The notes under the pieces: generated by a model | What the model was told of the DNA's origin: nothing | The model's database searches: none | Seen by the model: the letters and a program-made list of their open reading frames with translations, nothing else | In this document: piece by piece, positions 1 to 64,000 of the stretch | Position numbering within the stretch: position 1 is the stretch's first letter | Layout of the letters: every line of letters begins with the position of its first letter | Sequence record: KX397373.1 | Length of the DNA stretch: 64,000 bases | Strand: one strand, 5' to 3' | Translations under genes and position numbers: made by a program

Positions 1-510
1 ATGACCACAATCGCTTACGACGGGAAAACCCTCGCGGGTGATTCCCAAACGACACAAGGCGACATCCGCCTGTCGATGCACGCTGTGAAAATCTTCACCC
101 CCCAACCAGGTGAGTCCTGGGTGGTGAACGGGGAGAAAGCGGTTTCGTTTGGTGTGGCTGGATGTCTTCAAGGCAACAACGCACTGCGTGAAGCGCTGAA
201 CAGTTGCATGAAGGGCTACCAGGGTCTGACCGGAAGCACACGATTCCCAAAAGGGATTGTGATTAGTTATCTGGTTGTGACCGAGCATGGTAACGTCTAC
301 GCCGGTGGTCAATACGAGAACGACGAGATGCCTTGGCTGACCAAAGTCGCTGCACCCATTGCGGTGGGTAGCGGGGCAGAGTTCGCCATTGGTGCGATGG
401 CCGCAGGCGCATCCGCTGGTGACGCAGTTAGTATTGCGGCACGGTTCGATGTAAACACTGGTGGCGAGATTCGGGAGATTAGCCATGAAGCTCTTTCACG
501 TCACGCGTGA
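1..510 (+). CDS. HslV/proteasome-beta-like Ntn peptidase
   Basis: N-terminal (M)TTIAY with a Thr nucleophile, AGDSQTT, a Lys in AVKIF and GSGAEFA match the HslV T1/D17/K33/GSG pattern. Confidence 0.75.
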   Translation: MTTIAYDGKTLAGDSQTTQGDIRLSMHAVKIFTPQPGESWVVNGEKAVSFGVAGCLQGNNALREALNSCMKGYQGLTGSTRFPKGIVISYLVVTEHGNVYAGGQYENDEMPWLTKVAAPIAVGSGAEFAIGAMAAGASAGDAVSIAARFDVNTGGEIREISHEALSRHA

Positions 511-862
511 CTCGTATGTTTTATCTGGCGTGGTGGCAACCGCGATTATCTGCGCGGAATCCCACGAAGCAGCAGTCAGACATTGGCCTAAGGTCGACCG
601 GCAGATGCAGCTCGAGGTTGTTGAGTTAGCACCCGCACCAGAAAACCAGTTACCGGGTGTCGTGTTGACAACCCAGTTCTGGGGACAGGGTAAACCGGGT
701 TCATTGGCCTCGCGTCATCCGGAAGCAAAGATTTTCATCATCGAGTTTGAACGTACGGCAACGACCGCGCTTAAAGTCACGGACTGGAAAGACCACAGAG
801 GTCCCCATCCGGATTTTGAGGGTGGCGATATTGACCCGCAAACGTTAAGCCCGGCGTTTTAG
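485..862 (+). CDS. hypothetical protein, distant paralog of the next two small ORFs
   Basis: ATG at 485; MKLFHVTR...AIICAESHEAA resembles MNLYLL.R...IVV.A.TE.AAR. Confidence 0.6.
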   Translation: MKLFHVTRDSYVLSGVVATAIICAESHEAAVRHWPKVDRQMQLEVVELAPAPENQLPGVVLTTQFWGQGKPGSLASRHPEAKIFIIEFERTATTALKVTDWKDHRGPHPDFEGGDIDPQTLSPAF

Positions 863-868
863 TATTCT

Positions 869-944
869 AGGGGTATAGTTCAATTGGTAGAGCACCGGTC
901 TCCAAAACCGGGTGTTGGGGGTTCGAGTCCCTCTGCCCCTGCCA
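869..944 (+). tRNA. trnW: tRNA-Trp(CCA)
   Basis: 76-nt cloverleaf; acceptor AGGGGTA/TGCCCCT, anticodon arm CCGGT-CTCCAAA-ACCGG, TTCGAG T-loop, encoded CCA. Confidence 0.95.
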
Positions 945-1002
945 AAAACGAGTTCATGATACCTTAAGTGCCAATCCGGCTGGATATGCTTAGGAGACTA
1001 CC

Positions 1003-1227
1003 ATGAATTTATATTTGCTAAAAAGAACTGATAAGTATGGCCATGAGGAGTTTATTTCCATTGTCGTTTCCGCAGAAACGGAACAGGCGGCAAGAGAAAC
1101 TAAACCATCAACGGGCTATTGGTGCGATGGTGGGCACGGCGAAGAGAAAGTTACCTTGAGCTGCACCCATATCGGTATCACGGAGTTACCTCCAGGGGTA
1201 ATCCATGAATCTTATCAGAACCCCTAG
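1003..1227 (+). CDS. small hypothetical protein (tandem paralog 1)
   Basis: AGGAGA RBS; clear similarity to 1326..1568. Confidence 0.75.
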   Translation: MNLYLLKRTDKYGHEEFISIVVSAETEQAARETKPSTGYWCDGGHGEEKVTLSCTHIGITELPPGVIHESYQNP

Positions 1228-1325
1228 TGCAGTTAAAAGACTAGGTAACTAAATTTAGCCAGCAAGTTCAGTTCTGTCCAAAAGCCATATTTGCCCACCA
1301 CGGGAGTCGCTTATTGGAGAACACC

Positions 1326-1568
1326 ATGAATTTGTATTTGCTAGAACGAACCGATTCAGTCGGTTACGATGAGTTTGATTCCATAGTCGTTGCGACTCCT
1401 ACGGAGGATGCAGCGCGCGCAACTTTCGGAAAGGGTTGGGGATGGACTTGCTTCTGTGATGAGGACGATGCGTGTGACTGCGGAGACGGGGTAACCCTGA
1501 GCGTTAAACACATCGGCACTACTCATCTCGAGGAAGGTCTTATCCACTCTTCGTTCTGTGCAGGCTGA
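1326..1568 (+). CDS. small hypothetical protein (tandem paralog 2, Cys-rich insert)
   Basis: GGAGA RBS and ATG at 1326; shares MNLYLL.RTD..G..EF.SIVV and VTLS..HIG.T with the previous ORF. Confidence 0.75.
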   Translation: MNLYLLERTDSVGYDEFDSIVVATPTEDAARATFGKGWGWTCFCDEDDACDCGDGVTLSVKHIGTTHLEEGLIHSSFCAG

Positions 1569-1597
1569 ATACGGTGGGCTTCGGCCCACCACACTTT

Positions 1598-1673
1598 GGG
1601 GCAATGGCTCGAGCGGTTAGGCGACGAATTGCAAATTCGGATCAGGTCGGTTCAAGTCCGGCTTGCCCCTCCA
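1598..1673 (+). tRNA. trnC: tRNA-Cys(GCA)
   Basis: Acceptor GGGGCAA/TTGCCCC, U73, anticodon loop TTGCAAA, encoded CCA. Confidence 0.9.
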
Positions 1674-1708
1674 ATTTTTTTCTGAATTCCTGTAGGAACT
1701 CAAATCGG

Positions 1709-1876
1709 ATGAAAGCCAAACTTCGTAATTTTGCGTTGCTGGTTTTCCTGGTGTTGGCCGTATTGTTCTACCTGGCTAAGAATTTTGTGATGCTCGCCGT
1801 TGACGTCGCAATAATTCTGATGGTCTTGTGGGTGCTACGGTCACTCGCTAAACGGGCTTTCCGTCGGAAGGCTTAG
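1709..1876 (+). CDS. small (55 aa) two-helix membrane protein
   Basis: ATG at 1709; two hydrophobic stretches flanked by basic residues. Confidence 0.55.
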   Translation: MKAKLRNFALLVFLVLAVLFYLAKNFVMLAVDVAIILMVLWVLRSLAKRAFRRKA

Positions 1877-1939
1877 CGAACAGCGGAAACTCCGCTCTGT
1901 TGTATCAAACCCTGATATTCACCAGTAGGATAATAAAAC

Positions 1940-2770
1940 ATGAAAAAGCTTTTGGTAGGTTTGTTGGCAGTCCTGGCATTCTCCGCTCACGCTGCTGATG
2001 TTACCATTACGACGGGCCAGCAAGGTCTGACGTACAACGCCACGTACGGCGTGAATCTTGCCAGTGCTCTGAATGAGTTCGGCAACAAGTCCACTGTGGT
2101 ACCGTCGAAAGGTTCCCTGGACAACCTGGACAAAGTTGCTGCCGGTTCTGCGCAGATTGGTTTTACCCAGGCAGACGCTTTCCAGTTCTGGCGCTCACAG
2201 CATCCGAACGAAGCACAGAACGTAGACATCGTTGGCCAGCTGGGTGACGAGTGTGTCTTCGTGGCTGTCAAGAAAGAAGGTAAGGTTGGCGGTGAAGCCG
2301 ATCTGAAAGAAGGCATTAAGATTGCGGTCGGTGAACCCGACTCTGGTTCTTACGCCAGTTGGCAATACCTGCAAGGTTTGGTGAAGCAATACGCAAAAGC
2401 TGAAACCTACGCGAAAGGCGGTATCCGTTCTCTGTCCAAAGTGGCCACGGGTGAATACGACGCGTTCATGTGGGTAAGCGCACCGGGCAAGAATAACAAA
2501 TTCCTCGAAGCAGTTAACCAGGATAGCTCTGGTCTGAAACTCATCGACATGAACAACTGGAACGTCAACGATAAACTGCCTAACGGGCAAGCAGTCTACG
2601 AGAAGAAGTCTGCTAAAGTTGATAACTCTGCGTGGTTCGGTGGTGATGTGAAAGTGCCGTGCACCAAAACGTTGGTGGTTGCTAATACCGACGCCGGTGA
2701 CGAACTGCTGGAAGCCGTTTCTACTATCCTCCTCAAGAATGCTCCACGCATCATGGGGACGGGTAAGTAA
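1940..2770 (+). CDS. TAXI-family TRAP solute-binding protein with signal peptide
   Basis: Signal peptide MKKLLVGLLAVLAFSAHA; TITTG..G.TY, SKGSLDNL and IGFTQAD motifs; strong codon bias. Confidence 0.85.
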   Translation: MKKLLVGLLAVLAFSAHAADVTITTGQQGLTYNATYGVNLASALNEFGNKSTVVPSKGSLDNLDKVAAGSAQIGFTQADAFQFWRSQHPNEAQNVDIVGQLGDECVFVAVKKEGKVGGEADLKEGIKIAVGEPDSGSYASWQYLQGLVKQYAKAETYAKGGIRSLSKVATGEYDAFMWVSAPGKNNKFLEAVNQDSSGLKLIDMNNWNVNDKLPNGQAVYEKKSAKVDNSAWFGGDVKVPCTKTLVVANTDAGDELLEAVSTILLKNAPRIMGTGK

Positions 2771-3357
2771 GTGCTGACGTGTAAAGGGCACTGGCTGGGC
2801 TGATAACCCCGCCGGGACGGTTTCATCTGAGGGGTTGGGTGAAGTGAAGAAACGTGGCACACCAATAAGTCCACGTTAACCGGATTGCATAAAGCACTAC
2901 CTGCGGGTAGGCAATCCTGCCGTCTAACATTATTCGGTGATTAAACATGGAAGAGTTGTTCAGAGCGTTTCTGTACCGAATGGGTACCTGGTTGAAAGAC
3001 CTCAAGCTCTGGAAGCTCGATTGCTATTGGTTATCAGGATGTGGGACTGAACGCCATAAACCTGTTTTAGGACGAGAGTCCTCAACCCAGGCGAAGTCCG
3101 TTACGGACGAAGGTCAAGCACCGGCCCATTAAGCCGACTCGCTGACATAGGCAACCTTCACCCCACAATCTGAATGTAACTGATGGGATTGAGTTCCCAG
3201 TGTGAAAGAGTAGCAGTGTGCTACTGAGTTCCTCCCTGGGACTGCTGAGCAGCGAGGGAATAGGGCCAAGAAGAAAGTAAGTAGGGTTGGTGCTTGGAGG
3301 CGCTAAGACCGGGGGATACCCTGGCTCAGAAGAAGAAGTCCATCAACCTCACTTAAT
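2771..3357 (+). ncRNA. candidate large structured ncRNA (~590 nt)
   Basis: No credible ORF. Hairpins include 2851-57/2871-77, 2882-88/2911-17, 3069-73/3078-82 with a GAGA loop and 3209-15/3219-25; two crossing 8-bp long-range helices. Strand inferred from the adjacent tRNAs. Confidence 0.6.
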
Positions 3358-3433
3358 GCGAGTATAGCTCAGCTGGTAGAGCTTCTGGTTCCCAACCAGA
3401 CGGTCGTGAGTTCGAATCTCATTGCTCGCTCCA
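3358..3433 (+). tRNA. trnG: tRNA-Gly(CCC)
   Basis: Anticodon arm TCTGG-TTCCCAA-CCAGA, U73, CCA. Confidence 0.92.
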
Positions 3434-3542
3434 ACAAAATCAATGACTTATAGCGATTTCCCCATTTCGCTACAAGACAACCTAAGTATATGTAAAACAA
3501 CCAAGACGTGTGCGAATTCGAAGTTGAGTTCTCAGACGTATT

Positions 3543-3628
3543 GGCGCGGTACTCAAGTGGTCAACGAGAGCAGACTGTAAATCTGTTGCCTTCGGGCTTC
3601 GTAGGTTCAAATCCTTCCCTCGCCACCA
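3543..3628 (+). tRNA. trnY: tRNA-Tyr(GTA)
   Basis: Long variable arm, loop CTGTAAA, CCA; single mismatches in the acceptor and T stems. Confidence 0.88.
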
Positions 3629-3634
3629 ATATTT

Positions 3635-3709
3635 GTTCCTGTCGTCTAGTGGTAAGGACACCTGGTTTTCAACCAGGCAACCGGAGTTCAATTCTCCGCA
3701 GGAACGCCA
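3635..3709 (+). tRNA. trnE: tRNA-Glu(TTC)
   Basis: Anticodon arm CCTGG-TTTTCAA-CCAGG, G73, CCA. Confidence 0.92.
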
Positions 3710-3714
3710 AACAA

Positions 3715-3861
3715 TGACACTGACCCTCGCCGCCATTGAGCAGCTTAGAGGTCTGGCAGCCAATAAAGGCATCCGTAAGTAACCGTAGCCTTCGGGCGTA
3801 GATGGTGAAAGCCGCCAAGTGCAGCCTTAGAACTCCGTGGGATTCGGAGGAGTGTCACCCA
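3715..3861 (+). ncRNA. 147-nt tRNA-like RNA with acceptor stem, T-like arm and CCA
   Basis: TGACACT (3715-21) pairs with AGTGTCA (3851-57) followed by C-CCA; stem CTCCG/CGGAG with a 7-nt loop just upstream; no D or anticodon arm. Confidence 0.55.
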
Positions 3862-3865
3862 TTTT

Positions 3866-3943
3866 AGGATTGTAGCTCAGTTGGTCTAGAGTGCCGCCCT
3901 GTCACGGCGGAGGTCGCGGGTTCGAGCCCCGTCAGTCCTGCCA
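3866..3943 (+). tRNA. trnD: tRNA-Asp(GTC)
   Basis: Anticodon arm CCGCC-CTGTCAC-GGCGG, G73, CCA. Confidence 0.95.
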
Positions 3944-3952
3944 TTTTTAAAT

Positions 3953-4028
3953 TGCGTCTTAGCTCAGTTGGTAGAGCGCACCCCTGATAAGGGTGAGGTC
4001 ACTGGTTCAAGTCCAGTAGATGCAACCA
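3953..4028 (+). tRNA. trnI: tRNA-Ile(GAT)
   Basis: Anticodon arm CACCC-CTGATAA-GGGTG, CCA. Confidence 0.95.
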
Positions 4029-4034
4029 GTATTC

Positions 4035-4110
4035 GGTTCTGTAGCTTAGCTGGTAGAGCACGCCACTCATAATGGCGCGGTCGTTGGTTCGAATCCAGCC
4101 AGAACCACCA
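4035..4110 (+). tRNA. tRNA with CAT anticodon (elongator Met or Ile2)
   Basis: Anticodon arm CGCCA-CTCATAA-TGGCG, CCA; Met versus lysidine-Ile cannot be resolved by eye. Confidence 0.9.
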
Positions 4111-4117
4111 TTTCAAC

Positions 4118-4195
4118 GGTGTATGTAGTTCAGCTGGTTAGAATACTGGCTTGTGACGTCAGTGGTCGAGAGTTCGAGTCTCTCCATACACCCCA
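4118..4195 (+). tRNA. trnH: tRNA-His(GTG)
   Basis: Encoded G-1:C73 pair, loop TTGTGAC, CCA. Confidence 0.93.
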
Positions 4196-4200
4196 ATTCT

Positions 4201-4290
4201 GGAGAATTGTCCGAGAGGCTTAAAGAGCTCCCCTGCTAAGGGAGTGGTGGCGGAAGCTGCCCGTGTGTTCGAATCACACATTCTCCGCCA
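4201..4290 (+). tRNA. trnS: tRNA-Ser(GCT)
   Basis: 90 nt with long variable arm; anticodon arm CTCCC-CTGCTAA-GGGAG; G73, CCA. Confidence 0.93.
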
Positions 4291-4296
4291 AACAAT

Positions 4297-4416
4297 AGTC
4301 GCCTAGCTCAAGATTAGAGCACACCTTACGACCAATACTGACCAACACGCACCGCGGTGCAATAATGGCGGTGGCGTGATGTGCGGTTACCGGTTCAAGT
4401 CCGGTGGTGACTTCCC
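4297..4416 (+). ncRNA. tRNA-like RNA with a 52-nt segment in place of the anticodon loop
   Basis: Intact acceptor AGTCGCC/GGTGACT, D stem GCTC/GAGC and T arm ACCGG-TTCAAGT-CCGGT; ends TCCC, not CCA. Confidence 0.65.
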
Positions 4417-4422
4417 TATAAT

Positions 4423-4487
4423 GGCTACTCCCGGTCGGTCTGGGGTCGTCTGTAAAGACGAGGATGGTTCAAATCCGTCAGTGGCAA
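4423..4487 (+). ncRNA. minimal or degenerate tRNA-like element (GTA in a 6-nt loop)
   Basis: GCTACT/AGTGGC stem, TCGTC-TGTAAA-GACGA arm, 1-nt variable region, GATGG-TTCAAAT-CCGTC T arm; no CCA. Confidence 0.45.
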
Positions 4488-4488
4488 G

Positions 4489-4561
4489 AGCGATGCTGTT
4501 AAGATGGTTAACACCCGACTCATAATCGGATATTCGCAGGTTCGATTCCTGTCATCGTTCG
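4489..4561 (+). tRNA. atypical tRNA(CAT) without encoded CCA
   Basis: AGCGATG/CATCGTT acceptor, GTTA/TAAC D stem, loop CTCATAA, canonical T arm; C at position 8 and 3' end CGCCC. Confidence 0.6.
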
Positions 4562-4570
4562 CCCTATTTT

Positions 4571-4647
4571 GGTTCCATAGCTCAGTTGGTTAGAGCGGCT
4601 GCCTGTTAAGCAGTAGGTCCCTGGTTCGAGTCCAGGTGGTACCGCCA
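4571..4647 (+). tRNA. trnN: tRNA-Asn(GTT)
   Basis: Loop CTGTTAA, G73, CCA; one U:U mismatch in the acceptor stem. Confidence 0.92.
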
Positions 4648-4652
4648 CATTT

Positions 4653-4940
4653 GTGTTGCCCTAGTCCCGAAGACGTTCCGGAAAAACCTATTCATGGTCG
4701 GGGGTAACACGAACACATTCGCTGTCTTGCATCCTTTACGTTAGTCTCCAGACGCGTTTCGGGGTGCGGGACGGTGAACCCCTTTCTGGTTGCATTTCCA
4801 TTTTCATGAACCCTGCCTGGTGTGTTGGTGTTTATGTAACCAGAATCAATTAGCCCATGCCGATGTGCTATTGTCTTCCGAACGCGACCCGCGTTCTGCC
4901 CAGGAAGACGCCTGCTGTAGTTTCAATGCCAGTACCAGGG
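4653..4940 (+). ncRNA. candidate structured ncRNA (~290 nt) at the end of the tRNA array
   Basis: 9-bp helix 4653-61/4702-10, 12-bp helix 4784-95/4834-45, nested helices 4873-79/4903-09; ORFs here lack an RBS. Confidence 0.45.
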
Positions 4941-4942
4941 AA

Positions 4943-4985
4943 GCACCTACTCTTCGGAGTAGGTGCAATCTCTTTTTATTTTTTT
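4943..4985 (+). terminator. intrinsic terminator closing the RNA island
   Basis: GCACCTACTC-TTCG-GAGTAGGTGC followed by a T-rich tract. Confidence 0.85.
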
Positions 4986-5082
4986 GCATTCAAAAATATC
5001 ACAGATATATTTTACCTATTGGAGATGAGAAAACCTTATCTCCAAGCGACCCATTCGACTATAGCCTTAAAGGAGTTATACC

Positions 5083-6060
5083 ATGCCACGTAATTATCGC
5101 CCTACTGCTGCTTCTGCCATCGATGGTTTAGTGGCTGCGCATTACAGTCGTGAAGAAGCAACCATGATTCGCCCGTTCCTGCCTTTGCACTTCGATAACT
5201 TCGTTGCATTACCGAGTGCGAACTATGAATTCTGGAGTGCGTACCGTGCGGTACAAGATGCCCTGACGTACGACCGTCACAAGTTCCGTTTCTATTTCTG
5301 GCGTGATGAAGAAAAGAGCCACATCCCAAACAGCCCGTACGTCAAGATGTACTACGAATCCCCCACGTTCAAAGCAGAGTTCAGCACCATTGAATTCATC
5401 CGTCACTTTGGCCGTGCTCTGTTTACTGACCATGGCTCAGATGGCCTGGGACGTAAGCTCAATTACGTTAACGGTGGATTACGGATTAAGACCCGTATCC
5501 TGAGAGAGTTGTTTGATGAGATTGGTAAAGAGACTGATAACCCAGCACCGTGGTTCAACGGGTATCGTCGTCCAACCATCTCGGTACTGATTCCACCCCA
5601 GCCAACTGTGTTCACTCCACGCGAAGTATTAATCGCCTGGCGTGCCGGTGAGCGCGTTCATCGTACGTTACACGGTGGTCGCTTTGACCGTAAGCAACAC
5701 TGGATTAACCCAATGCAAGATGGTTGGGATATTGCCCGCTACTTAGACTTGCAGGCATACCGTGAGTCAAAAGGTTTCATCTCTTCACAAGAGTTCCACC
5801 GTCTGCGTTCGGATGTCATCACGGTATTAACGGCCACGGATATTTTCCCGGCCTACACCATGTACCACCGTTCACTGATTCTTAACAACCATATCTTCGG
5901 CGAGTCTATCGACCCTACTGGGTATCAACGATTAGATTTGCCAGCAGTTGACAACGTTCATCCCATCGGGTACCTCACCCCGAAGAACAATTACAGCGTA
6001 ACCATGCCGAGCGATGTGTTCAGCATGTTTACACCGGATGAATGGCACGCCGTATTGTAG
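5083..6060 (+). CDS. hypothetical protein (325 aa)
   Basis: AAGGAG RBS, long ORF, terminator downstream. Confidence 0.85.
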   Translation: MPRNYRPTAASAIDGLVAAHYSREEATMIRPFLPLHFDNFVALPSANYEFWSAYRAVQDALTYDRHKFRFYFWRDEEKSHIPNSPYVKMYYESPTFKAEFSTIEFIRHFGRALFTDHGSDGLGRKLNYVNGGLRIKTRILRELFDEIGKETDNPAPWFNGYRRPTISVLIPPQPTVFTPREVLIAWRAGERVHRTLHGGRFDRKQHWINPMQDGWDIARYLDLQAYRESKGFISSQEFHRLRSDVITVLTATDIFPAYTMYHRSLILNNHIFGESIDPTGYQRLDLPAVDNVHPIGYLTPKNNYSVTMPSDVFSMFTPDEWHAVL

Positions 6061-6076
6061 GTGAAGTCGATGCTTA

Positions 6077-6103
6077 GGGGTCCTTAGTGGCCCCATTTTT
6101 TTT
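6077..6103 (+). terminator. intrinsic terminator
   Basis: GGGGTCC-TTAGT-GGCCCC followed by a T run. Confidence 0.7.
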
Positions 6104-6144
6104 GATTTTTACGGTTCCACTATTAGTTATAGGAGGTAGTCGCC

Positions 6145-6552
6145 GTGAAACATACAACTCATCAATATCTGGAATTCTATTCCGCGTTAGAACAAGGCAG
6201 TATCCCGACTTCCATTAATCCAGGAAGTGAATGGGAGCAACATCTCTTCTGCGATTTAATCCCGTTACTGACAATGCACCCGCATTACCAGAAATGGTTT
6301 GAGTCGTTAGAGAAAGTCCACGCTGTTGGATTCCGCCGTGGGGTTGATTCCCCGGTGGTCGATACAGGCATCAACATTACCCGCACTGAGTGCACCTCAC
6401 CCACCGAGAAGTTCATTAACTCATTCATGAAAGAAATGGCCAATGCTTTAATCAGTAGAAGCCATCCCTATGAGGAACTGTTCGCGGTGTTGCTGGATGG
6501 GATTTATACATTCCAACTCAAACATTATAAAACCCTTTCCACACTACATTAA
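6145..6552 (+). CDS. hypothetical protein
   Basis: AGGAGG RBS with GTG start. Confidence 0.7.
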   Translation: MKHTTHQYLEFYSALEQGSIPTSINPGSEWEQHLFCDLIPLLTMHPHYQKWFESLEKVHAVGFRRGVDSPVVDTGINITRTECTSPTEKFINSFMKEMANALISRSHPYEELFAVLLDGIYTFQLKHYKTLSTLH

Positions 6553-6620
6553 CCTTTTTTACGGCACCTACCATTTCTTTTGGGAGTCTGTGCTGTAATA
6601 GATTCCAAAGGAGACGTAAC

Positions 6621-7010
6621 ATGAAGACGAAACTGCGTCCGATGGACGTGATTATGGCTCATCCGGATACCCTCAAGAACATTAAGCCACGCAGTGAACT
6701 TGATAGTGCCCTTATCGAGATGACACTGTGGGGTTTCACATTTCACCCGGATGAACACCACAACACGAAGCATTTGGATGTGGCTGCTGATGCAGAGATT
6801 GACTGGTCGGTTAAAGAGGGTTTCGAAGATGTAGAAGCCTACGTGACCAGTTCCACGCAACCAGCCCGTTTCCCGGTTGCTGGTGAAGCTGAGAACATTA
6901 TCTCTTTGCGCCGCTTGCTTAACGCGCAACCCGAAGTTGTCCGCGAGGGAGATGCGTGGGCGGCTGGCACAGCGTGCCATTTGAAGAACATGCTTACCCA
7001 GGCCGGTTAA
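6621..7010 (+). CDS. hypothetical protein
   Basis: AAGGAG RBS with ATG start. Confidence 0.8.
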   Translation: MKTKLRPMDVIMAHPDTLKNIKPRSELDSALIEMTLWGFTFHPDEHHNTKHLDVAADAEIDWSVKEGFEDVEAYVTSSTQPARFPVAGEAENIISLRRLLNAQPEVVREGDAWAAGTACHLKNMLTQAG

Positions 7011-7020
7011 AATAGAAGTA

Positions 7021-7057
7021 CCCCTACTCAATCGAGTAGGGGCTGTTTCTTTTTTTT
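7021..7057. terminator. terminator between convergent genes
   Basis: CCCCTACTC-AATC-GAGTAGGGG with a T tract 3' and an A-rich 5' flank. Confidence 0.75.
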
Positions 7058-7060
7058 TCT

Positions 7061-7873
7061 TTACGCTTTGAAACGTCCGGCGTTAAGATAGTTGTAACGG
7101 TTACCGATGTCATCGTTGTGGATGAGCGCACGTTGCATCCGCGGTAAGTTGTCGTTGAACATCTCACCGGAATCTTCATACTTCTCAATGAAGTTACGGA
7201 AGGCACCGAACTCCATCCCGTTTTCCAGTTTCCCGGCATCCATGTCAAACATCATCTTGTTGTAGATGTACTGTCGGGTAGCGTACAACCCTAAGTCAGC
7301 GACAACCGGATAGAACGGTGGTTTGATTTCGTTCAGGTCATCAGACAACATGAACTTCGCCATAATCTTCGTGGCGTAGACAAACATGCCTGGGTCTTTG
7401 ATACGAATCACGTTCGGGCCTAATACCTTACATTCCGGCGAACCGATACGGGGCATGGCGGACTGACTGTCAACGACCTGCTGGGTGGAAGACATTACCC
7501 CGGTCGATGCACCATCAAGGTATGAACCCGCGGGCGGTAGCGTGTACGCTTGTCCCGCGACCGGCGTAACCGCCAGGTGTGCATCAATAAGCGGACGACC
7601 ACCCGTTTTGATATCGTCGATGTAATAGACACGACTGTAGTAGTCTTGCGTGTCGTTTTCATACGCCACCCCCTGTAAGTCAATCTCGGTATACTGACCC
7701 ATCCGTGAGACTTCGGGAATCAAATACTCCTTAAAGACTTTTTCGCTGATCTCGTTATCCAGGGAAGAGGCGATCCCGAGTAGGCGAAGGTTTTCTGGTG
7801 CAAATGCAGCCCGTAGAATGGGCTCTGGGATCTCGCGGCGGATACGCCGGAGACAATAATCGATAACACTCAT
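7061..7873 (-). CDS. conserved hypothetical protein, probable virion component
   Basis: Start at 7873 (MSVIDY) with AGGAG RBS; TATG 33 nt upstream, resembling a phiKZ late promoter; virion role is inference. Confidence 0.75.
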   Translation of the reverse strand: MSVIDYCLRRIRREIPEPILRAAFAPENLRLLGIASSLDNEISEKVFKEYLIPEVSRMGQYTEIDLQGVAYENDTQDYYSRVYYIDDIKTGGRPLIDAHLAVTPVAGQAYTLPPAGSYLDGASTGVMSSTQQVVDSQSAMPRIGSPECKVLGPNVIRIKDPGMFVYATKIMAKFMLSDDLNEIKPPFYPVVADLGLYATRQYIYNKMMFDMDAGKLENGMEFGAFRNFIEKYEDSGEMFNDNLPRMQRALIHNDDIGNRYNYLNAGRFKA

Positions 7874-7995
7874 TCTAGAGCTCCTGTAAAGCACGTACGT
7901 CGGTTCATAGCATCGGGTAATATGATTGGCTAACGCCAATAAAAAATACGCGTAGCGCCCTTTCTGTGCGCACCATACTCGAAGATATTTTGCAT

Positions 7996-8012
7996 AGATA
8001 TTATCTTCGTGA
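7996..8012 (+). promoter_or_regulatory. phage promoter-like motif AGATATTATC-N3-GTGA
   Basis: Recurs upstream of several operon starts. Confidence 0.6.
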
Positions 8013-8034
8013 AGTTCCCCTTAAGGAGTATTAA

Positions 8035-8358
8035 ATGACGCGCGTGTATTTCAATTTTCGATTAGACGTGAGTCACGTATTAACGCTGAGTCCCCAGAGG
8101 GCGTTGCTCTGTATGCAAGAGCTCATCTATCCGGGGCTACATGACTTACCGTCTGAGCACTTAAGTATTGCCGAAAGATATTTCGGTTCGGAAGCGTGGT
8201 ACATGATATCGGCACTCGGTCGTTACCATCGCAATCCTTTCCTTTACAATAACGGAGTTGTGCAAACGTGGTCAGAATTCACCTCGAGCCAAATGCGGTT
8301 CACAATTGCTTCTGGGGCGCAGTGGAGTCATCCTCATATGCTACCACTTTGCGGATGA
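8035..8358 (+). CDS. hypothetical protein
   Basis: AAGGAG RBS; first gene of a coupled operon. Confidence 0.75.
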   Translation: MTRVYFNFRLDVSHVLTLSPQRALLCMQELIYPGLHDLPSEHLSIAERYFGSEAWYMISALGRYHRNPFLYNNGVVQTWSEFTSSQMRFTIASGAQWSHPHMLPLCG

Positions 8359-8921
8359 CACCTCAGGAGAAACAGACCGTTACGGTGCAGTTGCTACACA
8401 CGGCATTGGAAGACATCTTTTATTCCATTCCGTCTGAACCCAACTGTCGCCTGTCCGACCACTTAGAACCGTTCGTCGATTGTTTTGAATTGACAATGGC
8501 ATTGGTGGCCGATCAAATCATTGCACCGCCTAAGCGTATTCAGCGTAATACGTTGATAGTGTCTAACGGAGGGTTGGGAGCATCTCCAGTTGGGCGGCGG
8601 TCACAAGAAGTGGCGGTATTAAAACCGGCCAGCTATCTTCTGGGCATTGCTTTTGAACCTTGCTACGACGTGTTCCTTAACGAAGTAGAAGGTGTTGTGC
8701 GTGCGGCTTTCGAAGCGGCGAAGCAACCGTATAACCGTTATGCAACGGTCGAGGTTGAACCGCATCTCACCCCGCGTGGTCAGGTAGCTACACTGGAGTT
8801 GAAAATTGGAGAGGACATCCGCTTTATCCACTACCGCAAGTCCTTCCCAAACAAAAGATATCGTCCACATGACGCTCATCGATCACATCGCGAGCAAGGC
8901 GTATCTGAGGATTTTGAATGA
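8355..8921 (+). CDS. hypothetical protein
   Basis: ATGA overlap with the upstream stop. Confidence 0.75.
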   Translation: MTPQEKQTVTVQLLHTALEDIFYSIPSEPNCRLSDHLEPFVDCFELTMALVADQIIAPPKRIQRNTLIVSNGGLGASPVGRRSQEVAVLKPASYLLGIAFEPCYDVFLNEVEGVVRAAFEAAKQPYNRYATVEVEPHLTPRGQVATLELKIGEDIRFIHYRKSFPNKRYRPHDAHRSHREQGVSEDFE

Positions 8922-9237
8922 CGATAGGTTGGCCAGTCGTTCAGGTTACGACATCCAACAAATCAAACACATCATCCTGGACTTGATTGAGTATTTTGTC
9001 GGCAATGTAACGGAACATGGAGCGTGGGACAGTCGTGTCGTGACGGCTATCGCAAACTGCTACCGGAAATCCAGCGCAGCGGAAGTGACGATGTTTGCTA
9101 CACAGGTGCGTCTGGCCATGAGCGAGGAAATGGGCATTCCTCTCAAAGGTTGGCGTTATCATTATCGGATAGTGGGTAGGTTTATCCGCTTTATCCCTCG
9201 CAAGATAACAGACGTTTATGATGACTATCTACCTTGA
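8869..9237 (+). CDS. hypothetical protein
   Basis: ATG at 8869 (MTLIDH) within the operon. Confidence 0.65.
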   Translation: MTLIDHIASKAYLRILNDDRLASRSGYDIQQIKHIILDLIEYFVGNVTEHGAWDSRVVTAIANCYRKSSAAEVTMFATQVRLAMSEEMGIPLKGWRYHYRIVGRFIRFIPRKITDVYDDYLP

Positions 9238-9616
9238 CTTCCCGCACACATATGCGGAGATGTTAGCGATTGTCAGAAAGTTTGCTTATAAGAGCTATCT
9301 GGATGTGGCGGATACTGTTGATTACTATCTCGAGCAACTTATCCGGTTGGAAGTGCTACGGCGTAAGCATAACGTAGCCTACCCGATACTCCGTGATATC
9401 TTCGGCGAGATTGTGAGAAAGCACCCGTTGATGGATAGCGATGAGCACTACTTCAACTGTCGCGCCATTGAGATTTATTTACAGAACTCCACCCGTCTAT
9501 GGGACTTGGTGGAAGAGGAGCTGACGATGCTCCCCAGTACCGACTTTCTGCTCTGGCATGTGGAATTCGGTATCTGGAAAATGTATACAGCAGGAGTTAT
9601 CCATGTTGGAGAGTGA
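9218..9616 (+). CDS. hypothetical protein
   Basis: Overlapping operon ORF. Confidence 0.7.
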   Translation: MMTIYLDFPHTYAEMLAIVRKFAYKSYLDVADTVDYYLEQLIRLEVLRRKHNVAYPILRDIFGEIVRKHPLMDSDEHYFNCRAIEIYLQNSTRLWDLVEEELTMLPSTDFLLWHVEFGIWKMYTAGVIHVGE

Positions 9617-10112
9617 GTATTTCTTTATCCCGGACTATCAGCTTATCTGTGGTCCGCTCTCGGAGTTTGACCCTAACTGCATTCTCCGTGAGGTAAACGA
9701 TGACCTGAATAGCATCATCAATTTGGCGATGTCGTTTGTAGAGAAGGGCACCATCGGCGAACAAGTCGGGTTCAGTATGCCGAAGACCTTTGAGTTCGTA
9801 GCCCGTGAGATGAATGCACGCGGTTATGTTATTGAAGGTGACAGCATCATTGAATACGGCGTGGCAATACAGGAAGTAGGTAAGGCGTTCATGACGGCTG
9901 TGTCGAACAATCCCTATTGGTTCACACGGTACGGTACTTGGGTAGGTGCCCGGTACGGCGCAAAGAGTCAAACGGGCGGGGTGGAATTCCTGTTACGTTA
10001 CTCAATGCAGAAGTTCCCTCAGTACGAGCAACCAGGGATGGCTGAGAAAGTGACACCAACATTACTGGCGGTAATCGAAATGCTGTTTGGTAATTTGGGA
10101 GGGAAGTTATGA
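9603..10112 (+). CDS. hypothetical protein
   Basis: AGGAG RBS before ATG at 9603 (MLESEY). Confidence 0.75.
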   Translation: MLESEYFFIPDYQLICGPLSEFDPNCILREVNDDLNSIINLAMSFVEKGTIGEQVGFSMPKTFEFVAREMNARGYVIEGDSIIEYGVAIQEVGKAFMTAVSNNPYWFTRYGTWVGARYGAKSQTGGVEFLLRYSMQKFPQYEQPGMAEKVTPTLLAVIEMLFGNLGGKL

Positions 10113-10693
10113 GAATCATGTTTGATGTACCGAATGAAGTTAATCGGTACGGGGCCATGAAGTTCTTTGAGACCGTGCGGGATAATGTCCTGCACGCCAT
10201 CGAAGCCGGGAACCTGGAGATTGCCGAAAGTAACATTCGGCAGTTTTATCAGGACTATGCCTGGGCATACATCATTGCCACCAAGAACCGCAACCCTGCC
10301 ATGCTGGATAAGTATCTGATGCAGGTGACCTGTGACCCGATTGGGGACTGGACACCGATGACGGATGCATCTGGTGCGGAAATTCAGTTAGGGGCTTTAG
10401 CAAGCGATAAGCCGTTGCCAGACCACATGCTCATCATTGACGACCAGTTCGCCAGCGGTGAAGATGAGACGTACACGTTTTTGTGTGCCGAAGACAGCAA
10501 CACGCTATCACACTTTGCCGCACTTGAGGCAGCAAAGGAGCGCCTGACGCACGAGCTGACTACCCGAACCGGGTTAGCCGCTCTGATTGAATCGATGTTG
10601 CCGGGAGACTTCTCGTCGTACGTCGGGGAATCATTTGACGGTATGGTGGTAATTTGTCATGAAACTTTACTTGGACGTGGCGGAAATATTTGA
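10109..10693 (+). CDS. hypothetical protein
   Basis: ATGA overlap with GGAGG RBS. Confidence 0.8.
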   Translation: MRIMFDVPNEVNRYGAMKFFETVRDNVLHAIEAGNLEIAESNIRQFYQDYAWAYIIATKNRNPAMLDKYLMQVTCDPIGDWTPMTDASGAEIQLGALASDKPLPDHMLIIDDQFASGEDETYTFLCAEDSNTLSHFAALEAAKERLTHELTTRTGLAALIESMLPGDFSSYVGESFDGMVVICHETLLGRGGNI

Positions 10694-11090
10694 CTTCGAA
10701 GAACTGATGGCACGGGCGCACCTCGCGAATGAAAACGAGGTGGAGCCCGCTATCGCTTATTTATTTCTGACGAAGTACGCGGAAGAAACCGTGCGGTCTA
10801 TCGCAAAGCGGGCAGGGGAAGGCGAGAACTTTCTGACATTCATCTCACCGGAACCACACCTTATTGTGACTCAGTTAGCCCAGATGTGGGGTCGCGAAAA
10901 GGTTGTCCCACTATTGATGTCGCACATGTCGTGGAAGATCAACGAAGATGTTCAATTCACCCGTATCCTTAATACTGTGGAGCGGTTGTGGAAAGAAGTT
11001 GGTCTTCCGCGAGACGAAGCGGCCAAACGCACGAAGGTTTCTCTCCTTATGAAAGAGATCGGTAGTGCAACCATTTGCGTAGAGTGTTAA
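10659..11090 (+). CDS. hypothetical protein
   Basis: Overlapping operon ORF. Confidence 0.75.
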   Translation: MKLYLDVAEIFDFEELMARAHLANENEVEPAIAYLFLTKYAEETVRSIAKRAGEGENFLTFISPEPHLIVTQLAQMWGREKVVPLLMSHMSWKINEDVQFTRILNTVERLWKEVGLPRDEAAKRTKVSLLMKEIGSATICVEC

Positions 11091-11099
11091 GGGGCGAAG

Positions 11100-11693
11100 A
11101 TGTTATATAGGGTGAGAGCTAACCACCTTATTTGCGTCGACTTAGGTGTGCTGGGTTATGTGAACGATGGGGAGTGGTTCTTGCAGATGGTGATTAACTA
11201 CATCCGCACCATTCCCCGTTTACACATCGAGCTGGGGGAAAGTCCGAACGAGCAAAGTATCGTGACTGCGGTTGAATGGGCGTTGTTGTCGTACACCCGT
11301 GAGCTGCGTTTCCCCGGTACCCGTTCAGAGTTCCATCAGCTGAACCAATACCTAAAGACGTTGAATGATGAATACCGTCGCTGGAAGTTCGACGAGTGTA
11401 TGGAGTCGCAAGTGGGGTCAGTTGCTTTTGATGACTTGCGTCCGCTCCTGACTATCGTGGAACAGTGCCGTATTCTGGGTGAATCGTCGTGGGACATCCT
11501 GCGGACATATGCCAATGACTTGATGCTTGAGGTTATCCTTTCGGCAATCAAGGAACATTTCGCTGCACCGATGGACATGTTTATGACCGTCCACAAAGAG
11601 AAAGTCAAGGGCTTTGACCTGTACGTCCATTTTCCTACGGATGCCACGTCAGCGCTTGATTTGAAACTGTTGGTAGATATTCCGGAGGAGTGA
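11100..11693 (+). CDS. hypothetical protein
   Basis: AAGGGG RBS with ATG start. Confidence 0.75.
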   Translation: MLYRVRANHLICVDLGVLGYVNDGEWFLQMVINYIRTIPRLHIELGESPNEQSIVTAVEWALLSYTRELRFPGTRSEFHQLNQYLKTLNDEYRRWKFDECMESQVGSVAFDDLRPLLTIVEQCRILGESSWDILRTYANDLMLEVILSAIKEHFAAPMDMFMTVHKEKVKGFDLYVHFPTDATSALDLKLLVDIPEE

Positions 11694-12103
11694 TGTTCAA
11701 CGTTAAGTCGATTGAGCCAGGGAGTGTGGTAAACATTGTTTACGATACCCCTTTAAAAGGTAACGAAACCCGCGTGCTGGTCTTGGCCTCCAACGTGGGA
11801 TTCGAAATGGCCAAGTCGTATCTGGATGTGCGCGCTGAGCAGAAGAACATTTATTCTTCTCTGGTCGCGCAACCTGACGACGACCCAACCAAATACACCT
11901 ACCTGCTGTTCAAAGGTGCTGATGGTAAACCGAATGTAGCGGCGGATGCGTGGATTCGCAACGTGGCAATCATCGATACCATCTCAGTACAGTTCAAAGT
12001 GACCCTGGATAACAAACAGGAAATCGATGACCTGAAACTGGCACTGGCAGCGCGCGGCTTCAATGATGTGCAGTTTGAAATCATTGAAAACGTAGCAGGT
12101 TAA
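11690..12103 (+). CDS. hypothetical protein
   Basis: GGAGG RBS, coupled start, terminator downstream. Confidence 0.8.
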   Translation: MMFNVKSIEPGSVVNIVYDTPLKGNETRVLVLASNVGFEMAKSYLDVRAEQKNIYSSLVAQPDDDPTKYTYLLFKGADGKPNVAADAWIRNVAIIDTISVQFKVTLDNKQEIDDLKLALAARGFNDVQFEIIENVAG

Positions 12104-12109
12104 GATAGA

Positions 12110-12146
12110 CCCACTCTTCGGAGTGGGCTTTCTTTTTTTCTTTTTT
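12110..12146 (+). terminator. intrinsic terminator
   Basis: CCCACTC-TTCG-GAGTGGG followed by a T tract. Confidence 0.85.
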
Positions 12147-12194
12147 CACGTATCTGACCTGTCTTATAGCTGAGAATACACCAAGGGGCCAGAC

Positions 12195-14480
12195 GTGGAA
12201 TACCAATCACCATTTCGTCTTACTGAAGACGAATACCACCGTGACATCGACATTATCGATGCGTACTACGAACAGTTGGCCTTATACATCCACACCGTGA
12301 CCGCCGGTAAATACTCGCTGGAGTTTTGCCGTGAGCAAGTCGAAGACATGTTCAAACCAGGCGGGGAGTTAGTACAAGACTTCCCGGTCTGTAAGATGTG
12401 GGTGCGTAACCAAAAGACCGGTGACCGTGAAGAGAAGTACACCACGGTTGACCGTCTGTTCCGTACAGTAATTGATAAACAGATTATCTCGGCCCCGTCA
12501 TTAACCTTTTACGTGCCCGAGCATGTCAAGCGTTCGAAGCTTGCGGAGTTTACCGCAGAGAACGTGCGTAAGCGTGCTGTGGTGAAAAAAGAAATGTACG
12601 TGGCCGCCGCTGCGGGTAACGAAGTCTTAAAGATCAACAAAAAGAACGAACAAAACGCCGTTAAGACTTTGAACAACGGAATGTCAGGAGCCTTCTCCTC
12701 GCCGTATACCGTTATCTTTAACCAGTCGTCGCACTCCGTGTTGACGTCAACGTGCCGTACGGCGACCTCGTTTGGTAACGCCGGTAACGAACGTCTGTTG
12801 GGTGGTCGTCGTCACTACGACACACCATCTCGCGTACTCGACCATTTCCTGTCTATCGGTACCCTTACCGACTGGCAGGGATTCAAAGCGTGCATGGACA
12901 AATACAACCTGCACTATCCGTCGGTCGACGAAGTTATGGAAGTGGTGGAGCACTCTTCGAAAGATTACTTCATCAACCCAGAAGGTCTGGCGTTTATTCG
13001 TCAGTACGCCACTAACACGACCGCACTTACGCGTGCAGCATTTGTGTACATGGGCGACTTCTATCACCTGGCGAAGTACAACGATCAATTCATGCGTGGA
13101 TTTATTGGTGCACTGATTGCCGAAGAGATGGAAGAAGAAATCACCGATTGGGATGCCGCTGAGAAATCGATTGACGGGGACATGGAGATTATTATCTCTC
13201 AGTTCCGTACCGACATCGTACCGCTCGGTAAGTCTTTCTCGGATGTGAAGCTGAAAGATGAAGACACCAACAAAGCTGAGCCGTGGGAGAAGCAGGACAA
13301 ATACAAAGAGCTGATTCGCTCTGCGGTGTACCTGCAAAAGACCATTGGCCACTATGCGTGTTTGATTCGCAATGTGCTGACCACCAAGAACCTGCCAATC
13401 AACATTGCCAGGATGCCTGACGTGGTGCGTAGCGTCGGCGTAGTATCGGACACCGACTCCACGATGATGACTGCGCAGTGGTGGGCACAGTGGTACACCG
13501 GACAACACTACGGACGTGAGGCAACCCGCGTTTCTGATGCGATGATTTACCTGGCAACCCAACACTTGCGCCATTTGATGGCGAGTATGTCAGTAAACAT
13601 CGGTGTAGCAAAAGAGCGTCTGTTCCTGTACGCAATGAAGAACGAGTACAAGTTCGACTCCTTTGCCCTGACCACCAAAGCCAAGCATTACTTCTCCATT
13701 ATTACCGGACAGGAAGGCCAGCTGAAGAAAGACCCAGAGCTAGAAGTGAAGGGGGTTTCTCTGCGTACGTCGAACATTCCACCGGTTATCATGAAAGAGT
13801 TCAAGCGTACCATCAAACAACTCTGTGAGATTGTTGCACGCGGCGACAAAATCGAAATCATTCCTCTGCTGGAGAAGGTCGCAGGGATCGAGCACACCGT
13901 GGCGAATTCTATCCGCAGCGGTAATGCCGGTTACTTGAAAACCACCAACATCAAGGAACGTACCGCGTATAACGAGAACGACGAGAAGAACTACCACTAC
14001 CACCGTTTCTACAACGAAGTGTTCGGGCCGAAGTTCGGTCATATCGGTGAACCTCCGTACGACGGTGTGAAGTTGCCGGTTAGCTTGCAGACTAAAACCG
14101 CGGTTAAAGAGTGGTTAGAGTCCATTAAAGATCCGATGATTAAAGCCTCCGCAACTCAGTGGTTTGAATCAACCAACTTCCGTACTTACCGTACGCTGAT
14201 TCTGCCAGAACACCTGGTAGAGAACTACGGGATTCCACAGGAGCTGATTGACATCGCGGATATTCGTCGTACTGCATTTGCCACGGTTGAACCGTACTAC
14301 CACATCCTGGAATGTCTGGGTGTGTTCATGATGGACAAGAACCGCACTCGACTGCTGTCGGATTACTACGGCGAATCGCTGGATGCGGAACTGGCCGAAG
14401 CCTTAGCCGAGGTCACGTATGTTCGTAACGATGAGCGTGAAGACGAGGATGAAGATGAAGAAGAAGGCGGTGAGGAATAA
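12195..14480 (+). CDS. family-B DNA polymerase, polymerase half (phiKZ gp50-like)
   Basis: Motif B KTLNNGMSG, motif C SDTDS, K..Y and KG motifs; acidic C-terminal tail. Confidence 0.9.
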   Translation: MEYQSPFRLTEDEYHRDIDIIDAYYEQLALYIHTVTAGKYSLEFCREQVEDMFKPGGELVQDFPVCKMWVRNQKTGDREEKYTTVDRLFRTVIDKQIISAPSLTFYVPEHVKRSKLAEFTAENVRKRAVVKKEMYVAAAAGNEVLKINKKNEQNAVKTLNNGMSGAFSSPYTVIFNQSSHSVLTSTCRTATSFGNAGNERLLGGRRHYDTPSRVLDHFLSIGTLTDWQGFKACMDKYNLHYPSVDEVMEVVEHSSKDYFINPEGLAFIRQYATNTTALTRAAFVYMGDFYHLAKYNDQFMRGFIGALIAEEMEEEITDWDAAEKSIDGDMEIIISQFRTDIVPLGKSFSDVKLKDEDTNKAEPWEKQDKYKELIRSAVYLQKTIGHYACLIRNVLTTKNLPINIARMPDVVRSVGVVSDTDSTMMTAQWWAQWYTGQHYGREATRVSDAMIYLATQHLRHLMASMSVNIGVAKERLFLYAMKNEYKFDSFALTTKAKHYFSIITGQEGQLKKDPELEVKGVSLRTSNIPPVIMKEFKRTIKQLCEIVARGDKIEIIPLLEKVAGIEHTVANSIRSGNAGYLKTTNIKERTAYNENDEKNYHYHRFYNEVFGPKFGHIGEPPYDGVKLPVSLQTKTAVKEWLESIKDPMIKASATQWFESTNFRTYRTLILPEHLVENYGIPQELIDIADIRRTAFATVEPYYHILECLGVFMMDKNRTRLLSDYYGESLDAELAEALAEVTYVRNDEREDEDEDEEEGGEE

Positions 14481-14608
14481 TTTCTCGCACTTGTACCTAA
14501 GCAGTATGCCGCACCTGACCCGCAGAGTTGTTCTGTCGCCGCCAGGTGGGTTGCATCCGTCAATGGATACCGCGGGCTCACCGCGGTTCTACCACCGGGA
14601 GGAGAAAG

Positions 14609-14800
14609 ATGGCTTATCGTAATCCCTCCATCGCCAGCGCAGCCATCAGCGAAATCCGCAAAGAGCTGGAAGAACGCGGCTGCACCGATATCGTTCTGCA
14701 TCGCGGTGGTGAGTTTGTACACATCACCGCCAAGCACCCGAAAAAGAATCGGGAGATAAATGTTTACGCCCAGCCGTACCTGGCACAGGAGAATAAATGA
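14609..14800 (+). CDS. small hypothetical protein
   Basis: GGAGGAG RBS before ATG at 14609. Confidence 0.7.
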   Translation: MAYRNPSIASAAISEIRKELEERGCTDIVLHRGGEFVHITAKHPKKNREINVYAQPYLAQENK

Positions 14801-15258
14801 AAGAGGAAGAGAGTCGGTTCACGCCGATCCCGGATTACCGGGTACCGCTGGGCCTGGTTATTGAACAGCGTGACGGTAAGGGTACCGCAGTTACAGTCAC
14901 TTACCACCCGAACTCGCGTATCGGTCGTCAGCTGTTAAAAGAAATGGAGTACCGCTATGTGGCGGTACTTGACCGTGATGAAACCGATGTCCCGGAATAC
15001 CGCGACTGCTACTTCATGAAAGAGCAGGCGATTGTTGAGATGTTGAATGCGCTGCCGTGGCTGCGTAATCAGTATCAGGTCATTGATGGTTGGGTAGGGC
15101 CAGAGGTGCACGGGCCGAATGCCATTGTCGATATGGACTTTATGGTTATCGACAAGCTCGAGCGTACGCATCTGCATCGTTATACCGATGAGAACGTTTC
15201 GAAGATTTGTAACGATCTCGGGGTGCAGTTCTATCAGGGCAAAAAAAGAAAGGGATAA
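14797..15258 (+). CDS. hypothetical protein
   Basis: ATGA overlap with AGGAG RBS. Confidence 0.75.
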   Translation: MKEEESRFTPIPDYRVPLGLVIEQRDGKGTAVTVTYHPNSRIGRQLLKEMEYRYVAVLDRDETDVPEYRDCYFMKEQAIVEMLNALPWLRNQYQVIDGWVGPEVHGPNAIVDMDFMVIDKLERTHLHRYTDENVSKICNDLGVQFYQGKKRKG

Positions 15259-15283
15259 CCCTACACCGAAGTGTAGAGTTATT
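15255..15283. terminator. hairpin between convergent genes
   Basis: ATAAC-C-CTACAC-CGAA-GTGTAG-A-GTTAT; A run upstream suits minus-strand termination. Confidence 0.55.
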
Positions 15284-15334
15284 TACCTATTATATGGGAG
15301 ATTCGAAAGAATCTTTGGCAGGAGAGAGTAAGTC

Positions 15335-16396
15335 TCAATTTTCGAGAGCTGCGTACAACGGTTTTATCAGGTTCAGTTGCAGATACGTTTGCACTGACTT
15401 GGTTTGACGTTGTAACACTTTCGAATCCTCAAAGCGGGCGATGTCGATGTTCAAGTTCGATTTGAATTTGTCCATCGAAGGGTTGTCGTATTGCAGTGCA
15501 TACAACGCCCAGTACCAGTTAATGATGTTCTGGTGCCAACTGGCTTGTGTCGTCGAACCGGAATACCGGTGCTGCACACGGTCTACTGCTGTAGAGGGGT
15601 CGAGAGGGTTCTCGAAGAATTGGGGGACGTGGGCTAATACCGTACCGGGGTGCGGTGTGCCTGCGAGAAGACTTTTGTGTATGTTCCGTGCGTGCCTAAC
15701 CGTGAGGTCGTGCAATGGCGGAACGTTAACAACGCGCATCGGCAGGTCATCTTCCATCTCTTTATTAAACGCTACTGCCCGATGGACATTCAGAAATGCG
15801 ATGTCCATGTAGCTTGGCAACATGCGAGTAATCACATGACGCTGAGCATAAACCACGCTGGTCATCTGTTCCGTTGACTTCCGGTAATGCTGTTCCGCAA
15901 GAACGTATTGCCAGAGTAAGGCGACCAGGTTAATTTCAATGATTGCTACGCCCCGAGGTCGGTTATCGCCGAATTGCCAATTCAAATTGGTATACTCGTG
16001 GTAGAGATAGACTGCGGGGGTGTAATCGCGAAATGGCAGATCCGGATCAACCGGACGAGCGACGAGAGAGATTATCTCATCTTGTCCCTCTATAAAGGCA
16101 CCGTTATACACTTGCCCAAAGTTGCCGGGCGAAATGAGACGTAGTGCGTTCCCTATATCGGACAGCTTGCGACGGCAGGCCCATTCGATATCAAGGTATT
16201 CAGGTTCAGCTGCATAGCCGATACTGGATAGGATTTTCAAGATGAGGTGACCGGATTCCACACGCGTCTGCACCGATTCGAGGAAGTTACGAATGCGCTG
16301 TTGATTATTTTTTACGGCAGCAACCAATTGTATAGCGGAAGGGTCCGCGACGTGACCCTTTATGGCCACTTGGTTTAACTCGGCTTGACTGAACAT
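15335..16396 (-). CDS. conserved protein divergent from chimallin, probable virion component
   Basis: ATG at 16396 (MFSQAE) with AAGGAG RBS; TATG about 21 nt upstream; syntenic position. Confidence 0.75.
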   Translation of the reverse strand: MFSQAELNQVAIKGHVADPSAIQLVAAVKNNQQRIRNFLESVQTRVESGHLILKILSSIGYAAEPEYLDIEWACRRKLSDIGNALRLISPGNFGQVYNGAFIEGQDEIISLVARPVDPDLPFRDYTPAVYLYHEYTNLNWQFGDNRPRGVAIIEINLVALLWQYVLAEQHYRKSTEQMTSVVYAQRHVITRMLPSYMDIAFLNVHRAVAFNKEMEDDLPMRVVNVPPLHDLTVRHARNIHKSLLAGTPHPGTVLAHVPQFFENPLDPSTAVDRVQHRYSGSTTQASWHQNIINWYWALYALQYDNPSMDKFKSNLNIDIARFEDSKVLQRQTKSVQTYLQLNLIKPLYAALEN

Positions 16397-16451
16397 GACG
16401 GGCTCCTTTGGTTCCACATAGGAATTGGTCACAGTCAAAAAAATTACAGAT

Positions 16452-16468
16452 TGATATTATCATAGTGA
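16452..16468 (+). promoter_or_regulatory. promoter-like motif upstream of chimallin (distal copy)
   Basis: TGATATTATC-ATA-GTGA. Confidence 0.55.
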
Positions 16469-16542
16469 GAGTTCTGGTCTTCTGTCTGGTATATGTTATT
16501 GCAATAAGCGACGGCTTACCTGTATTCCATATATTCTCAGGC

Positions 16543-16559
16543 AGATATTATTACTGTGA
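16543..16559 (+). promoter_or_regulatory. promoter-like motif upstream of chimallin (proximal copy)
   Basis: AGATATTATT-ACT-GTGA. Confidence 0.55.
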
Positions 16560-16602
16560 ACTTCACTACGATTGATATAAAACCACTTAAGGAATATTTA
16601 CC

Positions 16603-18459
16603 ATGGTAAAAGTAGTAGACACCAACGCAAACAACGCTTCTCAGAATGCTAACCTGAACACTGAAACTCAGGCACCTCTGGGCGGTAATGCATCTCAGCC
16701 TTCTGCTGCGGCAGCGGCTGCAAGCTCTCTTGGTAACGTGGGTCTGTTCGACCGTGCGTTCGGCTGGCAGAGCACCAACTCTTACGCTTCCGCTTACGTT
16801 GCTCAACTCGAGGAACTGGCGAAAGAAAACTCCTACCTGCGTGGCTTCAAATGGGGCATCGTTGACGGCGTCGGCGCGGACATGGGTTCTGCGGCTTACA
16901 TCGCTGGCGATTACAACGGTCATTGGCTGTACGGTATTCTGTTCTTCGAACGCGGTCAGTCTCTGCGTCTGAAAGAAACTACCGGTGGTGCTGAGTCTTA
17001 CTACACCATCACTGAACTGCTGGATACTGAGTTCCTGAAAACTGTATCCAAAACTATCCAGGCTACGCATCAGCTGCCTAACGCACACTTCATGGCGGTG
17101 AACTCCGTACCTGACCTCGGCAAGCAGCTGAGCAAAGAGTGGGCACAGCAGTTGACTGGTCAGCTGGCGCTGGGTATCTTCGGTCGTATCCAGGGCTTCC
17201 TGGGCCAGATGCAGCTGAGCAAATCCGATCGCTTCACCGCGCAGGTCTTCCAGCTGGATGATGGTTCTGTACTGGACGGCAACGGCCACGCACAACGTGC
17301 TGACTTCGGTGTGACCCTGGAACACGTTCCGGCAACCAGCGATAACAGCACCCCGACTCTGATGGACAACAGTCAGGCGCAGATGTATCCGCGTGTTCAC
17401 GGTGTTGGCTATGTCAACATGCGTTTCACCGGCCAGAAACCTGCGGTTAACGGCGTGCCAGATCTCAAGCAGCTTCAGGCGGAAATCGTCGTGTCGCTGA
17501 TGGACTCTCAGGCCGAAGGTTCTCGCGTTCCGATGGAACGTCAGATTCTGGAACTGGCAGCGTTCGCAGAAATCGCCTCTATTGGCGGCTGGCGCGACCT
17601 GTTCATGAAAGGTCTGAACGGTACCGATCGTAAATGGTCTCGTGTGGTTGAATACCTGAACTGGGGTACCGACCAGCGTCCGGACATCTCCAAAATCGAC
17701 AAGAGCCGCGAAGCGATTGAAGGTTGCCTGGATATGTTTGCACCGCGTGAAGCAGCGCTGGTTGTCAGCCATCGTGCCGGTAACGGTATCGGCGGTCTGT
17801 CTACCATCCTGTCTGAAATTGCCGGTAATTCCGATATCGCACTGAAACAGCTCCTCACCATTCTGAACGGCATGACCCCGCGTGCCAAGAAGTCTAACGA
17901 CGAGCTGATCGGTACCACCGGTACTAAGAACTTCACTCAGCGCTTTGCCGCCGCACTTGGCAAAGATACCATCACCTGTGCTGACGTCGTGAAAGCTGCC
18001 GTACCTACCGTATCCGGTGTGTACACTGGTAACACCCAGAAACGTAGCTTCCAGGACATGGACCTGGTGTCTGTGCTGACTAAGTTCGGCGACAACCAAA
18101 CTGATGTGTACACTTACCTGCACGCTCAGTCCTACTCCCACCGTGAACTGAACGCCCGTGCTCAGCGTATCTACATGCTGAAACTGGCTGCGGTTCTGTT
18201 CGGTGCTAAAGATGCGCGCATCACCGGCGAATCTCTGGACATGGCTGTGAACCCGGTATTCGCGAAATGCGTACTGGACTTCGTGCGTGAGAACTGCAAC
18301 TGGCAGCTGACTGGCGTATCTGCGCACAACAGCATCGCTAACTCCCTGTTCTTCAACAACGGCGGTGAGAACTTCACCCTGTCTGGAACTGGTAGCAGCG
18401 CGCAGGGTTCTGACTTCTCTCTGGGTGTATCAATCGGTAGCCTTGACCTGGGCCTGTAA
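16603..18459 (+). CDS. chmA: chimallin, the phage nuclear shell protein (phiKZ gp54-like)
   Basis: 618 aa with disordered N- and C-terminal arms and extreme codon bias; lies directly upstream of nvRNAP beta-prime-N, the conserved Chimalliviridae synteny. Confidence 0.85.
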   Translation: MVKVVDTNANNASQNANLNTETQAPLGGNASQPSAAAAAASSLGNVGLFDRAFGWQSTNSYASAYVAQLEELAKENSYLRGFKWGIVDGVGADMGSAAYIAGDYNGHWLYGILFFERGQSLRLKETTGGAESYYTITELLDTEFLKTVSKTIQATHQLPNAHFMAVNSVPDLGKQLSKEWAQQLTGQLALGIFGRIQGFLGQMQLSKSDRFTAQVFQLDDGSVLDGNGHAQRADFGVTLEHVPATSDNSTPTLMDNSQAQMYPRVHGVGYVNMRFTGQKPAVNGVPDLKQLQAEIVVSLMDSQAEGSRVPMERQILELAAFAEIASIGGWRDLFMKGLNGTDRKWSRVVEYLNWGTDQRPDISKIDKSREAIEGCLDMFAPREAALVVSHRAGNGIGGLSTILSEIAGNSDIALKQLLTILNGMTPRAKKSNDELIGTTGTKNFTQRFAAALGKDTITCADVVKAAVPTVSGVYTGNTQKRSFQDMDLVSVLTKFGDNQTDVYTYLHAQSYSHRELNARAQRIYMLKLAAVLFGAKDARITGESLDMAVNPVFAKCVLDFVRENCNWQLTGVSAHNSIANSLFFNNGGENFTLSGTGSSAQGSDFSLGVSIGSLDLGL

Positions 18460-18491
18460 GTCCCGGTTAAGTTGGTTGTAGTAAGTTAGGT

Positions 18492-18532
18492 AGGGACAGG
18501 GGCTAACGCCTCTGTCCCTTCTCTCTTTTTTT
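18492..18532 (+). terminator. intrinsic terminator
   Basis: AGGGACAGGGG-CTAACG-CCTCTGTCCCT followed by a T tract. Confidence 0.85.
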
Positions 18533-18546
18533 GTTGAGGTTGCAGA

Positions 18547-20148
18547 GTGGAAAAGGCACCGAAGTATTACGGCGTATCAGGCCGATTGATTAACCATGAC
18601 GGGTATTTGCGTGACCTCTATATCGAGGCAGCTGCAAAAGGCATTAAACCGCCAACCGTTATCAACGACGTTGCCAAGAACGGAGATGCAATTGAAACAG
18701 CCGAGCTTATCGATCAGATAATTCAGAACCGAATCGTCGACGAAGAACTGAACTCGGCACCCATCTGTAGTCTGACCTGCGAGAAACCGATTGCACACCG
18801 ACCGAATCTGGGTCGTAAGTGTCCAACCTGTGGTTACGTGGTAACAGAGCACCGTATCGAATCTGAAGTCTGGGTTCGGGCACCGGATGAGATGGGTAAT
18901 TTTATCAACCCGCGTTTCTGGGGTTTGTTTAATGCCTTCTTTGGCAGCAAGTTCAAGAAGTTCGACCGCAACAAAGTGACCGTTGAGCGTGGTTCGGATT
19001 TGATGATGTGGATTATCGATCCCTATTATCGTCCGGATGAAGCCGATGGTAAACGTGCGCACGTAGTGAAACGTATCTTAGAGGAACACCGCTTTGAACG
19101 TGGACTGCGGAACTTCATCGACCACCACAAAACAATCTTCGCCATCCTGACCAGCAGCGATGCCTGGCGGGAAATCTATCCACCCACGCGTCACAATGCA
19201 GCAGCCTCTGAGCTGTTACGTTCTCAATGGCAGCACTTCTTTGAGACACAGGCGCACGCGTTCTTCCCAACGCACCTTCCGCTGTTATCACCAAAGCTGA
19301 TTGTGACGGAAGAAGGACGTCGCGGTGTGATGATAGATCCGGTCTTTACCGGGGCAATTGATGCGGTGAAAAATATCGCATTGTTGTATACTCGCAGTAA
19401 ACCGATTGAGTCACGCTTCCTAATCAGTCGCGCAATCAAGGCCAATCGGCAGTTGGCGTACTTCTATATCGATTACCGTCGTGAAACGATGGAAGGTAAG
19501 CCTGGACACTATCGCGCGAAAATAGGGTCAACCTATATTCCGTTTGGTGGCCGAGCAACCATTTCACCGATCTCGGAACCGCACGATGCCTGGAAGCTAA
19601 AAGCTCCGTGGCGTTGGGCAGTGGGTCTGATGTCTGTGGATATCGAGAACAAGTTGCTACGCCGGGGGTACAGTCCTCGCCAGTGCGAACGCATCGTCGC
19701 GAAAGCGTGTATGCAGTATATGCCACTGGTGCACGAAATCTTCAAAGAGCTGATAGCGGAAACGCCTGGCGGTTTGGGGATTATGGTAGAGCCACTGCGT
19801 AACCCAACGTTGGTACAGTTGTCCGTACAGACGTTGTACATCGATGAGATTGTCACCGATGTGAACCAGTGTTCTCTGCGCATCTCTGACCGTGTGATTA
19901 AGATGGCGAACGGTGACTTCGATGGCGACCAATTCCAGGTACGTCGTCCAGTTGACCAGCGTGAGATGGAGCTGGCCTTGGCATACCGTCCGGATAACGG
20001 CTTTATGTCCAGCACCGATGTAGACCGTGTCGAACATGGCATGATTTTACATAACGAGCTTATCAGTATGCAGAACCAGTTCCTCATTGAGGCAGATGAG
20101 GATGCAGAGATGGGACTGTCGATAGAAGAGATACTTGCACAGGAGTAA
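18547..20148 (+). CDS. non-virion RNA polymerase beta-prime N-terminal subunit (phiKZ gp55-like)
   Basis: Zn finger C..C/CPTC and catalytic NGDFDGD. Confidence 0.92.
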   Translation: MEKAPKYYGVSGRLINHDGYLRDLYIEAAAKGIKPPTVINDVAKNGDAIETAELIDQIIQNRIVDEELNSAPICSLTCEKPIAHRPNLGRKCPTCGYVVTEHRIESEVWVRAPDEMGNFINPRFWGLFNAFFGSKFKKFDRNKVTVERGSDLMMWIIDPYYRPDEADGKRAHVVKRILEEHRFERGLRNFIDHHKTIFAILTSSDAWREIYPPTRHNAAASELLRSQWQHFFETQAHAFFPTHLPLLSPKLIVTEEGRRGVMIDPVFTGAIDAVKNIALLYTRSKPIESRFLISRAIKANRQLAYFYIDYRRETMEGKPGHYRAKIGSTYIPFGGRATISPISEPHDAWKLKAPWRWAVGLMSVDIENKLLRRGYSPRQCERIVAKACMQYMPLVHEIFKELIAETPGGLGIMVEPLRNPTLVQLSVQTLYIDEIVTDVNQCSLRISDRVIKMANGDFDGDQFQVRRPVDQREMELALAYRPDNGFMSSTDVDRVEHGMILHNELISMQNQFLIEADEDAEMGLSIEEILAQE

Positions 20149-20151
20149 TGA

Positions 20152-20742
20152 ATGGCAGGCATGTGGTTGCAAGGTAGTACCGTCTGGGGCAGACAGTCGG
20201 AAGGTTCCGGAATGTTTGATACATTCAAAGAGAATTTCTCTCTTGATGGAATCGCGGCGGATATGCTCGACAGCGTGAAGAAACACACCACGGAGTTAAT
20301 CTCCCTGGAGCGCTGGCGCGAGACGTTTACTGCTGCCCGTAAGTTGCGTTATAACGACGTGACAGACGTGGTACGTCAGCTTGATGAGCTGGGCGACTTC
20401 CAGTTCGCTAATGAAGCGTTGCAGCCTTTCCTCGTCGCTATGCCTGAGTATCGTAAGCTGTATAACGAGAAGATGGCCACTGGTTATGAGAACGGGTATT
20501 CACAAATCGATGCGTTCCGCGGTAATGCATACATGCACACCGACGACAACTATCGTGAAGTGACCTCCGGTATGAGTACGGGATACGATGACGAGAAGAT
20601 TTGGATTTGGGCGTCCAATGAAAATCGTGCAAACCGTCTGTCCAGTATTCAGAAGGTGGAAATGCAAATCAACTGGACACGTATGCGTGACTTCGACTGG
20701 GAAGATGGTGATCCCTGTTCGGAACTCGGCGCTACGTGCTAA
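20152..20742 (+). CDS. conserved hypothetical protein
   Basis: ORF coupled to the RNAP gene, followed by a terminator. Confidence 0.75.
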   Translation: MAGMWLQGSTVWGRQSEGSGMFDTFKENFSLDGIAADMLDSVKKHTTELISLERWRETFTAARKLRYNDVTDVVRQLDELGDFQFANEALQPFLVAMPEYRKLYNEKMATGYENGYSQIDAFRGNAYMHTDDNYREVTSGMSTGYDDEKIWIWASNENRANRLSSIQKVEMQINWTRMRDFDWEDGDPCSELGATC

Positions 20743-20773
20743 GAAAGAAGGGGCTTCGGCCTCTTCTTTTTTT
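20743..20773 (+). terminator. intrinsic terminator
   Basis: AAGAAGGGGC-TTCG-GCCTCTTCTT followed by a T run. Confidence 0.8.
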
Positions 20774-20789
20774 CTAAGAGGAAAAGAAG

Positions 20790-21176
20790 ATGCCGATAGC
20801 AGTAGGAACTCTGTCAACCCGTGGGTGGGCGAGAACCGCGAAAGAGCAGATTCGTGAACTGATGAATCATTACACTGAGGCAGGCTTTAGTCAGTCGCAG
20901 ATTTATCAGGGTAACGTAAAATCGCTGGCGAAAGCCATGCAGGTCTTCTCGCAAGATCCCGATGGGTTGGCGAACCGTGTCAAATCCGATCTCGAAAGCT
21001 TGTACGGGAATGTGTTCCCCGAAGGCGTTGAGGTCACCACGTCCTGGGAGTATGCTCAGGATTCCGATGTTCGTTACCGCATCAACATTTCACTGCGGGT
21101 AATGAAGAACGGTGAGTGGATTGATACGGAGCGTTATGTGGAAACAGAATCAAGCACGGTTGAGGATGAGTCATGA
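20790..21176 (+). CDS. conserved hypothetical protein (possible gp25-like baseplate wedge fold)
   Basis: 128 aa helix-helix-strand pattern; fold guess is weak. Confidence 0.6.
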   Translation: MPIAVGTLSTRGWARTAKEQIRELMNHYTEAGFSQSQIYQGNVKSLAKAMQVFSQDPDGLANRVKSDLESLYGNVFPEGVEVTTSWEYAQDSDVRYRINISLRVMKNGEWIDTERYVETESSTVEDES

Positions 21177-21865
21177 GTCAGCAAATTTTTAATGGCGTCC
21201 CGGTAGACGAACTCCACGGTAAGATGAAGTTTGAGTTCGATAAACTGTGTGACTTCGAAAAAGAATTGCTCGGTGGGCAATACGTGTGCAGTACCTTTAC
21301 CGAAGCGATGTTTCGCCGACAGGGTCTGCCGCTGCTGAGCGGGATGTTGGACAACACGTTTAACGAAGTGGCTTGGGAGAACTACGTCGGGAATGCCTTT
21401 GTGCCGCTCCAGATTGTATCCGATCTCGACCACTCGCAGCTACTGTTTACCATTCCCCCGCTGATGAACACTGGTCGCTCATTGCAGCATATCGAGGGGC
21501 AGGTGAGCCTGACCGAAGAGACAGAGAATATCCGTTTACAAGCGGATATCATCTCCGAAGTTGGTGAGCAGCAAATGCACCAGATGATTGACTCGACGCT
21601 TTCGGGTATTGAGCAACTGTCTTATCTGGAAAATGCGGTTGCCGCGAAATACAAAATCGACTTACTTAACTGGATATTCCGTCGCTACCAGCTTAATGGG
21701 CAATTGGAATACCCGGATGGTTTGTTAGATGTTGTGGCATTTGCCGAAGGGAAGGGGGTTGCAGCGCCGAGTACCAAGGCTGCTGTTGCCGCACAACCTA
21801 CGGCACAACCCGAAGTCAAACAAGTTAAGTCGGGCGGTATCGGCGATGGTGATGACGATTACTAA
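21173..21865 (+). CDS. conserved hypothetical protein
   Basis: ATGA-coupled ORF of 230 aa. Confidence 0.8.
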   Translation: MSQQIFNGVPVDELHGKMKFEFDKLCDFEKELLGGQYVCSTFTEAMFRRQGLPLLSGMLDNTFNEVAWENYVGNAFVPLQIVSDLDHSQLLFTIPPLMNTGRSLQHIEGQVSLTEETENIRLQADIISEVGEQQMHQMIDSTLSGIEQLSYLENAVAAKYKIDLLNWIFRRYQLNGQLEYPDGLLDVVAFAEGKGVAAPSTKAAVAAQPTAQPEVKQVKSGGIGDGDDDY

Positions 21866-22997
21866 TCCACCTCACAAACCTGTGGGTGTGAAAAGAATCT
21901 TCAGTACCGGGGATGTGCACCTGCTGCATAAGCGGGTGCCAACCTGGCACATTGTCATGGTGTTTAAAGAAGCACTGTTGGCATGTGGAAATACGATTGA
22001 TGCCCTTTATATAGCCGGGGACTTATTTGATGATTCCCGGCAGTTGCGCCAAGAGGATTCTCACGAAGCCGTGGGCTTTCTGACCTGGTTGCTCAACTGG
22101 GCAAAAGAGACAAATACGGCTATCCGTATTGTTGAAGGTACACCGTCCCACGATCACAATCAATCGAAGATCGTCGAGTCACTCAATGCAACCATTGGTG
22201 CCGATTGTCTGTATCTCGAGAAGATTGGTGTCTTTTACGATGGTGCACTGGAGGCACATGTCGGTTGGGTGCAGGATGAGTACAAGGCCATTGGCGCACC
22301 TGAAATTAATGCCAAATCCACCGAGGCGGAAATGGCAGAGTTGATGGCAACGCGCGGTTTGGAGAAAGTTGATTTCTTCTTCATGCACGGCTGTTTCCAG
22401 TTCCAACTCCCGATAGAGTCCCCCCGTTCGTTTAACGAGGAGTTTTGGGAATCGAGAGTCAATCATTTGATTATCATTCACCACGACCACAGAAACAAAC
22501 GTAAGGGTAAGATTCGTGTCACCGGCAGCCCTGAGAGGCTGGCACAAGGTGAAGAGGAAGACAAGGGTTTCGCCATTGTCGATTTCACCCCAGAGATTGC
22601 ACGAGATTATTTCTTGGTCAATCCCCGCGCATGTCCGCAGCGCAAAGTACGGGCACAGGAAGACTATGAAGCGCAATACGCCGAATGTCTCTCTGCTTTA
22701 TCGTATATCGATTCCCATCCGTCCGCTAGTATCGGTCGGTTCGAAGTCGAGTATTACCCAGGTTCTCCACTGGCCGAGCATGTGAATCAGTGGAAAAAAG
22801 AATATTCGTTCCACGTATCTGGGGAGCGAGTACGAACCTCCGAAGAGGAGGAGTTGTTGGTACAAGGCTTCTCTATCGATGCACCTGTCGATGAGATTAT
22901 TACGCAAGACAACGTCGAGCGTATCATGTTGGAAGAGTTGGCACCGTTTAAATACGATGCTGCTATTGTCACCAGCATTATCAGGAGCGTTGCATGA
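21852..22997 (+). CDS. SbcD/Mre11-like metallophosphoesterase nuclease
   Basis: GDVH, AGDLFD, GTPSHD, MHG and HHDH metallophosphoesterase motifs. Confidence 0.85.
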   Translation: MTITNPPHKPVGVKRIFSTGDVHLLHKRVPTWHIVMVFKEALLACGNTIDALYIAGDLFDDSRQLRQEDSHEAVGFLTWLLNWAKETNTAIRIVEGTPSHDHNQSKIVESLNATIGADCLYLEKIGVFYDGALEAHVGWVQDEYKAIGAPEINAKSTEAEMAELMATRGLEKVDFFFMHGCFQFQLPIESPRSFNEEFWESRVNHLIIIHHDHRNKRKGKIRVTGSPERLAQGEEEDKGFAIVDFTPEIARDYFLVNPRACPQRKVRAQEDYEAQYAECLSALSYIDSHPSASIGRFEVEYYPGSPLAEHVNQWKKEYSFHVSGERVRTSEEEELLVQGFSIDAPVDEIITQDNVERIMLEELAPFKYDAAIVTSIIRSVA

Positions 22998-23830
22998 CCC
23001 CTATTAGCGTTGACCGCAAATTTGGGTTTTATCAGATGTCCATCGCCAGTTCGCTGGCGTTTGAAGGGCTACTCCACACCGGCGAACATGCCGACTGGAA
23101 AGGCGAACTGCCAATCCATGACTATCAGGAAATTTTCCTGAATCTCCGGACCTTGTTCCGTAACGCTTTCTACGCGTTTGAAGAGAATCGTGAACGTTTA
23201 ACAGCTGACGTCTTACTGACATCGATTGAAGAAGATATTACAAATATCATGGCTACCGCTCAGGCGGTAGCCCCTTCGGTGTTATGTGTGCCGTATCTGT
23301 GCACGTATAAAAGTGCAAACAAAACGTTCCCGGAAGCTTCATTTCGTTCGATTGCCAGCGGGGAAAACAAGATGACGCCGACCATGCTCCACTATAATGC
23401 ACTGGAGCATGACACGCTGAAATTGTTCGATGAGAAGTGGCCCGAAGCGTACCGTAAGTTCGATGTGTTCCCAGACGGTAAGCACGACACCCTGATGTTA
23501 ACCCATCTGCCAGCAGACTTGTTGGCACGTACTGATTTTCCGAAGTTAGGCTTGTTAGAGTCCCACACGGGGAAGGTGAAGACCCAACTCGAATGGTACA
23601 CCAAGCTGAACAATAAACCTGAACAGATCCCGTTCAACAAAGCGTTCTTAACAATCTTTGGTGATGCGTATATGTTCGCCCCGTTAGACCGTAAAGTCCG
23701 TACCGTGTTACTGAAGACAGCGGAGAAATACCACTGGCGTCAGGACACAACCATGGATCGTATCTACAGTTGCTTGCGCCTGGTGAACGAACCCCATGTG
23801 ATGGAATTCTTACGTCGCTGCTCCCGCTAA
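22994..23830 (+). CDS. conserved hypothetical protein
   Basis: ATGA-coupled ORF of 278 aa in the core block. Confidence 0.8.
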   Translation: MTPISVDRKFGFYQMSIASSLAFEGLLHTGEHADWKGELPIHDYQEIFLNLRTLFRNAFYAFEENRERLTADVLLTSIEEDITNIMATAQAVAPSVLCVPYLCTYKSANKTFPEASFRSIASGENKMTPTMLHYNALEHDTLKLFDEKWPEAYRKFDVFPDGKHDTLMLTHLPADLLARTDFPKLGLLESHTGKVKTQLEWYTKLNNKPEQIPFNKAFLTIFGDAYMFAPLDRKVRTVLLKTAEKYHWRQDTTMDRIYSCLRLVNEPHVMEFLRRCSR

Positions 23831-23894
23831 AAATTTACGCATTAGGGTTATCCTGTGGGAACCCAAACATGCTTTACCGAAGGAATTAATTTAA

Positions 23895-24569
23895 ATGGTC
23901 AATCAAAATATTTTCAAAGAGAAATGGCTTTATCCGCAGACTGAACCGGATCAGCAAAACCGTACCCGTAAGTTGGGTATTGAGCCGAATGATTTTAACG
24001 GTGATGTCGAAGGCATGAAGTTCAACTATTCCTTCGCTAAAGGTGAAGGTCTGTACTTCTCTGCCCCCTTGACCGTTTGCCGTGACATCGTTGACACGCT
24101 GATCGCCACTCTGTCTAAACCAGAAAAATCGGTGATTAAGTTTACCAACGAAAACGGCAACAAACCGCCGGTCAGTATTCACGTTGGTCGTGATGAAAAC
24201 CTGGTACCGTTCATGGCAATCTCTGGTGAAATCCAGGGCGCAGGCGCGCGCCAGAAGAAGTTCTACTTCTCTTATCCGAAAGGCTTCCGTGTATTCCGTA
24301 ACGGTGAGCAGGTAAGCGATCTCGAATTGGCCGAACGTGCATGTCGTGCGTTTACCAAAAACTTCGACCTGTTCGTGCGTGACCTGGAAGAGAAGTACAA
24401 GCCGCGTGAGTTTAACAACACGGGTGGTGGTAACTTCGGTCGTGGCGGTTATAATGGCGGTGGCGGTAATGGTGGCGGAAACCGTGGTGGTAATAACGGT
24501 GGCGGCTATCAACAGCAGCAACAGTCTCAACCCCCGTCAACTACTGACAGCTACGACGATTTCGTATAA
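23895..24569 (+). CDS. chmC: ChmC-like nucleus-associated RNA-binding protein
   Basis: Two genes upstream of PicA; folded N-domain followed by a Gly/Asn-rich disordered tail (GGNFGRGGYNGGGGN...). Confidence 0.7.
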   Translation: MVNQNIFKEKWLYPQTEPDQQNRTRKLGIEPNDFNGDVEGMKFNYSFAKGEGLYFSAPLTVCRDIVDTLIATLSKPEKSVIKFTNENGNKPPVSIHVGRDENLVPFMAISGEIQGAGARQKKFYFSYPKGFRVFRNGEQVSDLELAERACRAFTKNFDLFVRDLEEKYKPREFNNTGGGNFGRGGYNGGGGNGGGNRGGNNGGGYQQQQQSQPPSTTDSYDDFV

Positions 24570-24653
24570 TTAATAAAGCGCAAAGCCCGAGGGATTTCCC
24601 TCGGGCTACAAAGCTGCTATGTGTACAAGAGTGCAGTGAAAGAGAACTGAGAT

Positions 24654-24670
24654 AGATATTATCTTGGTGC
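24654..24670 (+). promoter_or_regulatory. promoter-like motif
   Basis: AGATATTATC-TTG-GTGC, upstream of the gp68-like gene. Confidence 0.5.
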
Positions 24671-24698
24671 AATCGACTATTCGCGGAGCTTTACCATA

Positions 24699-26345
24699 AT
24701 GAAAATTGAGAAAAATCGTGACCGCCTGGTCATCCGTCTGGATGATAAAGAGGTGGGGTTTAACGGTTTCCGTGGCACTCGTAAGGACTCTAACGTTCCT
24801 GATGTCTACGATGCCAAAGGAGCAGTGATTCCCCGTGACCGGATTATGTTCATGGAAATCGAACGTTATTGGATGACGTTGAGTGCTGACGAAAAAGCAG
24901 ACCTGTTCGGGGCGTATGCTGAGCTGGAGCTGTTGGCCAACGAGCCACCGGAAGTGGTACGTAATCATACCCCTCGCCTGGTGGAAAAGATTTCTCGTTA
25001 TCATCGTGCTGATCGCTTTAAGCAACTGTACCCACTCAGTTCTGTCTGGATTCCGGAAAACATGTCAGGGACACACGATGACATGTCGACCAATTATCCG
25101 GAGGCGATGACGTATATCGTCTCGGACTATTACGAGCTGATTATCTTAGCGATGATGATTAAGCCGTTCATTCCGGTGTTCCTGAGCCTCGGGGCTTTCC
25201 CGACCAGTAAAGGCGCAGCGGTGGAGATGAAACGCAAGAACGTCTATAACCTGACGTACTGCATGGAACTCCTCAGTGATACTGACATCATGAAGTTGCC
25301 TGCGATTCCAAAGCTTCGTGGCTTCCTGGATAGCGTGCTGGAGAAAGTCCAACGTGACCAATCCAACAAAGGCATGATGTCAACCAGCTTGTCTGTGCTG
25401 GCCACCGTCAGTGGTTACGGTACGGACATGATGGAAGAGTACGTGATGGCGTTCGCTATCATTCGTTTACTGTCGATGCGCCTGATTGGGGCGGAACTGC
25501 CGAAAGGTACGATGGTAGAGAATAACATGGTGGCGGGGCTGTTCTTTAACGTGAAGCAGGAGATTGAGACGGGGTTTGCTGGTAAGATCTCGAATCAGAA
25601 CGTGCTGTTAAAGCAACATCCTGAGAACGTGGTGTTCAACGGGGAACGCGGCAAGATTAACTCAACGGACTTGATTCAAGCCCGTACCGCAGCACCGATT
25701 AAAGAGTACGTGCGTACTGAGGTCTTCTTTAAAGATTACCGCAAAGCGCTCAAGTGCCTGGACATCGCAGTTCCTCCGGCAGATGTGAAGACGCTGATTG
25801 ATTCTGTTCAGCTGAATCACACCTCGCCGTTCTACGAGATGCACGAGTGGCTGATGGCTGCGGCATTGCATCGGTTTGCCGATAGACGCACCTATAAAGA
25901 CATTGACGCCGAGGCGTTCATGTGCGGTATGGGGTTAGCACAAGCGGTGTACCTGAACTACGGAATGCCTGAAATCGCCCAACTGTTAAGTTGTGAGATG
26001 ATTCAGTCTGACCTCAGTACCGGGTATCCGATTGAACCTATCGACAATGAAATCAAAATAAAGACGGATAGATATTATCCTCAAGCATACCGTGGACAAC
26101 GCAATACCAGCGAGTCCTCAACTTTACGTGATTCTCTCAACCTTCTGTTTCGTGAACACGTTGGGCCGTTCTTCTTCCATCTCAGGGCAACACCGGAAGC
26201 AGCCATGCTGCTCAAGTGTGAAATGGATATTGAAGCATACAGTCCGCACAAACGTATTCAGAACATGCTGGCCGAATTCTTGTTAATTCAGGCACGCAAG
26301 AAAACTGAAGAAGTTGATTGGTTTAATGACAAGGCATCGGCTTGA
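24699..26345 (+). CDS. nvRNAP promoter-specificity subunit (phiKZ gp68-like)
   Basis: 548 aa helical protein between ChmC and PicA; call rests on synteny and size. Confidence 0.7.
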   Translation: MKIEKNRDRLVIRLDDKEVGFNGFRGTRKDSNVPDVYDAKGAVIPRDRIMFMEIERYWMTLSADEKADLFGAYAELELLANEPPEVVRNHTPRLVEKISRYHRADRFKQLYPLSSVWIPENMSGTHDDMSTNYPEAMTYIVSDYYELIILAMMIKPFIPVFLSLGAFPTSKGAAVEMKRKNVYNLTYCMELLSDTDIMKLPAIPKLRGFLDSVLEKVQRDQSNKGMMSTSLSVLATVSGYGTDMMEEYVMAFAIIRLLSMRLIGAELPKGTMVENNMVAGLFFNVKQEIETGFAGKISNQNVLLKQHPENVVFNGERGKINSTDLIQARTAAPIKEYVRTEVFFKDYRKALKCLDIAVPPADVKTLIDSVQLNHTSPFYEMHEWLMAAALHRFADRRTYKDIDAEAFMCGMGLAQAVYLNYGMPEIAQLLSCEMIQSDLSTGYPIEPIDNEIKIKTDRYYPQAYRGQRNTSESSTLRDSLNLLFREHVGPFFFHLRATPEAAMLLKCEMDIEAYSPHKRIQNMLAEFLLIQARKKTEEVDWFNDKASA

Positions 26346-26364
26346 CCTTAAGGAGTATTGAACA

Positions 26365-28128
26365 ATGGCAATGAAATTACTGAAACTCGCAATGTATCCG
26401 GTTCAAGAAGTACCGGAGCAGATTCGTCGTCGTGTTGGCTTTAACGCCAGCACGGGCGCACTGGATGACCTCGCTACTGCGGTAGCCGTAGGGGGCACCA
26501 AAGCAACTGGTTCATTACAGTACCAGCAGGCGTTGTCACAAATCGTCGGCTTTGACGATACGAAGGAAGGCTTTGAGCGCCCGTTCGTAAACGTCAGCGA
26601 TAACGATGACAACCCAATCCAATTCCAGTTCGGGTCTAACGACACGGGTGTGTATAACTTCGTCGCGATTATCGTGGCGCAGCCGTTGGCGGGTACCCGT
26701 TCGCAGGAAACGCAGTATGTGGTTTCTGGTTACACCTCACAGGCAGAGAAATCCCTGTTCGGTAAATTGCCAGATGACATGGTGCTGTACATTAACGACA
26801 TCTACGGTCTGCAATGTACGTACGACGGTGACGGTCTGGGTGGTCGTCGTATCAACCCAGATTCCTATCGCCTGGTCGATAACTACGTCCTGTCGAAGTC
26901 ACTGTCGCATATGGGCTACAGTGAAAACAGTGTGGATATCATCTCGGTGGCGAAATCCGCAGACATGGTGAAACGTATTGAACTGGCGTCGGACGAAGAG
27001 TTCATTCCAGATGCCAATACCATGTTGTCGCCGAATGCACAACATGCTCCACAGCTGCTGACCGGACAGTTAACCCGTCCAGAAGCGTTCGTCTCGGCCA
27101 TCTCTAATGCGTACCTGTCAACCGCAGGTATCGATACGGAGCTGGGCCAGGTCGACAGCTTCTTTGCCGGTAACACCAGTATCGGTATCGATTCAGAACT
27201 GAGCAACCTGGGTGTGGTACGTAACTTCAACAATTACGAACTCATCAAGGCCATGCGTTCTGCGCTGACCAATGCCACCTCCGATGTAACCGGTGGCTGG
27301 AAAGCAACCAACAAAGCCACCTTCCGTCTGGCCGATTTACGTGCGTGTATCTCGAACCCGCTGGATATGGATGTGTGGATTGGTGAATCGATCCGACTGG
27401 CTGAGCAACGTGGCCTGGGCCAAATCGAGCAGACTGATAGCTGGATTGGCTATAAAGACATGTCCACCCAGGGTTCACTCGTGGCGTATGACCTGGCAAT
27501 GATGCTGGGTGCAACCATGACGCGTAACCTGCTCGGCGAAGTGTCGTTCATGTTTGATAACCGTAACTCGGATATCCTGCAAGAACCAAAACTTCAGGTC
27601 TTCCCGCACAACGTGGGTTCTCTGACCGATGGCCCACTGCCAGATGTAATGGCTCGCCGCTTCCTGAACGACCTGCGTGCGGTGATGGTACAAGTTACCA
27701 AGCACAACCGCATCCGCTGTAAAATGGTGGTCACCTGCTTAGTCGGCACGGTATCTCGTATTGAGATTACTATCGATGGCGACTTAACCGAATGGTACAC
27801 CTTCGCATCGTTCATGCAGTTCCGTCTGCATAACGGTAACACAACCGATCTCACCTACGCCGGACGCCTGGCGAAGAATACCGCGCACCTGCTCAAGACC
27901 GTTGAAGAAGGTTTCAATGCGTACGAGCGTGACAACGGCATCAGCCGCATGAAGTCTAACCTACCAACCGGCTCTACAGGCGGTCTGGGTAGTGATTTAG
28001 GCGGACTGAATCCGAACGCGGTACTGGGCGACTCTTTAGGAGGCGGCCTGGGCGGTGGATTGGGTTCCGATAATCTCACCGGTGGACTCGGTGGTGGTTT
28101 GGGCGGTGGTAAGCGCGGCGGACTCTAA
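26365..28128 (+). CDS. picA: PicA/Imp1 nuclear-shell protein import factor (phiKZ gp69-like)
   Basis: 587 aa directly after the gp68-like gene; Gly-Leu-rich tail; call rests on synteny. Confidence 0.7.
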   Translation: MAMKLLKLAMYPVQEVPEQIRRRVGFNASTGALDDLATAVAVGGTKATGSLQYQQALSQIVGFDDTKEGFERPFVNVSDNDDNPIQFQFGSNDTGVYNFVAIIVAQPLAGTRSQETQYVVSGYTSQAEKSLFGKLPDDMVLYINDIYGLQCTYDGDGLGGRRINPDSYRLVDNYVLSKSLSHMGYSENSVDIISVAKSADMVKRIELASDEEFIPDANTMLSPNAQHAPQLLTGQLTRPEAFVSAISNAYLSTAGIDTELGQVDSFFAGNTSIGIDSELSNLGVVRNFNNYELIKAMRSALTNATSDVTGGWKATNKATFRLADLRACISNPLDMDVWIGESIRLAEQRGLGQIEQTDSWIGYKDMSTQGSLVAYDLAMMLGATMTRNLLGEVSFMFDNRNSDILQEPKLQVFPHNVGSLTDGPLPDVMARRFLNDLRAVMVQVTKHNRIRCKMVVTCLVGTVSRIEITIDGDLTEWYTFASFMQFRLHNGNTTDLTYAGRLAKNTAHLLKTVEEGFNAYERDNGISRMKSNLPTGSTGGLGSDLGGLNPNAVLGDSLGGGLGGGLGSDNLTGGLGGGLGGGKRGGL

Positions 28129-28146
28129 TTTAAGGATTATGCACCC

Positions 28147-29511
28147 ATGAAGATTATTGACTTTTATACCTCGTTCCTGAAATCACAAGGTTACGGGTTT
28201 GCAGCAGACTTACTGACGACCGATGACGGTCATCCGGCTGAGTTTACGTACAACAAAGTGAAGCGCCGTCTGGCGCTTCCTACCCCGGTCATGATTAAGA
28301 AAGGCATGGAAGACGACGATGGTCGTGAATGTCATGCTTTCCATCCGCTGTGCGAATCTGTACTGTCGGGCGAATCAGGCACCATCCGTTTCCTGAAGAA
28401 CAGCATTAAGACCCAGCTGTTCCTGCGCAACTTCGAACTGATTGATGCGATTCTCGAAACGGCAGCAGCAGGTAAGTCGGTACGTCTGGCGGGATACAAG
28501 AAATTCCTGAGCGATGTGATTTGCGAAGGGATGAAAGATCCGACCTTTGACGAGCGCCTGGTGAAATCCTGGGAAGCGGTGAAGGCGTACGTGTACGGCT
28601 TGTTGGAAAACGACAAGAAGTACAAAGTCACCAACATCTTCATTACCCCGTCAATGGAAATTGATGGCGTGAAGTTCATCCGTGTGGCTAACTATAAGCA
28701 CATGTTTGAAGAAGAGTCCCTGGACGGTACCGCAACGTACTTCGGTGCGAAGGTGCAGCGTAAACAGGATAAAGTTATTATCCACCGTTTACTCACCACC
28801 CTGTTTGGCTGGTATCCAGATGTCGTAGGGTCAAATGACTCTCGTCCGTACTTTGGTTGTCTGGCGCGTGGTTGGGCACAGTACGTGGTCAATTATAACC
28901 AGATTGTCAAAGGTCTGCGTGACCATACCCATCTGAAGCCACTGGAAGATGAGTGGATTGCTCAGCTGGATAACATGGAAGTGTACGACAACGTGATTCA
29001 GACGTTACCGTACAATACTGGCCCACGTTCTGATACACCTGAAAAGGATACCAGTGCGCACGATTTCCGTTTAGATCGCCAACCACCGGGACAACAGATC
29101 CCGATGAAGAAAGCGTCTGATGTGGCACCGGCCGAAGCAATGGATGACGATGACCCGGTTGCCTTCTTCCGTAAACGTGCGGCGGTAAACTCGACGTCGA
29201 ACCCAATGAAGAACCTCTCTCCGGCCTTGCAGCGCATGTACGAAGAGAAAGGTAACATTGACCTGAACAAGCCCGAAGTGGCGCGTGTGTCGTTGGTTGA
29301 TGCTTTTGGTGGTAAGAAAGAAGAGAAAGGTCTGAGTCTGCTGGGTAGTGGTGGTGGACTTGGCGGGGGTGGATTAGGCAGCAGTGGCGGCCTGGGTTCA
29401 CTGGACAGCGCACTCGGAGGCGGCGGCTTAGGCGGCGGTGGTCTGGGTGGAGGCTTAGGTGGTGGGTTGGGCGGAAGCGGTGCTTTCAGCTCAGCGTTCA
29501 GCCGGGCATAA
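28147..29511 (+). CDS. conserved core protein (phiKZ gp70-like) with Gly-Leu tail
   Basis: 454 aa between PicA and nvRNAP beta. Confidence 0.7.
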   Translation: MKIIDFYTSFLKSQGYGFAADLLTTDDGHPAEFTYNKVKRRLALPTPVMIKKGMEDDDGRECHAFHPLCESVLSGESGTIRFLKNSIKTQLFLRNFELIDAILETAAAGKSVRLAGYKKFLSDVICEGMKDPTFDERLVKSWEAVKAYVYGLLENDKKYKVTNIFITPSMEIDGVKFIRVANYKHMFEEESLDGTATYFGAKVQRKQDKVIIHRLLTTLFGWYPDVVGSNDSRPYFGCLARGWAQYVVNYNQIVKGLRDHTHLKPLEDEWIAQLDNMEVYDNVIQTLPYNTGPRSDTPEKDTSAHDFRLDRQPPGQQIPMKKASDVAPAEAMDDDDPVAFFRKRAAVNSTSNPMKNLSPALQRMYEEKGNIDLNKPEVARVSLVDAFGGKKEEKGLSLLGSGGGLGGGGLGSSGGLGSLDSALGGGGLGGGGLGGGLGGGLGGSGAFSSAFSRA

Positions 29512-29548
29512 AAGAAGGAAGAAGGGACTGGGCGTCCCTTCTTTTTTT
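29512..29548. terminator. bidirectional terminator
   Basis: AAGAAGGGAC-TGGGC-GTCCCTTCTT with T and A tracts, between convergent genes. Confidence 0.75.
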
Positions 29549-29873
29549 AGTCTTCGATAACGGTCGAGAGTATGTCATTGACGACGCTGACATCCGGAAC
29601 AAGCAGTTCGGTAATGGCAGGGGTGAAATTCATCGGGTCTTCTAACCCGTTGAGCAACATCATTGGGAAGACGATTGACGCATCGTAATCTTTGAGTCGG
29701 CAATAGGCATAGAAGTTGTGAATCTCTGGCCAGCTGTATCTCGGGTCAACAATCTCGGTTTTGGTCTTGGGGTGTTTACGCAAGAAGTCGGTGTAGTCGT
29801 GTAACACCTTCCAGGTTCTGGAACTGGGCGAAGGTATCACCTCGGTTAGGGTAGCAAAACTATCGAGCATCAC
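29547..29873 (-). CDS. small conserved protein, possibly LysM/TailX-like baseplate component
   Basis: AGGAG RBS; pattern IVFPMMLLNGLEDPMNF.P.I.EL.VP. Confidence 0.55.
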   Translation of the reverse strand: MMLDSFATLTEVIPSPSSRTWKVLHDYTDFLRKHPKTKTEIVDPRYSWPEIHNFYAYCRLKDYDASIVFPMMLLNGLEDPMNFTPAITELLVPDVSVVNDILSTVIED

Positions 29874-29896
29874 GCTTCTCCTAAAATATAATAGAT

Positions 29897-29913
29897 AGAT
29901 ATTATCCTACTGA
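29897..29913 (+). promoter_or_regulatory. promoter-like motif
   Basis: AGATATTATC-CTA-CTGA, upstream of nvRNAP beta. Confidence 0.55.
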
Positions 29914-29938
29914 GGTAACCATAAGGAGCATTTAGCGT

Positions 29939-32179
29939 ATGAAGACACCAGTCGAACTCATGAGTAGTGTGGCTGACCGCGAAGCGGGCATTTCAATGGT
30001 ATCGGGTGCGCGTGCATCCATGGTCGGTGGACATATGAAGTCCGCTGTGCCGGTAGACCATCCGCAGCCGTCCCCACACTTCACGGGGGCAGACGTGAAC
30101 TACCACGACTTCGCCTTCAACGATATTGTTGAAGACAGCGGAACAACGTGTAGTTACATTACGAAAGACGGGCGTCAGCGACGTGCAACGTTTGCACGTT
30201 ACGGTCGGCAAGGCGACTCTAAGGCATTGGAGTATGCCATCTTCTTTAAACGGGCTGAGCAAACAGTACAGAAGAAGACGATGATTGATGTGTTGGAGAT
30301 TAACTTCTACACCAACCACGATAACGTCTTCTCCTCAGAAAAGCGCGAAACGAATAAGTTGCGTTCGCTCTTGAACGGCGAAACCGAGCAGTTAGAAAAA
30401 GACGAAATCCTGACGACGTTCAACGCACTGAAAGACGGTGAGTTTGTCGATGGGGTAAGTCTGTCCACGGTGACGATGTCGCACCCTGACATCATTGAAG
30501 ATGCGTACACCATCTCCAAAACCGCGGCATCGGTCATGCACGCATTCGGGTTGAAGACTATTGACTTCTCCTTGCGTGATGATGAGTTCCTGTTAGATGC
30601 GTATGGCTTTACCGATTTCAATGGGGTGCGCATTCCGCGCTATATGCCGTTGGTGGGTGATGCTGTGCGTGATGATGGTCTGGTGATTGCAGCCCGTCGT
30701 TTTGATAAGCTGTACGCGGCAATTGATACCACACTCGGGGAAACGCAACACATTTCCCCACACATGGATCGTTGTGAATACGTGGATGCCGATCCCGAAC
30801 ATTATCAGGCCAATTTAGATAATGACCTCGAGAAGATGGAACGGACAGGCTCGCGGGTGGTGGATATTCAGGTGTGGCGTGACGAAACCAGTTGCAGCCA
30901 TGGCACCAACAATATCAACTGTACCGAAGAGAACAAACGCGAACTGGATAAGTACGCGATGGCACTGAAAGAGTATTACCGTGGCATCGTGCGCTTCTAC
31001 TTCGCTATGTCTCAGGACAAGAGCATTGTCTGGTCGCCAAAAGCCTGTGTGTTGCTGGATAAAGCCTTCGCTTCGGAAACCTACGAAGTGTATTCTGAGT
31101 TCCGTGATGAAATCAAGCAGGTGATTGACGAAGCTATCCGTCGTGGCGAGTACGGTAAAGACGGCGTGTCGCAGCAGATTATCTCCAAGCTGACCTCTCC
31201 GGTACAGCGCAGTCTGCGTGACCCTATCAATACCTATACCATCAAAATCGTGGTAAGCTATCCGATCCCGGTGACGGTGTCATCGAAAATCACTGACCGT
31301 TCAGGTACCAAAGGTATCGTGGGTCGGGTGCTGGATGATGAAGACATGCCGATTAACGAGTTCGGTGAGCGTGTGCATGTTATCCGTTCCATGAACGCCG
31401 TGGTACGTCGTTCGACCTACGCTGCGTTGTTCCACATGTATTGGTCGGCGGCGTCTGAGCAACTTAAGCTGCGGATGAAGCCTGAACTGGATGCAGGTAA
31501 CATCAATGGGGCCTGGGCAGTCATGATGGACTATCTGATGCGTTATAATCCCGATTGGGTTAACGCATTGAATGCCACGCATGACACAGATGAGCTGAAA
31601 CAGAAACTCTTCGCAGAGATTTATGATTTCACCATCCGTATCTGGATGCCGCATGAGCTGGATGATTTGCCGGTGGACATCTCTGAACGTCTGGGCGAGT
31701 TCAAACCGAAGAAGTCGAAACTTCTGATTACCAATTACGACGGTAAGAAAGAGTGGACGAAGAACGAGTTCTACGTGGGCTTAGTGGAAACGTTGCGTCT
31801 GGATAAAACCGGTCGTGAGTTCTCCAGTATCTCTTCGATGTACCTGAACTTCATGGGGACTATCGATGCCTCTAATCAGGGCCGTGGCTCGTATCCGATT
31901 AACCTGAAAGGCTTGAAGTGGGGCGGGCCATCTGAGCACCGCTTACTCGAAGGCTTTGGTCCAGGCAACTATGACGAAGCGCATAACCGTGCTAATGACC
32001 CGGCGGTTCACCGTGCTATCGTTACTGGGCTGTATAACTCTCCAACTCCAACTAACCCTGGTTACTTGGTGGATCGTAAGAAACTGCCAATGGGGGATTC
32101 GCAAGTGGATAGAATGATTCGTAACATTCACCGCGCCGAAGGGTTTGAGTTAATCCGTCCAGTACGGGAGGAGAAATAA
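29939..32179 (+). CDS. non-virion RNA polymerase beta C-terminal subunit (phiKZ gp71-73-like)
   Basis: EDAY and SSKITDRSGTKGIVGRV...DMP beta motifs; uninterrupted reading frame. Confidence 0.9.
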   Translation: MKTPVELMSSVADREAGISMVSGARASMVGGHMKSAVPVDHPQPSPHFTGADVNYHDFAFNDIVEDSGTTCSYITKDGRQRRATFARYGRQGDSKALEYAIFFKRAEQTVQKKTMIDVLEINFYTNHDNVFSSEKRETNKLRSLLNGETEQLEKDEILTTFNALKDGEFVDGVSLSTVTMSHPDIIEDAYTISKTAASVMHAFGLKTIDFSLRDDEFLLDAYGFTDFNGVRIPRYMPLVGDAVRDDGLVIAARRFDKLYAAIDTTLGETQHISPHMDRCEYVDADPEHYQANLDNDLEKMERTGSRVVDIQVWRDETSCSHGTNNINCTEENKRELDKYAMALKEYYRGIVRFYFAMSQDKSIVWSPKACVLLDKAFASETYEVYSEFRDEIKQVIDEAIRRGEYGKDGVSQQIISKLTSPVQRSLRDPINTYTIKIVVSYPIPVTVSSKITDRSGTKGIVGRVLDDEDMPINEFGERVHVIRSMNAVVRRSTYAALFHMYWSAASEQLKLRMKPELDAGNINGAWAVMMDYLMRYNPDWVNALNATHDTDELKQKLFAEIYDFTIRIWMPHELDDLPVDISERLGEFKPKKSKLLITNYDGKKEWTKNEFYVGLVETLRLDKTGREFSSISSMYLNFMGTIDASNQGRGSYPINLKGLKWGGPSEHRLLEGFGPGNYDEAHNRANDPAVHRAIVTGLYNSPTPTNPGYLVDRKKLPMGDSQVDRMIRNIHRAEGFELIRPVREEK

Positions 32180-34284
32180 TGCAGGGTCGTCACGTTCACG
32201 TTCGACAACTACGGGCACTGAATTCTGATCAAGTGTGGAAGCTTCGCGGGCGGTATTACGTGGAGTTTGATGACGGGAAGAAACTGGAGATGGCCTCTCG
32301 ACACATCAAGTTGAGTTGGCCGTACTGGGGTATCTCGCGGTTCTATCCGCAGGTACCAACTCCGTCGACGTTAGCCTACCGTCAGGATGAAGTGGCCACG
32401 GATGACCGCCACATTGACTTTATGTCTGAGGCGAGTGTGCTGGCGCGTAAGGCGGGTATCGATCTCGCCGATACGCGTTATATCCTGAGCCAACATGTGT
32501 ACGCTGATGCGTTCAACATGACGGTAAAGAACCTGCTTGCATACTGTACCACCATCGACTATGACACGATGATGGAAATCTATAACCACGAGAACTTCGA
32601 GATTATCCGTGGGTGGGCCAAAGCCTATCCAACCGGGTATGACGAGGAAGGCGTGGATATGGTGGAGGAAGCGTATAAGCTTATCGAGAAAATCTTCCAG
32701 GACCCGGCACTGAAATACAATCCGGTGGTGATGTCGGTACTCGACAAAACCATCAAGATGAACCAGGTGCTCCAGGCATTCGTGCGTGGTAAAACGTCCG
32801 AGATTGACTCCCGCGTTTACTCCAATCAGGTGTGGGAAGGTTTCTTCACCGGGATGCATTCGGTCATCAGTCGACTGAAAGAGTCTGGCGCAACCTCGCG
32901 TTCGCATCTGTACAACACAGATAAGATTGCCGAAGCAGAGTACGCCTCGCGTAAATTGCAGCTGGCCGCGAACGTGCTGATGTATTTCAGCTACGAGGAC
33001 TGTGGGACGGAGCATGTTCATCATCACACCTTCCAGGACGTGACGATTGACATCAAAGCCCACAAGGCGATGAAAGGGATGCGTTATCGCTTTGACGGCG
33101 AGACGGGCCCATGGCGTCGCTTTGAAGAAGACGAGTTCGATCAGGTTGTCGGTAAACCTATCGTCTTCCGCAGTGCTATGACCTGTAAGAAGATGGCCGA
33201 TCAGGGCATCTGTGCGATCTGTATGGGTGATTTGATTTACAACCTGTCTGAAGGCACATCACCAGGTCATCTGGCCTCCACCTCCATCTCGGAGAAAGGT
33301 ACCCAGGGGATTCTGTCCACCAAACACCTTGACTTCCTGCGTTATCTGCTCAACCTCGTGTTGACACCGCGCATGAAAGATTATCTGGTTGAGCACAAGC
33401 ACAACTCCGTCAAAGGACTGTGCCTGCGGCCGAAGCCACAGTTTGGCGTGTGGGAAGAGTACGAACTCGTGGTGTCGGATAAGGTGTATTCCGAACTGAG
33501 CCAGATTGCGTACCATGAACACCTGGACGACATTGATGAAACAGCATTACCGGAAATCACCGACCTGACATTCTACCGTCGGGATGCGGATGGTCAGGTA
33601 CTGTCTGAGGATTCAGTGGATGTGCGCATGGGAGTCTGTGGAAACTTCTCCAAAGCCTTCCTGCACTTCTTCTTGAAGCAGCGTGTTGACCTGCGCTTCC
33701 CAACCAAGAAAACGGTACACATCCCGTTGAAAGGCTGGGGCCAGAAACAGCCACTGCTCATCTACACCAATCGTTCGGAATCAATGGCAGAGTTTGTTGC
33801 CGGTCTTGAGACCAAGCTGCGTTCCGTTGCTGCGGATAAGAACGATGAAGTCGTGGAGATTATCAACGCCAACACGACGATGAAGATGAACAAGAAGCAG
33901 GGCCGTGTGAAACCGATTACCCTAGTGGAAATGGGTGGGGCCACGGAGAAACAGTGTACTTATGCACTGTTCGATACGTTCAAGTACATCCAACGCAAGC
34001 TGGGTGGTATCCCGATGACGCATATTGCGATAATGCTTGCTATATCGCGTGTGGAATCCCCAACGAACTCGTTCCCGGCAGTCGGCTTTGATAGTGAAGA
34101 AGCCACCACCGTTTCCGGTAAACGTTTCGTTGACCACAATACGCTCATCGCGATTCGCTCAGCAGGCCCGATGTTGTTGTTCGAAGGTCAGCAGAATAAC
34201 CTCGATAATGTCGGGTTCTATACAGATCACCACATTCCAGCCTCGTTGTACGATGGCGCATTAGGTGCCGTGGTGGTGCATTAA
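32179..34284 (+). CDS. non-virion RNA polymerase beta-prime C-terminal subunit (phiKZ gp74-like)
   Basis: EDCGT, RSAMTC...ICAICMG and trigger-loop-like SEKGTQGILSTKH. Confidence 0.9.
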   Translation: MQGRHVHVRQLRALNSDQVWKLRGRYYVEFDDGKKLEMASRHIKLSWPYWGISRFYPQVPTPSTLAYRQDEVATDDRHIDFMSEASVLARKAGIDLADTRYILSQHVYADAFNMTVKNLLAYCTTIDYDTMMEIYNHENFEIIRGWAKAYPTGYDEEGVDMVEEAYKLIEKIFQDPALKYNPVVMSVLDKTIKMNQVLQAFVRGKTSEIDSRVYSNQVWEGFFTGMHSVISRLKESGATSRSHLYNTDKIAEAEYASRKLQLAANVLMYFSYEDCGTEHVHHHTFQDVTIDIKAHKAMKGMRYRFDGETGPWRRFEEDEFDQVVGKPIVFRSAMTCKKMADQGICAICMGDLIYNLSEGTSPGHLASTSISEKGTQGILSTKHLDFLRYLLNLVLTPRMKDYLVEHKHNSVKGLCLRPKPQFGVWEEYELVVSDKVYSELSQIAYHEHLDDIDETALPEITDLTFYRRDADGQVLSEDSVDVRMGVCGNFSKAFLHFFLKQRVDLRFPTKKTVHIPLKGWGQKQPLLIYTNRSESMAEFVAGLETKLRSVAADKNDEVVEIINANTTMKMNKKQGRVKPITLVEMGGATEKQCTYALFDTFKYIQRKLGGIPMTHIAIMLAISRVESPTNSFPAVGFDSEEATTVSGKRFVDHNTLIAIRSAGPMLLFEGQQNNLDNVGFYTDHHIPASLYDGALGAVVVH

Positions 34285-34286
34285 GT

Positions 34287-34312
34287 AGAGGGGCCATGTG
34301 CCCCTCTTTTTT
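34287..34312 (+). terminator. intrinsic terminator
   Basis: AGAGGGG-CCATGTG-CCCCTCT followed by a T run. Confidence 0.75.
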
Positions 34313-34326
34313 TGTAGAGGGGTAGC

Positions 34327-36033
34327 ATGGTCGAGATTCACATGACTTACACGAGTATGGGGGTCAGGGTAGAAGTCCCCAACCGACAGATGGAGTCGGC
34401 TATACTCGCGTGGGCCGAAGAGAATATGCACGCCCCCAAGATGGGCAAGCAACAAGGACGTATCACTACCGAAAGGGGGGATGCGTTTTATGTACACATT
34501 CCTTCCCTGCGCACATTTATCTTTCACCGTATGTTTGCTGACCGTATTCAGGCGCTGATCCAACGGGCGTCTTTAGAATACGGTGTTCGTTACAACCTGT
34601 ATCAGCATCAGGTTGACCGTAGCGAGCCGTATCGTTGCACGTTTGACAATCCCGGCTTTGCCATGATGGAAACAGACGAGTCTTCTCGTTTCTTCTACCA
34701 GAACGAAGTTGTGGATGCTGCTTGTCAGCCAGATCGCCAACAAACCATCTTTGCCATTCAGACTGGTCGCGGAAAAACCAAAACCTGTATGAAAGTCATG
34801 GTAAAGAAAGGGGTACGCACACTGCTGATTCACCGACCCACGTATGTGTCCAAGTGGCTGTTTGACACCACAGAAGACCCTACAGGGCTGCGTGAAGATA
34901 AGGAAGGGGTATGGGTGGTGACGGGCGTACAGGCCGTCTACGAGGTGCTGGAGATGGGAGAAAACGGGGAACTCGACCGCCGGGGGATTAAGATTATTAT
35001 TATCCCGACTGTGACCCTGCAACGCTTCCTGAAAGAGTACATCAACACCGCGGCAACTAACCCCGTGAACCTTGACCGGTTCTACGACACGTTGGGCGTC
35101 GGTCTGTTGGCCATGGATGAAGTGCATGAGCATTTCCATCTGGTTTATCAGGCAGGGATTATGTTGAATCCCCCACCGAGTGTGGAGATGTCAGCCACAC
35201 TGAAACCGGGTGCCAGCAAAGCGTTTATTGCTGAGCGGTATCTGGAACGTTTCCCGCCGGATTTGCGTATCTCGATCCCGGTCATTCCCGTGGTGCATAT
35301 CCGTGCACTGTATTACGCCATTGAAGATCGTAAGTTTGCGTTCTGGGCCGGGAAGATGACCCCGTACAACCACAAACTGTTCGAAGGGAAACTCATTAAA
35401 GAGAATCTCCACATCAGTTATGCGGAAATGTACTGGGACATGATAGAGAAAACCTACCTGAAAGAGTATCAGGTGGGGCAGAAAATCTTGTGTATCTTTG
35501 CGACAGTGGCGATGTGCGAATTCTTTACAGAGTTTGTGAAGGACAAGCTTGCACAATCAGAGCAGTTCCATGCACTGATGGTGTCGAAGTTTAATGCGGG
35601 CGATTCGTATGACGACTTCATCTTAGCAGACATCTCTATCTCCACACCGGGGAAAGCAGGTACTGCGGTTGATAAGCCGGGGTTGGTACACATGTACATC
35701 TCGACCCCGGTTGAAGACCAACAGCTCAACGAGCAGATGGCCGGTCGTCCACGTAAAATCATGCACAAGGATTGGGGCGAAATCGATCCGAAGGTGTGGT
35801 TGTTCCATTCGCACAACATACCGAAGCATTGCAACTATCTGAACTCGCGCCAGAAGTCACTGACCGATGTCGTGTTGTCCTTTAAGATTGCAACGTCTCC
35901 GTACGTCGTAAGGAAATCCAATGCTCACTCCGCCGCTTCCGCCCGCGCCAATGCCGCCTTATGTCGGGCTGACCTTAGCAAGTTTACTCGAAACCGCTTT
36001 AAAAGCGTATCCCGGCGTAGAAGACGTCGCTAA
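34327..36033 (+). CDS. SF2 helicase (phiKZ gp75-like)
   Basis: Walker A QTGRGKT, DEVH, SAT and QMAGRPR. Confidence 0.9.
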   Translation: MVEIHMTYTSMGVRVEVPNRQMESAILAWAEENMHAPKMGKQQGRITTERGDAFYVHIPSLRTFIFHRMFADRIQALIQRASLEYGVRYNLYQHQVDRSEPYRCTFDNPGFAMMETDESSRFFYQNEVVDAACQPDRQQTIFAIQTGRGKTKTCMKVMVKKGVRTLLIHRPTYVSKWLFDTTEDPTGLREDKEGVWVVTGVQAVYEVLEMGENGELDRRGIKIIIIPTVTLQRFLKEYINTAATNPVNLDRFYDTLGVGLLAMDEVHEHFHLVYQAGIMLNPPPSVEMSATLKPGASKAFIAERYLERFPPDLRISIPVIPVVHIRALYYAIEDRKFAFWAGKMTPYNHKLFEGKLIKENLHISYAEMYWDMIEKTYLKEYQVGQKILCIFATVAMCEFFTEFVKDKLAQSEQFHALMVSKFNAGDSYDDFILADISISTPGKAGTAVDKPGLVHMYISTPVEDQQLNEQMAGRPRKIMHKDWGEIDPKVWLFHSHNIPKHCNYLNSRQKSLTDVVLSFKIATSPYVVRKSNAHSAASARANAALCRADLSKFTRNRFKSVSRRRRRR

Positions 36034-36304
36034 GGCGCTTTGTACTGACCCTGTGTTGTCGCCTGCCTTCCATTACTACATGGTGGATGAGCACTTCGCA
36101 GGGATAATGATTCTCCAACGGGGTCTCACCTACTACGTTACGCGTAACTCCAGCATCCGTACGACAGCGTCGTACGAGCAGTACAGTTATGTGTTGTGGA
36201 ATGAGAACCCCGCGGGGAACGTTGACCAAAACCCGAAGATGGCATACCGGCTGTTCTCGGAAAAATGGCACGATTGGGTCACTGTACCGCACAATGCCAG
36301 TTAA
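35921..36304 (+). CDS. hypothetical protein overlapping the helicase 3' end
   Basis: AAGGA RBS before ATG at 35921; 113-nt overlap. Confidence 0.6.
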   Translation: MLTPPLPPAPMPPYVGLTLASLLETALKAYPGVEDVAKALCTDPVLSPAFHYYMVDEHFAGIMILQRGLTYYVTRNSSIRTTASYEQYSYVLWNENPAGNVDQNPKMAYRLFSEKWHDWVTVPHNAS

Positions 36305-36363
36305 TAACGTGTCGGGTGTATAATGTGTATACACCCAACCCTTTCCCAATAAGGAATATTTCG

Positions 36364-36951
36364 ATGAGTCGTGCCAAAAAGTCCAACGGTTTTAACCCTC
36401 GCCAGAACGCGCGTGACTATATCCGCAACGCGATGCAGGGTATTCTCAGCATCAGTCTGATGTTTGAAGAAGAAACCAAAATCCTGTCACAGAAAATCGA
36501 CCGTGAGCGTGAAGTGTCATCCACGATCGGTTACGAACCGCTGCGTATCTTTACGCTGGAAAAACTGGATGAAGCCCAGGCTGGTTTCATCGGGTTAATG
36601 AAAGAAGGCAAAGAGAAACTCGATGCCCTCAATATTGAAGCTGACGCCACGGCGGTCGAGCTGCAAACCCTGGTGAACGAGAATCGCTGGGACACCATTA
36701 AAGACACCTACCCGGCGATGGAAATGGCCCTGGCTGCACACGCCACTGATGCCCACATCATCGGCCAACAGATTCAAGGTGCGGCCATTGAGATCCTGTC
36801 TCTGTATAATGGCCGTGTCAACTTCGTGAAGCAAGCTCTGAAAAGAGACATCGACTGGGACGTAGCACTGAAGATGCTGGCAGAAGCCGAAGCAGATCAG
36901 GCGAAGCCGGTTGAAGAAGCTGAAACCGTTGAGGAAGCTGCACATGTCTGA
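36364..36951 (+). CDS. hypothetical helical protein
   Basis: AAGGA RBS before ATG at 36364 (MSRAKK). Confidence 0.8.
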   Translation: MSRAKKSNGFNPRQNARDYIRNAMQGILSISLMFEEETKILSQKIDREREVSSTIGYEPLRIFTLEKLDEAQAGFIGLMKEGKEKLDALNIEADATAVELQTLVNENRWDTIKDTYPAMEMALAAHATDAHIIGQQIQGAAIEILSLYNGRVNFVKQALKRDIDWDVALKMLAEAEADQAKPVEEAETVEEAAHV

Positions 36952-39004
36952 ACCGTTAGATCAGCGCCCGTCCAACGTGCGCCGTCCCAATCTTAACCAG
37001 CCTGAGGTGTCGCAAGACACCCAGGAACTGGTGCTGCCACCGGCTGCGCAAATCCAGACCATGGATAGCGAAGACGCGGTGATGTTGATTAAGAAATCCA
37101 ACCCTGGTTTTTCTTTTGCCCGTGCTGAGCAAGTGTACAACGAACACTACCCTGTTCAGCCGCTGCAAGTCGAAGAACCGGTGCTGCAACGCCCGGTGTA
37201 TCAGCAGGAAGAACCCCCTGCCCCACCGGTTGCTCCTGCGGTAGCGCCGGAAACACTAAAGGTGCCGGAGGAAACCGCCCACGTTACCCAGCCCGCTGGC
37301 CCGGACACAACGATCTTCGTTGAGCCAAAACCAGAGCCGAAGGTAACGCATCAGCATGTTCACCAATCTGCGCCTGCGCAGAAAGAAACGACAGTGGACG
37401 ATAAACCATTCACTCCGGCTTCACCTGAAAAACAGGTACAGCACGCTGACCACGAAAAGAACGCTGCGCCGCAGGTGCGTCCGGGCGACAGCGAACGTCA
37501 GGTGAACTTCGGTAAAGGTGTGTATCAACCCGAAACGGCTGAGCTGCCCGAAGACGACCGTGATGCGGTACTGACTGGCCTGCGTCGTTTGGTTGGCCCG
37601 ATGCAAGACCCGAACTTAATCGGGAAAGACTTGCAGCGTTTCTTCTCCAGTGTGAAACGTTCCCCGGAAGACGGCCGTCTGTTGTTTGAAAGTGAAGAAC
37701 AGCAAAACCGCTACGGTCTTATCTACGCGGCGCTGAACATGACCCCGCCGACACTGCACAGTGGCGTGCAGGCGTTTGACCAGGCGTTAGAGCGTGCAGA
37801 TACCCCGTGGGAACAGCGTGTACTGCTGCCGGGTTTTGATAAGCCTGCTGGGTTAATCTCCCCGCGCAACAACATGCACACTGGCCCGATTGCTGCCCTG
37901 CGCCGTCGTCGCAAGACCGGTATTCCTAACTCGGTCTGGTTACCGGCTACCGGTATCTACGTCGGCTTCAAAGCACCGAACGAACGTGAGTTCTGTGATT
38001 TCGATATGCAGCTGACGCTGGAAACGGCCACCATCGGGATGCAGACGTACGGCCTGATGCTGTCGTCCTCGTCCGGTGTCTATATCCGCCACATGGTTGA
38101 GTTCGCCCTGCAATTCGTTACCGAGTGTACGCTCGACTGCGAAGGCAACGACATGAAGACCGTGCTGCTGGATAAGATTGACCTGGCTGACTACTGGCTG
38201 GTTATTCTGGGCCCAATCCAGGCGAAGTTCCCGGCCGGGTTACCGTGGACACTGATTTGTGGTCGTGACGGTTGCGAACACGAAGAAAGTGTGAAGCTGA
38301 ACATCGCCCGTTGTATCCGTATGGGTACCGGTCTGTACACCGACCTGCAACGTAACCTGTGGGCGCATCAGCGTGGTACCGATGACTTCCTGATCAGTCA
38401 GGCAGAACAAGCGGAGTTCGTGAACAACCACCTGAAAGACCCGGCTGCTGTCTTTGAAAAAGATGGCGTGACCGTGACCTTCGGTCGTTGTTCTATCGGC
38501 GAGTTCTTCGACCACACCGAAAGCTGGATGGCGGACATCAATGCCTCAACCACCACAGCATTGTCGGCCAACGGTACGGAGCGTGAGAAAGAGAACCATA
38601 TGCGCCTCACCGCAGAGACCCGTCGTCTGACCCGTTATGCCCACATGGTGGAATCTATCTCCGTGGTGGAAGAACAGGAAGTTGACGGTGAGCTCGTGCA
38701 GACCACGCAGACGGAACGTGACTACAAGAAGATTGTCGTGATGCTCGAAGAGTTATCACCTGACCGTCTGTATGTCAGTCAGTTCGAAGAAGCGATGGCG
38801 CTGTATAATGAGCGCTCACGTCTGGCCGTCTTCGGCTACATGGGACAGAAATGTTCTGTGTGCGGTGGCGACCATGACGGTGAGAAAGAAGGTCTGTACC
38901 GTGGTATCGTTACCATTTCTCCGGACAGGGTTTTTTTCGAGCTCTCTCGAGTGGTGTCCGAGATTCAGAAGTTTCTGCTCAGACAATACGGCGTTACTGG
39001 CTAG
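36944..39004 (+). CDS. probable tail/baseplate assembly chaperone (T4 gp26/gp51-like C-terminal part)
   Basis: Pro/Gln/Glu-rich N-terminus, two Cys clusters (CGRDGC and CSVC), ends ..DRVFF over a slippery site. Confidence 0.65.
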   Translation: MSEPLDQRPSNVRRPNLNQPEVSQDTQELVLPPAAQIQTMDSEDAVMLIKKSNPGFSFARAEQVYNEHYPVQPLQVEEPVLQRPVYQQEEPPAPPVAPAVAPETLKVPEETAHVTQPAGPDTTIFVEPKPEPKVTHQHVHQSAPAQKETTVDDKPFTPASPEKQVQHADHEKNAAPQVRPGDSERQVNFGKGVYQPETAELPEDDRDAVLTGLRRLVGPMQDPNLIGKDLQRFFSSVKRSPEDGRLLFESEEQQNRYGLIYAALNMTPPTLHSGVQAFDQALERADTPWEQRVLLPGFDKPAGLISPRNNMHTGPIAALRRRRKTGIPNSVWLPATGIYVGFKAPNEREFCDFDMQLTLETATIGMQTYGLMLSSSSGVYIRHMVEFALQFVTECTLDCEGNDMKTVLLDKIDLADYWLVILGPIQAKFPAGLPWTLICGRDGCEHEESVKLNIARCIRMGTGLYTDLQRNLWAHQRGTDDFLISQAEQAEFVNNHLKDPAAVFEKDGVTVTFGRCSIGEFFDHTESWMADINASTTTALSANGTEREKENHMRLTAETRRLTRYAHMVESISVVEEQEVDGELVQTTQTERDYKKIVVMLEELSPDRLYVSQFEEAMALYNERSRLAVFGYMGQKCSVCGGDHDGEKEGLYRGIVTISPDRVFFELSRVVSEIQKFLLRQYGVTG
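38932..38963 (+). promoter_or_regulatory. candidate -1 ribosomal frameshift signal
   Basis: In-frame T_TTT_TTC (38932-38), overlapped by G_GTT_TTT; 5-bp stem 38945-49/38959-63 after a 6-nt spacer. Confidence 0.7.
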
Positions 39005-39426
39005 ACCACGACGAAGTACCATCCGACCAGATAATCACGACCCTCAAGTTGGATACCACCTCACTGTTCAAGCAGCGTAGTACCCGACCGATTACGTATC
39101 AGGAAGCCCACAACGAGTTGATGGAAGCTTACGATGCAACACTCGGCCTGGATACAGGTGAGAACCATATCGGGTTGTCAGAGTTTGAGAACCCGGTAAC
39201 CGGTAGTCTGTACGAAATCTGGTATGCCACGTACCTGCGTGAGCAAATTGGTGAACACTTTCGTCTTTCGTTCGATGAGTTCTTAGACCGTCCTCGCTGG
39301 CAAATTATGATCATGCTGGAGGCGGTCAGGCGTCGCATGGCTATCCTCAACAAGGATATTCAGGCACAGCTTGAAGAGAACAAAGAGATGCGCGAATTGG
39401 AGAAAGAAAACAAGGGTCGTTCTTAA
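38938..39426 (+). CDS. -1 frame extension of the chaperone (track ORF 39049..39426)
   Basis: Frame is open from 38884; the track start is a TTG without an RBS. Confidence 0.65.
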   Translation, partial: RALSSGVRDSEVSAQTIRRYWLDHDEVPSDQIITTLKLDTTSLFKQRSTRPITYQEAHNELMEAYDATLGLDTGENHIGLSEFENPVTGSLYEIWYATYLREQIGEHFRLSFDEFLDRPRWQIMIMLEAVRRRMAILNKDIQAQLEENKEMRELEKENKGRS

Positions 39427-39458
39427 GGGGCTTCGGCCCCTTTTCCTTTTCTTTTTTT
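39427..39458 (+). terminator. intrinsic terminator
   Basis: GGGGC-TTCG-GCCCC followed by a T-rich tract. Confidence 0.85.
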
Positions 39459-39495
39459 GCCTTGGTATGAATCCCCAAAGTGCTGGAAACCTCCC

Positions 39496-40359
39496 ATGAT
39501 TGACATTTATACCGACTACGCGGCCGTACTGACGGTCAATCGCCATGAAGACCGTGCAGCGCCGATGCTAGACTTAGTGACCCTCGGTATCGATTACGGT
39601 TATGATGTGGCTTTAAGCGACGTGTATTTTGAACCGTCTTCTGACCCGGCGGATGAGACCATCCGGTTAGAAGGTATTATCGTGAAGTGTGCAGTCGCGC
39701 TCGGCAACCGCCTGGGCGTCGCCCTTAATCCACAAATCGTGTATCATAAACCCAAAGAGACCGTGCGTATCTTACACGGACTGCTGGAAAAGTTTGAAGA
39801 CTTCGACGACAGCGATAGCCTGTACGGCATCGTGATGTCTGGCGAAACCCCTGAGCACATTCTTGAGAACATGTGCCGTGTTGTGTACGGTGACAACAAC
39901 CTGCACTTCGAAGACCTCGTTATTTCAGTCGGCCCACGGGTGATGACCGTGATGCGTAACTACCTGGCGGCAGCAGCGCTGGAAGAACAGAAGGGTGACA
40001 ACGATTACCTGCGTATCGGCCGTATCGCGGCGTATCTGCGTACCTTCCCCCAAAACCCGTCAGCGTTTGTGTTCCTGAACCTGCCGCAAGAACCGGACAT
40101 GCTTGTGGTACAACAAGCGTTGTCGTTTGCGGACGACGAGTACAGCGACGATGAGTTACTGTTAATGTACGCGGTCGGGTTATCCGTGATTCCGTTCGAT
40201 GACTTCGACGGGGCCTACGGTGCGCTGGCCGGGAACCTAGAAAAGATTAACACCGACAACTACCCTCCTCTGCCGATTCTGGAACAGGGGTTGGTTGCCC
40301 TGAAAACCATCTACGGGCAAGACCGTGCGCAAGAGGAAGAGAATTATGAACAGGATTGA
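39496..40359 (+). CDS. conserved hypothetical protein
   Basis: Acidic ORF of about 287 aa immediately before the vRNAP subunit. Confidence 0.8.
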   Translation: MIDIYTDYAAVLTVNRHEDRAAPMLDLVTLGIDYGYDVALSDVYFEPSSDPADETIRLEGIIVKCAVALGNRLGVALNPQIVYHKPKETVRILHGLLEKFEDFDDSDSLYGIVMSGETPEHILENMCRVVYGDNNLHFEDLVISVGPRVMTVMRNYLAAAALEEQKGDNDYLRIGRIAAYLRTFPQNPSAFVFLNLPQEPDMLVVQQALSFADDEYSDDELLLMYAVGLSVIPFDDFDGAYGALAGNLEKINTDNYPPLPILEQGLVALKTIYGQDRAQEEENYEQD

Positions 40360-41653
40360 ATACCTGGTCGCAGCCTGTCACGCAGAAGCGTGGCGTCGAC
40401 TGGTATGGCGTATTGCGGTGTTTAACGTGGCCATCTTTAATGAGGATGGGGAACCGCCTGAACCGTACGACCTGACTTACATTGATGGCCTGCCGCATTT
40501 CTGGGATGTGCCGGTCGAAGATGAAGATGCGAAGTGGGAGCCGATTGAAGGGTGTAAAAAGGATGACGAACTGTTCATCCCGGAAGAACTCTTTGAGTTG
40601 CGTCCTGATATGTATCCCGGCTTAGAAGGCCCGGTGCAAACCTCCGTAGGGCGTTACGTCTTTAACTGGATTGTTATCTTCTACGCGTTCGGTACTCGCC
40701 TGCCGTACCAGGCGATTTCCAAGAACCCGCTGGAATACCAGAAAGAGATGTACCGCCGTTGTCTGGAACACGAAGACGATGAGCCAGAGAATGACGGGGC
40801 CATTCGTCCAAGCATGATAGGGCGCTTTGTAGGCGGTCTACACGAGCTTGCACCGATGACCCGTGGCATTGCCGCCACCGGCACGTTGCGTTCGCTGACG
40901 ACCCACCCAGACGCGTATAAGGTACGTGATGCATTACTGCTTAAGCACAAAGACGAGCTGGATAACCCGGCCGTCATCGTGATGATTGAAAAGGCATTGG
41001 ATGAACTGGATAAGGAATGGTTGAGCGGTGACCAGTCTATCGAGTTCTACAATTCGCCGAAATCCCGAATGCGTCGTCGTAAACTGATGTTGATGTACGG
41101 TATTCAAACCGCATTTAAAGAGGGGAGTGACTTTACCCTGGTGCCAACCAGCCTGATGGAAGTTGATGAAGGCGGGATGAAGAACCTGGTAGAGAAATTC
41201 AACGACACCCGTGAAGGGTCGTTCTCGCGTGGTGCGGAAACCGCGAAGGGGGGTGAGCAGGTACGTATCATTCAGATGATCTTCCAGAACCACCGTATCG
41301 TGGCCGGGGATTGTGGTACCAAGCTGACCCATCCGGTGGTCATTAACCTCGGCAACGTCACCCGTTATATCGGGATGAACGCCGTGGTAAACGGCAAACT
41401 GGCGCAGCTGACTGAGGCGTATTTGAAAGAACAGCTGGGCAAAGTTGTCCGTCTGCGACGCCCCATCTTATGTCAACTGGGTCACGTAGACTGCTGTGCT
41501 GCGTGCTCCTCGGCCCACAAAGCCGAAGAACCGCGTGCAATCGCCGCGGACATCTCCTCTGCGTTCTCCAACGTTATGACCAATGCGATGGGCGCAATGC
41601 ACGGCCGTGAAACCGTCGTGCAGGAATTCGTACCGTTAATCCACATTACTTAA
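40346..41653 (+). CDS. virion RNA polymerase beta-prime middle subunit (phiKZ gp80-like)
   Basis: GSFSRGAETAKGG, GDCGT and RRPILC...CCAAC beta-prime motifs. Confidence 0.85.
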   Translation: MNRIEYLVAACHAEAWRRLVWRIAVFNVAIFNEDGEPPEPYDLTYIDGLPHFWDVPVEDEDAKWEPIEGCKKDDELFIPEELFELRPDMYPGLEGPVQTSVGRYVFNWIVIFYAFGTRLPYQAISKNPLEYQKEMYRRCLEHEDDEPENDGAIRPSMIGRFVGGLHELAPMTRGIAATGTLRSLTTHPDAYKVRDALLLKHKDELDNPAVIVMIEKALDELDKEWLSGDQSIEFYNSPKSRMRRRKLMLMYGIQTAFKEGSDFTLVPTSLMEVDEGGMKNLVEKFNDTREGSFSRGAETAKGGEQVRIIQMIFQNHRIVAGDCGTKLTHPVVINLGNVTRYIGMNAVVNGKLAQLTEAYLKEQLGKVVRLRRPILCQLGHVDCCAACSSAHKAEEPRAIAADISSAFSNVMTNAMGAMHGRETVVQEFVPLIHIT

Positions 41654-41664
41654 GGATTATTACC

Positions 41665-42168
41665 ATGGCTACAACTGATATTAATACCCAGGACGCACGT
41701 CCTACTGCTACCCAGCGTTTGGCAGCCTCGTACGGCCAGGATGACCAACACCAGGTTAAACTGATCACCACGCAGCTGGATGAAGCCGGTGCGGCAGTTG
41801 GCCCGAACAAGGCCAAAGGCACGCAGACCGAGAAAGATGCGTATAACAAGCTGCACAGCTCGTTCCGTGCGTTGATGGACTTACGCGGTCAGGCATTCCT
41901 CGACGCGTTCTACGCGTTCGTTGAAGCAGCCCAGAAACACAAAAAAGGCATCTTCTACCAACCGCTGGTCACCCGCTATGCGGACGTGAACTTCCCGGAC
42001 AGCTCTGAGCGCGAAGTGTTTGTCGTGTTCATCAACATGCTGGTACGTTTTGCCGGGGCTTCCGACAAACGTCGTTGGCTGGAGCTGAACAAAGTCAGTC
42101 GTGTGACTGACCGCGTAACCGACCAGGAACTGGCTTCGCTGCTAGCCCACGCGTTTGGTGCGGCTTAA
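41665..42168 (+). CDS. conserved hypothetical protein
   Basis: AAGGA RBS; strong codon bias. Confidence 0.8.
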   Translation: MATTDINTQDARPTATQRLAASYGQDDQHQVKLITTQLDEAGAAVGPNKAKGTQTEKDAYNKLHSSFRALMDLRGQAFLDAFYAFVEAAQKHKKGIFYQPLVTRYADVNFPDSSEREVFVVFINMLVRFAGASDKRRWLELNKVSRVTDRVTDQELASLLAHAFGAA

Positions 42169-42175
42169 ATAAAAG

Positions 42176-42214
42176 TACCCACTCCTTTGCGGGAGTGGGT
42201 ATACTTCTTTTTTT
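42176..42214. terminator. bidirectional terminator
   Basis: TACCCACTCC-TTTGCG-GGAGTGGGTA with A and T flanks, between convergent genes. Confidence 0.85.
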
Positions 42215-42215
42215 G

Positions 42216-44006
42216 TCAAAATCCGTTGATGTACTCAATCGGGTCAGTGACGGTTTCGCCTTGACGAACCAGGAAGGTGGTCAACACTTTATCTTTGTCT
42301 GGCAGACAGAAGAAGTCGTTGGCAATCTCCATCGCATTCACTCGCCCTGCGGTTAAGTTCACCCCAGTACGGCGACGAATCTCTTCGCTGACTCCGGTAA
42401 TGCTTAACAGTTCAATCAGGGTAGTCTCACGCGATTGGTTCATCATGTTCGTGGCTGACGGGTACGCCTGGGTTAAGTCGGCATCCGCGGTTTGTCCACG
42501 GAAGGCAGAGTGGAACTGCGGTATCTCTTTCAAGATGTTCGTCAGACCATTCTCGGAGTTCATGCACGCGGTTAACGTCACAATCCATCCATCCGTCCCG
42601 ATAACCTCCTCATCGTAATCGTTGCGCATCGCCTGACCGGTACACCCAATAACCAGACTCGGGTTCTGTTCATACAGGTAGTACGTAAAGGCCACACAGA
42701 TACGTTTGGGTAGCGATGGGAAGATGTCGTACATCGAATAACCGGCCAGAATTGAGATTGCTGAGGCCAAGTCATTGGTCTTCTTGTCCAGCAGCAATAT
42801 CATCAGGTTATCGAAGATGTTATAGACGCAATACTCCAGCGCAAAGTCTTTCTGCGCTTTCAAGTGCCATTCGAGTTTCTCCTCATACGGCAAACCAGGG
42901 ATGTCGAGTTTGTTTAATCCTAACTCGCTGTCCAGGATGGCGTTTAACTTGTACGACGGGCGCTGACCTTCGTGTACACGCAAGGAACGGAACAGACACA
43001 TGGCATCGACAAAGAAGAAGGACGCCATGCAATACAGAACGTGCCACTGTTGAGACGGGGCCTTGGTCAACGACTTCGACTCGGTCTTCTTCGATGCCTG
43101 GTCTTTCTTAAACCACACCTTACGGTACTTCTGCGGTACGCTCGGATGAGAGAAAACGTCTTCCGGGGCGATATTATCACGCTCTAACGCTTCCAGCATA
43201 CGTGAAATATCGAACTCGTGGTTCCAGGCGACCATCAAGTCCGGTAAGCGTGGATGGATTTCTTCAAACATCCTGACCACGGCGTGACCAGAGGTGGCAC
43301 ACTCGTGGGCCGTGATGGTGAAGCCTTCCAATACGTTCTTGATTTTGATTTCGTCTTCGCCAGTCTTTTTGTTCTTGCCACGGAACTCAATCTTCGACAG
43401 CATCTCCTGTGCACGTTTCAGTAACCGCTCACCGAAGTTCACTTTACCACAACGGGCAATGTAGTCCTGGGTGGCAAAGAAGTGAATCTCGTCATCCAGC
43501 ACGAAGCTCATTAACCACGGGTCACGCGAACCGTCCTCTTCACGCGTTTCCACGTCGTAGATACACAGGCGGTTAGGGGTGACGCTGTTGGGCCACTTCT
43601 TTAAATACTTCTGCTTAATCCAGCTGGTGACCGGTAAGTCCGCCCAATACACATACGGACTGGAACACACCTGGCGCAGACGTTTCTTCGGGTCAGGGAA
43701 ACGCACACCTAGCCCGGCTTGAATGGTGATGGACATGCCCACATCAGTGGTCATAAACTCCTGCGTCTTACTGCGTTCTTCGTACTCTTTTTTCTCTTGA
43801 TGATTACGGTGCGGAGGCTGGGTAATATAGATAGGACGTTTGAGATTCTCACGTCCAAACACCCGTGGAATCAGCCTGCCGTCTTTAGTATGGATGACCT
43901 CTTTCACGAGGACAAAGTCGTTTTGCTTTTCATCGTCTGTCGCATAAGCGACATGCTTGCACTCTTTAGCGATTACGTCCTCGGGTGCAAAATAGTTATT
44001 GATCAT
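42216..44006 (-). CDS. family-B DNA polymerase, exonuclease plus motif A half (phiKZ gp82-like)
   Basis: ExoI YDVET, ExoII WNHEFD, ExoIII YNIFD and motif A DADLTQAYPS; likely start MINNYF at 44006. Confidence 0.85.
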   Translation of the reverse strand: MINNYFAPEDVIAKECKHVAYATDDEKQNDFVLVKEVIHTKDGRLIPRVFGRENLKRPIYITQPPHRNHQEKKEYEERSKTQEFMTTDVGMSITIQAGLGVRFPDPKKRLRQVCSSPYVYWADLPVTSWIKQKYLKKWPNSVTPNRLCIYDVETREEDGSRDPWLMSFVLDDEIHFFATQDYIARCGKVNFGERLLKRAQEMLSKIEFRGKNKKTGEDEIKIKNVLEGFTITAHECATSGHAVVRMFEEIHPRLPDLMVAWNHEFDISRMLEALERDNIAPEDVFSHPSVPQKYRKVWFKKDQASKKTESKSLTKAPSQQWHVLYCMASFFFVDAMCLFRSLRVHEGQRPSYKLNAILDSELGLNKLDIPGLPYEEKLEWHLKAQKDFALEYCVYNIFDNLMILLLDKKTNDLASAISILAGYSMYDIFPSLPKRICVAFTYYLYEQNPSLVIGCTGQAMRNDYDEEVIGTDGWIVTLTACMNSENGLTNILKEIPQFHSAFRGQTADADLTQAYPSATNMMNQSRETTLIELLSITGVSEEIRRRTGVNLTAGRVNAMEIANDFFCLPDKDKVLTTFLVRQGETVTDPIEYINGF

Positions 44007-44078
44007 GGGTTCACTCTCAAATCTGGTGGCTGCTATATTGATTTGCGGGTAGCGTAATTTTCTATTAAGGAACGTCAA

Positions 44079-45434
44079 ATGGGACACTGGCAAAGACACA
44101 TTAAAACAGTGGCCGAAGCGCAAGCGGTGGCCAGGGAATCTATCCGATTCCAGGATAAAAAGAAACTCGCCGAGTTGGCGGATATAGTTGGTAAATTCCG
44201 TGCGGCGGGGGACTTCTCTCCGGCGGGATACGATAGTTCTGGTGTGGCTGCCTGGGTTCTGAAAACCGTTGGTCTGACAATCCTGTTCCGTAACGGTGCC
44301 GAGCTGGGCGTCGTTGACGTGGTCTTCGCCGGTGTGGAACCACCGAAGCTGGATGCGAACAGCCCGATTGTCAGCAGCCTGCACCGTGTGTTCTATCAGG
44401 GCAACAAAGACCTCGACGTCTACAGCAAGTTCATTAAAGAGAACGAGCTGAACGGGGAGTTCGATGATGCGAACGCCAAGGTGTCGGGCGACCTCAGTAA
44501 AGTGCCGTCCCCACTTTACCTGACCCCGAAAATGCTGACGTCCTTAGAGTTGTCGGATTTAGAAGTGGCCTCCGTGATTCTCCACGAAGTGGGGCACGTC
44601 TACTACTACTTCCGTACGCTGATGCGCACCCTGATTACCAACCTGGTTGCCGATGCTGCGGCCAACCGCATGATGGAAACCGAAGATGCTGCGGTGCGTC
44701 TGAAGGTGGTGAAGGATGTCGAGCGTATTCTTGATACCAAAGTGAACGAACCGGAAACCATTTGCAAAGAGTTCAAAAAAGAGAACATCTATATGCACCT
44801 GGTGACCCAGACGTTGCTTGACCGTCCTTACGTGACCGGTGGGCAAGGGTTTGCGAACCGTACCTGGGAACGTGCAGCTGATGACTTCGCCGCTCGCTTT
44901 GGCGCAGCGCCGTATCTGGCTTCGGCACTGTACAAGATGGAAAGCGATCGCTTCTATCTGTTCCGCAACCGTTCGTACATGAACTACGGTGTGCACCTCA
45001 CCATCGAGATGCTCGAAGTGGCTTACCTGATTGTGTCCTTTGCGACGCCGTTTGGAATGCTGTTCGGTTCAATCTCGCTGCTGTTCGGTCTGGTGATTAA
45101 CGACCCAGAAAACACCATCTACGATCCGCCGCAGGAACGCTTTGAAACTATGCGCCGGAATTTGGTGGAAGAACTGAACACGCTGAAGGACAAGAACACC
45201 AAAGCGGCCAACGACCAACGTAAACGTATCCTGGATGGGATTGCGGCGGTAGACAACATCCTCAAAACAGTGAAGGATAAAGATAACATCTATTCCTTCC
45301 TGATGAAGACGTTGACCCCAGCCGGGCGTCGTGAGCGCAAAGCGGTGGATTACCAGCGCTCGCTTGAGCGTTACCTGTCCAACGACCTGCGTGTGGCATC
45401 AGCCAAACTGAACCAACTTGCTGCGGTAAAGTAG
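44079..45434 (+). CDS. virion head protein with zincin motif
   Basis: HEVGH, ERAADDFA and a hydrophobic segment near the C-terminus; lies in the head-gene block. Confidence 0.7.
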   Translation: MGHWQRHIKTVAEAQAVARESIRFQDKKKLAELADIVGKFRAAGDFSPAGYDSSGVAAWVLKTVGLTILFRNGAELGVVDVVFAGVEPPKLDANSPIVSSLHRVFYQGNKDLDVYSKFIKENELNGEFDDANAKVSGDLSKVPSPLYLTPKMLTSLELSDLEVASVILHEVGHVYYYFRTLMRTLITNLVADAAANRMMETEDAAVRLKVVKDVERILDTKVNEPETICKEFKKENIYMHLVTQTLLDRPYVTGGQGFANRTWERAADDFAARFGAAPYLASALYKMESDRFYLFRNRSYMNYGVHLTIEMLEVAYLIVSFATPFGMLFGSISLLFGLVINDPENTIYDPPQERFETMRRNLVEELNTLKDKNTKAANDQRKRILDGIAAVDNILKTVKDKDNIYSFLMKTLTPAGRRERKAVDYQRSLERYLSNDLRVASAKLNQLAAVK

Positions 45435-45910
45435 CAGGGGAGTCGGTCGGGCAACAACCGGAGTACCTCTGGATTACCTTACCGTATCGATGGCAGGTGC
45501 TCTCAGCTGCACAGATTGACCACGACCTGAACGGGATGCGCTACGGCGTAGACCCGGTACCGTTGGTAGGCTATTCGAATAAGGTAGAAGCGATTAAAGC
45601 CGCTATCTCGTATGCCTCTATTCACAACGCAGGCACGGCACCAGGGGACGTGGATAAAACCATTGCCCCGATTATTGTGCAACAGCGTGGCAATACGTTA
45701 CTGCTGAGAAGTACCGGACTGGCCAACAACCTGACAGAAGGCGACAAGACACACATCTACCGTGTCCGCACTGCCGAATGCTCAGAAGCCTGGCAACAGT
45801 CGTTCGATGGCTCCCCCGAATACTACACGTACGGCGCGACCACTTACGAAGAAGTCGAGTTTGACTCGATTCTTAATTTTATCAAAGGGGCAGGGCTAAC
45901 CGTCTCTTAA
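45428..45910 (+). CDS. ORF in the -1 frame of the zincin head gene (track ORF 45497..45910)
   Basis: Frame is open from 45368 across the upstream stop; no clear RBS before the GTG or ATG. Confidence 0.5.
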   Translation, partial: KVAGESVGQQPEYLWITLPYRWQVLSAAQIDHDLNGMRYGVDPVPLVGYSNKVEAIKAAISYASIHNAGTAPGDVDKTIAPIIVQQRGNTLLLRSTGLANNLTEGDKTHIYRVRTAECSEAWQQSFDGSPEYYTYGATTYEEVEFDSILNFIKGAGLTVS

Positions 45911-45924
45911 CCTAGGGTGATATC

Positions 45925-46368
45925 ATGACTCACAAAGTCTCTTTGAACTCGTTAGTTCTCGATTTTAAACGCACCAACGAAGGCAAGGGCGTACAAGCCC
46001 AGCGTGCCCTGACAGGGCTGGTTGCCTTTGCACTGGCCTACGCTGCTGACCTGCCGAACAATGGCCAGATGGGTGCCTCCGAAGTGGTGGGCCTGAAACT
46101 GCGTCCGATCATGCGCAACATCGTGTCTGATGTGAACGAGCTGTACTGCGTTGACCTCGGCACGATTGAAGACCTGACTGTGGGATTGTATTGCAACCGC
46201 TACAACCAGGTCTGGGGTGGGCGCTTTGCTCTCGACTCTTTCTCGGTGAAAGAAATTTTCCACGATGCCGTGGGTGAAGATGTGTGGGACACTGTCGGTC
46301 TGTGGATTGGACGTTTCGCAGAAGCAGTGAACTTCTACATCGCTGAAACGCGAGGTCAGATTTCATGA
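45925..46368 (+). CDS. probable virion protein
   Basis: AGGGTG RBS; head-gene block. Confidence 0.75.
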   Translation: MTHKVSLNSLVLDFKRTNEGKGVQAQRALTGLVAFALAYAADLPNNGQMGASEVVGLKLRPIMRNIVSDVNELYCVDLGTIEDLTVGLYCNRYNQVWGGRFALDSFSVKEIFHDAVGEDVWDTVGLWIGRFAEAVNFYIAETRGQIS

Positions 46369-48065
46369 CAATGGAAATGACGGGCAACAACACCCCACCC
46401 CAATGGCAACTCGGGGAAATTGGGGATGTGGTGCGCTCCCGCCTTGAGGAGCGCGTCTCGACGGTCAGCCAGCTTAACCTGTACATGCAGCGTAACGAAG
46501 CTGACCTGATTTACGGTTCGCGTCTGTTGATGCAAATCGAAGCCATTCTGCACGAGGTACGACGTTCCGGCTTGTCTCGTGACCTGGCAGTCGCAGTCGA
46601 GTCTACCCGTCCGGGTACTATCTCCCCGACTACCCGTTCTATTCTGACGTCGAACTTCACGAAGACCGGCCAGAAAGAAACCGTGGTGGCGCTGGAGTCC
46701 TGGGCAAACGCCGGGAAGATTGGCCTGATTATCCTGGCTCTGTCCTCAGTGATTAAAATCCTGGGCTGGATCATGGAGAAAGGTTCCGGTTTCGCCGGTG
46801 ATGGTGGGCGCGATGAAGGTGCGTATAAAGAAGGCGTTGACAGCAAAGTCGAAAGCTTTAAAGTCGACGGTACCACGGTACTTGACCAGCTGAATATCAC
46901 CGCCATCAAAGACGCGTACATGGAAGCAGCAAAAGGTCTGAAAGGGCGTGCCCTGGAAAACCTGAACCTGGCCGTGACCCTCGCCGATGAAGTCTTCTCG
47001 AACATGAAAGCCGAAGAGTATCTGAATGCGCTCTCTAACGCACAGAAACGCTCTCCATTCACTAACCTGTTCAAAGGCTACAGCGAACGTCGTCAAAGCC
47101 AGCAGAGTGTGATTCACGACCTTCTGGACACCCTCCTGCAACTGAACGTGACTTCCGGCGTCTATCCGCATCAGACCGCGGAGAAAGCGTACCAGGGCTT
47201 ACCGCCATCGGTGCGTAAAGCCGGGGTGAAAATCCCGAACGAGATGAACTACAAACAAGCCTCCAACGTGGTGGGTGAACTGACCGGTTACTTTGGTAAC
47301 TTGCAGAAAACCTTCCACGAACTGGCTGCTCCGGCGTTGCTGGACAGTTACCAGAAAGGTGGCAAGTCGCAGGGCATCGAAGGGATTGGCACGCTGTTCG
47401 GTCAGGCGCTGCAATCGCTGAACACCACGCTGTCCGGTTCTATCTCGGATGGTGCTGGCAGAGGCTTTAGCTCCTCGTCCTTTGCGGTCGTGGCTATCAA
47501 GCCGGAACAAGAGCGTGATTTGGTCGGCTACAACATCTACGACAACCTCGGCAGTCAGCGTAAGCTGGCGGTCGCCACCGGTACAGCCTTCCTTGGGGCG
47601 GCCTGTCTGGAAGAGTTGCGTCAGAATGTTAAGCTCTCTGTGGGCGATGAGCGTGAGCTGTTAGCAGTGGTCGTGAGCCTCGGCAAAACCGGGTTTACCA
47701 CCAACACCTACGACACCAACCTCAACAAATACAGCACCCTCAACAAAGCCGTTGAGCAAACGCTGAAAGAGTTAGAGGCGTGGCAGAAGCAGATGAAGAA
47801 CAGTGACGGCGGGTTTGTGAAATACATCTCCGACGTCATCGCCACTGAGCTGAAACGTAATCCTACCGGACTGCGTACCAGCGGACGTGAACTGTCCATG
47901 ACGTATATGGATGGGGACGGTGATTTCTTCGAAGCGCTGAAAGCCAACATCACGCTGGTGAAACGTCTCTGTGAAGGGGTCGGGTCGTTGCAGGTGGTGC
48001 TCTCGCGTGCCAAGCTGAACCCACTGGTGAAAGGCAATCGACAGACTGCTGAATCTGACGATTAA
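46365..48065 (+). CDS. virion head/ejection protein with A-x-E processing motif
   Basis: VVALES followed by a hydrophobic helix; synteny with the SPN3US head block. Confidence 0.7.
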   Translation: MTMEMTGNNTPPQWQLGEIGDVVRSRLEERVSTVSQLNLYMQRNEADLIYGSRLLMQIEAILHEVRRSGLSRDLAVAVESTRPGTISPTTRSILTSNFTKTGQKETVVALESWANAGKIGLIILALSSVIKILGWIMEKGSGFAGDGGRDEGAYKEGVDSKVESFKVDGTTVLDQLNITAIKDAYMEAAKGLKGRALENLNLAVTLADEVFSNMKAEEYLNALSNAQKRSPFTNLFKGYSERRQSQQSVIHDLLDTLLQLNVTSGVYPHQTAEKAYQGLPPSVRKAGVKIPNEMNYKQASNVVGELTGYFGNLQKTFHELAAPALLDSYQKGGKSQGIEGIGTLFGQALQSLNTTLSGSISDGAGRGFSSSSFAVVAIKPEQERDLVGYNIYDNLGSQRKLAVATGTAFLGAACLEELRQNVKLSVGDERELLAVVVSLGKTGFTTNTYDTNLNKYSTLNKAVEQTLKELEAWQKQMKNSDGGFVKYISDVIATELKRNPTGLRTSGRELSMTYMDGDGDFFEALKANITLVKRLCEGVGSLQVVLSRAKLNPLVKGNRQTAESDD

Positions 48066-48074
48066 AATAAAGGC

Positions 48075-48110
48075 TACCCACTCCCGCAAAGGAGTGGGTA
48101 GTTCTTTTTT
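48075..48110. terminator. bidirectional terminator, exact inverted copy of 42176..42201
   Basis: TACCCACTCC-CGCAAA-GGAGTGGGTA followed by a T tract. Confidence 0.85.
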
Positions 48111-51066
48111 ATTCTTTCGTGGTATCGTGACGGTTGTACGAGATAACGATGTCGTCTTTTAACCCGATGTCCCCGTTGGCTTCCACATCGAGTTTCTTCC
48201 CGATGGTTGCCCGTGAGGCTTCGGAGACCACAGTGAACAGACGCATATCTTTGTCTGGCCCCATGTTATCCAACTCTACCCCAATCACTGACCCTTCCAG
48301 TGCGGTCTTCAACAGGTTCCCGATTTCCGTGGCGGACACGGTCAAGTTCGCGGCCAGGTAATCGTTGATGACTTGTGAGGTCTTCTTCCGAATCTGGGCT
48401 AACAAATCAGTATTGTTGCGGTTCGCAGCAGTCAGGTAGTATTTCACCGTGAACTGATTCTCGGCCGGGATAGGTGTCACCACCCCGTCTTCCGTACGGC
48501 AATCAATGTAACCCATCGTGGTGATAGGCACGAAGAAGCCGTCGGTCTGTTCGAGCAGAATCGGTTTCAGCTTCGGTAACGTCCCGGTCACGTAGTTAAC
48601 AATGTCGTCTACTACCGAGGCCAGATACTGCTGGGCGGTTTGGGTAGTAGCGAATTTGTAACGGGCATCAAACACCGCCATCTCACTGCGGAATTTAATG
48701 CTACGCGGTTTGGCAATCACCGGTTGGCCATAGTCATCCATCACGAGGGTGTTCTTCTCGTGCTCGATTTCCTGTTTCCCGGTTACCGGGTCTATCACCG
48801 GGTCACCTTTCCGGTGCTCGTAGACAATCTGCAACGGCGGTGTAGCGGCGGGGTCGTACTTGTATTCCGGTACCCCCTCAGCATCACGTTTAATCACATC
48901 CACTTTCCAGGTGGCTAACACATCCTCCTGGTAATACTCGTAGTTGATGGTGTCCGTTACCGCACGGGCTTTACGCCAGTAGTAGGTCAGGGCTTTCCCC
49001 AGTTCGATTTTGAAAATCTCATGGGTGACACCAATCGCATCACGAGACGGCAGGGTGATTAAGGTGTCCATTTCCGCACGTTCGTAGTTCCCCGGATAGT
49101 AACCCGTGGTACCGTAGAACACGTTGAAGTCAGTTAGCAGGGCCACCGGCGTATCGACCGGATTCTCACTGGTCATGCGGGTGTTGGTCAGCACCAGTTC
49201 GTCGTTACGGTCAACGTCGAGGTTACTTTCCAGCAAGAACTCCCAGACACGTTCATTCCCTTGCTTACCCACCAGTTCCCCGTTGATGTACGCCAACGTG
49301 CCGTCTGAGTTACGTGGGGTAAAGGAGATTTGCGCAAACACCTGTGAGTCGTCCAGGGCTTGGTACGGGGGTTCGGATTTGGTGACTGTCCGCAACACGT
49401 ACCCGGCTTCGGTCCTCTCAATGGTGTAGTCCGCGGTAACCACTGACAGTTCCGTGGTGACGTTGGTGGTAATGAAGCGCTTCGAACTAAGCTGGGGTTT
49501 GTCCAGCTGATAGATACGTACATCGATGGCTTTGTTGTTGATGTCCACCACGTAGAAGAACGGGGTGAACAGATACCGCGAGGTGTTCCCGGCGTTCACC
49601 AGGTCCTCCTTACGCATCGTTTTCGCCAACTCAGTCATCTGCGCATCAATCGACAGACTGGTATCGGTAAAGCGGTACAGCGTATCCGGGCCAATCGTCA
49701 GGCGGTTGCCGTTCACCTTCACCGTGGACAGCGCCACCAATTCATCCCAGGAGAAATACAGCGGGGCGGTAATCGTCCCAATCGGGGTACTGACCTTAGA
49801 GATGGTGGAGTCCATCATCGGTGCCGTCAGGAAGTAGGTACGGCCAGTGACGTAGTCGTTCGGTTTAGACAGAGTCAGGCCGTAATCCGACACGGTGGCT
49901 TCCAGTTGTTTCTCGGTTACCGGTAACCGACGGGCACCCACCGCGTTGTTCACCACACGCTCACGCAGTTCGTCAAACGACAATTGTCCCCGACCCCCTT
50001 TCGCCATCTTCCCGGCGGCCGCCGCCAGCATTTTAATGGAGAAGGACTTAATCGGGTTGACGTAGTTGGCGTCATACTCGCTGTTGAAATCGCGCAGAGC
50101 AAAGGTGTACTCATCAGCCGGATAAGCCGAGATATCCAGACTGATGGGGCCGAGCGTGGTGTAGACATCCATACGCACTTCACCACTCACCAGATTCTTC
50201 GCCATGTAAATGGACGGAATGGTGCACCGGAGACTGGATGAGCCCACCTGAATCAATGCTGTGGGAGTGTTCGGGTCATACACGTCACGGTTGTGTGTGT
50301 GACTGATTTCCACCCAGGTGGTGGTGTTCAGTAACTTGACCCACACCCGCACGTAGAAGAACTTGTTGGTGTAGGCACGGGTCATCACGAAGGTGTTCTG
50401 CCCTTCGACCGTGTCCGATTCCGACTTCACCGAATACTGCATCGTTGGGATGTGAATCGCCAGCAGCTGTGAGGTGGTGGTGTTGGTGCTGGTCAACTCC
50501 CATTCCAGGGCATTGGTGGATACCGGAGAAATCGGGGACTGGTTCTCGGTAATCCACAACACCTGAAACGCCGGGGACTCGTTGGTGCCGTACGGCAACA
50601 CACGAATCTCGATGGGGTACTGAATCGCAAACGGGTAGCCCGAGACGTTAAACACGGTGTCGCGGGGAATCACCACTTTACGAATCCCGGCGACATTCAA
50701 CGGATAGGCTTTCGACAGAATCGAGTCCACATCCAACAGCAGAATCAGTTCGGTACTGCCGGGTTGTGCAAACACGTCCACGTAGTCAACGTCCGACATG
50801 TGGCGGAACAAATCGTCGTAGGTTTGGGCCATGCTCGCAAACGTCTTCGGTACCGTTTCCCGCGAACCCATGATAGTCGTGTGGCCAATCATTGTGCCCA
50901 TCTCAGCCAGGTAGGCCACCGGGTCAGTCGGGTCACGCAGCAGAATCTGCCCTTCGGCGTCTTCGACATCCTGGAGATGGTTTAACTGAATCGACTGCAT
51001 CGCGGCGGGGTGGTGTGCCAGCAGCAGCAGATTGTCAGCCATCGTTTTATACGTATTTGAACTCAT
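48109..51066 (-). CDS. baseplate wedge protein (baseplate J/gp6-like)
   Basis: 985 aa, beta-rich, with the J-like motif GGRGQLSFDELRERV. Confidence 0.65.
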   Translation of the reverse strand: MSSNTYKTMADNLLLLAHHPAAMQSIQLNHLQDVEDAEGQILLRDPTDPVAYLAEMGTMIGHTTIMGSRETVPKTFASMAQTYDDLFRHMSDVDYVDVFAQPGSTELILLLDVDSILSKAYPLNVAGIRKVVIPRDTVFNVSGYPFAIQYPIEIRVLPYGTNESPAFQVLWITENQSPISPVSTNALEWELTSTNTTTSQLLAIHIPTMQYSVKSESDTVEGQNTFVMTRAYTNKFFYVRVWVKLLNTTTWVEISHTHNRDVYDPNTPTALIQVGSSSLRCTIPSIYMAKNLVSGEVRMDVYTTLGPISLDISAYPADEYTFALRDFNSEYDANYVNPIKSFSIKMLAAAAGKMAKGGRGQLSFDELRERVVNNAVGARRLPVTEKQLEATVSDYGLTLSKPNDYVTGRTYFLTAPMMDSTISKVSTPIGTITAPLYFSWDELVALSTVKVNGNRLTIGPDTLYRFTDTSLSIDAQMTELAKTMRKEDLVNAGNTSRYLFTPFFYVVDINNKAIDVRIYQLDKPQLSSKRFITTNVTTELSVVTADYTIERTEAGYVLRTVTKSEPPYQALDDSQVFAQISFTPRNSDGTLAYINGELVGKQGNERVWEFLLESNLDVDRNDELVLTNTRMTSENPVDTPVALLTDFNVFYGTTGYYPGNYERAEMDTLITLPSRDAIGVTHEIFKIELGKALTYYWRKARAVTDTINYEYYQEDVLATWKVDVIKRDAEGVPEYKYDPAATPPLQIVYEHRKGDPVIDPVTGKQEIEHEKNTLVMDDYGQPVIAKPRSIKFRSEMAVFDARYKFATTQTAQQYLASVVDDIVNYVTGTLPKLKPILLEQTDGFFVPITTMGYIDCRTEDGVVTPIPAENQFTVKYYLTAANRNNTDLLAQIRKKTSQVINDYLAANLTVSATEIGNLLKTALEGSVIGVELDNMGPDKDMRLFTVVSEASRATIGKKLDVEANGDIGLKDDIVISYNRHDTTKE

Positions 51067-52364
51067 TAGGTGGCACTCGACGTTACGAGGGCATTGCCTG
51101 CATTATCCAACAGACCTGCCTTCTTGAGAATGTGCTGGTAATCGTTTTGATAAACGTACCAGGTGAGTTTACGCCGCAAGGTGTCGATGTGGGGATAGCC
51201 GTAATAGTTGAATAACGGCAACAGCTGCGGTGCAATGGGTACCAGTTGGTCAGAACCAATCGGCTGGAAGTTACCGCTGGCCACACTGCCCGGCACCGGG
51301 AGCATATCCGGGTTAAACATCCCCACCACGGCATTGAACATCTCCATGTACAGCGGGTCATCGAAACGGGCACCGATAAACTGCCAGTTCAGGTTGATGG
51401 TGGTGTCATCCTGCATCTGCGGTTTGGAGTTATCGACGTTGGCCATTTGTCCGGCGTTGTCGTTCATCGGCCAACCCACACAGGCTGTCCAGAAACGGGT
51501 GATGTTTCCCAACGCATCGTAACGCAGACCGTATGCGCGTGACTGGTAATCGATACGGCGTTGAATCGAGTTACGCATTTTCGGCTTGAACTTGCCCATC
51601 TTAATCCCGGACATGTACTCCAGCCAAATCCCCATCATGCGCATCACCGGGTTCCCGTACGGGTTGTTCAGCGTCATGGACATGCTGTACTGGTTGTTGA
51701 CCTCGTGGGTCGAATCAACCATCCCCCACTGCTCACGCATAATCCCTTCGTTCGACATCCAGTTATCCACACTCTGATCCGGCATCCCGGAGAGGCTCAG
51801 TAACTGTGTGCTGAGCAATGGTATGAATGCCTGAAGATTGTCGAACATGATTTCCGAGAGGAACGGTGTACCCAGACGGTTCACCCGACGCCCCTTCACC
51901 ATCGGTGGGTCGGAGAAACCTAACTCAAAGTCAGGGTCTAACGCCGCCAAAATGGAATAGTCAAGTGAGGACCGAGGCTGTGACGCCATGTTAGACATTT
52001 TGCGTGAGTTCGCAATGTTGTCAAAGCACAGGTTGAAGTCCGGTCGGGTAATAAAGGTTAACCCACCGTATTCCCGGTTAATCGGCGTAGGGTTAGACGC
52101 CATCATATGGTTAAACCCCATATAGGGGTTGGTCATACGCTGCGCAGCTAGACCCAAACCTACTGTAAGACGGATGCGATCATTCCACCCGGACAGTTCA
52201 CTGTTCTTGTCGTACGCGGTGGTCGGGTTATTGCTGTTTAACCGCCCGTTGAAATACCCCGCGACAGACGGGACTGCATCCTGGTTATTGGGGTTCAGTT
52301 CGGTGTCGGTCAAATCGGTATTCGGGTCATACCCCGGATTGTTCTTATCAGTCTCGTTACTCAT
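51066..52364 (-). CDS. baseplate tube-like (tube initiator) protein
   Basis: Tail-tube-like pattern (long helix MMGIWLEYM, DY..R, C.GWP, terminal strand NLNWQF); coupled to the wedge gene. Confidence 0.55.
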   Translation of the reverse strand: MSNETDKNNPGYDPNTDLTDTELNPNNQDAVPSVAGYFNGRLNSNNPTTAYDKNSELSGWNDRIRLTVGLGLAAQRMTNPYMGFNHMMASNPTPINREYGGLTFITRPDFNLCFDNIANSRKMSNMASQPRSSLDYSILAALDPDFELGFSDPPMVKGRRVNRLGTPFLSEIMFDNLQAFIPLLSTQLLSLSGMPDQSVDNWMSNEGIMREQWGMVDSTHEVNNQYSMSMTLNNPYGNPVMRMMGIWLEYMSGIKMGKFKPKMRNSIQRRIDYQSRAYGLRYDALGNITRFWTACVGWPMNDNAGQMANVDNSKPQMQDDTTINLNWQFIGARFDDPLYMEMFNAVVGMFNPDMLPVPGSVASGNFQPIGSDQLVPIAPQLLPLFNYYGYPHIDTLRRKLTWYVYQNDYQHILKKAGLLDNAGNALVTSSAT

Positions 52365-52390
52365 CTTTAACTCCGGAGTTTAGCTAAAAA

Positions 52391-53644
52391 ATGTCAGATA
52401 AAACACTTGAGACCTCAGTGGTCAATATTCTCTCGAGATTCCCTGACTTGCTGCGCCAGCGCGCAGAGTCAACGGAAGAATTCAACGCGGTGCTTAACAA
52501 TGAGCACATCACGCTGGTTGAGCAAAGCCTACTGGGTCTGGATTATCTTCCGGGTATTCTCGAAAAACTCCAAATCTTGCTGGCTGCTAACCAGTTGACC
52601 GCAATCTCTTTGCTGGTCGGTGTTCCTGAGGTAGATATCCTCGGCACCCTGGACAAAGTTAGCACCCAACGTAATGTCCTGGACAACGCCGCACGCAGCG
52701 GCGCACGCCTGGCGAAGTTTGCCGTGGGCGAGTCATCCCGCTTTGGCTTGCCGTCATACGATAAAACCGCCATCGCCGTGGGTGAATCTCGCCGTCCGGG
52801 TGGTCGTGGTCGAGGCAGTGATTTCATGATGGGCGCAAACGCCAAGTATGACGATTACTCCTCTATTGGTGGCGATAACGTGACCAATAACGACAACAGC
52901 CGTAACGACAACCGTACCACGAACCACACGGTCAATAACATTGACGGTTCAGGTAAGGCCGGGAAAGTCGCCGCGACACTGCCGAGCAACACCCTGAAAC
53001 AACTGCATGAGCAGGAAGGGTTGTCTAACGGTAAGCTGTTCTCGGTGACCTTCGAGCGTGACGGTAATAAGGTTGAGCTGCCAATGCAGTTACGCCTGGC
53101 GGTGAAATCCCTGCCAACCGAACAAATCGAAACTATCATTGCATTCAGCGACCAGACCAAAACGTTCTGGGAACGTGTGCTGCGTGCCAAGGTGGGTTCT
53201 CTGAGCTACGCGAAAGACATCGCGCTGTGTAACGACCTTATCGACGAGTACCGTAAGAACCGCTACCGTGATAAGTCCGGCTACTACCGCAAGATGATGG
53301 AGAAGAAGAACGGCAATTGGCTGTCTGGTCTGCTGAGTCTGTCTCCGTCTATCAACAACGCCTCGTCTATCATGGTGGTGTCGCAGGACACTATCGACGG
53401 GCTGTCTGCCCAGCTCGGTGGTGACTTCGACGACTTCAACGTCCGTCAGCGTGTGTTCCAGGATACCCTGACAGTTTACTACGTTGTGGTAGACACCGTC
53501 TGGAACCGTGTCACCATCTATACTCGTGGCCAGGCTTCTCCGCGTGAAATGGACAAGTCTGACTTTAGTAAAGCGAAGGCCGGTAGCGGCGATGTGAATA
53601 AAATCATCGAAGCTTATCGTTCAGGCGCGCAACCGGTTCTTTAA
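52391..53644 (+). CDS. virion head protein
   Basis: Repeated AVGES motifs; synteny with the phiKZ inner-body block. Confidence 0.7.
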   Translation: MSDKTLETSVVNILSRFPDLLRQRAESTEEFNAVLNNEHITLVEQSLLGLDYLPGILEKLQILLAANQLTAISLLVGVPEVDILGTLDKVSTQRNVLDNAARSGARLAKFAVGESSRFGLPSYDKTAIAVGESRRPGGRGRGSDFMMGANAKYDDYSSIGGDNVTNNDNSRNDNRTTNHTVNNIDGSGKAGKVAATLPSNTLKQLHEQEGLSNGKLFSVTFERDGNKVELPMQLRLAVKSLPTEQIETIIAFSDQTKTFWERVLRAKVGSLSYAKDIALCNDLIDEYRKNRYRDKSGYYRKMMEKKNGNWLSGLLSLSPSINNASSIMVVSQDTIDGLSAQLGGDFDDFNVRQRVFQDTLTVYYVVVDTVWNRVTIYTRGQASPREMDKSDFSKAKAGSGDVNKIIEAYRSGAQPVL

Positions 53645-53654
53645 GGGGTAAGAA

Positions 53655-54593
53655 ATGCCGATTCCAAATGCGTTGGCGATGCTACTGCCAACTTTCGAAT
53701 CTACGAATTTGAAAAACCAACTGTCATCCAACTGCGATGCCATTGGTGATGCGTTACTGCCACAGTTCGTGAACTTGCAAGAACTCGTGGGCACAGTCCA
53801 GGGCAAACAGTTTAAGTCTAAGCCGGTTGCCGAGTTATCCGAGAACTTCGTGAAGTATCTCCATCAGTCCGGTCTGGACGTGAAGGGGCTGCGTAACGCC
53901 AGTATGCTCGAGTACGTGATTGCGTCCATGGAAAACGTTCTGCAACTGCGCCCGTTCCTGGAACAGTGCATTACCCGTGACATCGGCAAAACGCTGGTGA
54001 CATCCTCGCTGACGTTCAACAAACAAACCGTGTTGCAGATACTCGACCTGATCGACTTCTTCACCGGTTACAGCAGCATCCTGGTCAACTACATCACCGC
54101 CGAAGAAATTGCGTCTATCGAAGGGTCGAACATTGCAGTGAAGGGAATCGGTCCGAAAGACCTTCAGTACCTGCAAACGCGTTCTATCTCTTACGGTATT
54201 GCGGTGCGTGTGCTGGCGACGCCGATTGCTAAGTTGAAAGCGGACTACGCGGAAATCCCCGAAGCCGTCTTCGATGAAGACACGTACAACGATTTAGTCA
54301 AACAGTTCGGTTCGAGCTCGACTGATCCGTTGGGTATGTCTTCTGTCCCGTTCCCGTTATCGCTCATCTACCGTGCACGCCTGAACTGGGCCGAGTGGCA
54401 GATGGATCGTTACGACGAATGTGTCGAAGCTGCTAAGGCGACGGAACTGCGTATCCTGCTGTACAAAAAGCAACAGGCCGACGGTAAGGGTGATGCGCAC
54501 ATTGAGAAACTCATCGAAGCGCACGAAAAGCGTTTGATGGAACTCAAGTACAAACGTGAGCGTCTGGAGAAAAAATACGGGTTGGCTGCGTAA
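53655..54593 (+). CDS. virion head protein
   Basis: AAGGGG RBS; head block synteny. Confidence 0.75.
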   Translation: MPIPNALAMLLPTFESTNLKNQLSSNCDAIGDALLPQFVNLQELVGTVQGKQFKSKPVAELSENFVKYLHQSGLDVKGLRNASMLEYVIASMENVLQLRPFLEQCITRDIGKTLVTSSLTFNKQTVLQILDLIDFFTGYSSILVNYITAEEIASIEGSNIAVKGIGPKDLQYLQTRSISYGIAVRVLATPIAKLKADYAEIPEAVFDEDTYNDLVKQFGSSSTDPLGMSSVPFPLSLIYRARLNWAEWQMDRYDECVEAAKATELRILLYKKQQADGKGDAHIEKLIEAHEKRLMELKYKRERLEKKYGLAA

Positions 54594-54614
54594 GCCCGTT
54601 AGCAGGAGTGTCTC

Positions 54615-55175
54615 ATGTCTGTAGAAACCAATCCGGATTTTAATCTGGCCGAGAAGAAAATCAAAAACTTCATGGCCATCATGACCCAAAACCCCGTGGA
54701 AACACACGACGATAAGTTGATTCACGAAACGCTGCAAGCGTGTGCGGTGGTCTTGCCTTACTTTCGTATGCTGGGTGCCCAGTCCGTCCAGGATGTATTA
54801 TATGACGAATATCCGCAAGTCGGTTTTACGTTTAATACGTTCTACAACGAGTCTGTCGCATTCTTGCTGGATGGCAAGCGCCGTTCAACGTCCCTTGGCC
54901 AGTGGTCGGTGTTGATGACAACGTACATGAACGACGTACACAACACCAAGTCTGTAGAACATACCGGTGGACTGGGTAGCCGCTTGATTGCAGCTGCTTA
55001 CGGTCGTGCGGGTAAAGTTCGTGATATGGGTAAAGCACATCAAACGTGGACAGCGGATGCGCGCCTATTATCTTATGCAGACCACGAACTGCTGGCACGG
55101 TGGATGACACGTCCTAACGGGTTGTCTGATATGATCTCGTCGTTAGCAGTGTTTTTAAAAATCGCACGTCCCTAA
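54615..55175 (+). CDS. probable virion head protein
   Basis: AGGAG RBS; head block synteny. Confidence 0.75.
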   Translation: MSVETNPDFNLAEKKIKNFMAIMTQNPVETHDDKLIHETLQACAVVLPYFRMLGAQSVQDVLYDEYPQVGFTFNTFYNESVAFLLDGKRRSTSLGQWSVLMTTYMNDVHNTKSVEHTGGLGSRLIAAAYGRAGKVRDMGKAHQTWTADARLLSYADHELLARWMTRPNGLSDMISSLAVFLKIARP

Positions 55176-55230
55176 GGGGGCCCCTATCCAGGGGCGTGTA
55201 ATTGGGTTATAACCAAAGGAACCAAACGAA

Positions 55231-56511
55231 ATGGCAAATTTTGCACAACGTAAGATGGCCCGCGAGTCCGTTGAGACCGAAGGCGATGTAATCGACGGTA
55301 TCAGCAACGTTGAACCGGCTGAAGAAAACATCGACGTCCAGCTGGCCGAAGTTGCCTCTATGGACGGTCAGCTCGAGCAGCTGGAAGGTGACGGCGAAAC
55401 TCTGTCTACTGACACCCAGCGTACCGAAGCAGCGATCGACTCTGCTGACGAAGCGATCGAAAACGGCGAAGAACAACCGGAAGAAGCCATTGCCCACACC
55501 GAAGTGGCGCAAGAGTCTATCCGTCGTCGCTGGGGCATTGACCGCACCAAACTGGCGCGTGAATCATTCCGCCGTGGTCGTGGCATGACCAAAGCCGCTC
55601 AGGAAGGCTGGAAAGATACCCTGAAGGATCTGTACAAGCGCTTCATCGAATTCTGTAAAGAAGTGATTGGCAAGATCAAAGATCTGAAACTGAAATACAT
55701 CAACGTTGGTAAGTCGGCGCAGAAACGTGCGAAGGCGTACCAGGAAGCGATCCGTAAGCTGGGCAAAGTTAAGAGCGGCAAAGATAACATCTCTGGCGGC
55801 TTCATTAGCAAACTGTCTATCGAAGGTAAATTCGACGTTGCTGGTTCTATCGCTATCGCGAAAGACGTGACCGGCGGTAAAGTGAAAGGCGCGATCACTG
55901 CTCTGTCTAAACAGGCTGATGAAACTGCGGTTGCTGTTGCCAAAGGCACCGGCGATGCGTTCTCTGCGCTGAAAGGCAACGAAGCTGTGACTCTGTTCGG
56001 TACTGCTGCGACCAAACTGCGCAACCTGCCGCAGTTCGAAGATGCTGAATCTCAGCGTCTGCTGGCCCTGCCGGGCAACGCGTACATCCAGTCTGGTAAT
56101 AAGAAACTGGCTGGCGGTCATGATTTCACCGCGATCGCGTTCATGTCAACTGGCGACAACAGCGAAGAGAAAGAAGTGTCTGTACCTAACGCTTCTGCTC
56201 TGTCTTCTGCTGCGTCTGCGCTGGACTCTATCGGCAAGAGCTTTGAAGCTGTGCTGAAAGATTTCCGTGTGTATGACACCGAAATCGAGAAGCTGCAACA
56301 GGCAGCTGAGAAAGCGGCTTCTGCGCTGGATAAATCCAACGACGAAACCGAGTGGGAAGGTCTGCGTTCTGCACGCTCTGCGGCTGACCAGTCTGTTAAG
56401 AACTACCAGACTCTGAACCGTGCCGTGAACTACGTTGGTAACACTGTTATCAGCGGCCTGAACGGTTACATCGGTGCTGGTATCGGCGCGTACGAAAAGT
56501 CTAAAGCTTAA
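55231..56511 (+). CDS. abundant head ejection/inner-body protein (phiKZ gp93 / SPN3US gp53 family)
   Basis: Acidic propeptide with ARES, AQES and AQEG sites, then an amphipathic helix; extreme codon bias. Confidence 0.8.
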   Translation: MANFAQRKMARESVETEGDVIDGISNVEPAEENIDVQLAEVASMDGQLEQLEGDGETLSTDTQRTEAAIDSADEAIENGEEQPEEAIAHTEVAQESIRRRWGIDRTKLARESFRRGRGMTKAAQEGWKDTLKDLYKRFIEFCKEVIGKIKDLKLKYINVGKSAQKRAKAYQEAIRKLGKVKSGKDNISGGFISKLSIEGKFDVAGSIAIAKDVTGGKVKGAITALSKQADETAVAVAKGTGDAFSALKGNEAVTLFGTAATKLRNLPQFEDAESQRLLALPGNAYIQSGNKKLAGGHDFTAIAFMSTGDNSEEKEVSVPNASALSSAASALDSIGKSFEAVLKDFRVYDTEIEKLQQAAEKAASALDKSNDETEWEGLRSARSAADQSVKNYQTLNRAVNYVGNTVISGLNGYIGAGIGAYEKSKA

Positions 56512-56582
56512 TCGTATAGCTGTAGCTCGGTTTCCAAATCATTAACGGCGGTACAAGTGTGCCGCCCAGAGGATCAAAGAAG

Positions 56583-57836
56583 ATGGCAAATTTTGCGCAA
56601 AAACAAGCTGCCCGTGAATCGATCGAAGGTGCAGGCACCATCGTTCCGGACGGTATCGAACTGCCAGCGGAGTCCGTAGAAGGTACTCTGGCTGACATCG
56701 AGCACGACACCAAACCTATCGACCAGATGGATGCGGAAGCAGACGTCCTGTCCGAAGATGGTGACGAAACTGATGCACAGCTGGATGCAGTTGATTCTGC
56801 CCAGGCTGCTGCTGATGGCGAAGGTGACGACGCTGACATGGAAGCGGAAGAAGATATGCCTGACGATGCAGCCGATGCGCTGGATGTTGCTCAGGAATCT
56901 ATCCGTAAGCGTTGGGGCTTCGAACACCGCACCAGCGTTGCTCGCGAAAGCTACGGTTCTCGTAACCGCCGTAAGGTCGCTCGTGAATCCCTGTGGGATG
57001 ACATCAAAGCGTTCCTGAAGCGTATCTGGGAATGGCTGAAAGAGCAGGGCCGTAAAGTGAAAGACCGCTGGCTGAAATTCAGCAACCAGGGTAAATCTAT
57101 CCAGGCGCGCGCGAAAAAGTACGACGGTGCGATCCGTAACCTCGGCAAGCAGAAGAAAGACACCATTTCTGGTGGCTTCATCAAGCAGCTGACCAAAGGC
57201 GGCAAGTTCGTTGGTAACGACGTACCTGCGCTGAAAGCGGTATCCGATGAAATCGGTTCTATCTACGCTGCGCAGGAAACCACCGTGTCTAAACTGACCA
57301 CCCTGGTCGGTAACGTTGAAGGCGGTAAGCTGAAGTCTACCTTCGCCGAAGCCGTTAACGGTAGCGTACTGAAGAAGAACGGCAACGTTGACCTGCTGGG
57401 CAACCAGGTAGGTAAAGCAGAAATCACTGGCGAAGGCGACGAAGTTAATGCGTCCTTCACTGTGGTCGAAGCGGAAGGCAGCGTGGAAAGCTCGGTTTCT
57501 ACTCCGAACGCATCTACCCTGTCCTCTCTGGTAGCCTTCTTCAACCAGCTCGGTAAGAAAGTGGAAGAAAACGTGAAAGCGTACCACCGCAACAACCAGG
57601 CTGTTGAGAAATACGAACGTGCTATCGAAGGTCTGCTGAAGCGTATTGACAACGTGAAAATCGATGACAATCCTGAGCTGACCAGCAATGTCCGTGTTGC
57701 CCGCCGTGCTATCACTGTCGGTAACCAGATCATCTCCTACACTGAGCGCTGCATCGCGACTGGTCAGAAAAACCTGATCAGCGGCGTAAACGGCTACATC
57801 AGTGCTGGTATTGCTGCGCACGAAAAGTCTAAGTAA
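56583..57836 (+). CDS. paralogous head ejection protein (SPN3US gp54-like)
   Basis: MANFAQ..ARES start, AQESIR.RWG and C-terminal G.NGYI.AGI.A.EKSK shared with the upstream paralog. Confidence 0.8.
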   Translation: MANFAQKQAARESIEGAGTIVPDGIELPAESVEGTLADIEHDTKPIDQMDAEADVLSEDGDETDAQLDAVDSAQAAADGEGDDADMEAEEDMPDDAADALDVAQESIRKRWGFEHRTSVARESYGSRNRRKVARESLWDDIKAFLKRIWEWLKEQGRKVKDRWLKFSNQGKSIQARAKKYDGAIRNLGKQKKDTISGGFIKQLTKGGKFVGNDVPALKAVSDEIGSIYAAQETTVSKLTTLVGNVEGGKLKSTFAEAVNGSVLKKNGNVDLLGNQVGKAEITGEGDEVNASFTVVEAEGSVESSVSTPNASTLSSLVAFFNQLGKKVEENVKAYHRNNQAVEKYERAIEGLLKRIDNVKIDDNPELTSNVRVARRAITVGNQIISYTERCIATGQKNLISGVNGYISAGIAAHEKSK

Positions 57837-57849
57837 TTAGGCTGGCGAC

Positions 57850-57887
57850 ATCCCCCACTTCGGTGGGGGATTTCCCTTTCTTTTTTT
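57850..57887 (+). terminator. intrinsic terminator
   Basis: TCCCCCAC-TTCG-GTGGGGGA followed by a T tract. Confidence 0.85.
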
Positions 57888-57913
57888 GTCCCGGATTATA
57901 AATTGTTTCAGAT

Positions 57914-57930
57914 ATATATTACCTAGGTGA
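57914..57930 (+). promoter_or_regulatory. promoter-like motif containing TATATTAC
   Basis: ATATATTACC-TAG-GTGA; the core matches the phiKZ early promoter element. Confidence 0.65.
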
Positions 57931-57978
57931 GATTCTATATTGAATCTTTTCCCCCAACCCATTTAAGGAATATTTATC

Positions 57979-58635
57979 ATGAACAATATCTTAACTTTTG
58001 CTGGCGTTACCCCAACTGTTGTTGAGAACGGTCGTCTGTCATTCGCGAAAGGCGAAGACCGTATGTCTATTACTAAACTCGAACTCCACGCGATTAACCT
58101 GTGGCTGGCGAGCATGGATGCCCATAACCTGCCAACCCTGTTGAAGGTCGGTAGCACCATCTTCACCGTGGCGAACACCACCACCATTCCGAGCCAGGAA
58201 TACGTTGCCCTGTTGAAAGCAACGAAGGCCGGTCAGTTCGGTACCGATACTTTACTGCAATGCGGTACACGCTTTATCCACGACGAGGTGGAGATGATTG
58301 GTAATGCCGACAACCCACTGTATCTGCGCCAGGTTGAAGGGGCATGTGAAGCGGTGTTCGGTTATTCGGTTACCGTACCGAACGGGACTGAGAAAGACCT
58401 CGTGGAAAGCGTCGTGAAAGATGCCATCAAATCCACAGCCACGAAACTTGGCAGCGGGTCTATCCCAACCATCACCCGTCAGCTGAGCACCCTGGCGGAA
58501 GAAGTGCATCTGCAAACCCTGCTGCAAAGCTACGAACGTATGACCGTTACCGTCCACGCATCATCCATGCTCGATGACCTGTTAGAAGTCGTCGATAGTC
58601 TGATGTTGCCGGTCACCCTGAAAGAAGCCGCATAA
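57979..58635 (+). CDS. hypothetical protein
   Basis: AAGGA RBS with ATG start. Confidence 0.8.
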   Translation: MNNILTFAGVTPTVVENGRLSFAKGEDRMSITKLELHAINLWLASMDAHNLPTLLKVGSTIFTVANTTTIPSQEYVALLKATKAGQFGTDTLLQCGTRFIHDEVEMIGNADNPLYLRQVEGACEAVFGYSVTVPNGTEKDLVESVVKDAIKSTATKLGSGSIPTITRQLSTLAEEVHLQTLLQSYERMTVTVHASSMLDDLLEVVDSLMLPVTLKEAA

Positions 58636-58647
58636 GCGGCTTTTTTA
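58625..58647 (+). terminator. intrinsic terminator overlapping the stop codon
   Basis: AAGCCGC-ATAA-GCGGCTT followed by Ts. Confidence 0.7.
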
Positions 58648-58698
58648 CACTTCAACGTAACATTATGTTTTCGACCATTACCAGTAAGGAGTATTAAC

Positions 58699-59259
58699 AT
58701 GCGTACCATTAACCTGCAAGACGTAAAAGACATCGACGCTACTTCAACCCCACTGATGAACGAGCTGTCCATTCTCACGATGTCCAACGGCGAAGAAATC
58801 GTCATTCCTCGCCCAGTGATGCTTGGCCTGGCACTGTTTGTGCATGTCGCCTACGGGGCCGCATCCAAGAAATCTATTCTGAATTACGACGGCTACCAGT
58901 TCGTGATTCCTGACCGTCTGGATTACCAACCGTTTATCGACCTCCAGATGTTCTACAAATACCTGATCTCCGCAGGTCTGTCACACATGTCGAAAGTGTA
59001 CATCCGTGACTATTCCCGCATTGAGCACTTCTACCGTCGCAAACAAGAGCGTGTGCCGGTTGAAGTTGATGGCTATCAGACTCGCCTTATCATGAAGCCA
59101 CACTCCTTCGAGTTACTGGAGTGTGAGCTGGACATCGAACAGCATCAGTTACGCAATGACTTGATGCGTGGTTATAACCTGCCCATGGGCGAAGTCAAAG
59201 GGTTGCGTGAACGACCTGGCGATGCAAACTGGTGGGCGAATTCCCGTGCTGCGAAATAA
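58699..59259 (+). CDS. hypothetical protein
   Basis: AAGGAG RBS. Confidence 0.8.
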   Translation: MRTINLQDVKDIDATSTPLMNELSILTMSNGEEIVIPRPVMLGLALFVHVAYGAASKKSILNYDGYQFVIPDRLDYQPFIDLQMFYKYLISAGLSHMSKVYIRDYSRIEHFYRRKQERVPVEVDGYQTRLIMKPHSFELLECELDIEQHQLRNDLMRGYNLPMGEVKGLRERPGDANWWANSRAAK

Positions 59260-59268
59260 GGAGGTCGA

Positions 59269-59619
59269 ATGGAATTCCAATATACAGCAAAAACCACACC
59301 ATCGGCTGTTACCTTTCGTTTCGAAGAACGCGGGGTAAAGCATGAGTACGCAGTGTTAGCAGAGGATGTGCAGGACGCACTCCTCAAGATGACTGACCCG
59401 AATTGGCTAGGTGAGCTAACGCTGCGTTTAAAGACCCCTGTGGCTTGCACAGGGACGTTCTCAGGTGCAACCATGCAGCACATCGTTTTAGAGGTACAGG
59501 GCCGCTCAGCGCGTTTCACGTACTTTACAGACAGCATGGTCACCCGAACGTTTTCCCGTAATCAATTGGTACGCTGTATGCGTGGACTGATTAAAGAACT
59601 GAATAAGGAAGCGAGATGA
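59269..59619 (+). CDS. hypothetical protein
   Basis: AAGGAGG RBS. Confidence 0.75.
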   Translation: MEFQYTAKTTPSAVTFRFEERGVKHEYAVLAEDVQDALLKMTDPNWLGELTLRLKTPVACTGTFSGATMQHIVLEVQGRSARFTYFTDSMVTRTFSRNQLVRCMRGLIKELNKEAR

Positions 59620-60218
59620 AAATCTCTTTGATTGCAGCAGTAGACCGTAACAACGTGATTGGGCGTTCAGCTTCATTTGCTTTGCCGTGGCGTCTACCGG
59701 CGGATTTGAAGAACTTCAAAGAAGTGACGATGGGGAAGACGTGTATCGTGGGGCGCAAGACCTGGGAGTCGTTTGACTCCACGCCACTGCCGGGGCGTAA
59801 GTTCATCATCATTACCCGTCACCCGGATGACCTACAGGTCAAACTGCGTCGTCCGGAACAACCACTGGACTCAGCAATAGGGGCGACCAGTATCGGTGCT
59901 GCCCTGGCGTTGTGCGAAGAAGAGGGGTTGAATGAGGTGTTCATTATCGGGGGTGCTGAGATTTATCATCAGTGCTTGCCGATGGCGCACGCAGTTTACC
60001 TTTCACGGATTGATCTCGTGGTAGAAGACGGGGACGTGTTCTTCCCGGATATCAACCGCGACGATTTCCGTCTGGATGTCAGTCTCACGCATCTGCCGGA
60101 CGGTGAATCCCATACCCATCGCTGGACGTATCAAATCTGGAACCGCATTGAAGAACCTAAACCGGTTCGTCGTTACCCTGGCCACGTTGTCAAAAATCTT
60201 TCTCTGGAATTACGCTAA
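59616..60218 (+). CDS. folA: dihydrofolate reductase
   Basis: ISLIAAV.RNNVIG, LPWRLPADL..F, MG....VGRKTWES, LPGR and IIGGAEIY. Confidence 0.93.
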   Translation: MKISLIAAVDRNNVIGRSASFALPWRLPADLKNFKEVTMGKTCIVGRKTWESFDSTPLPGRKFIIITRHPDDLQVKLRRPEQPLDSAIGATSIGAALALCEEEGLNEVFIIGGAEIYHQCLPMAHAVYLSRIDLVVEDGDVFFPDINRDDFRLDVSLTHLPDGESHTHRWTYQIWNRIEEPKPVRRYPGHVVKNLSLELR

Positions 60219-60556
60219 TGAACCCGAACAACTCCTATCCCGTTAAACGTATCACCCTGACTGAAGAAGGTGCAGCAACTGCCCGTACACTGACCAGCTG
60301 CCCCATGAAACTGACAGACGCGCTTATCGGCCAGGATGGTATCTTCCTGATTTTCGGTGAGCGTGACCGTGTCTTCCACCGCGTTGACCAACCTGAAGAG
60401 TTTCTGCAACTCGCCGCGACGTTGGGCGACCAGGAACAGACCTCTGATGTGGCTATCAACGTAACCCCGAGTGATTTGTTCATTGTACGTGACAAACACA
60501 GCGCTTGTGGTTTACGTGCAGTGCGCTGGAAACGCGAGTGGTTAGCTCGCGCCTAA
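60218..60556 (+). CDS. hypothetical protein
   Basis: TAATG coupling to DHFR. Confidence 0.75.
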   Translation: MNPNNSYPVKRITLTEEGAATARTLTSCPMKLTDALIGQDGIFLIFGERDRVFHRVDQPEEFLQLAATLGDQEQTSDVAINVTPSDLFIVRDKHSACGLRAVRWKREWLARA

Positions 60557-60593
60557 TTAACCAATTCGACCATTACCCTTAAGGAATACCACA

Positions 60594-61658
60594 ATGAGAG
60601 CACCGCAAGCAGACGCAACCTGGATGAAGTTTGGCGACGATATTGAGCAAGCTATCGGCGCAATGCCAAAACCTAAGACCCCGGAAGAATTAAGAATTGA
60701 GCAGTTTGCTCAATTCAAAATCGAAACCCATCGTAAACAGTTAGGCGCGTACGGTCTGGTTAATTCGTTTAACCGCCTCCTTCGCCTGACCGTTTCAGTT
60801 GAAGCCCGCCGCAAGATGACGATGCCTGATCTTGACGAAGTGCTCCGTAAACACCCGCGTCTTTTTAAAGAGACAACGACGGTAACGGAGTTCTTTGAAA
60901 TGGGCTTACCTAAGTTAAGACTTAAACCGGAAGAGGTTATGATATTCAACCAGGCGTCGGGTTGTTGGATATCTTACCTTGACGTTATCGAGCGTACGGA
61001 TGTCTCTCAGTTAACGCTGGGTGAGCTGAAAGTAATGAAGCGCGATGTTGGCTATACGGTTGATCTCAAAGCAATCATCGCTGCGCTCGAGAATGAAATC
61101 TTTGAAGTTGAAAAGCTACGGGTTAAGATTACGGTGAAGGGTAACTTCGGCAAACGTTCCTACAAAGCCATGTGGCCAACGCCGGTGTCGGCCACTACGC
61201 TGGCGGTGAACTGGATACAGAAGCGACTGGCATCTATGCAGGTGTATCCGGAGGAGGTGCAGTTTACACTTCCGGATGGACGCAAAGCTGACGGTATCCA
61301 TTTGGTGTCAACCAAATCTAAACTACGCATCACTGACCTCCGTTTCAAAGACGAGGACTTATTACCCGTGGGTACCCGACCAACAACAGTCGGCGCACTG
61401 GAGAACAAAATTCTCCAGCAAGAAGGGGTGATGGTTGTTCTGCGTCTTCCTGCAAACAACACACTACCGTACTTCTTCATCAAACGGTCTGCTGACAATC
61501 TTCCCGTTCAGGAATACGTCCGTAGAGTGTTGAGTCGATATGAACTCAACCCGGAAGATGTGGTGTTCATTCACGGTGATACAATGCGTCCGTTTAATCC
61601 GGATGAGTTTTACACCATGGGACAGTTACGCGAAACCTATAAGGGTAAAGCGAAATAA
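60594..61658 (+). CDS. hypothetical protein (354 aa)
   Basis: AAGGA RBS; terminator downstream. Confidence 0.8.
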   Translation: MRAPQADATWMKFGDDIEQAIGAMPKPKTPEELRIEQFAQFKIETHRKQLGAYGLVNSFNRLLRLTVSVEARRKMTMPDLDEVLRKHPRLFKETTTVTEFFEMGLPKLRLKPEEVMIFNQASGCWISYLDVIERTDVSQLTLGELKVMKRDVGYTVDLKAIIAALENEIFEVEKLRVKITVKGNFGKRSYKAMWPTPVSATTLAVNWIQKRLASMQVYPEEVQFTLPDGRKADGIHLVSTKSKLRITDLRFKDEDLLPVGTRPTTVGALENKILQQEGVMVVLRLPANNTLPYFFIKRSADNLPVQEYVRRVLSRYELNPEDVVFIHGDTMRPFNPDEFYTMGQLRETYKGKAK

Positions 61659-61661
61659 CAT

Positions 61662-61694
61662 CAGGGGGCTTCGGCTCCCTGTTTTTTTTTTTGC
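61662..61694 (+). terminator. intrinsic terminator
   Basis: AGGGGC-TTCG-GCTCCCT followed by a long T run. Confidence 0.85.
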
Positions 61695-61733
61695 ATTTTC
61701 AGCCAGTGATATGACTACAACGAGGGAAAGCCC

Positions 61734-63245
61734 ATGCAACAGTATTTTGAACTCCCATCGTTGGACGCAACTATTCGCAAACCGATTGTTGACGGTGTCG
61801 TGCAACGTGTCCTGAACGAATCCGGTATTGAACAAGCCTCCGTCATCTTTGAAGACGAGATTAACAATACTGCGTACCAGCCTGGCTCAACCCTTGGGGA
61901 TGAAGTTCCGGTTGATTACGCTTCGCCTGAACGCGTGTACGTAGAAGTCGAAGAAGAACGTGATGAGTACGCTCGCATTAACCGTCAAGTCGGAATGCAA
62001 GCTGAACCGTACTTCTTTGAGAACGCCAAAGACCAGGTACGCGCATGGCCCGTCCGCACGATGTACAACATTACAATTACGCTGCGCCGTACCAGCGCGT
62101 CGCGTGATGAATTGCTGCGCTGGACAAACCGTCTGGACTCTTTAATCGATATGGGTCGCTTCTCGGTGATGACCGAAGCCGAGGCGTTCTATTATATTCC
62201 GCGTCCTGCCCTGCACTTACTGAACGCGTGTTATGTGGCTGCCGGTACCCGTGTGCCCGAGTTTGCTGATTTCAAAGCGTACCTGAAAGCCCACTTCACC
62301 CCTGATGTCTTTGTGGCAGGGAACGTGGCCGGGGGACAGGAAGCGTTATCGGTACGTTATTCACCGACCCGTCTGGAAACCGTGTACGATGTGCAGGTGC
62401 CCGCCTGGGACAAAGACGAGAACCGTTGGGAAGCGACATTCGTTGTGCGCTTCTCGTATCAGCGCCCGGAAGAGATTGTGGTGTCGTATCCGTACATCAT
62501 CAATCAAACCCCGTTAGCAGAAGAATACTGGCCAGAGATAGACCCGCCGTGGGTGTCGAACGAGGAAGACGTGCAGCGCCATGCGCAGCAGAAGAACCTC
62601 GACGGTACCTGGTGGATTAATGAATCCCGCCAGTTGATTCGTCTGCCGTATCTGCTCTCACCGACCGAGCAGTTTGAACGCACGCACTCCCCGCTAAAGA
62701 ACAAGCTGCTGCACATCTTTGGCACGGACGTGGTGTTCGATGAGGACAACATGACCAGCCCGAAAGTGCTGAGCGTCGATGACTTGCCGTACGTCTGGAA
62801 CAAAGACCTGCTGCCGTACATCGAACACTGTCGGGCCATTGACCCGACCGGGCAACGGGGGGTGTTCCGTACCGAGTTGTTTGAGGAGGGACAGATCATT
62901 GAACCGCGTTTCTATAACTGGGACAACGGTACCTTTGCCCTGAAAGGTCGTGATGTGTTGGTCAACAAAGGCTACTACCTGACCGAGTCGGTGATTTACG
63001 ACTGGCGGAACCTTGACCTTTGGCCACTCCAGTTATACCCGAAAGCCGCGAAGGTGTTAATTGAATGGTTATTCCCCGAGTGGGACGTACCAGCCTGGTG
63101 GTGGGATTTGCCGAAGTTCCCACCGAGTGTGGAGGACGACATCAAGAACCTCACCAAAACGCCAGACAAACGGATTCTGTTAACCATCTTTAACACCACT
63201 ATCTTTACCATGCGAGGTACTGAGAATGTTGAAAGCGTCGCGTGA
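61734..63245 (+). CDS. conserved probable virion structural protein
   Basis: 503 aa; GAGG RBS; TATG 21 nt upstream; virion role from synteny. Confidence 0.7.
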   Translation: MQQYFELPSLDATIRKPIVDGVVQRVLNESGIEQASVIFEDEINNTAYQPGSTLGDEVPVDYASPERVYVEVEEERDEYARINRQVGMQAEPYFFENAKDQVRAWPVRTMYNITITLRRTSASRDELLRWTNRLDSLIDMGRFSVMTEAEAFYYIPRPALHLLNACYVAAGTRVPEFADFKAYLKAHFTPDVFVAGNVAGGQEALSVRYSPTRLETVYDVQVPAWDKDENRWEATFVVRFSYQRPEEIVVSYPYIINQTPLAEEYWPEIDPPWVSNEEDVQRHAQQKNLDGTWWINESRQLIRLPYLLSPTEQFERTHSPLKNKLLHIFGTDVVFDEDNMTSPKVLSVDDLPYVWNKDLLPYIEHCRAIDPTGQRGVFRTELFEEGQIIEPRFYNWDNGTFALKGRDVLVNKGYYLTESVIYDWRNLDLWPLQLYPKAAKVLIEWLFPEWDVPAWWWDLPKFPPSVEDDIKNLTKTPDKRILLTIFNTTIFTMRGTENVESVA

Positions 63246-64000
63246 CCAAACCACGTTCGTTCCCGTGGAACCGGAAACCCCTATCCTGAATAAACCACAG
63301 GACGGGGTAAAGGAAACCACGAACATCGTGACCCAGCCACTGCGCACTACGGTGACGGACTTTGACCGTATCCCGAAACAGTACCTGATGAAGTACGTGG
63401 AAGGGTCAGCCTGGCCAGTGGATTTCTTCAACTTCCTGAAAGGGAAGAATGATGCGAAGAAATTCTTTGACACGCAGGTCATTACGCCTGACCAGCAGTT
63501 AGAGAAAATCATCGGGATGGAATTGCGGGTAACGTCTGCCCTCGACCGTTCGCAAGACGGGCAGAACAAAACCTTCTCCCTGACCGGCTCGGCTACGGTG
63601 GCCAATACCATTGCGCCGAACGAAGGTTGCTTCTTCGTGGCTCCGATTGGCGATGACCGCTATGCGTTGTTTAACATCACTTCGGTTACCCGGATGTCGA
63701 ACAACAAAGTGGCGACGTACAATATCGAGTACGGGATGCTGTTTGAAGTGTCTCCGGCAATTGCGGAAACCCTGCGCCAGTGTACCGTGCGGGAATGGTA
63801 CTACGTGGCTGAGCGGGCGTGGACAGGTGGTGATACGTTACTGTCCCCGAACGAGTACCGCAGCTTCCTGAAACTGGGCGATGCTGTACTCGACATTGAA
63901 ACCACCTACGTGAAGCGTTTCTGGAACTCGGAAACACAGACACTGTTGTTCCCCCGCGACTGGCGTGTGTACGGGTTGAAGGGAGCGTCGTACTACGACG
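63226..64000 (+). CDS. probable virion protein, truncated by the window end
   Basis: ATG at 63226 (MLKASRDQTTFVPVEPETP...) with GAGG upstream; open to the end of the window, so absent from the ORF track. Confidence 0.75.
   Translation, partial: MLKASRDQTTFVPVEPETPILNKPQDGVKETTNIVTQPLRTTVTDFDRIPKQYLMKYVEGSAWPVDFFNFLKGKNDAKKFFDTQVITPDQQLEKIIGMELRVTSALDRSQDGQNKTFSLTGSATVANTIAPNEGCFFVAPIGDDRYALFNITSVTRMSNNKVATYNIEYGMLFEVSPAIAETLRQCTVREWYYVAERAWTGGDTLLSPNEYRSFLKLGDAVLDIETTYVKRFWNSETQTLLFPRDWRVYGLKGASYYD

Follow-up and report, generated by a model that had tools for sequence, protein, structure and literature searches.

Comparative evidence for a large structured RNA of SPN3US-like jumbo phages with a conserved small reading frame drawn into its fold

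To our knowledge, few large conserved structured RNAs exist, and for most of these (GOLLD, ROOL, OLE and raiA) no function is known. Dual-function RNAs such as RNAIII/hld of S. aureus, SgrS/SgrT, SR1/SR1P and AzuCR combine in one transcript the roles of structured RNA and of messenger for a 26-60 aa peptide, RNAIII being 514 nt long with 14 hairpins; they work as antisense RNAs that pair with target mRNAs, and their ORF has a segment to itself. Type I toxin mRNAs (hok/sok, aapA1/IsoA1 and tisB/istR) adopt a compact fold, with structure at the ribosome-binding site (RBS) limiting translation. In rpsO/S15, T4 gene 32, SAM-II and preQ1-II, a hairpin loop pairs just upstream of the Shine-Dalgarno (SD) sequence. 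Phage T4 species 1 and 2 (rnaC and rnaD) are stable RNAs of 120-140 nt encoded among the phage tRNA genes and matured with the tRNAs.

GOLLD and ROOL exceed 500 nt, combine many helices with pseudoknots, are borne by phages or prophages, often beside tRNA genes, and have no known biochemical function (PMC5737381, PMC12286853); they are non-coding and form RNA-only multimeric cages or homo-oligomeric assemblies (PMC12286853). The element described here resembles them in its size (>500 nt), its many helices, its pseudoknot and its place near tRNA genes on a phage genome. It differs in its hosts and phage types and in carrying a conserved ORF with a coding signature. A sequence-only reading of the locus had suggested kinship with GOLLD and ROOL, which covariance models do not bear out, even at E<=10.

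The element occupies positions 2791-3350 (+ strand) of the window, the whole 64,000-nt stretch of Erwinia phage Stratton that was analysed (KX397373.1), as one conserved unit of ~560-570 nt. Its carriers are 52 phage records, to which IMG/VR, metagenome and protein look-ups add contigs, all of the ~240-kb SPN3US-like jumbo-phage type. The homologs form 18 sequence clusters (lowest identity ~50%), and 18 divergent homologs make up our alignment, A5. The element lies upstream of, and in the same orientation as, the tRNA genes in all carriers; in Asesino and in Stratton, where tRNA-Gly starts at 3358, it directly adjoins that gene. Its flanks vary: a TAXI gene or a gp2-like gene upstream, and downstream tRNA-Gly at 7 nt, a ~200-nt spacer (SPN3US), a ParB-like ORF (Machina), an HNH ORF (L166) or a 108-aa ORF (L167). 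With flanks that change from phage to phage, the element cannot be an intron of some host gene. Most genome annotations leave these ~590 nt empty or place spurious ORFs on either strand, an annotation that is corrected here.

As first read, the element is specific to enterobacterial jumbo phages, sits in a tRNA gene region and belongs to no named family. Rfam 15 cmscan, applied to the window at the gathering threshold, to 2650-3450 at E<=10 and to six homologous loci at E<=1, returned tRNAs only, a mir-278 match at E=3.3 being noise. In the window and the six homologs, the element matched no covariance model of GOLLD, ROOL, RNase P RNA, group I/II introns, 6S, SRP, Y RNA-like RNAs or riboswitch classes, and neither ARAGORN nor Rfam found a tmRNA in it. 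A search of 5,426 E. coli genomes for a host counterpart found nothing similar. A 14-base motif scan of IMG/VR proved too loose, giving ~100 chance loci among which nhmmer confirmed the jumbo-phage ones only, and a 5'-domain pattern scan gave ~30 more chance loci. Some 58 metagenome contigs (mainly human gut) and 8 Clostridia genomes, matching at a fixed 63-nt spacing, were nhmmer-negative and represent a chance match within a conserved coding gene; a ninth genome match, in an alphaproteobacterial MAG, was nhmmer-negative as well. The accessible parts of the literature on SPN3US ncRNA and RNA-seq, GOLLD/ROOL in jumbo phages, phage structured-RNA surveys and dual-function RNAs do not describe the element; a survey of 10,006 viral candidate RNAs, accessible in part, may contain it (PMC10690425). 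On comparative grounds, the element is a real, previously undescribed folded RNA family of SPN3US-like giant phages.

Covariation over the 18 homologs supports the original view of a large conserved multi-helix RNA. Our fold model pairs 91.0% of cells in A5 (79.7% in shuffles), with compensatory (double) changes at 41 of 95 model pairs, a level reached by 0 of 500 shuffles. Double-change cells number 210 against 70 in shuffles, and the covariation score of 0.365 drops to <=0.106 when the model is slid. RNAalifold places compensatory changes in 18 of 26 pairs of the 5' domain and 16 of 45 in the 3' core. Model pairs hold 145 G:U cells and 24 A:C cells, an excess showing that the conserved pairs form on the + strand. 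Folding energy of the single sequence is unusual only to a mild degree, and equally on both strands (z = -3.1 for +, -2.9 for -). Pseudoknot PK1 and loop contact K2 were picked by a scan of all column pairs, which makes their post-hoc statistics optimistic: taken alone, they are 98.1% paired versus 91.4% in shuffles, with 20 double-change cells versus 7.4, and 0 of 500 shuffles reach this. The exception is L129, with PK1, K2 and helix A broken and the ORF retained. Covariation strongly supports a multi-domain fold that includes a new pseudoknot by the RBS and a loop contact with ORF codons 23-25. The predicted 5' domain is laid out as follows.

2791-2815, + strand: P1 hairpin, stem 2791-2799/2807-2815; its 7-nt loop, CUGAUAA (2800-2806), has the pattern Y-U-R-R-U-R-N
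2802-2805, + strand: 5' strand of PK1, GAUA of the P1 loop, pairing with 2931-2934
2816-2924, + strand: multi-helix junction closed by P0 (GACGG 2816-2820 with CCGUC 2920-2924) and enclosing Pv, P2 and P3
2821-2846, + strand: Pv, a lineage-specific variable hairpin, stem 2821-2827/2838-2844, holding GGGTGAAG of the sequence-only reading
2851-2877, + strand: P2 hairpin, stem 2851-2857/2871-2877, with a conserved 13-nt loop containing ACC..UAAGU
2882-2917, + strand: P3a (2882-2888/2911-2917) and P3b (2897-2901/2906-10); the internal loop A(C/U)AAAGCA is conserved
2931-2934, + strand: 3' strand of PK1, UAUU, 1 nt upstream of the SD-like GGUGAU (2936-2941)

P1 keeps its three GGG/CCC pairs unchanged in all sequences; of its six outer pairs, five carry compensatory changes. 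P0 forms in 18 of 18 sequences when A5 is read by hand, sequence by sequence; its outer pair is G-C, A-U, U-A, C-G or G-U and its second pair A-U, C-G or G-U. Compensatory changes affect five of the seven P2 pairs, with types at single positions that include UA, CG, GC and AU, and 8 of the 12 pairs in P3a/P3b, where 91-94% of cells are paired. The Pv segment is missing in the ChrisDB group and SPN3US, and Kwan, SNUABM11 and Machina have another local hairpin. PK1 cells are 98.6% paired (AU 13/GC 5 and AU 10/GC 7), with at least three independent pair switches across clades. As in operator pseudoknots and riboswitches, a loop pairing just upstream of the SD closes a folded domain at the RBS; however, the ~145-nt junction domain matches no riboswitch family, and the large conserved 3' part has no counterpart in those systems. 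SD strength is uneven: Stratton, Asesino and SNUABM11 have a good SD, Seoulvirus and the ChrisDB group a weak or distant one. P(unpaired) is 0.46 for the translation-initiation region and 0.37 elsewhere, which makes that region somewhat more open.

2947-3132, + strand: 61-codon ORF, AUG at 2947 and UAA at 3130-3132, open in homologs, with a coding signature in codons 1-~30

To call the stretch ORF-poor was misleading: this frame is conserved in every homolog and is the sole conserved ORF on either strand of the element. All homologs have an AUG at the equivalent position, and the ORF is open and ends at the same UAA wherever the stop-codon motif could be located; its length ranges from 55 to 69 aa, the differences being whole codons only. 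In 20 distinct sequences the frame is free of stops, whereas each of the other frames contains 1-4. The N-terminal block (~30 codons) has a pN/pS of 0.44 in frame (pS 0.52, pN 0.23) versus 0.91 and 1.53 in the other frames, which lack such asymmetry. The 3' half of the ORF is uniformly low in divergence and has no frame preference, synonymous divergence in the N-terminal block being five times higher. An AF2 model gives the peptide a helix over residues 2-29 and a disordered tail; the helix is amphipathic, charged rather than transmembrane, with hydrophobic positions at heptad-like spacing. The ORF also contains conserved Trp and Tyr codons. A Pfam search with the peptide found no family, Hok and other toxin families included, and its only PHROGs match is phrog_26199, a family of no assigned function. 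Small-protein searches gave matches in the same phage clade only (7 and 4 clusters), with no recognisable family or function; P0009, a 1192-aa repeat protein matching the low-complexity tail only, was disregarded. The substitution pattern indicates selection at the protein level on codons 1-~30, the segment of the amphipathic helix, and constraint at the RNA level on codons ~30-61.

These data bear directly on whether the element codes at all. The sequence-only reading took it as non-coding and named conservation of ORF 2947-3132 with a coding signature among the observations that would count against it; both are found. A pure non-coding ornate RNA, a trans-acting scaffold, ribozyme or multimer of the sort suggested for GOLLD/ROOL, with the ORF untranslated and open as a by-product of RNA constraints, would account for the strong RNA covariation, the many invariant loop nucleotides, the missing coding signature in the ORF 3' half, the weak SD in several clades and the absence of the ORF from most genome annotations. 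We nevertheless consider it decidedly unlikely, given the N-terminal pN/pS and the five-fold synonymous divergence, the frame held through codon-sized length changes across clades, the lack of in-frame stops and the AUG common to all. The RNA structure still stands despite the coding signature of the ORF, because ORF and fold overlap and covary in the following segments.

3015-3019, + strand: 5' strand of K2, GCUCG (ORF codons 23-25), pairing with the hairpin D loop at 3190-3194
3035-3108, + strand: hairpins H1-H3 in the ORF 3' half (3035-38/3060-63, 3069-73/3078-82 and 3096-3100/3104-3108)
3109-3159, + strand: helices A (3109-3114/3154-3159), B (3117-3119/3141-3143) and C (3122-3125/3133-3136), with covariation

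K2 cells are 97.8% paired, and the third base of a Leu/Phe codon covaries with the D loop (CG 8/UA 8, plus a single UG intermediate); this one covarying position changed twice independently. The shape of H1-H3 varies by clade, with compensatory changes within clades (for example, GUCCG/CGGAC versus GUCUA/UAGAC); the hairpins at 3069-82 and 3096-3108 had been noted before, and are conserved with compensatory changes if less cleanly aligned. Helix A, checked per sequence, switches between GAAGGU/ACCUUC, ACAGGC/GCCUGU and AUAGGU/GCCUGU, helix B from AGC/GCU to UGC/GCA in L167, and helix C from G-C to A-U in three sequences; the loop of helix C holds the invariant UAA stop of the ORF. Covariation thus shows that, from codon 23 on, the ORF belongs to the predicted RNA fold, first through the K2 contact, then through H1-H3 and then through A-C. 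Like a dual-function RNA, the element joins conserved secondary and tertiary structure to an embedded small ORF whose frame conservation and evolutionary signature point to coding, at a size near that of RNAIII. It differs from the known examples in being phage-borne and in that ORF codons join the conserved fold.

Beyond the ORF stop lie ~220 nt more of conserved structure, ending in a 3' domain.

3165-3199, + strand: single strand ACAAUCUGA (3165-3173) and hairpin D (3184-3188/3195-3199), both invariant; K2 is formed by the D loop, UUGAGU
3209-3225, + strand: hairpin E, stem 3209-3214/3220-3225, loop AGUGU
3226-3270, + strand: variable module F, at least three alternative hairpin types swapped between phages
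3283-3350, + strand: 3' domain G, a long irregular hairpin and the most conserved part of the element
3283-3292/3341-3350, 3293-95/3336-38, 3303-04/3328-29, 3306-07/3325-26 and 3309-12/3321-24, + strand: helices of domain G, with covariation

ACAAU and UGGGAUU..GUUCC are invariant in 18 sequences, and hairpin E has compensatory changes in three of five pairs (CG 8/UA 8 and AU 8/GC 8). In module F, Stratton and Asesino are 31% identical, versus 86-99% in adjacent parts. Domain G has compensatory changes in 7 of 21 pairs, with 96-98% of cells paired, and internal loops of UGGAG and the purine run GAAGAAGAAG. Its identity across clades is 79-94%, versus 75% for the adjacent TAXI protein gene and 29-46% for the ORF N terminus. 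These identities, the invariant unpaired loops ACAAUCUGA, UGGGAUUGAGUUCC and ACAAAGCAC, and a junction, pseudoknot and tertiary contact into the ORF that exceed the needs of stabiliser hairpins all argue against an ordinary small-protein gene whose long structured UTRs merely stabilise or process the mRNA, with no RNA function. Such a gene would fit the coding signature and the polycistronic-looking region without terminators, and structured UTRs are common in phage mRNAs; on balance we think it unlikely.

The complementary segments listed in the sequence-only reading are all present at the coordinates given there and form perfect Watson-Crick helices; only in the closing helix 2828-37/3344-51 does pairing require a 2-nt bulge. 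Comparison across homologs separates them. Helices 2851-57/2871-77, 2882-88/2911-17, 2897-2901/2906-10, 3209-25 and 3309-24 are conserved with compensatory changes in A5; 3184-99 is always paired and, being invariant, uninformative as to covariation. The closing helix is not conserved (41% of cells paired), nor are 2961-66/3006-11 (53%) and 2973-77/2983-87 (50%), both within the fast-evolving N-terminal coding part. Of the two long-range helices proposed to cross, 2837-44/3156-63 is paired in 52% of cells, its 5' strand lying in a lineage-specific insert with a local hairpin and its 3' strand in the covarying local helix A. The other, 3115-22/3289-96, owes its 92% pairing solely to the near invariance of its two strands; there is no covariation, and each variant breaks the pairing. 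The two long-range helices and the closing helix are at chance level; perfect 8-bp complements occur at chance frequency (4 observed versus 2.5 +/- 1.9 in dinucleotide shuffles). A real pseudoknot is supported, in PK1; the architecture first proposed, with its crossing 8-bp helices and its closing helix, does not pass comparison across homologs.

The setting beside tRNA genes raises the prospect of a cis-acting leader of the tRNA array, in which alternative folds, together with a leader peptide, would govern how the tRNA transcript is processed or read through (attenuation or antitermination), and which might sense decoding by the phage tRNAs through the conserved Trp and Tyr codons. The constant position and orientation relative to the tRNA genes, the adjoining tRNA-Gly in Stratton and Asesino, the lack of any terminator-like site found on the + strand between element and tRNAs, and an ORF end inside a structured region, as in leader-peptide systems, are consistent with this. 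Yet the downstream neighbour varies, we found no conserved terminator/antiterminator alternative, and a 60-aa peptide under protein-level selection is atypical of an attenuator leader; moreover, SPN3US-like phages use their own RNA polymerases (PMC7598289). A leader is thus very unlikely. The element shares its place in a phage tRNA gene region with T4 species 1 and 2, which lack an ORF and have no sequence relation to it. With tmRNA it has in common a structured RNA, an internal ORF after a pseudoknot, a stop codon in a hairpin, structure beyond and a tRNA-related context; it differs in having no tRNA-like domain, its own AUG after the SD-like GGUGAU and no degradation-tag-like C terminus.

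The element resembles type I toxin mRNAs as a small ORF in a compact, covariation-backed fold with structure at the RBS. In a type I toxin-antitoxin-like module (compare hok, aapA1 and tisB), the mRNA of a harmful peptide would be kept inert by that fold and freed by processing or antisense RNA. The hydrophobic, amphipathic helix of the small ORF, the pseudoknot beside the RBS and the weakly terminator-like run of minus-strand P3b followed by UGCUUUAUG point this way. The peptide, however, matches no toxin family and its helix is charged, not transmembrane; the homologs do not conserve a 5'-3' closing helix of the kind that hok typically has, and there are many invariant loops. A scan of the element for minus-strand promoters of the sigma-70 type gave none, no conserved antisense gene was found, the G:U excess places the conserved pairs on the + strand, and the carriers are strictly lytic phages. 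We regard such a module as highly improbable.

We lean towards the element being an autonomous + strand gene that is structured RNA and mRNA of the 61-aa peptide in one, translating and folding being mutually exclusive, and judge this somewhat probable. In the covariation-supported fold, PK1 locks the 5' domain (P1 and the P0-closed junction with P2, P3 and Pv) beside GGUGAU, and this domain may serve as an operator or riboswitch-like gate at the RBS. Compact fold and translation would exclude one another because a ribosome on the ORF must melt K2, H1-H3 and A-C; gate and exclusion together suggest a translation-coupled bifunctional RNA. Its output would be a tightly rationed small peptide or, if untranslated, a stable folded RNA, whose invariant loops and 3' domain may bind a partner that is shared by infections of Erwinia, Salmonella, E. 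coli and Proteus; candidates are the ribosome or translation machinery, an RNA chaperone, an RNase or a conserved phage protein. The 3' end probably arises by processing with the downstream tRNAs, in Stratton by RNase P cleavage at 3357/3358.

Whether the element also founds a new class of large bifunctional phage RNA, with small-ORF codons as structural parts of an ornate fold and RNA and peptide cooperating or alternating, is a more tentative matter, to which we give rather less than an even chance. RNA and peptide might assemble into a self-encoded ribonucleoprotein, or the RNA might be a translation-coupled switch whose target is the translation or tRNA machinery while a nucleus-forming jumbo phage infects its host. 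Each new large structured RNA family is a lead to new RNA biochemistry, and the phages that carry this one infect Erwinia, Salmonella and E. coli and are cultivable and genetically tractable; they withstand DNA-targeting tools. Synonymous ORF sites that covary with an RNA loop offer a clear-cut natural example of how constraints on protein and on RNA structure can overlap, and the element a testable system for competition between translation and RNA folding; it may be an unrecognised player in tRNA or translation handling by SPN3US-like phages.

Further contacts were considered. Pairing of UCUGA (3169-73) with UCAGA (3326-30) is contradicted by SNUABM4, Caitlin and SPAsTU in A5. The J2/3 segment AGCC or the P2-loop AGUC is no more than a candidate for an extra tertiary pairing with GGYU at 3029-32. 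A candidate pairing of the P1 loop with 3025-28 or 3029-37 holds in a single clade.

The element is a conserved, clade-restricted structured RNA of ~560 nt, with a pseudoknotted 5′ domain at the ribosome-binding site, an embedded small open reading frame (ORF) that is under protein-level selection and has its distal two-thirds woven into the fold, and a highly conserved 3′ hairpin domain in which it terminates. The candidate RNA of the sequence-only reading is genuine and constitutes a new family, one made more interesting than a plain non-coding RNA by its interleaved coding frame. The window is identical in coordinates to Erwinia phage vB_EamM_Stratton (Erskinevirus EaH2), where 2771–3357 has no GenBank annotation; within the window the element is single-copy, with the following neighbours.

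1940–2770, + strand: TAXI-family solute-receptor-like gene, upstream
3358–3433, + strand: tRNA-Gly, downstream, first in a run of co-oriented tRNA genes

Related genomes have assorted small ORFs annotated at the element, on either strand. It always lies in the tRNA gene region in the same orientation, with immediate neighbours that differ among phages: a TAXI gene or gp2-like ORF on the 5′ side and, on the 3′ side, a tRNA 7 nt away, a spacer of ~200 nt, or a ParB-like, HNH or other ORF. The element thus acts like a self-contained unit, and a role as leader of a tRNA operon, suggested by this constant setting, seems improbable. A scan found no sigma-70-type promoter or intrinsic terminator delimiting the element; SPN3US-like phages rely on their own RNA polymerases (PMC7598289). 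In Stratton, RNase P cutting at the 5′ end of tRNA-Gly would generate the 3′ end of the element.

All complementary segments proposed from the Stratton sequence are present and, but for the closing helix, perfectly Watson–Crick. The minimum free energy is ~3 s.d. below shuffles, both strands alike, and four perfect 8-bp complements occur against 2.5 ± 1.9 in dinucleotide shuffles, 27% of which reach four. A single sequence being of little diagnostic value, the verdict had to rest on relatives. Searches of phage genomes with blastn gave 52 records, all ~240-kb SPN3US-like jumbo phages (Erskinevirus, Wellingtonvirus, Machinavirus and Seoulvirus) of Erwinia, Salmonella, E. coli and Proteus; uncultured members of the same phage type came from look-ups of the small protein and from scanning IMG/VR and JGI/ENA metagenomes for motifs. 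Clustering the 30 distinct full-length sequences at 97% identity gave 18 clusters, and the most divergent pairs share ~50%. Phage, IMG/VR, JGI/ENA metagenome and genome searches yielded no credible homologue outside SPN3US-like phages, and E. coli genomes hold no similar sequence. Gut metagenome and Clostridia loci (L170–L247) were rejected as chance matches in a coding gene: the 22-base degenerate scan motif matches a widespread conserved Lachnospiraceae coding sequence at fixed 63-nt spacing, and nhmmer shows no relation.

Whether confined to the 5′ part (A2) or the 3′ part (A1) or spanning the entire element (A3 and A5, the latter of 18 divergent sequences), the alignments alternate blocks of invariant bases with helices rich in compensatory changes. 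The consensus comprises these parts.

2791–2799/2807–2815, + strand: P1, with a 7-nt loop
2816–2820/2924–2920, + strand: P0, closing the junction of Pv, P2 and P3 (hand-checked in 18/18 sequences)
2821–27/2838–44, + strand: Pv, lineage-specific hairpin inside the P0 junction
2851–57/2871–77, + strand: P2, in the P0 junction
2882–88/2911–17 and 2897–2901/2906–10, + strand: P3a/b, in the P0 junction
3035–3108, + strand: hairpins H1–H3
3109–3159, + strand: helices A, B and C
ACAAUCUGA, + strand: invariant single strand
3184–3199, + strand: hairpin D, invariant
3209–3225, + strand: hairpin E
3226–3270, + strand: module F, variable and swappable
3283–3350, + strand: 3′ domain G, a long hairpin

Counted on A5, the 95-pair model has 91.0% of cells (one pair in one sequence) paired, against 79.7% in shuffles, with 41 pairs changed on both sides (28 in shuffles), 210 double-change cells (70 in shuffles) and a covariation score of 0.365 (at most 0.106 with slid partners); none of 500 shuffles matches any of these values. 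G:U cells outnumber A:C cells by 145 to 24, identifying the + strand as the folded one. Helix A covaries cleanly, being GAAGGU/ACCUUC in one clade and ACAGGC/GCCUGU or AUAGGU/GCCUGU in others. The motif UAAGNCC/UAAGCCG occurs three times, each at a loop-to-helix entry (2866–2872 in the P2 loop; 3130–3136 in loop C, its UAA being the ORF stop; 3304–3310 in the 3′ domain), and could serve as a recurrent binding or tertiary motif.

Two tertiary contacts emerged from an all-column-pair scan for covarying stacks and were then checked sequence by sequence; this selection out of many candidates makes their statistics optimistic.

2802–2805 with 2931–2934, + strand: PK1, joining four P1-loop bases to a strand that precedes GGUGAU (2936–2941) by 1 nt and the AUG by 12 nt
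3190–3194 with 3015–3019, + strand: K2, pairing the hairpin D loop with the ORF

PK1 is paired in 98.6% of cells, switches between A-U and G-C at two positions (13/5 and 10/7) in at least three independent lineages, and ranks alongside the undisputed helices. The case for K2 is weaker: 97.8% of cells are paired, and one position alternates between C-G and U-A (8/8) through two independent events, with a U-G intermediate in SPAsTU. The P1 loop CTGATAACC (2800–2808) also has a perfect 9-bp complement, GGTTATCAG, at 3029–3037 (ORF codons 28–31). This complement is confined to the Erskine/Wellington clade, where some members have one mismatch; it may offer a conformer that competes with PK1, or be due to chance. 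In one uncultured phage (IMGVR_UViG_3300011741_000001), which keeps the ORF intact, PK1 is broken by A-C, K2 by C-A and helix A by two mismatches; this copy may be decaying or may fold differently.

The specific long-range architecture proposed from the single sequence is wrong. On A5, the closing helix (41% of cells paired), the long-range helix 2837–44/3156–63 (52%) and the ORF-internal helices 2961–66/3006–11 (53%) and 2973–77/2983–87 (50%) do no better than shuffles. Segment GGGTGAAG (2837–44) falls in Pv, which pairs locally and is absent from SPN3US and the ChrisDB group, and its supposed partner, CTTCACCC, shares bases with the 3′ strand of helix A. The complementarity of the pseudoknot 3115–22/3289–96 in most members reflects nothing more than two nearly invariant strands; the pseudoknot has uncompensated mismatches in Machina, the ChrisDB group and locus L167, which compensates the competing local helix B instead (AGC/GCU to UGC/GCA), and Kwan-type phages, whose 3′ domain has diverged, lack that complement.

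Every homologue scanned has an AUG-started frame of 55–69 codons ending at one invariant UAA (3130–3132 in Stratton, within the helix C loop). No in-frame stop interrupts it in 20/20 distinct sequences, the other two frames having 1–4 stops each, and it is the only conserved ORF on either strand. The 61-aa ORF, whose conservation with a coding signature the sequence-only reading had named as evidence against itself, is conserved, with a coding signature in its N-terminal block. The peptide alignment has an invariant Trp and the motif R-x-W-x-[LF]-x-x-[YV]-[WR]-[LF]-[ST]-G-x-G. Substitution patterns divide the ORF in two. In the N-terminal block, synonymous sites have diverged and the protein is conserved (pS 0.52, pN 0.23; pN/pS 0.44 in the ORF frame, 0.91 and 1.53 in control frames), with dN/dS of single pairs as low as 0.10 (Jukes–Cantor corrected). 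The 3′ half (pS ~0.11, pN ~0.10; pN/pS 0.93, against 0.78 and 1.73) is conserved at all codon positions and favours no frame, which places its constraint at the nucleotide level. The AlphaFold model, one helix at residues 2–29 (pLDDT 74–81) followed by a disordered tail, agrees with this split. Synonymous third-position changes in the Leu/Phe codon 3016–3018 covary with the D loop, which puts the same bases under both coding and structural constraint. An ordinary small gene with structured untranslated regions, which the coding signature would fit and the pseudoknot, the contact into the ORF and the stronger conservation of the 3′ domain would not, is unlikely. The peptide family (phrog_26199) is restricted to this phage clade in protein-family and small-protein searches. 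Around the start, the predicted unpaired fraction is slightly above that of the remainder (0.46 versus 0.37), which agrees with translation but supports it weakly. In Kwan-type phages (L003 1420–1440, equivalent to window ~2935–2949), the conserved UCGAUGAG makes a 4-codon ORF ahead of the main one, AUGAGCGAAACAUGA, with its stop overlapping the main start codon (AUGA); the AUG of the motif yields an in-frame N-terminal extension in ChrisDB and SNUABM4.

Conservation is mosaic. Stratton and Machina share 50% identity in the 5′ domain, 38% in the ORF N-terminus, 55% in the core and 94% in the 3′ domain, with 75% in the neighbouring TAXI gene. In module F, Stratton and Asesino share 31% identity, against 86–99% in adjoining parts, and on A5 the module comprises at least three unrelated hairpin types distributed independently of relatedness: the Stratton type recurs in Kwan and SNUABM11, the Asesino type in SPN3US and loci L127 and L134. 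This distribution points to recombinational module swapping. In Kwan, Wellington and locus L074, the element is ~89% identical to L133 outside a strongly diverged 3′ domain (46% identical, aligned to 3283–3350) that keeps a perfect 10-bp closing helix and similar layout. The mosaic identities argue for exchange of modules and unusually strong sequence constraint on the 3′ domain.

The element and six homologues match no Rfam family, ARAGORN finds no tmRNA, and we found no description in the searchable literature; a large unsupervised catalogue of viral candidate RNAs (PMC10690425) could include it unnoticed. Size, ornateness and phage context beside tRNA genes recall GOLLD and ROOL (PMC5737381, PMC12286853), but the suggested kinship fails the Rfam covariance-model test and, unlike these RNAs, the element codes for a peptide; a pure non-coding RNA is a rather poor prospect. 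By function, the element comes closest to dual-function RNAs such as RNAIII/hld and to type I toxin mRNAs with their compact folds. It shows no sigma-70-type minus-strand promoter that would point to an antisense partner, and no toxin family match or conserved fold-back helix, leaving a type I toxin-like module the least probable reading. We rank first, with modest preference, a bifunctional, translation-coupled RNA. Folding and translation would be mutually exclusive, since reading through to the UAA requires the ribosome to open K2, H1–H3 and A–C; the 5′ domain may gate initiation, and the folded RNA may have a sequence-specific partner.

Elsewhere in the tRNA array, a 197-nt gap (4291–4487) carries a GenBank call (STRATTON_17) of a 120-nt tRNA-Ile(aat) at 4297–4416. 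ARAGORN and Rfam detect no tRNA in the gap, whose only tRNA-like features are a T-arm-like GGTTCAAATCC near 4465 and a tRNA-Sec-like match below threshold (16 bits); a decayed tRNA or a different small RNA may lie here. Tandem paralogous small proteins are encoded between tRNA genes farther upstream, at 1003–1227 (MNLYLLKRTDKYGHEEF...) and 1326–1568 (MNLYLLERTDSVGYDEF...), with tRNA-Trp 5′ of the first and tRNA-Cys 3′ of the second.

Follow-up and report, generated by a model that had tools for sequence, protein, structure and literature searches.

A conserved island of tRNAs, putative structured RNAs and a small protein gene in Erwinia phage vB_EamM_Stratton and other SPN3US-like jumbo phages

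Erwinia phage vB_EamM_Stratton (KX397373.1) is an SPN3US-like jumbo phage. We analysed a stretch of 64,000 nucleotides from this record (the window) and focus on positions 2771-4966, which are 100% identical to the same coordinates of the record and hold 10 tRNAs, strongly structured non-tRNA segments, and one strong terminator. Upstream lies gp8, a TAXI-like gene (PF16868). Every RNA gene of the region is on the + strand, and the genes are close-packed: adjacent tRNAs are separated by 5-9 nt. An earlier note on this DNA had described the TAXI gene, the tightly spaced single-strand arrangement, and the single strong terminator, and these descriptions hold. Comparison with related genomes indicates that the region is a conserved, co-directional "RNA island", probably an operon, located at the left genome end of SPN3US-like jumbo phages. 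It contains ordinary tRNAs, in a set that varies between phages; at least 5 families of conserved RNAs predicted to be structured or to mimic tRNAs (S1a, S1cd, S3, the tRNA-like RNA of the S5 slot, and S6a); and, judged by its conserved reading frame, one small protein gene between two of those RNAs (S1a and S1cd). The features other than tRNAs are as follows.

2791-2946, + strand: S1a, structured leader, from after the stop of the TAXI-like gene to the small ORF
2947-3132, + strand: small protein gene, 61 aa, unannotated in Stratton; corresponds to Asesino gp9, Machina gp9, and ChrisDB gp9
3115-3351, + strand: S1cd, structured RNA of about 230-235 nt, beginning inside the last codons of the small ORF
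3434-3542, + strand: S2, two-hairpin spacer
3715-3857, + strand: S3, multi-branch RNA of ~145 nt, closing stem of 6-7 bp (UGACAC/GUGUCA)
4297-4412, + strand: S4, tRNA-shaped RNA with 7-bp acceptor stem, U8, D arm, and T arm; labelled tRNA-Ile(aat) in GenBank
4424-4485, + strand: S5, tRNA mimic, a cloverleaf with acceptor, D, and T arms and a GUAA tetraloop for the anticodon loop
4650-4713, + strand: S6a, hairpin domain with ~13-bp closing stem, directly 3' of tRNA-Asn
4718-4940, + strand: rest of S6, an 18-bp hairpin (4718-4778) plus a multi-branch domain
4943-4986, + strand: intrinsic terminator, 10-bp stem with UUCG loop (4943-4966), then a T-run

The tRNAs are called by both ARAGORN and Rfam.

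3358-3433, + strand: tRNA-Gly (CCC); 67.3 bits with the Rfam tRNA model
3543-3628, + strand: tRNA-Tyr (GTA)
3635-3709, + strand: tRNA-Glu (TTC)
3866-3943, + strand: tRNA-Asp (GTC); labelled tRNA-His in GenBank
3953-4028, + strand: tRNA-Ile (GAT)
4035-4110, + strand: tRNA-Met (CAT)
4119-4195, + strand: tRNA-His (GTG)
4201-4290, + strand: tRNA-Ser (GCT)
4488-4563, + strand: atypical tRNA-CAU; 44 bits in Rfam; CC encoded, A76 not
4571-4647, + strand: tRNA-Asn (GTT)

Nine of these tRNAs are canonical and encode CCA. The earlier note had counted nine canonical tRNAs; the total is 10, the tenth being the atypical tRNA-CAU at 4488-4563, which was probably counted there as non-canonical. The tRNA-CAU family is kept clade-wide, with both sides changed in 12/22 pairs. 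Overall, tRNA content differs widely among relatives. ARAGORN at default settings found no tmRNA, and the island parts had no Rfam tmRNA match. Further ARAGORN runs (introns, lowered stringency, tmRNA or mitochondrial mode) added only implausible calls, at low stringency. For the Stratton annotation, the analysis adds a small gene and a tRNA that had been missed, corrects the label of one tRNA, and marks one CDS as probably spurious.

The non-tRNA segments are each closed by a terminal stem. Relative to shuffled sequences, fold z-scores are -6.7 for S6, -3.7 for S5, -3.3 for S2, -3.1 for S1, and -3.05 for S4; they are weaker for S3 (-1.4) and for the S1d hairpin (-1.7). In comparison among relatives, S1a, S1cd, S3, S5, and S6a show compensatory base-pair changes across four genera. 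Shuffle and slide controls were applied to S1a, S1cd, S3, and S6a; the S5 and tRNA-CAU families were assessed by covarying changes. No Rfam 15 family matches S1a, S1cd, S3, S5, or S6a, and Rfam searches of each island part at permissive thresholds returned only tRNAs and noise.

S1a carries three hairpins, H1 (2791-2815), H2 (2852-2876), and H3 (2882-2917), with conserved loops, and its 3' part is a conserved tail that reaches the start codon of the ORF. Profile searches find it in every member of the clade, SPN3US included. In an alignment of 18 sequences (A7), both sides have changed in 18 of its 26 pairs, and 98.9% of positions expected to pair do so; covariation is 0.74 against at most 0.11 with partners slid, matched in 0/500 shuffles. 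The leader matches no Rfam model, cis-regulatory and riboswitch models included.

The ORF that follows (2947-3132) appears to be a conserved protein-coding gene. The earlier note had seen no credible protein gene here and had described the island as RNA-only; both statements fail, since the frame is open in every relative and the product matches PHROG 26199. Specifically, the same frame is open in 24/24 distinct loci, where it starts at an ATG, runs for 55-69 codons, and always ends at one invariant TAA; the two alternative frames are never open in 18 distinct sequences (44 and 40 stops). Variability is lowest at codon position 2. The first half is conserved as protein and not as DNA, and the motif W..(L/F)..(Y/V)W(L/F)(S/T)G.G..R is retained beyond DNA similarity detectable by blastn. 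Searching all open frames of the island by tblastn is uninformative because DNA conservation gives matches in every frame; similarity at the protein level only was seen solely for this ORF. PHROG 26199, itself without functional assignment, matches 4/4 tested versions of the small protein (E 1e-49 to 0.025). The protein has no Pfam match, and tblastn against all phage records finds close relatives only. AlphaFold predicts a single helix (residues 2-29, pLDDT ~80) followed by a disordered tail, which offers no fold to search with.

S1cd overlaps the end of this gene: the stop codon (3130-3132) lies within the conserved loop of the first S1cd hairpin, where a synonymous CCG-to-CCA change in the ORF is compensated 3' of the stop. 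It consists of several hairpins, an exchangeable variable hairpin, swapped between close relatives, and a long bent 3' hairpin, S1d (3284-3351), which holds a conserved purine-rich internal loop. S1cd is found in 24/24 distinct loci; in alignment A4, both sides have changed in 13 of 40 pairs, with 97.3% paired and covariation of 0.267 against at most 0.066 slid (0/500 shuffles). In Machina, the gene 3' of S1cd is a protein gene and not a tRNA; therefore, S1cd need not depend on tRNA-type processing. For a long-range pairing of S1c with the small ORF, support is mixed; it is not kept in Machinavirus and is not claimed. The earlier note had proposed two large structured segments. The non-tRNA segments do fold better than shuffles; the first segment is not one RNA, because the conserved small gene lies within it, so that it consists of leader, gene, and RNA.

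Among the spacers between tRNAs, S2 has a sequence limited to Erskinevirus. Within it, a TATATGT motif (3487-3493) is kept 5' of tRNA-Tyr throughout the clade and may be an internal promoter or start. Neither TATATGT-type motifs nor a post-terminator motif are enriched within the window, and a sigma-70 scan stayed at chance level and identified no promoter. S3 is present in Erskinevirus, Wellingtonvirus, and SNUABM29, and partially in SPAsTU and Machina. A T-arm-like hairpin (5 bp, 7-nt loop) adjoins its 3' strand. Both sides have changed in 8 of its 27 pairs (alignment A6), 95.8% are paired, and covariation is 0.274 against at most 0.104 slid, with 0/500 shuffles. In most phages having S3, its 5' end comes directly after a tRNA 3' end; it is an intact unit beside tRNA neighbours that differ among phages. 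A 22-codon mini-ORF within S3 was rejected: it is frameshifted in Asesino.

S4 and S5 have the shape of tRNAs: in minimum free energy folds, both have an acceptor stem, a D arm, and a T arm with T-loop. In S4, the place of the anticodon arm is taken by ~60 nt, among them a 10-bp hairpin; CCA is not encoded, and UCCC comes next. S4 is known only in Erskinevirus, at ~97.5% identity. S5 has a 6-bp "anticodon" stem. It too encodes no CCA: it ends ...GGC-AA, followed by the next tRNA, and the gap to tRNA-CAU is always 2 nt. In its 5 distinct homologues, the acceptor and T stems carry compensatory changes; the loop measures 4-8 nt, and none has a clear canonical 7-nt anticodon loop. In SPN3US, the same slot is occupied by a tRNA-like RNA whose loop is 3 nt long, and in Machina by a 94-nt variant. 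Neither S4 nor S5 matches RF00005 at E up to 10 (4285-4495) or the Rfam mascRNA and YrlA models, and ARAGORN at default stringency does not call them even with introns allowed. The tRNA-shaped non-tRNAs of the earlier note are thus borne out by their folds and the lack of ARAGORN and Rfam tRNA calls.

At the 3' end of the island, S6a is found in 13 loci of three genera, SPN3US included, and always starts directly after tRNA-Asn or, in SPN3US types, after tRNA-CAU. Both sides have changed in 6 of 16 pairs (alignment A3; 97.4% paired; 0/500 shuffles). In the rest of S6, G-U/G-C changes and one double change relative to Asesino fit the fold, and conservation of the final ~100 nt extends to Seoulvirus. 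S2, S4, and mid-S6 are confined to near-identical Erskinevirus genomes, and their structure is judged by folding energy alone. The terminator is conserved in other genera, where 4 pairs have both sides changed. Two ORFs in this area, 4790-5131 (annotated gp19) and 4857-5093, were rejected: both cross the terminator, their frames are broken by Asesino indels, and their SPN3US matches are spread over two frames.

Distribution among relatives separates a core from an accessory set. SPN3US-type phages have almost no tRNAs, and ARAGORN calls none in their island; even so, they keep S1a, the ORF, S1cd, an S5-slot tRNA-like RNA whose anticodon loop is abnormal, the odd tRNA-CAU, and S6a. These elements therefore form the conserved core, and the tRNAs are a variable accessory. 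The earlier note had named immediately degraded, unconserved spacers beside conserved tRNAs as the outcome that would count against it. For conservation, the opposite is seen: between Stratton and Asesino, the spacers are about as conserved as the tRNAs, or more so, and likewise relative to neighbouring coding sequence. Because the spacers are conserved, structured, and covarying, and several survive in tRNA-poor relatives, its view that the island is more than a simple tRNA supplement is sustained. Spacer searches by blastn against 50,697 phage records matched SPN3US-like phages only, and in pattern scans of metagenomes, genomes, and IMG/VR, the true matches were all ~240-kb relatives in the same clade. 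Eight bacterial-genome matches, and metagenome matches without full-length nhmmer support, look like chance. Provisionally, then, the elements seem restricted to the SPN3US-like clade; the restriction is provisional because exact-pattern scans miss distant relatives. A literature search for the transcriptome of an SPN3US-like phage found none.

Structured RNAs beside phage tRNA islands are already known. In phage T4, RNase P acts with other host enzymes on shared precursors to yield RNA species I and II (rnaC/rnaD), and CCA has to be added to some of the tRNAs. The T4 tRNA region resembles the Stratton island in being a one-strand tRNA cluster of a lytic phage with small non-tRNA RNAs interleaved, stable in T4 and predicted here. 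Species I and II lie among the T4 tRNAs (PMC2330249) and have no sequence similarity to the Stratton spacers by blastn. The Stratton island further differs in that its elements are more numerous and larger, it includes a small protein gene, and its core is kept where tRNAs are gone. Phages and prophages carry the large structured RNAs ROOL and GOLLD, "often near tRNA islands", and Stratton likewise has a large structured RNA segment beside a phage tRNA island; unlike them, its 587-nt segment is broken by a conserved protein gene. The MALAT1 mascRNA, bacterial YrlA, and tRNA mimics of the skipping-rope type share with S4 and S5 a tRNA-like body that does not decode; they are recognised by tRNA-processing enzymes or imitate the L-shape. 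S5 differs from these in retaining true cloverleaf connectivity, which suggests that it derives from a tRNA. As a phage tRNA array, serving codon supplement or counter-defence, Stratton's set of 10 canonical or near-canonical tRNAs is an ordinary example; that model leaves unexplained the conserved non-tRNA elements and their survival in tRNA-poor relatives.

By analogy with the T4 tRNA region, we lean slightly towards a co-transcribed operon of tRNAs and noncoding RNAs that is cut by host tRNA-processing enzymes. The island would be transcribed as one or few long precursors ending at the 4943-4966 terminator. Host enzymes would then cut at every tRNA and tRNA-like structure. RNase P would act on the 5' side, and the 3' side would be handled by RNase E/Z, exonucleases, and the CCA-adding enzyme. 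Cutting would free the tRNAs and the intervening RNAs as discrete stable species, the ends of the intervening RNAs clamped by long closing stems. The earlier note had likewise proposed one transcript cut by RNase P/E into discrete RNAs, which might serve as decoys, scaffolds, or translation regulators. The anticodon-less tRNA-shaped elements could be processing punctuation, non-decoding tRNA mimics, or both. The leader-ORF-RNA module would be a separate unit, universal in the clade, in which the small protein is probably controlled by S1a or bound together with it.

Rather than being released, the non-tRNA elements could act in cis only, with none working as a free RNA, an account we regard as possible and somewhat doubtful. 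S1a would then be a regulatory 5' UTR of riboswitch or protein-binding type, S1cd a structured 3' UTR of the small gene, and S3, S5, and S6a leader, spacer, and trailer structures that order and protect pre-tRNA processing. The positions suit these roles: S1a ends in a weak ribosome-binding region right before the ATG, the ORF stop sits in the first S1cd hairpin loop with its compensated synonymous change, S5 is directly 5' of tRNA-CAU, and S6a is directly 3' of the last tRNA. However, the conservation, multi-helix architecture, and invariant unpaired nucleotides exceed the needs of simple protective hairpins, SPN3US-type genomes retain elements with almost nothing to process, and S3 moves intact among different tRNA neighbours. 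It is hardly credible that the spacers are neutral relics, that is, decayed tRNA genes and recombination scars. Such an origin would suit the highly variable tRNA content, the tRNA-like relics in SPN3US types, and the swapped variable hairpin of S1cd; it is already contradicted by the covariation counts (13-18 compensated pairs each in S1a and S1cd, 6-8 in S3 and S6a, 95.8-99% pairing, four genera) and by conservation equal to or above that of tRNAs and neighbouring coding sequence.

Other readings concern particular parts of the island. It seems very improbable that 2771-3357 forms a single large ornate RNA like ROOL and GOLLD, perhaps multimeric, with an incidental ORF: ROOL (RF03087) and GOLLD (RF01998) gave no match at E up to 1 on 1-8000, and none on 2771-3357 when E was raised to 10, and the frame open in all 24 loci, the first half conserved as protein rather than DNA, and the loss in Machinavirus of the ORF-S1c pairing also speak against it. 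The 587-nt length and place beside a phage tRNA island, usual for ROOL and GOLLD, the strong structure on both flanks of the ORF, and that possible long-range pairing are what recommend it. For S4 and the S5 slot, we think it distinctly unlikely that they are decoys or inhibitors, shielding phage and host tRNAs by binding defence nucleases or host enzymes for which the tRNA body is the recognition feature. Compensatory change holds the acceptor, D, and T arms while the anticodon loop is free (3-8 nt) or replaced, CCA is not encoded, unlike in the nine canonical tRNAs, and a counter-defence role against tRNA-targeting systems has been proposed for phage tRNAs (PMC10264068); yet S4 and S5 lack the anticodon loop, the site at which the best-known tRNA-targeting defences cut, and the S5 family is small (5 distinct sequences). 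Finally, we entertain as an unlikely, speculative view a joint RNA-based host-takeover or counter-defence module, in which the leader, 61-aa protein, and 230-nt RNA would be an undescribed ribonucleoprotein or translation-coupled RNA switch and the S5-slot mimics would be trans-acting binders of host tRNA-handling enzymes or tRNA-directed defence proteins. If this were true, the ordinary tRNAs would be only an optional add-on.

Annotation usually treats phage tRNA clusters as tRNAs separated by meaningless spacers. The Stratton spacers point instead to at least 5 covariation-supported RNA families outside Rfam 15, which outlast the tRNAs in tRNA-poor relatives. The island offers small, genetically tractable candidates for roles of tRNA islands beyond codon supply: the conserved tRNA mimic that lacks an anticodon, the unit of leader, small protein, and RNA, and several RNAs that look stable.

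The island at 2771-4966, in which plus-strand tRNAs are interleaved with structured non-tRNA segments, shares 100% identity with the same coordinates of Erwinia phage vB_EamM_Stratton (KX397373.1); identity is 99.9% to phiEaH2 and 88% to Asesino, of the same genus (Erskinevirus). All three phages belong to the SPN3US-like group of jumbo phages, with genomes of ~240 kb. We compared syntenic loci from Wellingtonvirus, Machinavirus, Seoulvirus (SPN3US and relatives), and uncultured relatives from IMG/VR and metagenomes. Each island element is present once in the window. When IMG/VR, metagenomes, and 185,579 bacterial genomes were scanned by pattern, the only true matches came from ~240-kb clade relatives. 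No element matches any family in Rfam 15 at E up to 10.

The synteny comparison, a check named in the earlier note, finds the spacers conserved while the tRNAs vary. Between Stratton and Asesino, identity is 75-97% in the spacers (S5, absent in Asesino, excepted), 79% at the end of the TAXI-like gene, and 30% to 100% in the tRNAs, a spread that reflects the replacement of several tRNAs. ARAGORN detects no tRNA in the island of SPN3US-type genomes, which retain S1a, a small gene, S1cd, an anticodon-less tRNA-like RNA, a tRNA-CAU, and S6a. The SPN3US locus (L004) holds this RNA core and the same small ORF within ~1.3 kb without an annotated plus-strand gene (2150-3460); there the anticodon-less RNA is annotated tRNA-OTHER, the tRNA-CAU is weak, and a minus-strand CDS annotated over the pair, SPN3US_0003, is probably spurious.

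Besides the S5 family described below, the spacers with comparative support for base-pairing are the following:

2791-2946, plus strand: S1a, a three-hairpin leader with the small gene directly after it
3115-3351, plus strand: S1cd, whose hairpins include a variable one that is exchangeable and, at the 3' side, a long one (S1d) with a conserved purine-rich internal loop
3715-3857, plus strand: S3, a multi-branch RNA with a UGACAC/GUGUCA closing stem and a T-arm-like hairpin beside the 3' strand
4650-4713, plus strand: S6a, the first part of S6, starting directly 3' of tRNA-Asn, with 6 of 16 pairs compensated

A profile search recovered S1a in every clade member. Both sides have changed in 18 of its 26 pairs, with 98.9% of alignment cells paired and a covariation of 0.74 (at most 0.11 with slid partners) that no shuffle matched; for S1cd the values are 13 of 40 pairs, 97.3% pairing, and 0.267 (at most 0.066 when slid), and 8 of 27 pairs are compensated in S3, all from alignments of one phage clade in which kinship inflates some counts, an effect offset in part by the slide controls and by several independent types of pair, which do not replace R-scape. 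The tRNA neighbors of S3 differ from phage to phage. Relative to dinucleotide shuffles, S6 (z = -6.7), S5 (-3.7), S2 (-3.3), S1 (-3.1), and S4 (-3.05) are more stable; the excess is weaker for S3 and S1d. S2, S4, and the middle of S6 occur only in near-identical Erskinevirus genomes, and their structure is assigned solely from folding energy and a few consistent substitutions.

The variable hairpin of S1cd (3220-3283; 3180-3232 in the relative's locus L002, 2589-2639 in L004) exists in at least 3 interchangeable versions, which differ between Stratton and Asesino and between two otherwise near-identical metagenomic relatives. In the version carried by SPN3US and Asesino, which is absent from Stratton, the loop is almost identical to the core conserved in L17 ribosomal-protein leaders (Rfam RF03132); the hit, at 22 bits and E 2.2, is below threshold.

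Contrary to the earlier claim, the island is not devoid of protein genes: a conserved ORF at 2947-3132 (61 aa), unannotated in Stratton and annotated gp9 in Asesino, Machina, and ChrisDB, stays in frame in each of the 24 distinct loci, at a length of 55-69 codons counted from an ATG. The first "large structured segment" of the earlier note, structured at its flanks, is thus S1a, this gene, and S1cd rather than a single RNA. Across 18 distinct sequences the ORF frame contains no stop, while the other two carry 44 and 40 and are never open; codon position 2 is the least variable. Blastn gives no alignment of the ORF DNA between Stratton and SPN3US, though the proteins align, sharing a core of approximately R.W.(L/F)..(Y/V)W(L/F)(S/T)G.G..R. 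Four versions that have diverged from one another match PHROG 26199 (function unknown), Pfam gives no match, and AlphaFold models a single N-terminal helix with a disordered tail. From conservation, we infer that the ORF is translated. It ends at an invariant TAA, placed in the loop that caps the first hairpin of the element at 3115-3357. One pair of this hairpin covaries: a synonymous Pro codon change is compensated just past the stop, so both protein and RNA appear constrained there.

ARAGORN and the Rfam tRNA model concordantly call ten plus-strand tRNAs (Gly, Tyr, Glu, Asp, Ile, Met, His, Ser, a second CAU, and Asn). The nine canonical tRNAs reported earlier are present; the tenth, the second CAU tRNA (4488-4563), scores only 44 bits, encodes CC without the final A, and is probably one of the elements set down as non-canonical, which would explain the lower count. 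This tRNA-CAU family is unusual across the whole clade. A long extra arm of ~25 nt is found in the homologues from ChrisDB, SNUABM_4, and an IMG/VR relative (L006, L013, and L016), and in Machina C replaces U at position 33 of the anticodon loop. GenBank KX397373 omits the tRNA-CAU, annotates S4 as tRNA-Ile(aat) over 4297-4416, and labels 3865-3944 tRNA-His(gtg), where ARAGORN and Rfam call tRNA-Asp (GTC). Upstream on the same strand, tRNA-Trp (869-944) and tRNA-Cys (1598-1673) lie among small hypothetical genes; tRNA-Trp is the sole tRNA still called by ARAGORN in the SPN3US-type loci examined.

The claim of tRNA-shaped elements that are not tRNAs holds for S4 and S5, which keep a tRNA body by fold, do not pass the tests that define a decoding tRNA, and are missed by both ARAGORN and the tRNA covariance model. 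The predicted fold of S5 (4424-4485) is a cloverleaf with a GUAA tetraloop capping the "anticodon" stem; that of S4 (4297-4412) includes an acceptor stem of 7 bp, U8, a D arm, and a T arm, and ~60 nt replace the anticodon arm. Neither encodes CCA, which the nine canonical tRNAs do. Among five distinct sequences of the S5 family, compensatory change preserves the acceptor and T stems while the distal loop ranges from 4 to 8 nt, and the conserved tRNA-CAU always lies 2 nt downstream. The S5 slot is occupied in SPN3US by a tRNA-like RNA with a 3-nt loop (Rfam tRNA 37 bits), in Machina by a 94-nt variant, and in Asesino by S4.

The boundaries described earlier stand: the upstream gene is TAXI-like (PF16868), and the strong terminator (4943-4966; 10 bp, UUCG loop, T-run) is kept in Seoulvirus with compensatory changes. 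The TAXI-like gene (1940-2770) precedes the island in Stratton, whereas SPN3US has a similar-sized gene without a Pfam match between S6a and the conserved terminator (L004 3457-4278); gene order around the RNA core therefore varies among genera. The annotated CDS gp19 (4790-5131, TTG start) crosses the hairpin and T-run of the terminator and is not kept in frame in Asesino, where two different ORFs are annotated; it is probably not a gene. An AT-rich motif, CAGATATAT(T/A)TTACC (5002-5016), lies beyond the terminator and shortly before gp20; it recurs once at 57909-57923 and, on two occurrences only, may be a promoter element.

From the observed anatomy, conservation, and base-pairing we infer how the island would work. 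One or a few precursors would probably be transcribed across it, ending at the terminator; the host's RNase P and RNase E/Z, together with related enzymes, would cut at tRNA and tRNA-like structures, freeing the intervening RNAs, whose clamped ends would fit survival as stable species. These RNAs may possibly act in trans as decoys, scaffolds, or regulators. Co-transcription and tRNA-type processing are probable by analogy with the T4 tRNA region, with the processing details of T4 "RNA species I and II" as background, and from the consistent abutment of elements to tRNA ends. A literature search found no transcriptome for the SPN3US-like clade, and a promoter/motif search identified no promoter for the island. 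Nearly every clade member has a conserved T(T/A)TATGT motif (3487-3493; sites in L002-L021) at a distance of 45-100 nt before tRNA-Tyr, and this motif could serve as an internal promoter for a phage RNA polymerase; TATG occurs in late promoters of the phiKZ type. A second conserved element, GUCGG...CUGGCACC, comes after the motif in Machinavirus, SNUABM29, and one IMG/VR relative and is absent in Stratton.

Two known systems come nearest in function and context: the stable RNAs of T4, and the ROOL and GOLLD RNAs. In the T4 tRNA region, "RNA species I and II" are encoded between tRNAs (PMC2330249); ROOL/GOLLD RNAs, "often near tRNA islands" in phages, share the context. Tests for membership in ROOL, GOLLD, tmRNA, YrlA, or any Rfam leader family were negative. 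Structured non-coding RNAs encoded alongside arrays of phage tRNAs are a kind already known in general. What appears undescribed is these particular RNA families, the unit of leader, small gene, and RNA, and the conserved tRNA slot that lacks an anticodon.

Follow-up and report, generated by a model that had tools for sequence, protein, structure and literature searches.

The 64 kb of DNA analysed here (hereafter the window) are, at 100% identity, the first part of the 244-kb genome of Erwinia phage vB_EamM_Stratton (KX397373.1, genus Erskinevirus), a phage with split multisubunit RNA polymerase genes, as in phiKZ-like jumbo phages. ARAGORN called 12 tRNAs in the window and no tmRNA, and the run of tRNA genes is broken by a single long gap, which extends from the end of a tRNA-Glu at 3709 to the start of a tRNA-Asp at 3866. 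This gap holds a 147-nt element (3715–3861, plus strand, referred to hereafter as the Stratton element) that lies on the same strand as the tRNAs of the cluster and ends 4 nt ahead of the tRNA-Asp. The GenBank record carries no annotation on it. ARAGORN called no tRNA at 3715–3861, and Rfam 15 returned nothing there at gathering thresholds and nothing at E values up to 10, the tRNA and tRNA-Sec models included; a first reading made from the letters of the window (the sequence-only reading) had forecast that both tools would miss the element in this way.

That reading had described an RNA with only the top half of a tRNA. Direct reading of the sequence bore out a perfect 7-bp acceptor-like stem formed by the two ends of the element, followed by a C in the discriminator position and an encoded CCA. 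The adjacent arm likewise has the 5 bp and 7-nt loop described (CUCCG/UGGGAUU/CGGAG), but it is not flush with the acceptor-like stem as the equivalent arm of a tRNA would be, one unpaired G intervening. A strict version of this top-half motif (5-bp hairpin with a 7-nt loop, 0–1 nt, a perfect 7-bp Watson–Crick stem, then NCCA) occurs four times in the window, in three true tRNAs and in the Stratton element, and its chance rate is 0.04 per 64 kb over both strands (100 first-order Markov simulations). The single-sequence folding energy of the element is ordinary (z = −0.94), and support for the fold therefore comes from sequence comparison rather than from energy.

With BLAST against phage records, copies of the element turned up inside tRNA clusters, in gaps that carry no annotation, in five jumbo-phage genera: Erskinevirus (phiEaH2, Asesino), Wellingtonvirus (Kwan, Wellington, pEa_SNUABM_11), Machinavirus (Machina, Huxley, Parshik, several pEa_SNUABM phages and Salmonella phage pSal-SNUABM-04), Seoulvirus (SPAsTU, pEa_SNUABM_29) and Moabitevirus (Moabite, 2050HW, Pectobacterium phage vB_ParM-25 and others). 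Altogether there are 19 distinct relatives, all of them in tRNA clusters of jumbo phages or of uncultivated viral contigs, and the phage hosts of the family are Erwinia, Salmonella, Serratia and Pectobacterium. A covariance model (R1) built from 16 distinct sequences of 120–222 nt recovered a diverged second copy in Moabitevirus (Moabite and 2050HW, 34 and 29 bits) and a further member on an uncultivated viral contig (L277, 48 bits), which directly follows a tRNA-Asn-CCA and the bases AACAA. Pattern scans of IMG/VR and JGI metagenomes had added a few variants to these 16 sequences, the metagenome scan giving nothing beyond near-identical copies of known phages. Matches to a 14-base pattern on viral and genome contigs were, among those listed, mostly due to chance; longer patterns gained one true member (L277) and one doubtful one, and no family match was found in 5,426 E. 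coli genomes. The doubtful match (L149, 1530–1701, minus strand, on IMGVR_UViG_3300022407_004562) lies 170 nt downstream of a tRNA-Ala and combines a UGACUCA/UGAGUCA stem, a GCCGG-UGCAAUU-CCGGC arm and a CCCA tail; it is without a covariance-model score, and possibly represents a distant member of the family or a chance match.

Nearly all related phages have a tRNA-Tyr upstream of the element, if not always adjacent to it. Public records at the family loci are either blank or covered by spurious small coding sequences. In Moabite, the two 'hypothetical protein' genes CPT_Moabite_078 and CPT_Moabite_080 (L009, 602–724 on the plus strand and 1176–1379 on the minus strand) overlap both family copies (619–745 and 1222–1349), and are probably spurious gene calls. 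We found no description of this RNA in the literature, and neither a 2021 comparative study of jumbo phages nor a 2026 review mentions such an RNA. The Stratton element is a member of a previously undescribed and unannotated family of phage RNAs.

Comparison of the relatives supports a common fold for the family, a four-way cloverleaf without an anticodon arm (Table 1). As in a tRNA, an acceptor stem, a 4-bp D-like stem, a third arm, a short junction and a 5-bp T stem follow one another in the same order; in contrast to a tRNA, there is no 7-nt anticodon loop, no GG in the D-like loop and no UUCRA in the T-like loop. The sequence-only reading had seen unrelated structure in place of the D and anticodon arms. 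No anticodon arm is present, but the remainder is not unrelated to tRNA: the topology of the cloverleaf is retained, with a D-like helix whose loop has a conserved C…GA, a third arm and a 6–7-nt junction.

Table 1. Predicted features of the Stratton element, with positions in the window.
Feature	Position	Strand	Remarks
ACAA leader	3711–3714	+	directly 5′ of the element; conserved
P1 5′ strand, UGACACU (acceptor-like)	3715–3721	+	pairs with 3851–3857
P2, D-arm analogue	3722–3753	+	outer 4-bp helix 3722–3725/3750–3753
P2 interior	C 3726, GA 3748–3749	+	conserved; around variable apical hairpin 3729–3744
P3, variable third arm replacing anticodon arm	3755–3826	+	
P3 outer helix, GGCAGC/GCAGCC	3755–3760/3821–3826	+	A·A mismatch; then internal loop; register less certain
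P3 inner helix, GGC/GCC	3768–3770/3814–3816	+	3 bp
P3 distal part	3771–3813	+	hairpins GCC-UUCG-GGC 3788–3797 and GGU-GAAA-GCC 3804–3813
J3/4, variable-loop analogue, UUAGAA	3827–3832	+	6–7 nt family-wide; NNA(G/U)AA beside T-like arm
P4, T-like arm	stem 3833–3837/3845–3849; loop 3838–3844	+	loop UGGGAUU
Spacer nucleotide, G	3850	+	between P4 and P1 3′ strand; unpaired in Stratton
P1 3′ strand, AGUGUCA	3851–3857	+	
3′ tail, C discriminator and CCA	3858–3861	+	

The sequence-only reading had proposed a covariation check in homologs, and the terminal stem does show compensatory changes. In P1 these fall at 3:70, 4:69, 5:68 and 7:66, as in the exchange of UGACACU/AGUGUCA for UGGUACC/GGUACCA; position 1:72 is weak (U–A in 13 members, other combinations in 5). 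All four pairs of the P2 outer helix covary, with nine helix sequences and 63 of 64 cells canonical (92.9% in the 18-sequence alignment); in phage 2050HW, P2 has shrunk to a 5-bp hairpin with a CAAGA loop. The P4 stem is mostly CUCCG/CGGAG, and its diverged versions (CUCAG/CUGAG, CCAGG/CCUGG and CCACG/CGUGG) are all complementary. The spacer between P4 and P1 faces nucleotide 8 and pairs with it in 13 of 18 members (U·G in 7, C–G, G–C and U–A in 2 each; G·G in Stratton). This eighth acceptor pair creates an 8+5 acceptor/T stack in those members, a point of likeness between most of the family and bacterial tRNA-Sec; in tRNAs generally, an acceptor stem and T arm that adjoin in this way are stacked.

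The third arm is a variable expansion. Its outer helix is conserved, and lengthened to 7–8 bp in Machinavirus, and the inner helix shows repeated switches between GGC/GCC and AGC/GCU. This outer helix is less securely placed in register than P1, P2 and P4, UGGC/GCCA being an alternative. A UGGC/GCYA closing helix was in fact favoured at first; we replaced it by GGC-A-GC/GC-A-GCC followed by an inner RGC/GCY helix, since the inner helix covaries from G–C to A–U and the outer one is extended in Machinavirus. Further out, the GCC-UUCG-GGC hairpin picked out by the sequence-only reading is real and is kept in relatives, with a UGCG loop in one, a G·U pair in another and, in others, a different hairpin in the same position. 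The CGCCAT/ATGGTG helix that it had also proposed (3731–3736 with 3802–3807) is not conserved, and the pairing was discarded: in Kwan-type members ATGGTG is retained although the first arm is unrelated, and in Asesino-type members CGCC(T)T is retained although the third arm is unrelated.

Arms also appear in new combinations. The Stratton third arm is shared with Kwan and its first arm is not, and an uncultivated relative (L024, 4014–4158, minus strand, compared with the Stratton element and with L002, 2917–3062) carries a first arm of the Stratton type joined to the third arm of Asesino; such arm-swapping mosaics suggest recombination between the arms of family members.

Two resemblances in the periphery were considered and rejected. 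Patches reminiscent of anticodon loops occur in the third arm (CGUA, CGUU and AGUC, and in Seoulvirus a GUAAAUC like the loop of tRNA-Tyr), and were judged to be chance, since they do not lie in 7-nt loops and U33 is missing. What we take to be a likeness to SRP/4.5S RNA (GCAGCCAA..GGCA together with a 3′ ACCC) has no Rfam support.

To quantify the covariation, 24 pairs were scored in a model-fitted alignment of 18 sequences, with two controls, in which the 3′ partners were slid out of register or the columns were shuffled (500 shuffles). Pairing is found in 95.2% of cells, a figure inflated by the fitting of the alignment to the proposed structure and hence to be read against the 35–46% obtained with 3′ partners slid. 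Double changes are seen in 15 of the 24 pairs (2–4 with partners slid), although with many sequences closely related the independent events are fewer than such cell counts imply; the covariation score is 0.389 (0.05–0.08 with partners slid), and none of the 500 shuffles matched the observed pairing, double changes or score. RNAalifold, which like these controls mitigates the inflation, recovered P1, P2 and P4 unaided from the 18-sequence alignment and added the eighth acceptor pair. Four helices show compensatory changes across five genera. The sequence-only reading is borne out as to the tRNA-like top half, which belongs to a conserved and structured RNA gene, and we regard it as highly probable that the element is a real gene of this kind for a tRNA-mimic RNA.

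The terminal loop of P4 reads UG-N-R-A-UU in 19 of 19 members (UGGGAUU, UGAGAUU, UGAAAUU, UGCAAUU, UGGAAUU or UGCGAUU), with U1, G2 and A5 invariant, position 3 free, position 4 always a purine, and UU in the place of the two bulged nucleotides (NY) of the T-loop motif. The sequence-only reading had noted that the Stratton loop is not the TTCRANY of tRNAs, which is true of every member; the loop is no degenerate tRNA loop and fits the UGNRA-UU class of T-loops. In FMN and cobalamin riboswitches, terminal loops that bear a T-loop belong to this class, with the consensus (YGNRA)NY and most conservatively (UGHAA)UU, and in these a receptor adenine inserts between positions 4 and 5 (10.1101/2022.12.26.521914). 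The settings differ, in that the riboswitch loops dock in ligand-sensing mRNA leaders whereas the P4 loop caps an arm beside an acceptor-like stem, and Rfam gave no riboswitch match for the element.

From the loop consensus we infer that P4 would fold as a true T-loop and dock elsewhere in the RNA. Candidate receptors are the AA of J3/4 and the conserved GA of P2, the latter being the natural choice if the D-loop/T-loop elbow of tRNAs is taken as a model. None of the published T-loop receptor patterns (UNANA+2, URA/RA) accommodates every member, and inspection by eye of the members compared showed nothing that covaries with loop positions 3 and 4. With respect to the paired arrangement of an AG..A and a UG..A T-loop, the family has UG..A alone, with no conserved AG..A pentamer by eye in P2 or J3/4.

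The closest analogue among known RNAs is RNAC of phage T4 (species 1 RNA, gene rnaC). It is of similar length (139 nt, compared with 147 nt in Stratton), lies in or at the end of a tRNA cluster on the tRNA strand, as the Stratton element does, and its termini form an acceptor-like stem beside a T-like hairpin, with no recognised anticodon arm, as in the family. The two differ in detail: T4 RNAC has a canonical UUCGAAU T-loop, an imperfect acceptor stem with two U·U mismatches and no encoded CCA, whereas the family is marked by its UGNRA-UU loop, C-CC tail and ACAA leader. No Rfam family exists for T4 RNAC, and the T4 tRNA region (L025) gave no match to covariance model R1 and shows no sequence homology to the family. 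The biological role of T4 RNAC is unknown, and RNAC and RNAD are regarded as by-products of that region to which no role has been assigned (PMC3014915, PMC9697503).

With no anticodon, the element cannot decode. It is nevertheless retained in phages with just one or two tRNAs and duplicated in Moabitevirus, which points to a function of its own, and the acceptor/T half and the junction are constrained where the third arm is not: the acceptor-stem sequence (UGAC-N-C … G-N-GUCA-CC) is conserved beyond the needs of pairing and, with the C-C tail, is nearly invariant, whereas the distal part of the third arm ranges from about 20 to 120 nt. We propose that the RNA acts through the acceptor/T half. 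Our preferred reading, to which we give a probability of about 0.55, is that the element encodes a small, stable, non-coding tRNA mimic that would be excised by RNase P and engage a factor that reads the acceptor stem and T arm of tRNAs. The RNA would be co-transcribed with the tRNAs of the cluster; host RNase P would cut after the ACAA leader, between A3714 and U3715, and the 3′ end would be trimmed to the C-CC(A) tail just ahead of the next tRNA. RNase P contacts C74 and C75 of its substrates, which the invariant CC of the family would fit. A purine of the conserved P2 GA may insert into the T-loop to form a tRNA-like elbow, and the top half would act in trans on a protein that recognises acceptor ends, whether as decoy, competitor or scaffold. 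Candidate partners are a host tRNA-directed defence enzyme and a processing enzyme of phage or host; the ORFs neighbouring the element have no informative Pfam match. The decoy or scaffold mechanism in particular, which was among the suggestions of the sequence-only reading, is our best guess as to mechanism, and we advance it as a tentative proposal with odds clearly below even.

The leader also bears on a reading in which the element would act only in cis, as a module that serves the processing or stability of the polycistronic transcript of the tRNAs by providing an extra entry site for RNase P or RNase E, or a protective fold. All 16 family members have ACAA directly before their first base, as do L277 and both copies of the second paralog, and within the cluster this leader is limited to the element and to an odd tRNA-like RNA at 4297, the ordinary tRNAs having other spacers. 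The constant location within tRNA clusters and the overall shape of an RNase P substrate agree with a role in cis, as does the precedent of T4 RNAC and RNAD, likewise by-products of a tRNA region. Against it, the ordinary tRNAs of a cluster already give RNase P a site at intervals of ~80 nt, and the acceptor sequence, the T-loop class, the C…GA of P2 and GGCAGCC are conserved beyond what a mere fold would require. The pEa_SNUABM_29 copy, moreover, follows a protein gene, with the nearest downstream tRNA ~500 nt off, and Moabitevirus keeps two diverged copies; we therefore think a purely cis-acting module unlikely.

We judge in much the same way a role within a phage ribonucleoprotein, as its RNA subunit or scaffold, in the style of Y RNA–Ro particles or packaging RNAs, in which the tRNA-like end would serve biogenesis only. 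Y RNA-like RNAs, YrlA among them, carry a tRNA-like module and are sometimes phage-borne, and the Stratton element shares with YrlA the general character of a non-coding RNA with such a module. The Ro-binding stem of YrlA is built from its 5′ and 3′ ends, while its tRNA-like part lies in the interior and has canonical D and T loops; the Stratton element differs in that its own ends form the acceptor stem. Rfam, whose curated families include Y RNA and YrlA models, gave no match. The symmetric helix GGC-A-GCC/GGC-A-GCC and the junction residues are conserved, and variable expansion arms are typical of the RNAs of ribonucleoproteins. Some jumbo phages, in addition, encode Ro/TROVE proteins with tRNA-like partners (PMC7824862). 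The GGCAGCC motifs are, however, missing from the second paralog and from L277, and the annotation of 1–56 kb shows no TROVE or other RNA-binding gene near the element, all of which leaves a ribonucleoprotein scaffold improbable.

A lower probability still attaches to the suggestion of the sequence-only reading that the RNA could be chargeable, that is, completed with CCA, aminoacylated and used outside decoding in a tmRNA-like role or as a transferase substrate. The Stratton element taken singly encodes an intact acceptor helix, discriminator and CCA, C73 and C74 are invariant across the family, and minihelices are known substrates of some synthetases. The family as a whole weakens the case: a complete CCA is not a family feature, being present in 11 of 18 members (CCCU, CCUA or CCAA in the rest) compared with 40 of 42 neighbouring ARAGORN-called tRNAs at the same loci, so that it is not under the constraint seen in real tRNAs. 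The G3:U70 determinant of alanine tRNAs is absent, as the sequence-only reading had stated (3:70 is A–U in 14 of 18 members and G–C in 4 of 18), position −1 is A in every member and never G, and the 8+5 or bulged helix is unlike EF-Tu substrates. The variation in CCA, the A at −1 and the lack of known identity elements in the acceptor stem together disfavour aminoacylation as the conserved function, and an amino-acid carrier is unlikely.

A tmRNA-like role meets further objections. The element and tmRNA have in common an acceptor stem and T arm, the replacement of the anticodon arm and, for the element as predicted, 5′ maturation of the RNase P type; tmRNA, however, has a tRNA-type T-loop, a tag frame and a pseudoknot ring, whereas the element has neither tag frame nor ring, its CCA is not conserved, and it has no anticodon arm, no conserved ORF and no ARAGORN tmRNA call. 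Of the resemblance to tmRNA and Y RNA proposed from the sequence, a generic likeness is what survives, the defining features of both being absent; the element is not a tRNA, a tmRNA or a Y RNA. The accompanying remark that there is no tag ORF needs one amendment, since in Stratton an ATG at 3714 opens a 22-codon frame, while no ORF is conserved in the family.

That frame, and the odd tRNA-like remnants in the tRNA clusters of these phages, are what could be said for a locus without any function as RNA, either a tRNA gene decayed by insertions or a gene for a small peptide, a reading that retains a negligible probability: compensatory changes in four helices and five genera essentially refute the pseudogene, and a peptide gene was rejected as the start is ACG in three members, the peptides run from 8 to 59 aa and the frame in which the conserved GGCAGCCAAUAAA block would be translated differs among members.

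We return to the preferred reading, a tRNA mimic acting in trans, to consider one specific form of it. The prevailing view of phage tRNA clusters is that they counter host defences that cleave tRNAs. An abundant, non-decoding mimic could be a dedicated anti-defence RNA that sequesters or inhibits a host enzyme directed against the acceptor ends or top halves of tRNAs; the target would be, for example, a nuclease, a nucleotidyltransferase or a toxin of the pyrophosphokinase type, and recognition would run through UGAC…GUCA-C-CC and the T-loop elbow. This is a speculative extension that we consider doubtful, less probable than a decoy or scaffold in general. If true, it would mean that the pool of real tRNAs is protected by the first RNA decoy of such a kind, and it would offer a possible function for the long-unexplained class of T4 RNAC.

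After the sequencing of T4 RNAC and RNAD in the 1970s, the non-tRNA RNAs of phage tRNA clusters have, to our knowledge, gone ignored. The family described here provides a second and better-constrained example of a tRNA-like stable RNA in such clusters, and its strong covariation, compact core, non-tRNA T-loop, free periphery and retention in phages with few tRNAs make it a tractable model for the function of tRNA mimics. As no Rfam model exists for it, a curated one would recover these genes.

The Stratton cluster contains further unusual RNAs downstream of the element. At 4297–4416 (plus strand) lies a second non-canonical tRNA-like RNA, the odd RNA referred to above, which GenBank annotates as a 120-nt 'tRNA-Ile(aat)', with the same annotation in Asesino, and which neither ARAGORN nor Rfam calls. 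Its minimum free energy fold (z = −3.0) has a 7-bp acceptor stem and canonical D and T arms (T-loop UUCAAGU), a long extra hairpin and no anticodon arm; it ends in UCCC and is preceded by an AAACAA leader like that of the Stratton element. Between this RNA and a tRNA-Met is a mini cloverleaf of ~62 nt (4424–4485, plus strand, z = −3.7), in which a terminal stem of 6 bp encloses three short hairpins and the T-like loop is UUCAAAU; it is called as a tRNA by none of the tools and has a weak tRNA-Sec-like Rfam score (16 bits) within a longer match at 4386–4485.

Among the tRNAs proper, that tRNA-Met (4488–4563, plus strand) is the only one of the 12 whose called 3′ end is not CCA (it is GCC), and at 44 bits with the Rfam tRNA model it outscores just one other tRNA of the window. 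The tRNA immediately downstream of the Stratton element (STRATTON_12, 3866–3943, plus strand) is likely mis-annotated in GenBank, where it is entered as tRNA-His(gtg); its anticodon loop is CUGUCAC, and ARAGORN calls it tRNA-Asp(gtc). The cluster (869–4647) holds all four tRNAs with GUN anticodons (Tyr, Asp, His and Asn), a set that carries queuosine and is targeted by some anticodon nucleases.

Follow-up and report, generated by a model that had tools for sequence, protein, structure and literature searches.

A probable tRNA mimic, tRNA-derived and non-decoding, in the tRNA array of Erwinia phage vB_EamM_Stratton

The locus at nucleotide positions 4297–4416 in the genome of Erwinia phage vB_EamM_Stratton (KX397373.1, 243,953 bp, genus Erskinevirus) probably encodes a tRNA-derived, non-decoding structured RNA, i.e. 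a tRNA mimic. The body of a tRNA is present, the anticodon arm is replaced, and the unit is conserved in related phages. The shape of this RNA cannot read a codon, because an extended stem and an additional module stand in the place of the anticodon loop. The element, to judge from its sequence, is more than a chance arrangement, because it is situated in a tRNA array, is found as a discrete module in several phage lineages and gives a 34-bit covariance match from end to end. The window analyzed here is the first 64 kb (64,000 nucleotides) of the genome, and window coordinates are the same as those of the record.

The tRNA array spans positions 3358–4647, and the element is inside it, 6 nt past tRNA-Ser. 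In GenBank the locus is annotated as STRATTON_17, a “tRNA-Ile(aat)” of 120 nt, and the copy in phage Asesino is also filed as “tRNA-Ile(aat)”. ARAGORN at its default settings is silent on positions 4297–4416. The Rfam tRNA model (RF00005) displays no match on the element, either at the gathering threshold or at E ≤ 10, and the sole Rfam match on the element at E ≤ 10 is a meaningless 14.7-bit JUMPstart. With the intron mode and a relaxed threshold, ARAGORN reads the Stratton element as Arg(gcg) with a 40-nt intron, and the copies in Asesino and in an Asesino-like phage (L008, see below) as Arg(acg) with a 48-nt intron. One gene thus gives three anticodon answers, which indicates that ARAGORN is merely closing a 7-nt loop somehow. 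The “tRNA-Ile(aat)” label is almost certainly an artefact of the intron mode, and the locus is mis-annotated. There is no open reading frame across or inside the element, and a literature search yielded no description of this gene. Two other entries of the array also differ between sources: positions 3865–3944 (STRATTON_12) are tRNA-His(gtg) in GenBank and tRNA-Asp(gtc) by ARAGORN, and the GenBank record omits a tRNA(CAU) at 4488–4563.

Blast searches show the element only in Stratton, phiEaH2 (100% identity) and Asesino (96.9% identity). Pattern scans of IMG/VR and the JGI metagenomes yielded one further carrier, an Asesino-like 246-kb phage (L008, the same as L023). The element is also carried by Logan contigs of three public runs, termed X1 (a 244,752-nt phage contig), X5 and X9 (wetland metagenome). 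Among the public runs in which the sequence was detected, no run is clearly of RNA origin. It is recorded only from Erskinevirus-type phages. The conserved block starts at position 4295 or 4297 in contigs with differing flanks and ends at 4417 in X1 and X9, with unrelated sequence beyond; X9 has 101 other letters ahead of the element, and past position 4417 there are 170 other letters in X9 and 175 in X1. Because the flanks differ in X1 and X9, the limits of the conserved block can be placed at the ends of the tRNA-like RNA.

All parts of the element are on the plus strand. The 5′ strand of the acceptor stem, AGTCGCC (positions 4297–4303), pairs with positions 4406–4412 to give 7 bp, including one G-U, and a cut by RNase P is expected just before position 4297. 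The next segment (4304–4321) consists of U8-A9, the D arm GCTC/AAGATTA/GAGC and A26, and is the same in Asesino and L008. The D stem has 4 bp (4306–4309 with 4317–4320), and its 7-nt loop has one G and no G18G19. In the 3′ part, sequence and fold display a 5-nt variable loop, CGGTT, and a T arm, ACCGG/TTCAAGT/CCGGT (4384–4405), with a 5-bp stem (4389–4393 with 4401–4405) and the loop TTCAAGT. The end of the element (4406–4416) is the acceptor 3′ strand GGTGACT, a T at the discriminator position, and CCC in the place of CCA. CCA is encoded in nine of the ten canonical tRNAs examined in ARAGORN drawings (the window has 12), the exception being the second tRNA-Met. The CCC end, the missing G18G19 and the U discriminator suggest that the RNA is not meant for charging, and it is probably uncharged.

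The intact acceptor, D and T arms had been described in a previous sequence-only reading of this DNA, as had a D loop without GG and a TCCC end. Both descriptions hold: the base pairing can be read in the sequence, the loop is AAGATTA, and TCCC occupies positions 4413–4416. That reading had also claimed that the 7-nt anticodon loop is replaced by a 52-nt insert with its own hairpin and a palindrome. The insert is at positions 4327–4378, between the strands of the anticodon stem; hairpin and palindrome were both located, and the hairpin is present in the minimum-energy fold.

The residual anticodon stem is formed by CACCT (4322–4326) and ATGTG (4379–4383), with a C × U mismatch in Stratton; relatives display CACC:GGTG here. 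Sequence and variants together show that the stem goes on for about 9 bp (CACCUUACG : CGUnnUGUG), interrupted by a single internal loop that tolerates change. Its 5′ strand, CACCTTACG (4322–4330), pairs with the 3′ strand at 4375–4383 in five of five variants. The 3′ strand, which holds the sole variable patch (4378–4381), is CGTGATGTG in Stratton, and the equivalent positions read CGTAGTGGTG in Asesino and L008, CGTACTGGTG in X1, CGTAGATGTG in X5 and CGTAATGGTG in X9. An outer helix, CAC(C):(G)GUG, and an inner helix, UACG:CGU(A/G), are intact in all five alleles. It is because these helices are kept, and because the variation is confined to a small internal loop, that the anticodon stem is taken to be extended to this length.

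Above the stem is a sequence-invariant module of about 44 nt, the insert core (4331–4374), which forms a rod or a hairpin. It has a C/A-rich stretch (4331–4349), a perfect 12-bp palindrome, GCACCGCGGTGC, at 4349–4360, and a hairpin CACCGC/GCGGTG formed by positions 4350–4355 and 4368–4373. No difference was seen in the core in the full sequences of Asesino and L008, and none is listed for X1, X5 and X9.

The minimum-energy fold of the element contains the hairpin CACGCACCGC / GCGGT-G-GCGTG and has an energy of −45.7 kcal/mol (z = −3.0; 0 of 200 shuffled sequences fold as well). At similar energies the insert may form either a rod tipped by the hairpin GCAC-CGCG-GUGC or a 10-bp hairpin, which would compete for CGUG. 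Without constraints, the optimal fold disrupts the anticodon stem; its advantage over the tRNA-like model, 1.5–3.3 kcal/mol, is too small to decide between the two. The close homologues of the element vary too little to show covariation. Inspection by eye gave no convincing pseudoknot pairing of the 19-nt C/A-rich strand with the loop of the hairpin. Hammerhead, twister and pistol cores are absent from the element, also by eye. A reading of UGAUGU...CUGA as a K-turn or C/D box was rejected, the motif being missing in three of the four other alleles.

Comparison of the insert across relatives, which the sequence-only reading had recommended, shows that it is kept in phiEaH2, Asesino, L008, X1, X5 and X9. 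All differences that could be placed are at positions 4378–4381, with two unplaced in X5, two in X9 and at most seven in X1, where the compared piece also spans tRNA-Ser. Stratton and Asesino differ at three positions of the element (97.5% identity), all within this patch. Between the same two phages the identity of the true tRNAs is 100% for tRNA-His, 98.8% for Tyr, 97.4% for Glu and 96.1% for Gly, and falls to 90% for Ser, 79% for Ile, 78.5% for Asp, 70% for Asn and 66% for the second tRNA-Met. The element is therefore as well conserved as the best-kept true tRNAs. Part of this conservation could come from recent exchange of tRNA-cluster modules rather than from long purifying selection. The patch with its five alleles could be one neutral spot, or it could be evolving under diversifying selection, as would suit a decoy for a tRNA-cutting enzyme.

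The closest canonical tRNA in the cluster to the body of the element is the phage's own tRNA-Ile(GAU). The first four anticodon-stem pairs are alike, and the first 4–5 nt of positions 4322–4330 match the anticodon stem of this tRNA. A search for a parent tRNA, in which positions 4297–4331 and 4379–4416 were used separately in Blast searches of 50,697 phage records, found none; it yielded only matches at the level of the T arm, to P1-type tRNA(CAU) genes.

A second RNA bears on the model. An unannotated 121-nt tRNA-like RNA is present in Asesino (L002:2150–2270) and in pEa_SNUABM_9 (L025:1501–1621), with 76% identity between the two. Seven compensatory pairs distinguish them: the acceptor stem and the T stem have one each, and the other five are in a long hairpin. 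The 121-nt RNA and the Stratton element have in common the AGUC start of the acceptor, the CA:UG base of the anticodon stem, an nGGUU variable loop and a near-identical T arm. In the 121-nt RNA the anticodon arm is replaced by a hairpin, about 50 nt long and nearly palindromic at its tip, as it is by the insert in the Stratton element. The sequences of the two inserts, however, do not align, the 121-nt RNA has G18G19 and an encoded CCA where the Stratton element has neither, and it occupies another slot of the array. A covariance model (R1) built from the pair of 121-nt RNAs matches the Stratton element over its full length (34 bits, E = 2e-6). Ordinary tRNAs score 36 bits with the same model, and since R1 scores both alike, the match shows tRNA-likeness and no descent beyond “tRNA-derived”. 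By analogy, the covarying 121-nt RNA gives indirect support to the tRNA-like model of the Stratton element.

In the proposed pathway, the element would be transcribed together with the neighbouring tRNAs, and host RNase P and 3′ trimming enzymes would excise it from the cluster transcript. Such processing may be expected because the “top half” (acceptor stem and T arm) and the D arm are kept. The product would be a stable RNA of about 117–120 nt. It may engage a factor that recognizes the tRNA shape, and so divert (as a decoy) or titrate (as a sponge) a host factor that targets or binds tRNA; alternatively, the tRNA body may be a processing and stability scaffold for the insert. Scaffold and decoy had both been offered in the earlier reading of the sequence. 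The non-decoding mimic that the two options share is backed by the conservation of the element and by the 121-nt RNA with its covarying long hairpin. A search of the phage genome for antisense targets of the insert gave a longest match of 11 nt, which is at chance level. A 15-mer match at position 24451 is sense-to-sense, in the GGN-repeat (Gly-codon) coding region of gp44, and is judged to be due to chance.

An alternative is that the element is a decaying duplicate of a phage tRNA-Ile-type gene that has an insertion and no function, and that is conserved through the closeness of the phages or through module swapping. This appears unlikely. The kinship of the body with tRNA-Ile(GAU) is what such an origin predicts, as is the loss of GG, CCA and the anticodon loop, and the element is limited to Erskinevirus-type phages. 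In addition, tRNA-His is likewise 100% identical in Stratton and Asesino, and near-identity alone is therefore no proof of selection. However, several true tRNAs diverge by 10%–34% in those genome pairs and the spacers are replaced outright, while 116 of the 120 positions of the element are kept. Variation is confined to the one 4-nt patch, with the helices kept in all five alleles, the arms of the element are all perfectly paired, and the sister RNA family displays compensatory evolution of the same architecture. The sequence-only reading would have recognized a pseudogene by a normal tRNA in relatives and an unconserved insert. Close relatives keep the insert, and the corresponding slot in Machinavirus has other non-canonical modules and no normal tRNA. 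Since module exchange may inflate the similarity, the dead-gene reading retains a small probability.

A specific form of the decoy role is that the RNA is directed against host defence: a tRNA-cutting enzyme of the host would bind the RNA and be unable to use it, and the 4-nt patch, with its five alleles in five lineages, would be in an arms race with this enzyme. This is improbable as it stands. Colicin D-type tRNases, in a statement cited within PMC7824862, cut the anticodon loops of arginine tRNAs, and a link of the element to enzymes of this type is speculation.

The element may also be viewed as an intron-containing tRNA-Arg(ACG), with an intron of 48–52 nt at position 37/38, that is spliced by host or unidentified phage enzymes and supplies a missing tRNA-Arg. 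The Arg(acg) call of relaxed ARAGORN in Asesino and L008 agrees with this, and the 12 canonical tRNAs of the whole phage genome include no tRNA-Arg. The 5′ half of the would-be anticodon loop is UUACGA (4326–4331), with U33 and a purine at 37, and the CGUA at the 3′ end of the insert pairs with U33–G36; archaeal and eukaryal pre-tRNAs have intron-anticodon helices. This reading is nevertheless very doubtful, and splicing of the element is unlikely. The most telling point is that the would-be intron is invariant, while variation, and in Stratton a mismatch, is found at would-be nucleotides 38–40 and the 31:39 pair. A frozen intron next to variable positions 38–40 is the opposite of what is expected of a decoding tRNA. 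The anticodon call is unstable, i.e. Ile-aat in GenBank, Arg-gcg in Stratton with its 40-nt intron, and Arg-acg in Asesino. There is no bulge-helix-bulge motif (BHB): the 3-nt bulges are absent, and the 4-bp UACG:CGUA helix is joined to the stem by a 1 × 2 internal loop and followed by a 19-nt single strand. The D loop without G18G19, the U discriminator and the CCC tail also argue against a decoding tRNA, and the 121-nt Asesino-type RNA keeps no half anticodon loop.

Enzymes for such splicing were also sought, as the sequence-only reading had advised. A six-frame Pfam search of the 244-kb phage genome, with positive controls, gave no splicing endonuclease (PF01974), no RtcB (PF01139) and no Rnl2-type ligase (PF09414); the same type of search, also with a positive control, gave no CCA-adding enzyme in the whole phage. 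In the search for Rnl1 (PF09511) the positive control was silent. According to a published survey (PMC7824862), RNA repair systems are rarer in jumbo phages of group 1 than in those of groups 2 and 3, which the survey puts down to the protection given by a nucleus-like compartment. Rfam searches of the element, at the gathering threshold and at E ≤ 10, show no group I intron and no small self-cleaving ribozyme. The insert had been called too short for a group I intron, and its 52 nt and the lack of an Rfam group I match agree with that. The non-canonical tRNA intron that had been put forward as one option thus finds no BHB, no ribozyme match, none of these splicing enzymes in the phage and an “intron” that does not vary.

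Lastly, an action of the insert at the DNA level, as an internal promoter or protein-binding palindrome in a former tRNA gene, is highly improbable: a sigma-70-like site at 4338–4366 (CTGACC, a 17-nt spacer and TG-n-AATAAT), the perfect 12-bp palindrome at 4349–4360 and a TATAAT directly 3′ of the element (4417–4422) would speak for it, but the promoter matches at 9 of 12 positions, and a 2.6-kb region contained 6 such sites for an expectation of 1.7. Relatives of this phage group are assumed to rely on RNA polymerases of their own. The TATAAT is not conserved, reading TACAAT in Asesino and TTTTAT in L008, and conservation extends over all of the tRNA-like unit and no farther, as would be expected of an RNA product.

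The array of Stratton displays other unusual tRNA-like sequences. Positions 4423–4486 of the window contain an unannotated “mini tRNA” of 62–64 nt, with a 6-bp acceptor stem, a D hairpin without linker, an anticodon-type hairpin with a loop of 4–6 nt, and the T arm GAUGG-UUCAAAU-CCGUC (fold z = −3.5). Its homologues in ChrisDB and pEa_SNUABM_4 have loops of 8 nt and 7 nt, and other records list homologues as tRNA-Met or tRNA-Ile. The second tRNA(CAU), at 4488–4563, has an 8-bp acceptor stem, a tiny D arm and a GCCC end, and scores 44 bits in Rfam; its homologue in ChrisDB and pEa_SNUABM_4 has an extra arm of about 20 nt and a total length of 96 nt. Farther downstream, on the plus strand at 4943–4976, there is a strong terminator-like hairpin (10-bp stem, UUCG loop and T run) inside the annotated coding sequence gp19 (4790–5131). 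This hairpin is a candidate end point of the RNA-gene island, and it casts doubt on gp19 as a coding sequence.

In Machinavirus, the slot right after tRNA-Ser, which has the same AAACAAT spacer, is occupied by a different module of about 90 nt (GAACGT...AGCGTTC-ACCC) with a CCC end. It is found at L003:2168–2258 (ChrisDB), at about L004:2113–2213 and at about L005:2487–2835; in the last of these, pEa_SNUABM_10, the two ends of the module are about 340 nt apart. The same phage has a tRNA-like piece at L005:2498–2573, with a D arm, TAGCTCAAAGCTTAGAGC, close to that of the Stratton element; a 7-bp stem with a UUCG tetraloop replaces its anticodon arm, and its T arm is atypical. Both pSal-SNUABM-04 (L027:3014–3118) and pEa_SNUABM_29 (L030:3733–3836) have an RNA of about 100 nt that ends in CCA and in which an acceptor stem and a T arm are accompanied by three small hairpins; its acceptor stem covaries between the two phages. 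L008 has, on the minus strand at 3370–3450, a tRNA-like module TCGACGG...TGGG-TTAGAAT-CCCA...CCGTTGA between the element and tRNA(CAU), which is absent from Asesino. Parshik (L026:3416–3509) and two IMG/VR sequences (L006:1790–1882 and L007:11485–11576) have AAU/UAU tRNAs with long variable arms, which are unusual for the Ile type. The long-arm tRNA(UAU) genes seen in the IMG/VR pattern scan are unrelated to the element.

In the more distant Machinavirus and Seoulvirus phages this part of the array thus contains non-canonical modules of other kinds, and for this reason tRNA mimics look like a regular feature of these phages. Several different mimics are present in the arrays of Erwinia and Salmonella jumbo phages, which suggests that these phages make regular use of tRNA mimicry. 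A phage tRNA cluster is commonly taken to be a list of decoding tRNAs, to which STRATTON_17 would be an exception. Mimicry of this kind may counter host defences that target tRNAs, or small RNAs may be carried on a natural “tRNA scaffold”. The element is short and discrete and belongs to a culturable phage-host pair, so that it is directly testable.

The element can be compared with several known RNAs. It has the acceptor, D and T arms of a canonical tRNA (RF00005), the T loop UUCAAGU, U8 and A14; unlike a canonical tRNA it has no 7-nt anticodon loop, no stable anticodon call, no G18G19 and no CCA. In common with the intron-bearing pre-tRNAs of archaea and eukaryotes, its insert is at the canonical intron place and has a 3′ end that forms pairs with the would-be anticodon, but the element has no BHB. 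Both tmRNA and YrlA resemble it in having a tRNA-like domain and a long helix that replaces the anticodon arm. Neither assignment was retained. For tmRNA, the 3:70 pair is U-A and not G3-U70, ARAGORN with the -m option finds no tmRNA, and there is no tag open reading frame. For YrlA and the Y RNAs, no Rfam YrlA match overlaps the element and the phage has no Ro/TROVE protein; YrlA is also circularly permuted relative to the Stratton element.

The closest precedent, by analogy, is the pair of T4 RNAs rnaC (“species 1”) and rnaD (“species 2”). These are inside the phage tRNA cluster and are annotated as small stable RNAs, and the Stratton element is likewise in-cluster, non-coding and tRNA-like at its termini. 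The sizes are 139 nt for rnaC, 119 nt for rnaD and 120 nt for the Stratton element. T4 rnaC has a terminal T arm, CCGGG-UUCGAAU-CCCGG (GGUUCGAAUCC), and paired termini, i.e. a tRNA-like top half, by virtue of which tRNA-processing enzymes could cut it out. It lacks the D and anticodon arms, and rnaD lacks the T arm, whereas the Stratton element keeps the D arm and the base of the anticodon stem and ends in CCC. No Blast link connects the T4 RNAs with the element, and R1 gives no match on the rnaC/rnaD region; the likeness would be functional, with no membership by descent. No function is known for rnaC and rnaD. If read as a mimic, the Stratton gene adds a clean case to a small, old class, the tRNA-shaped stable RNAs from phage tRNA operons (e.g. 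T4 RNAs C and D), and in the Stratton case the whole tRNA body is kept and the anticodon loop alone is swapped.
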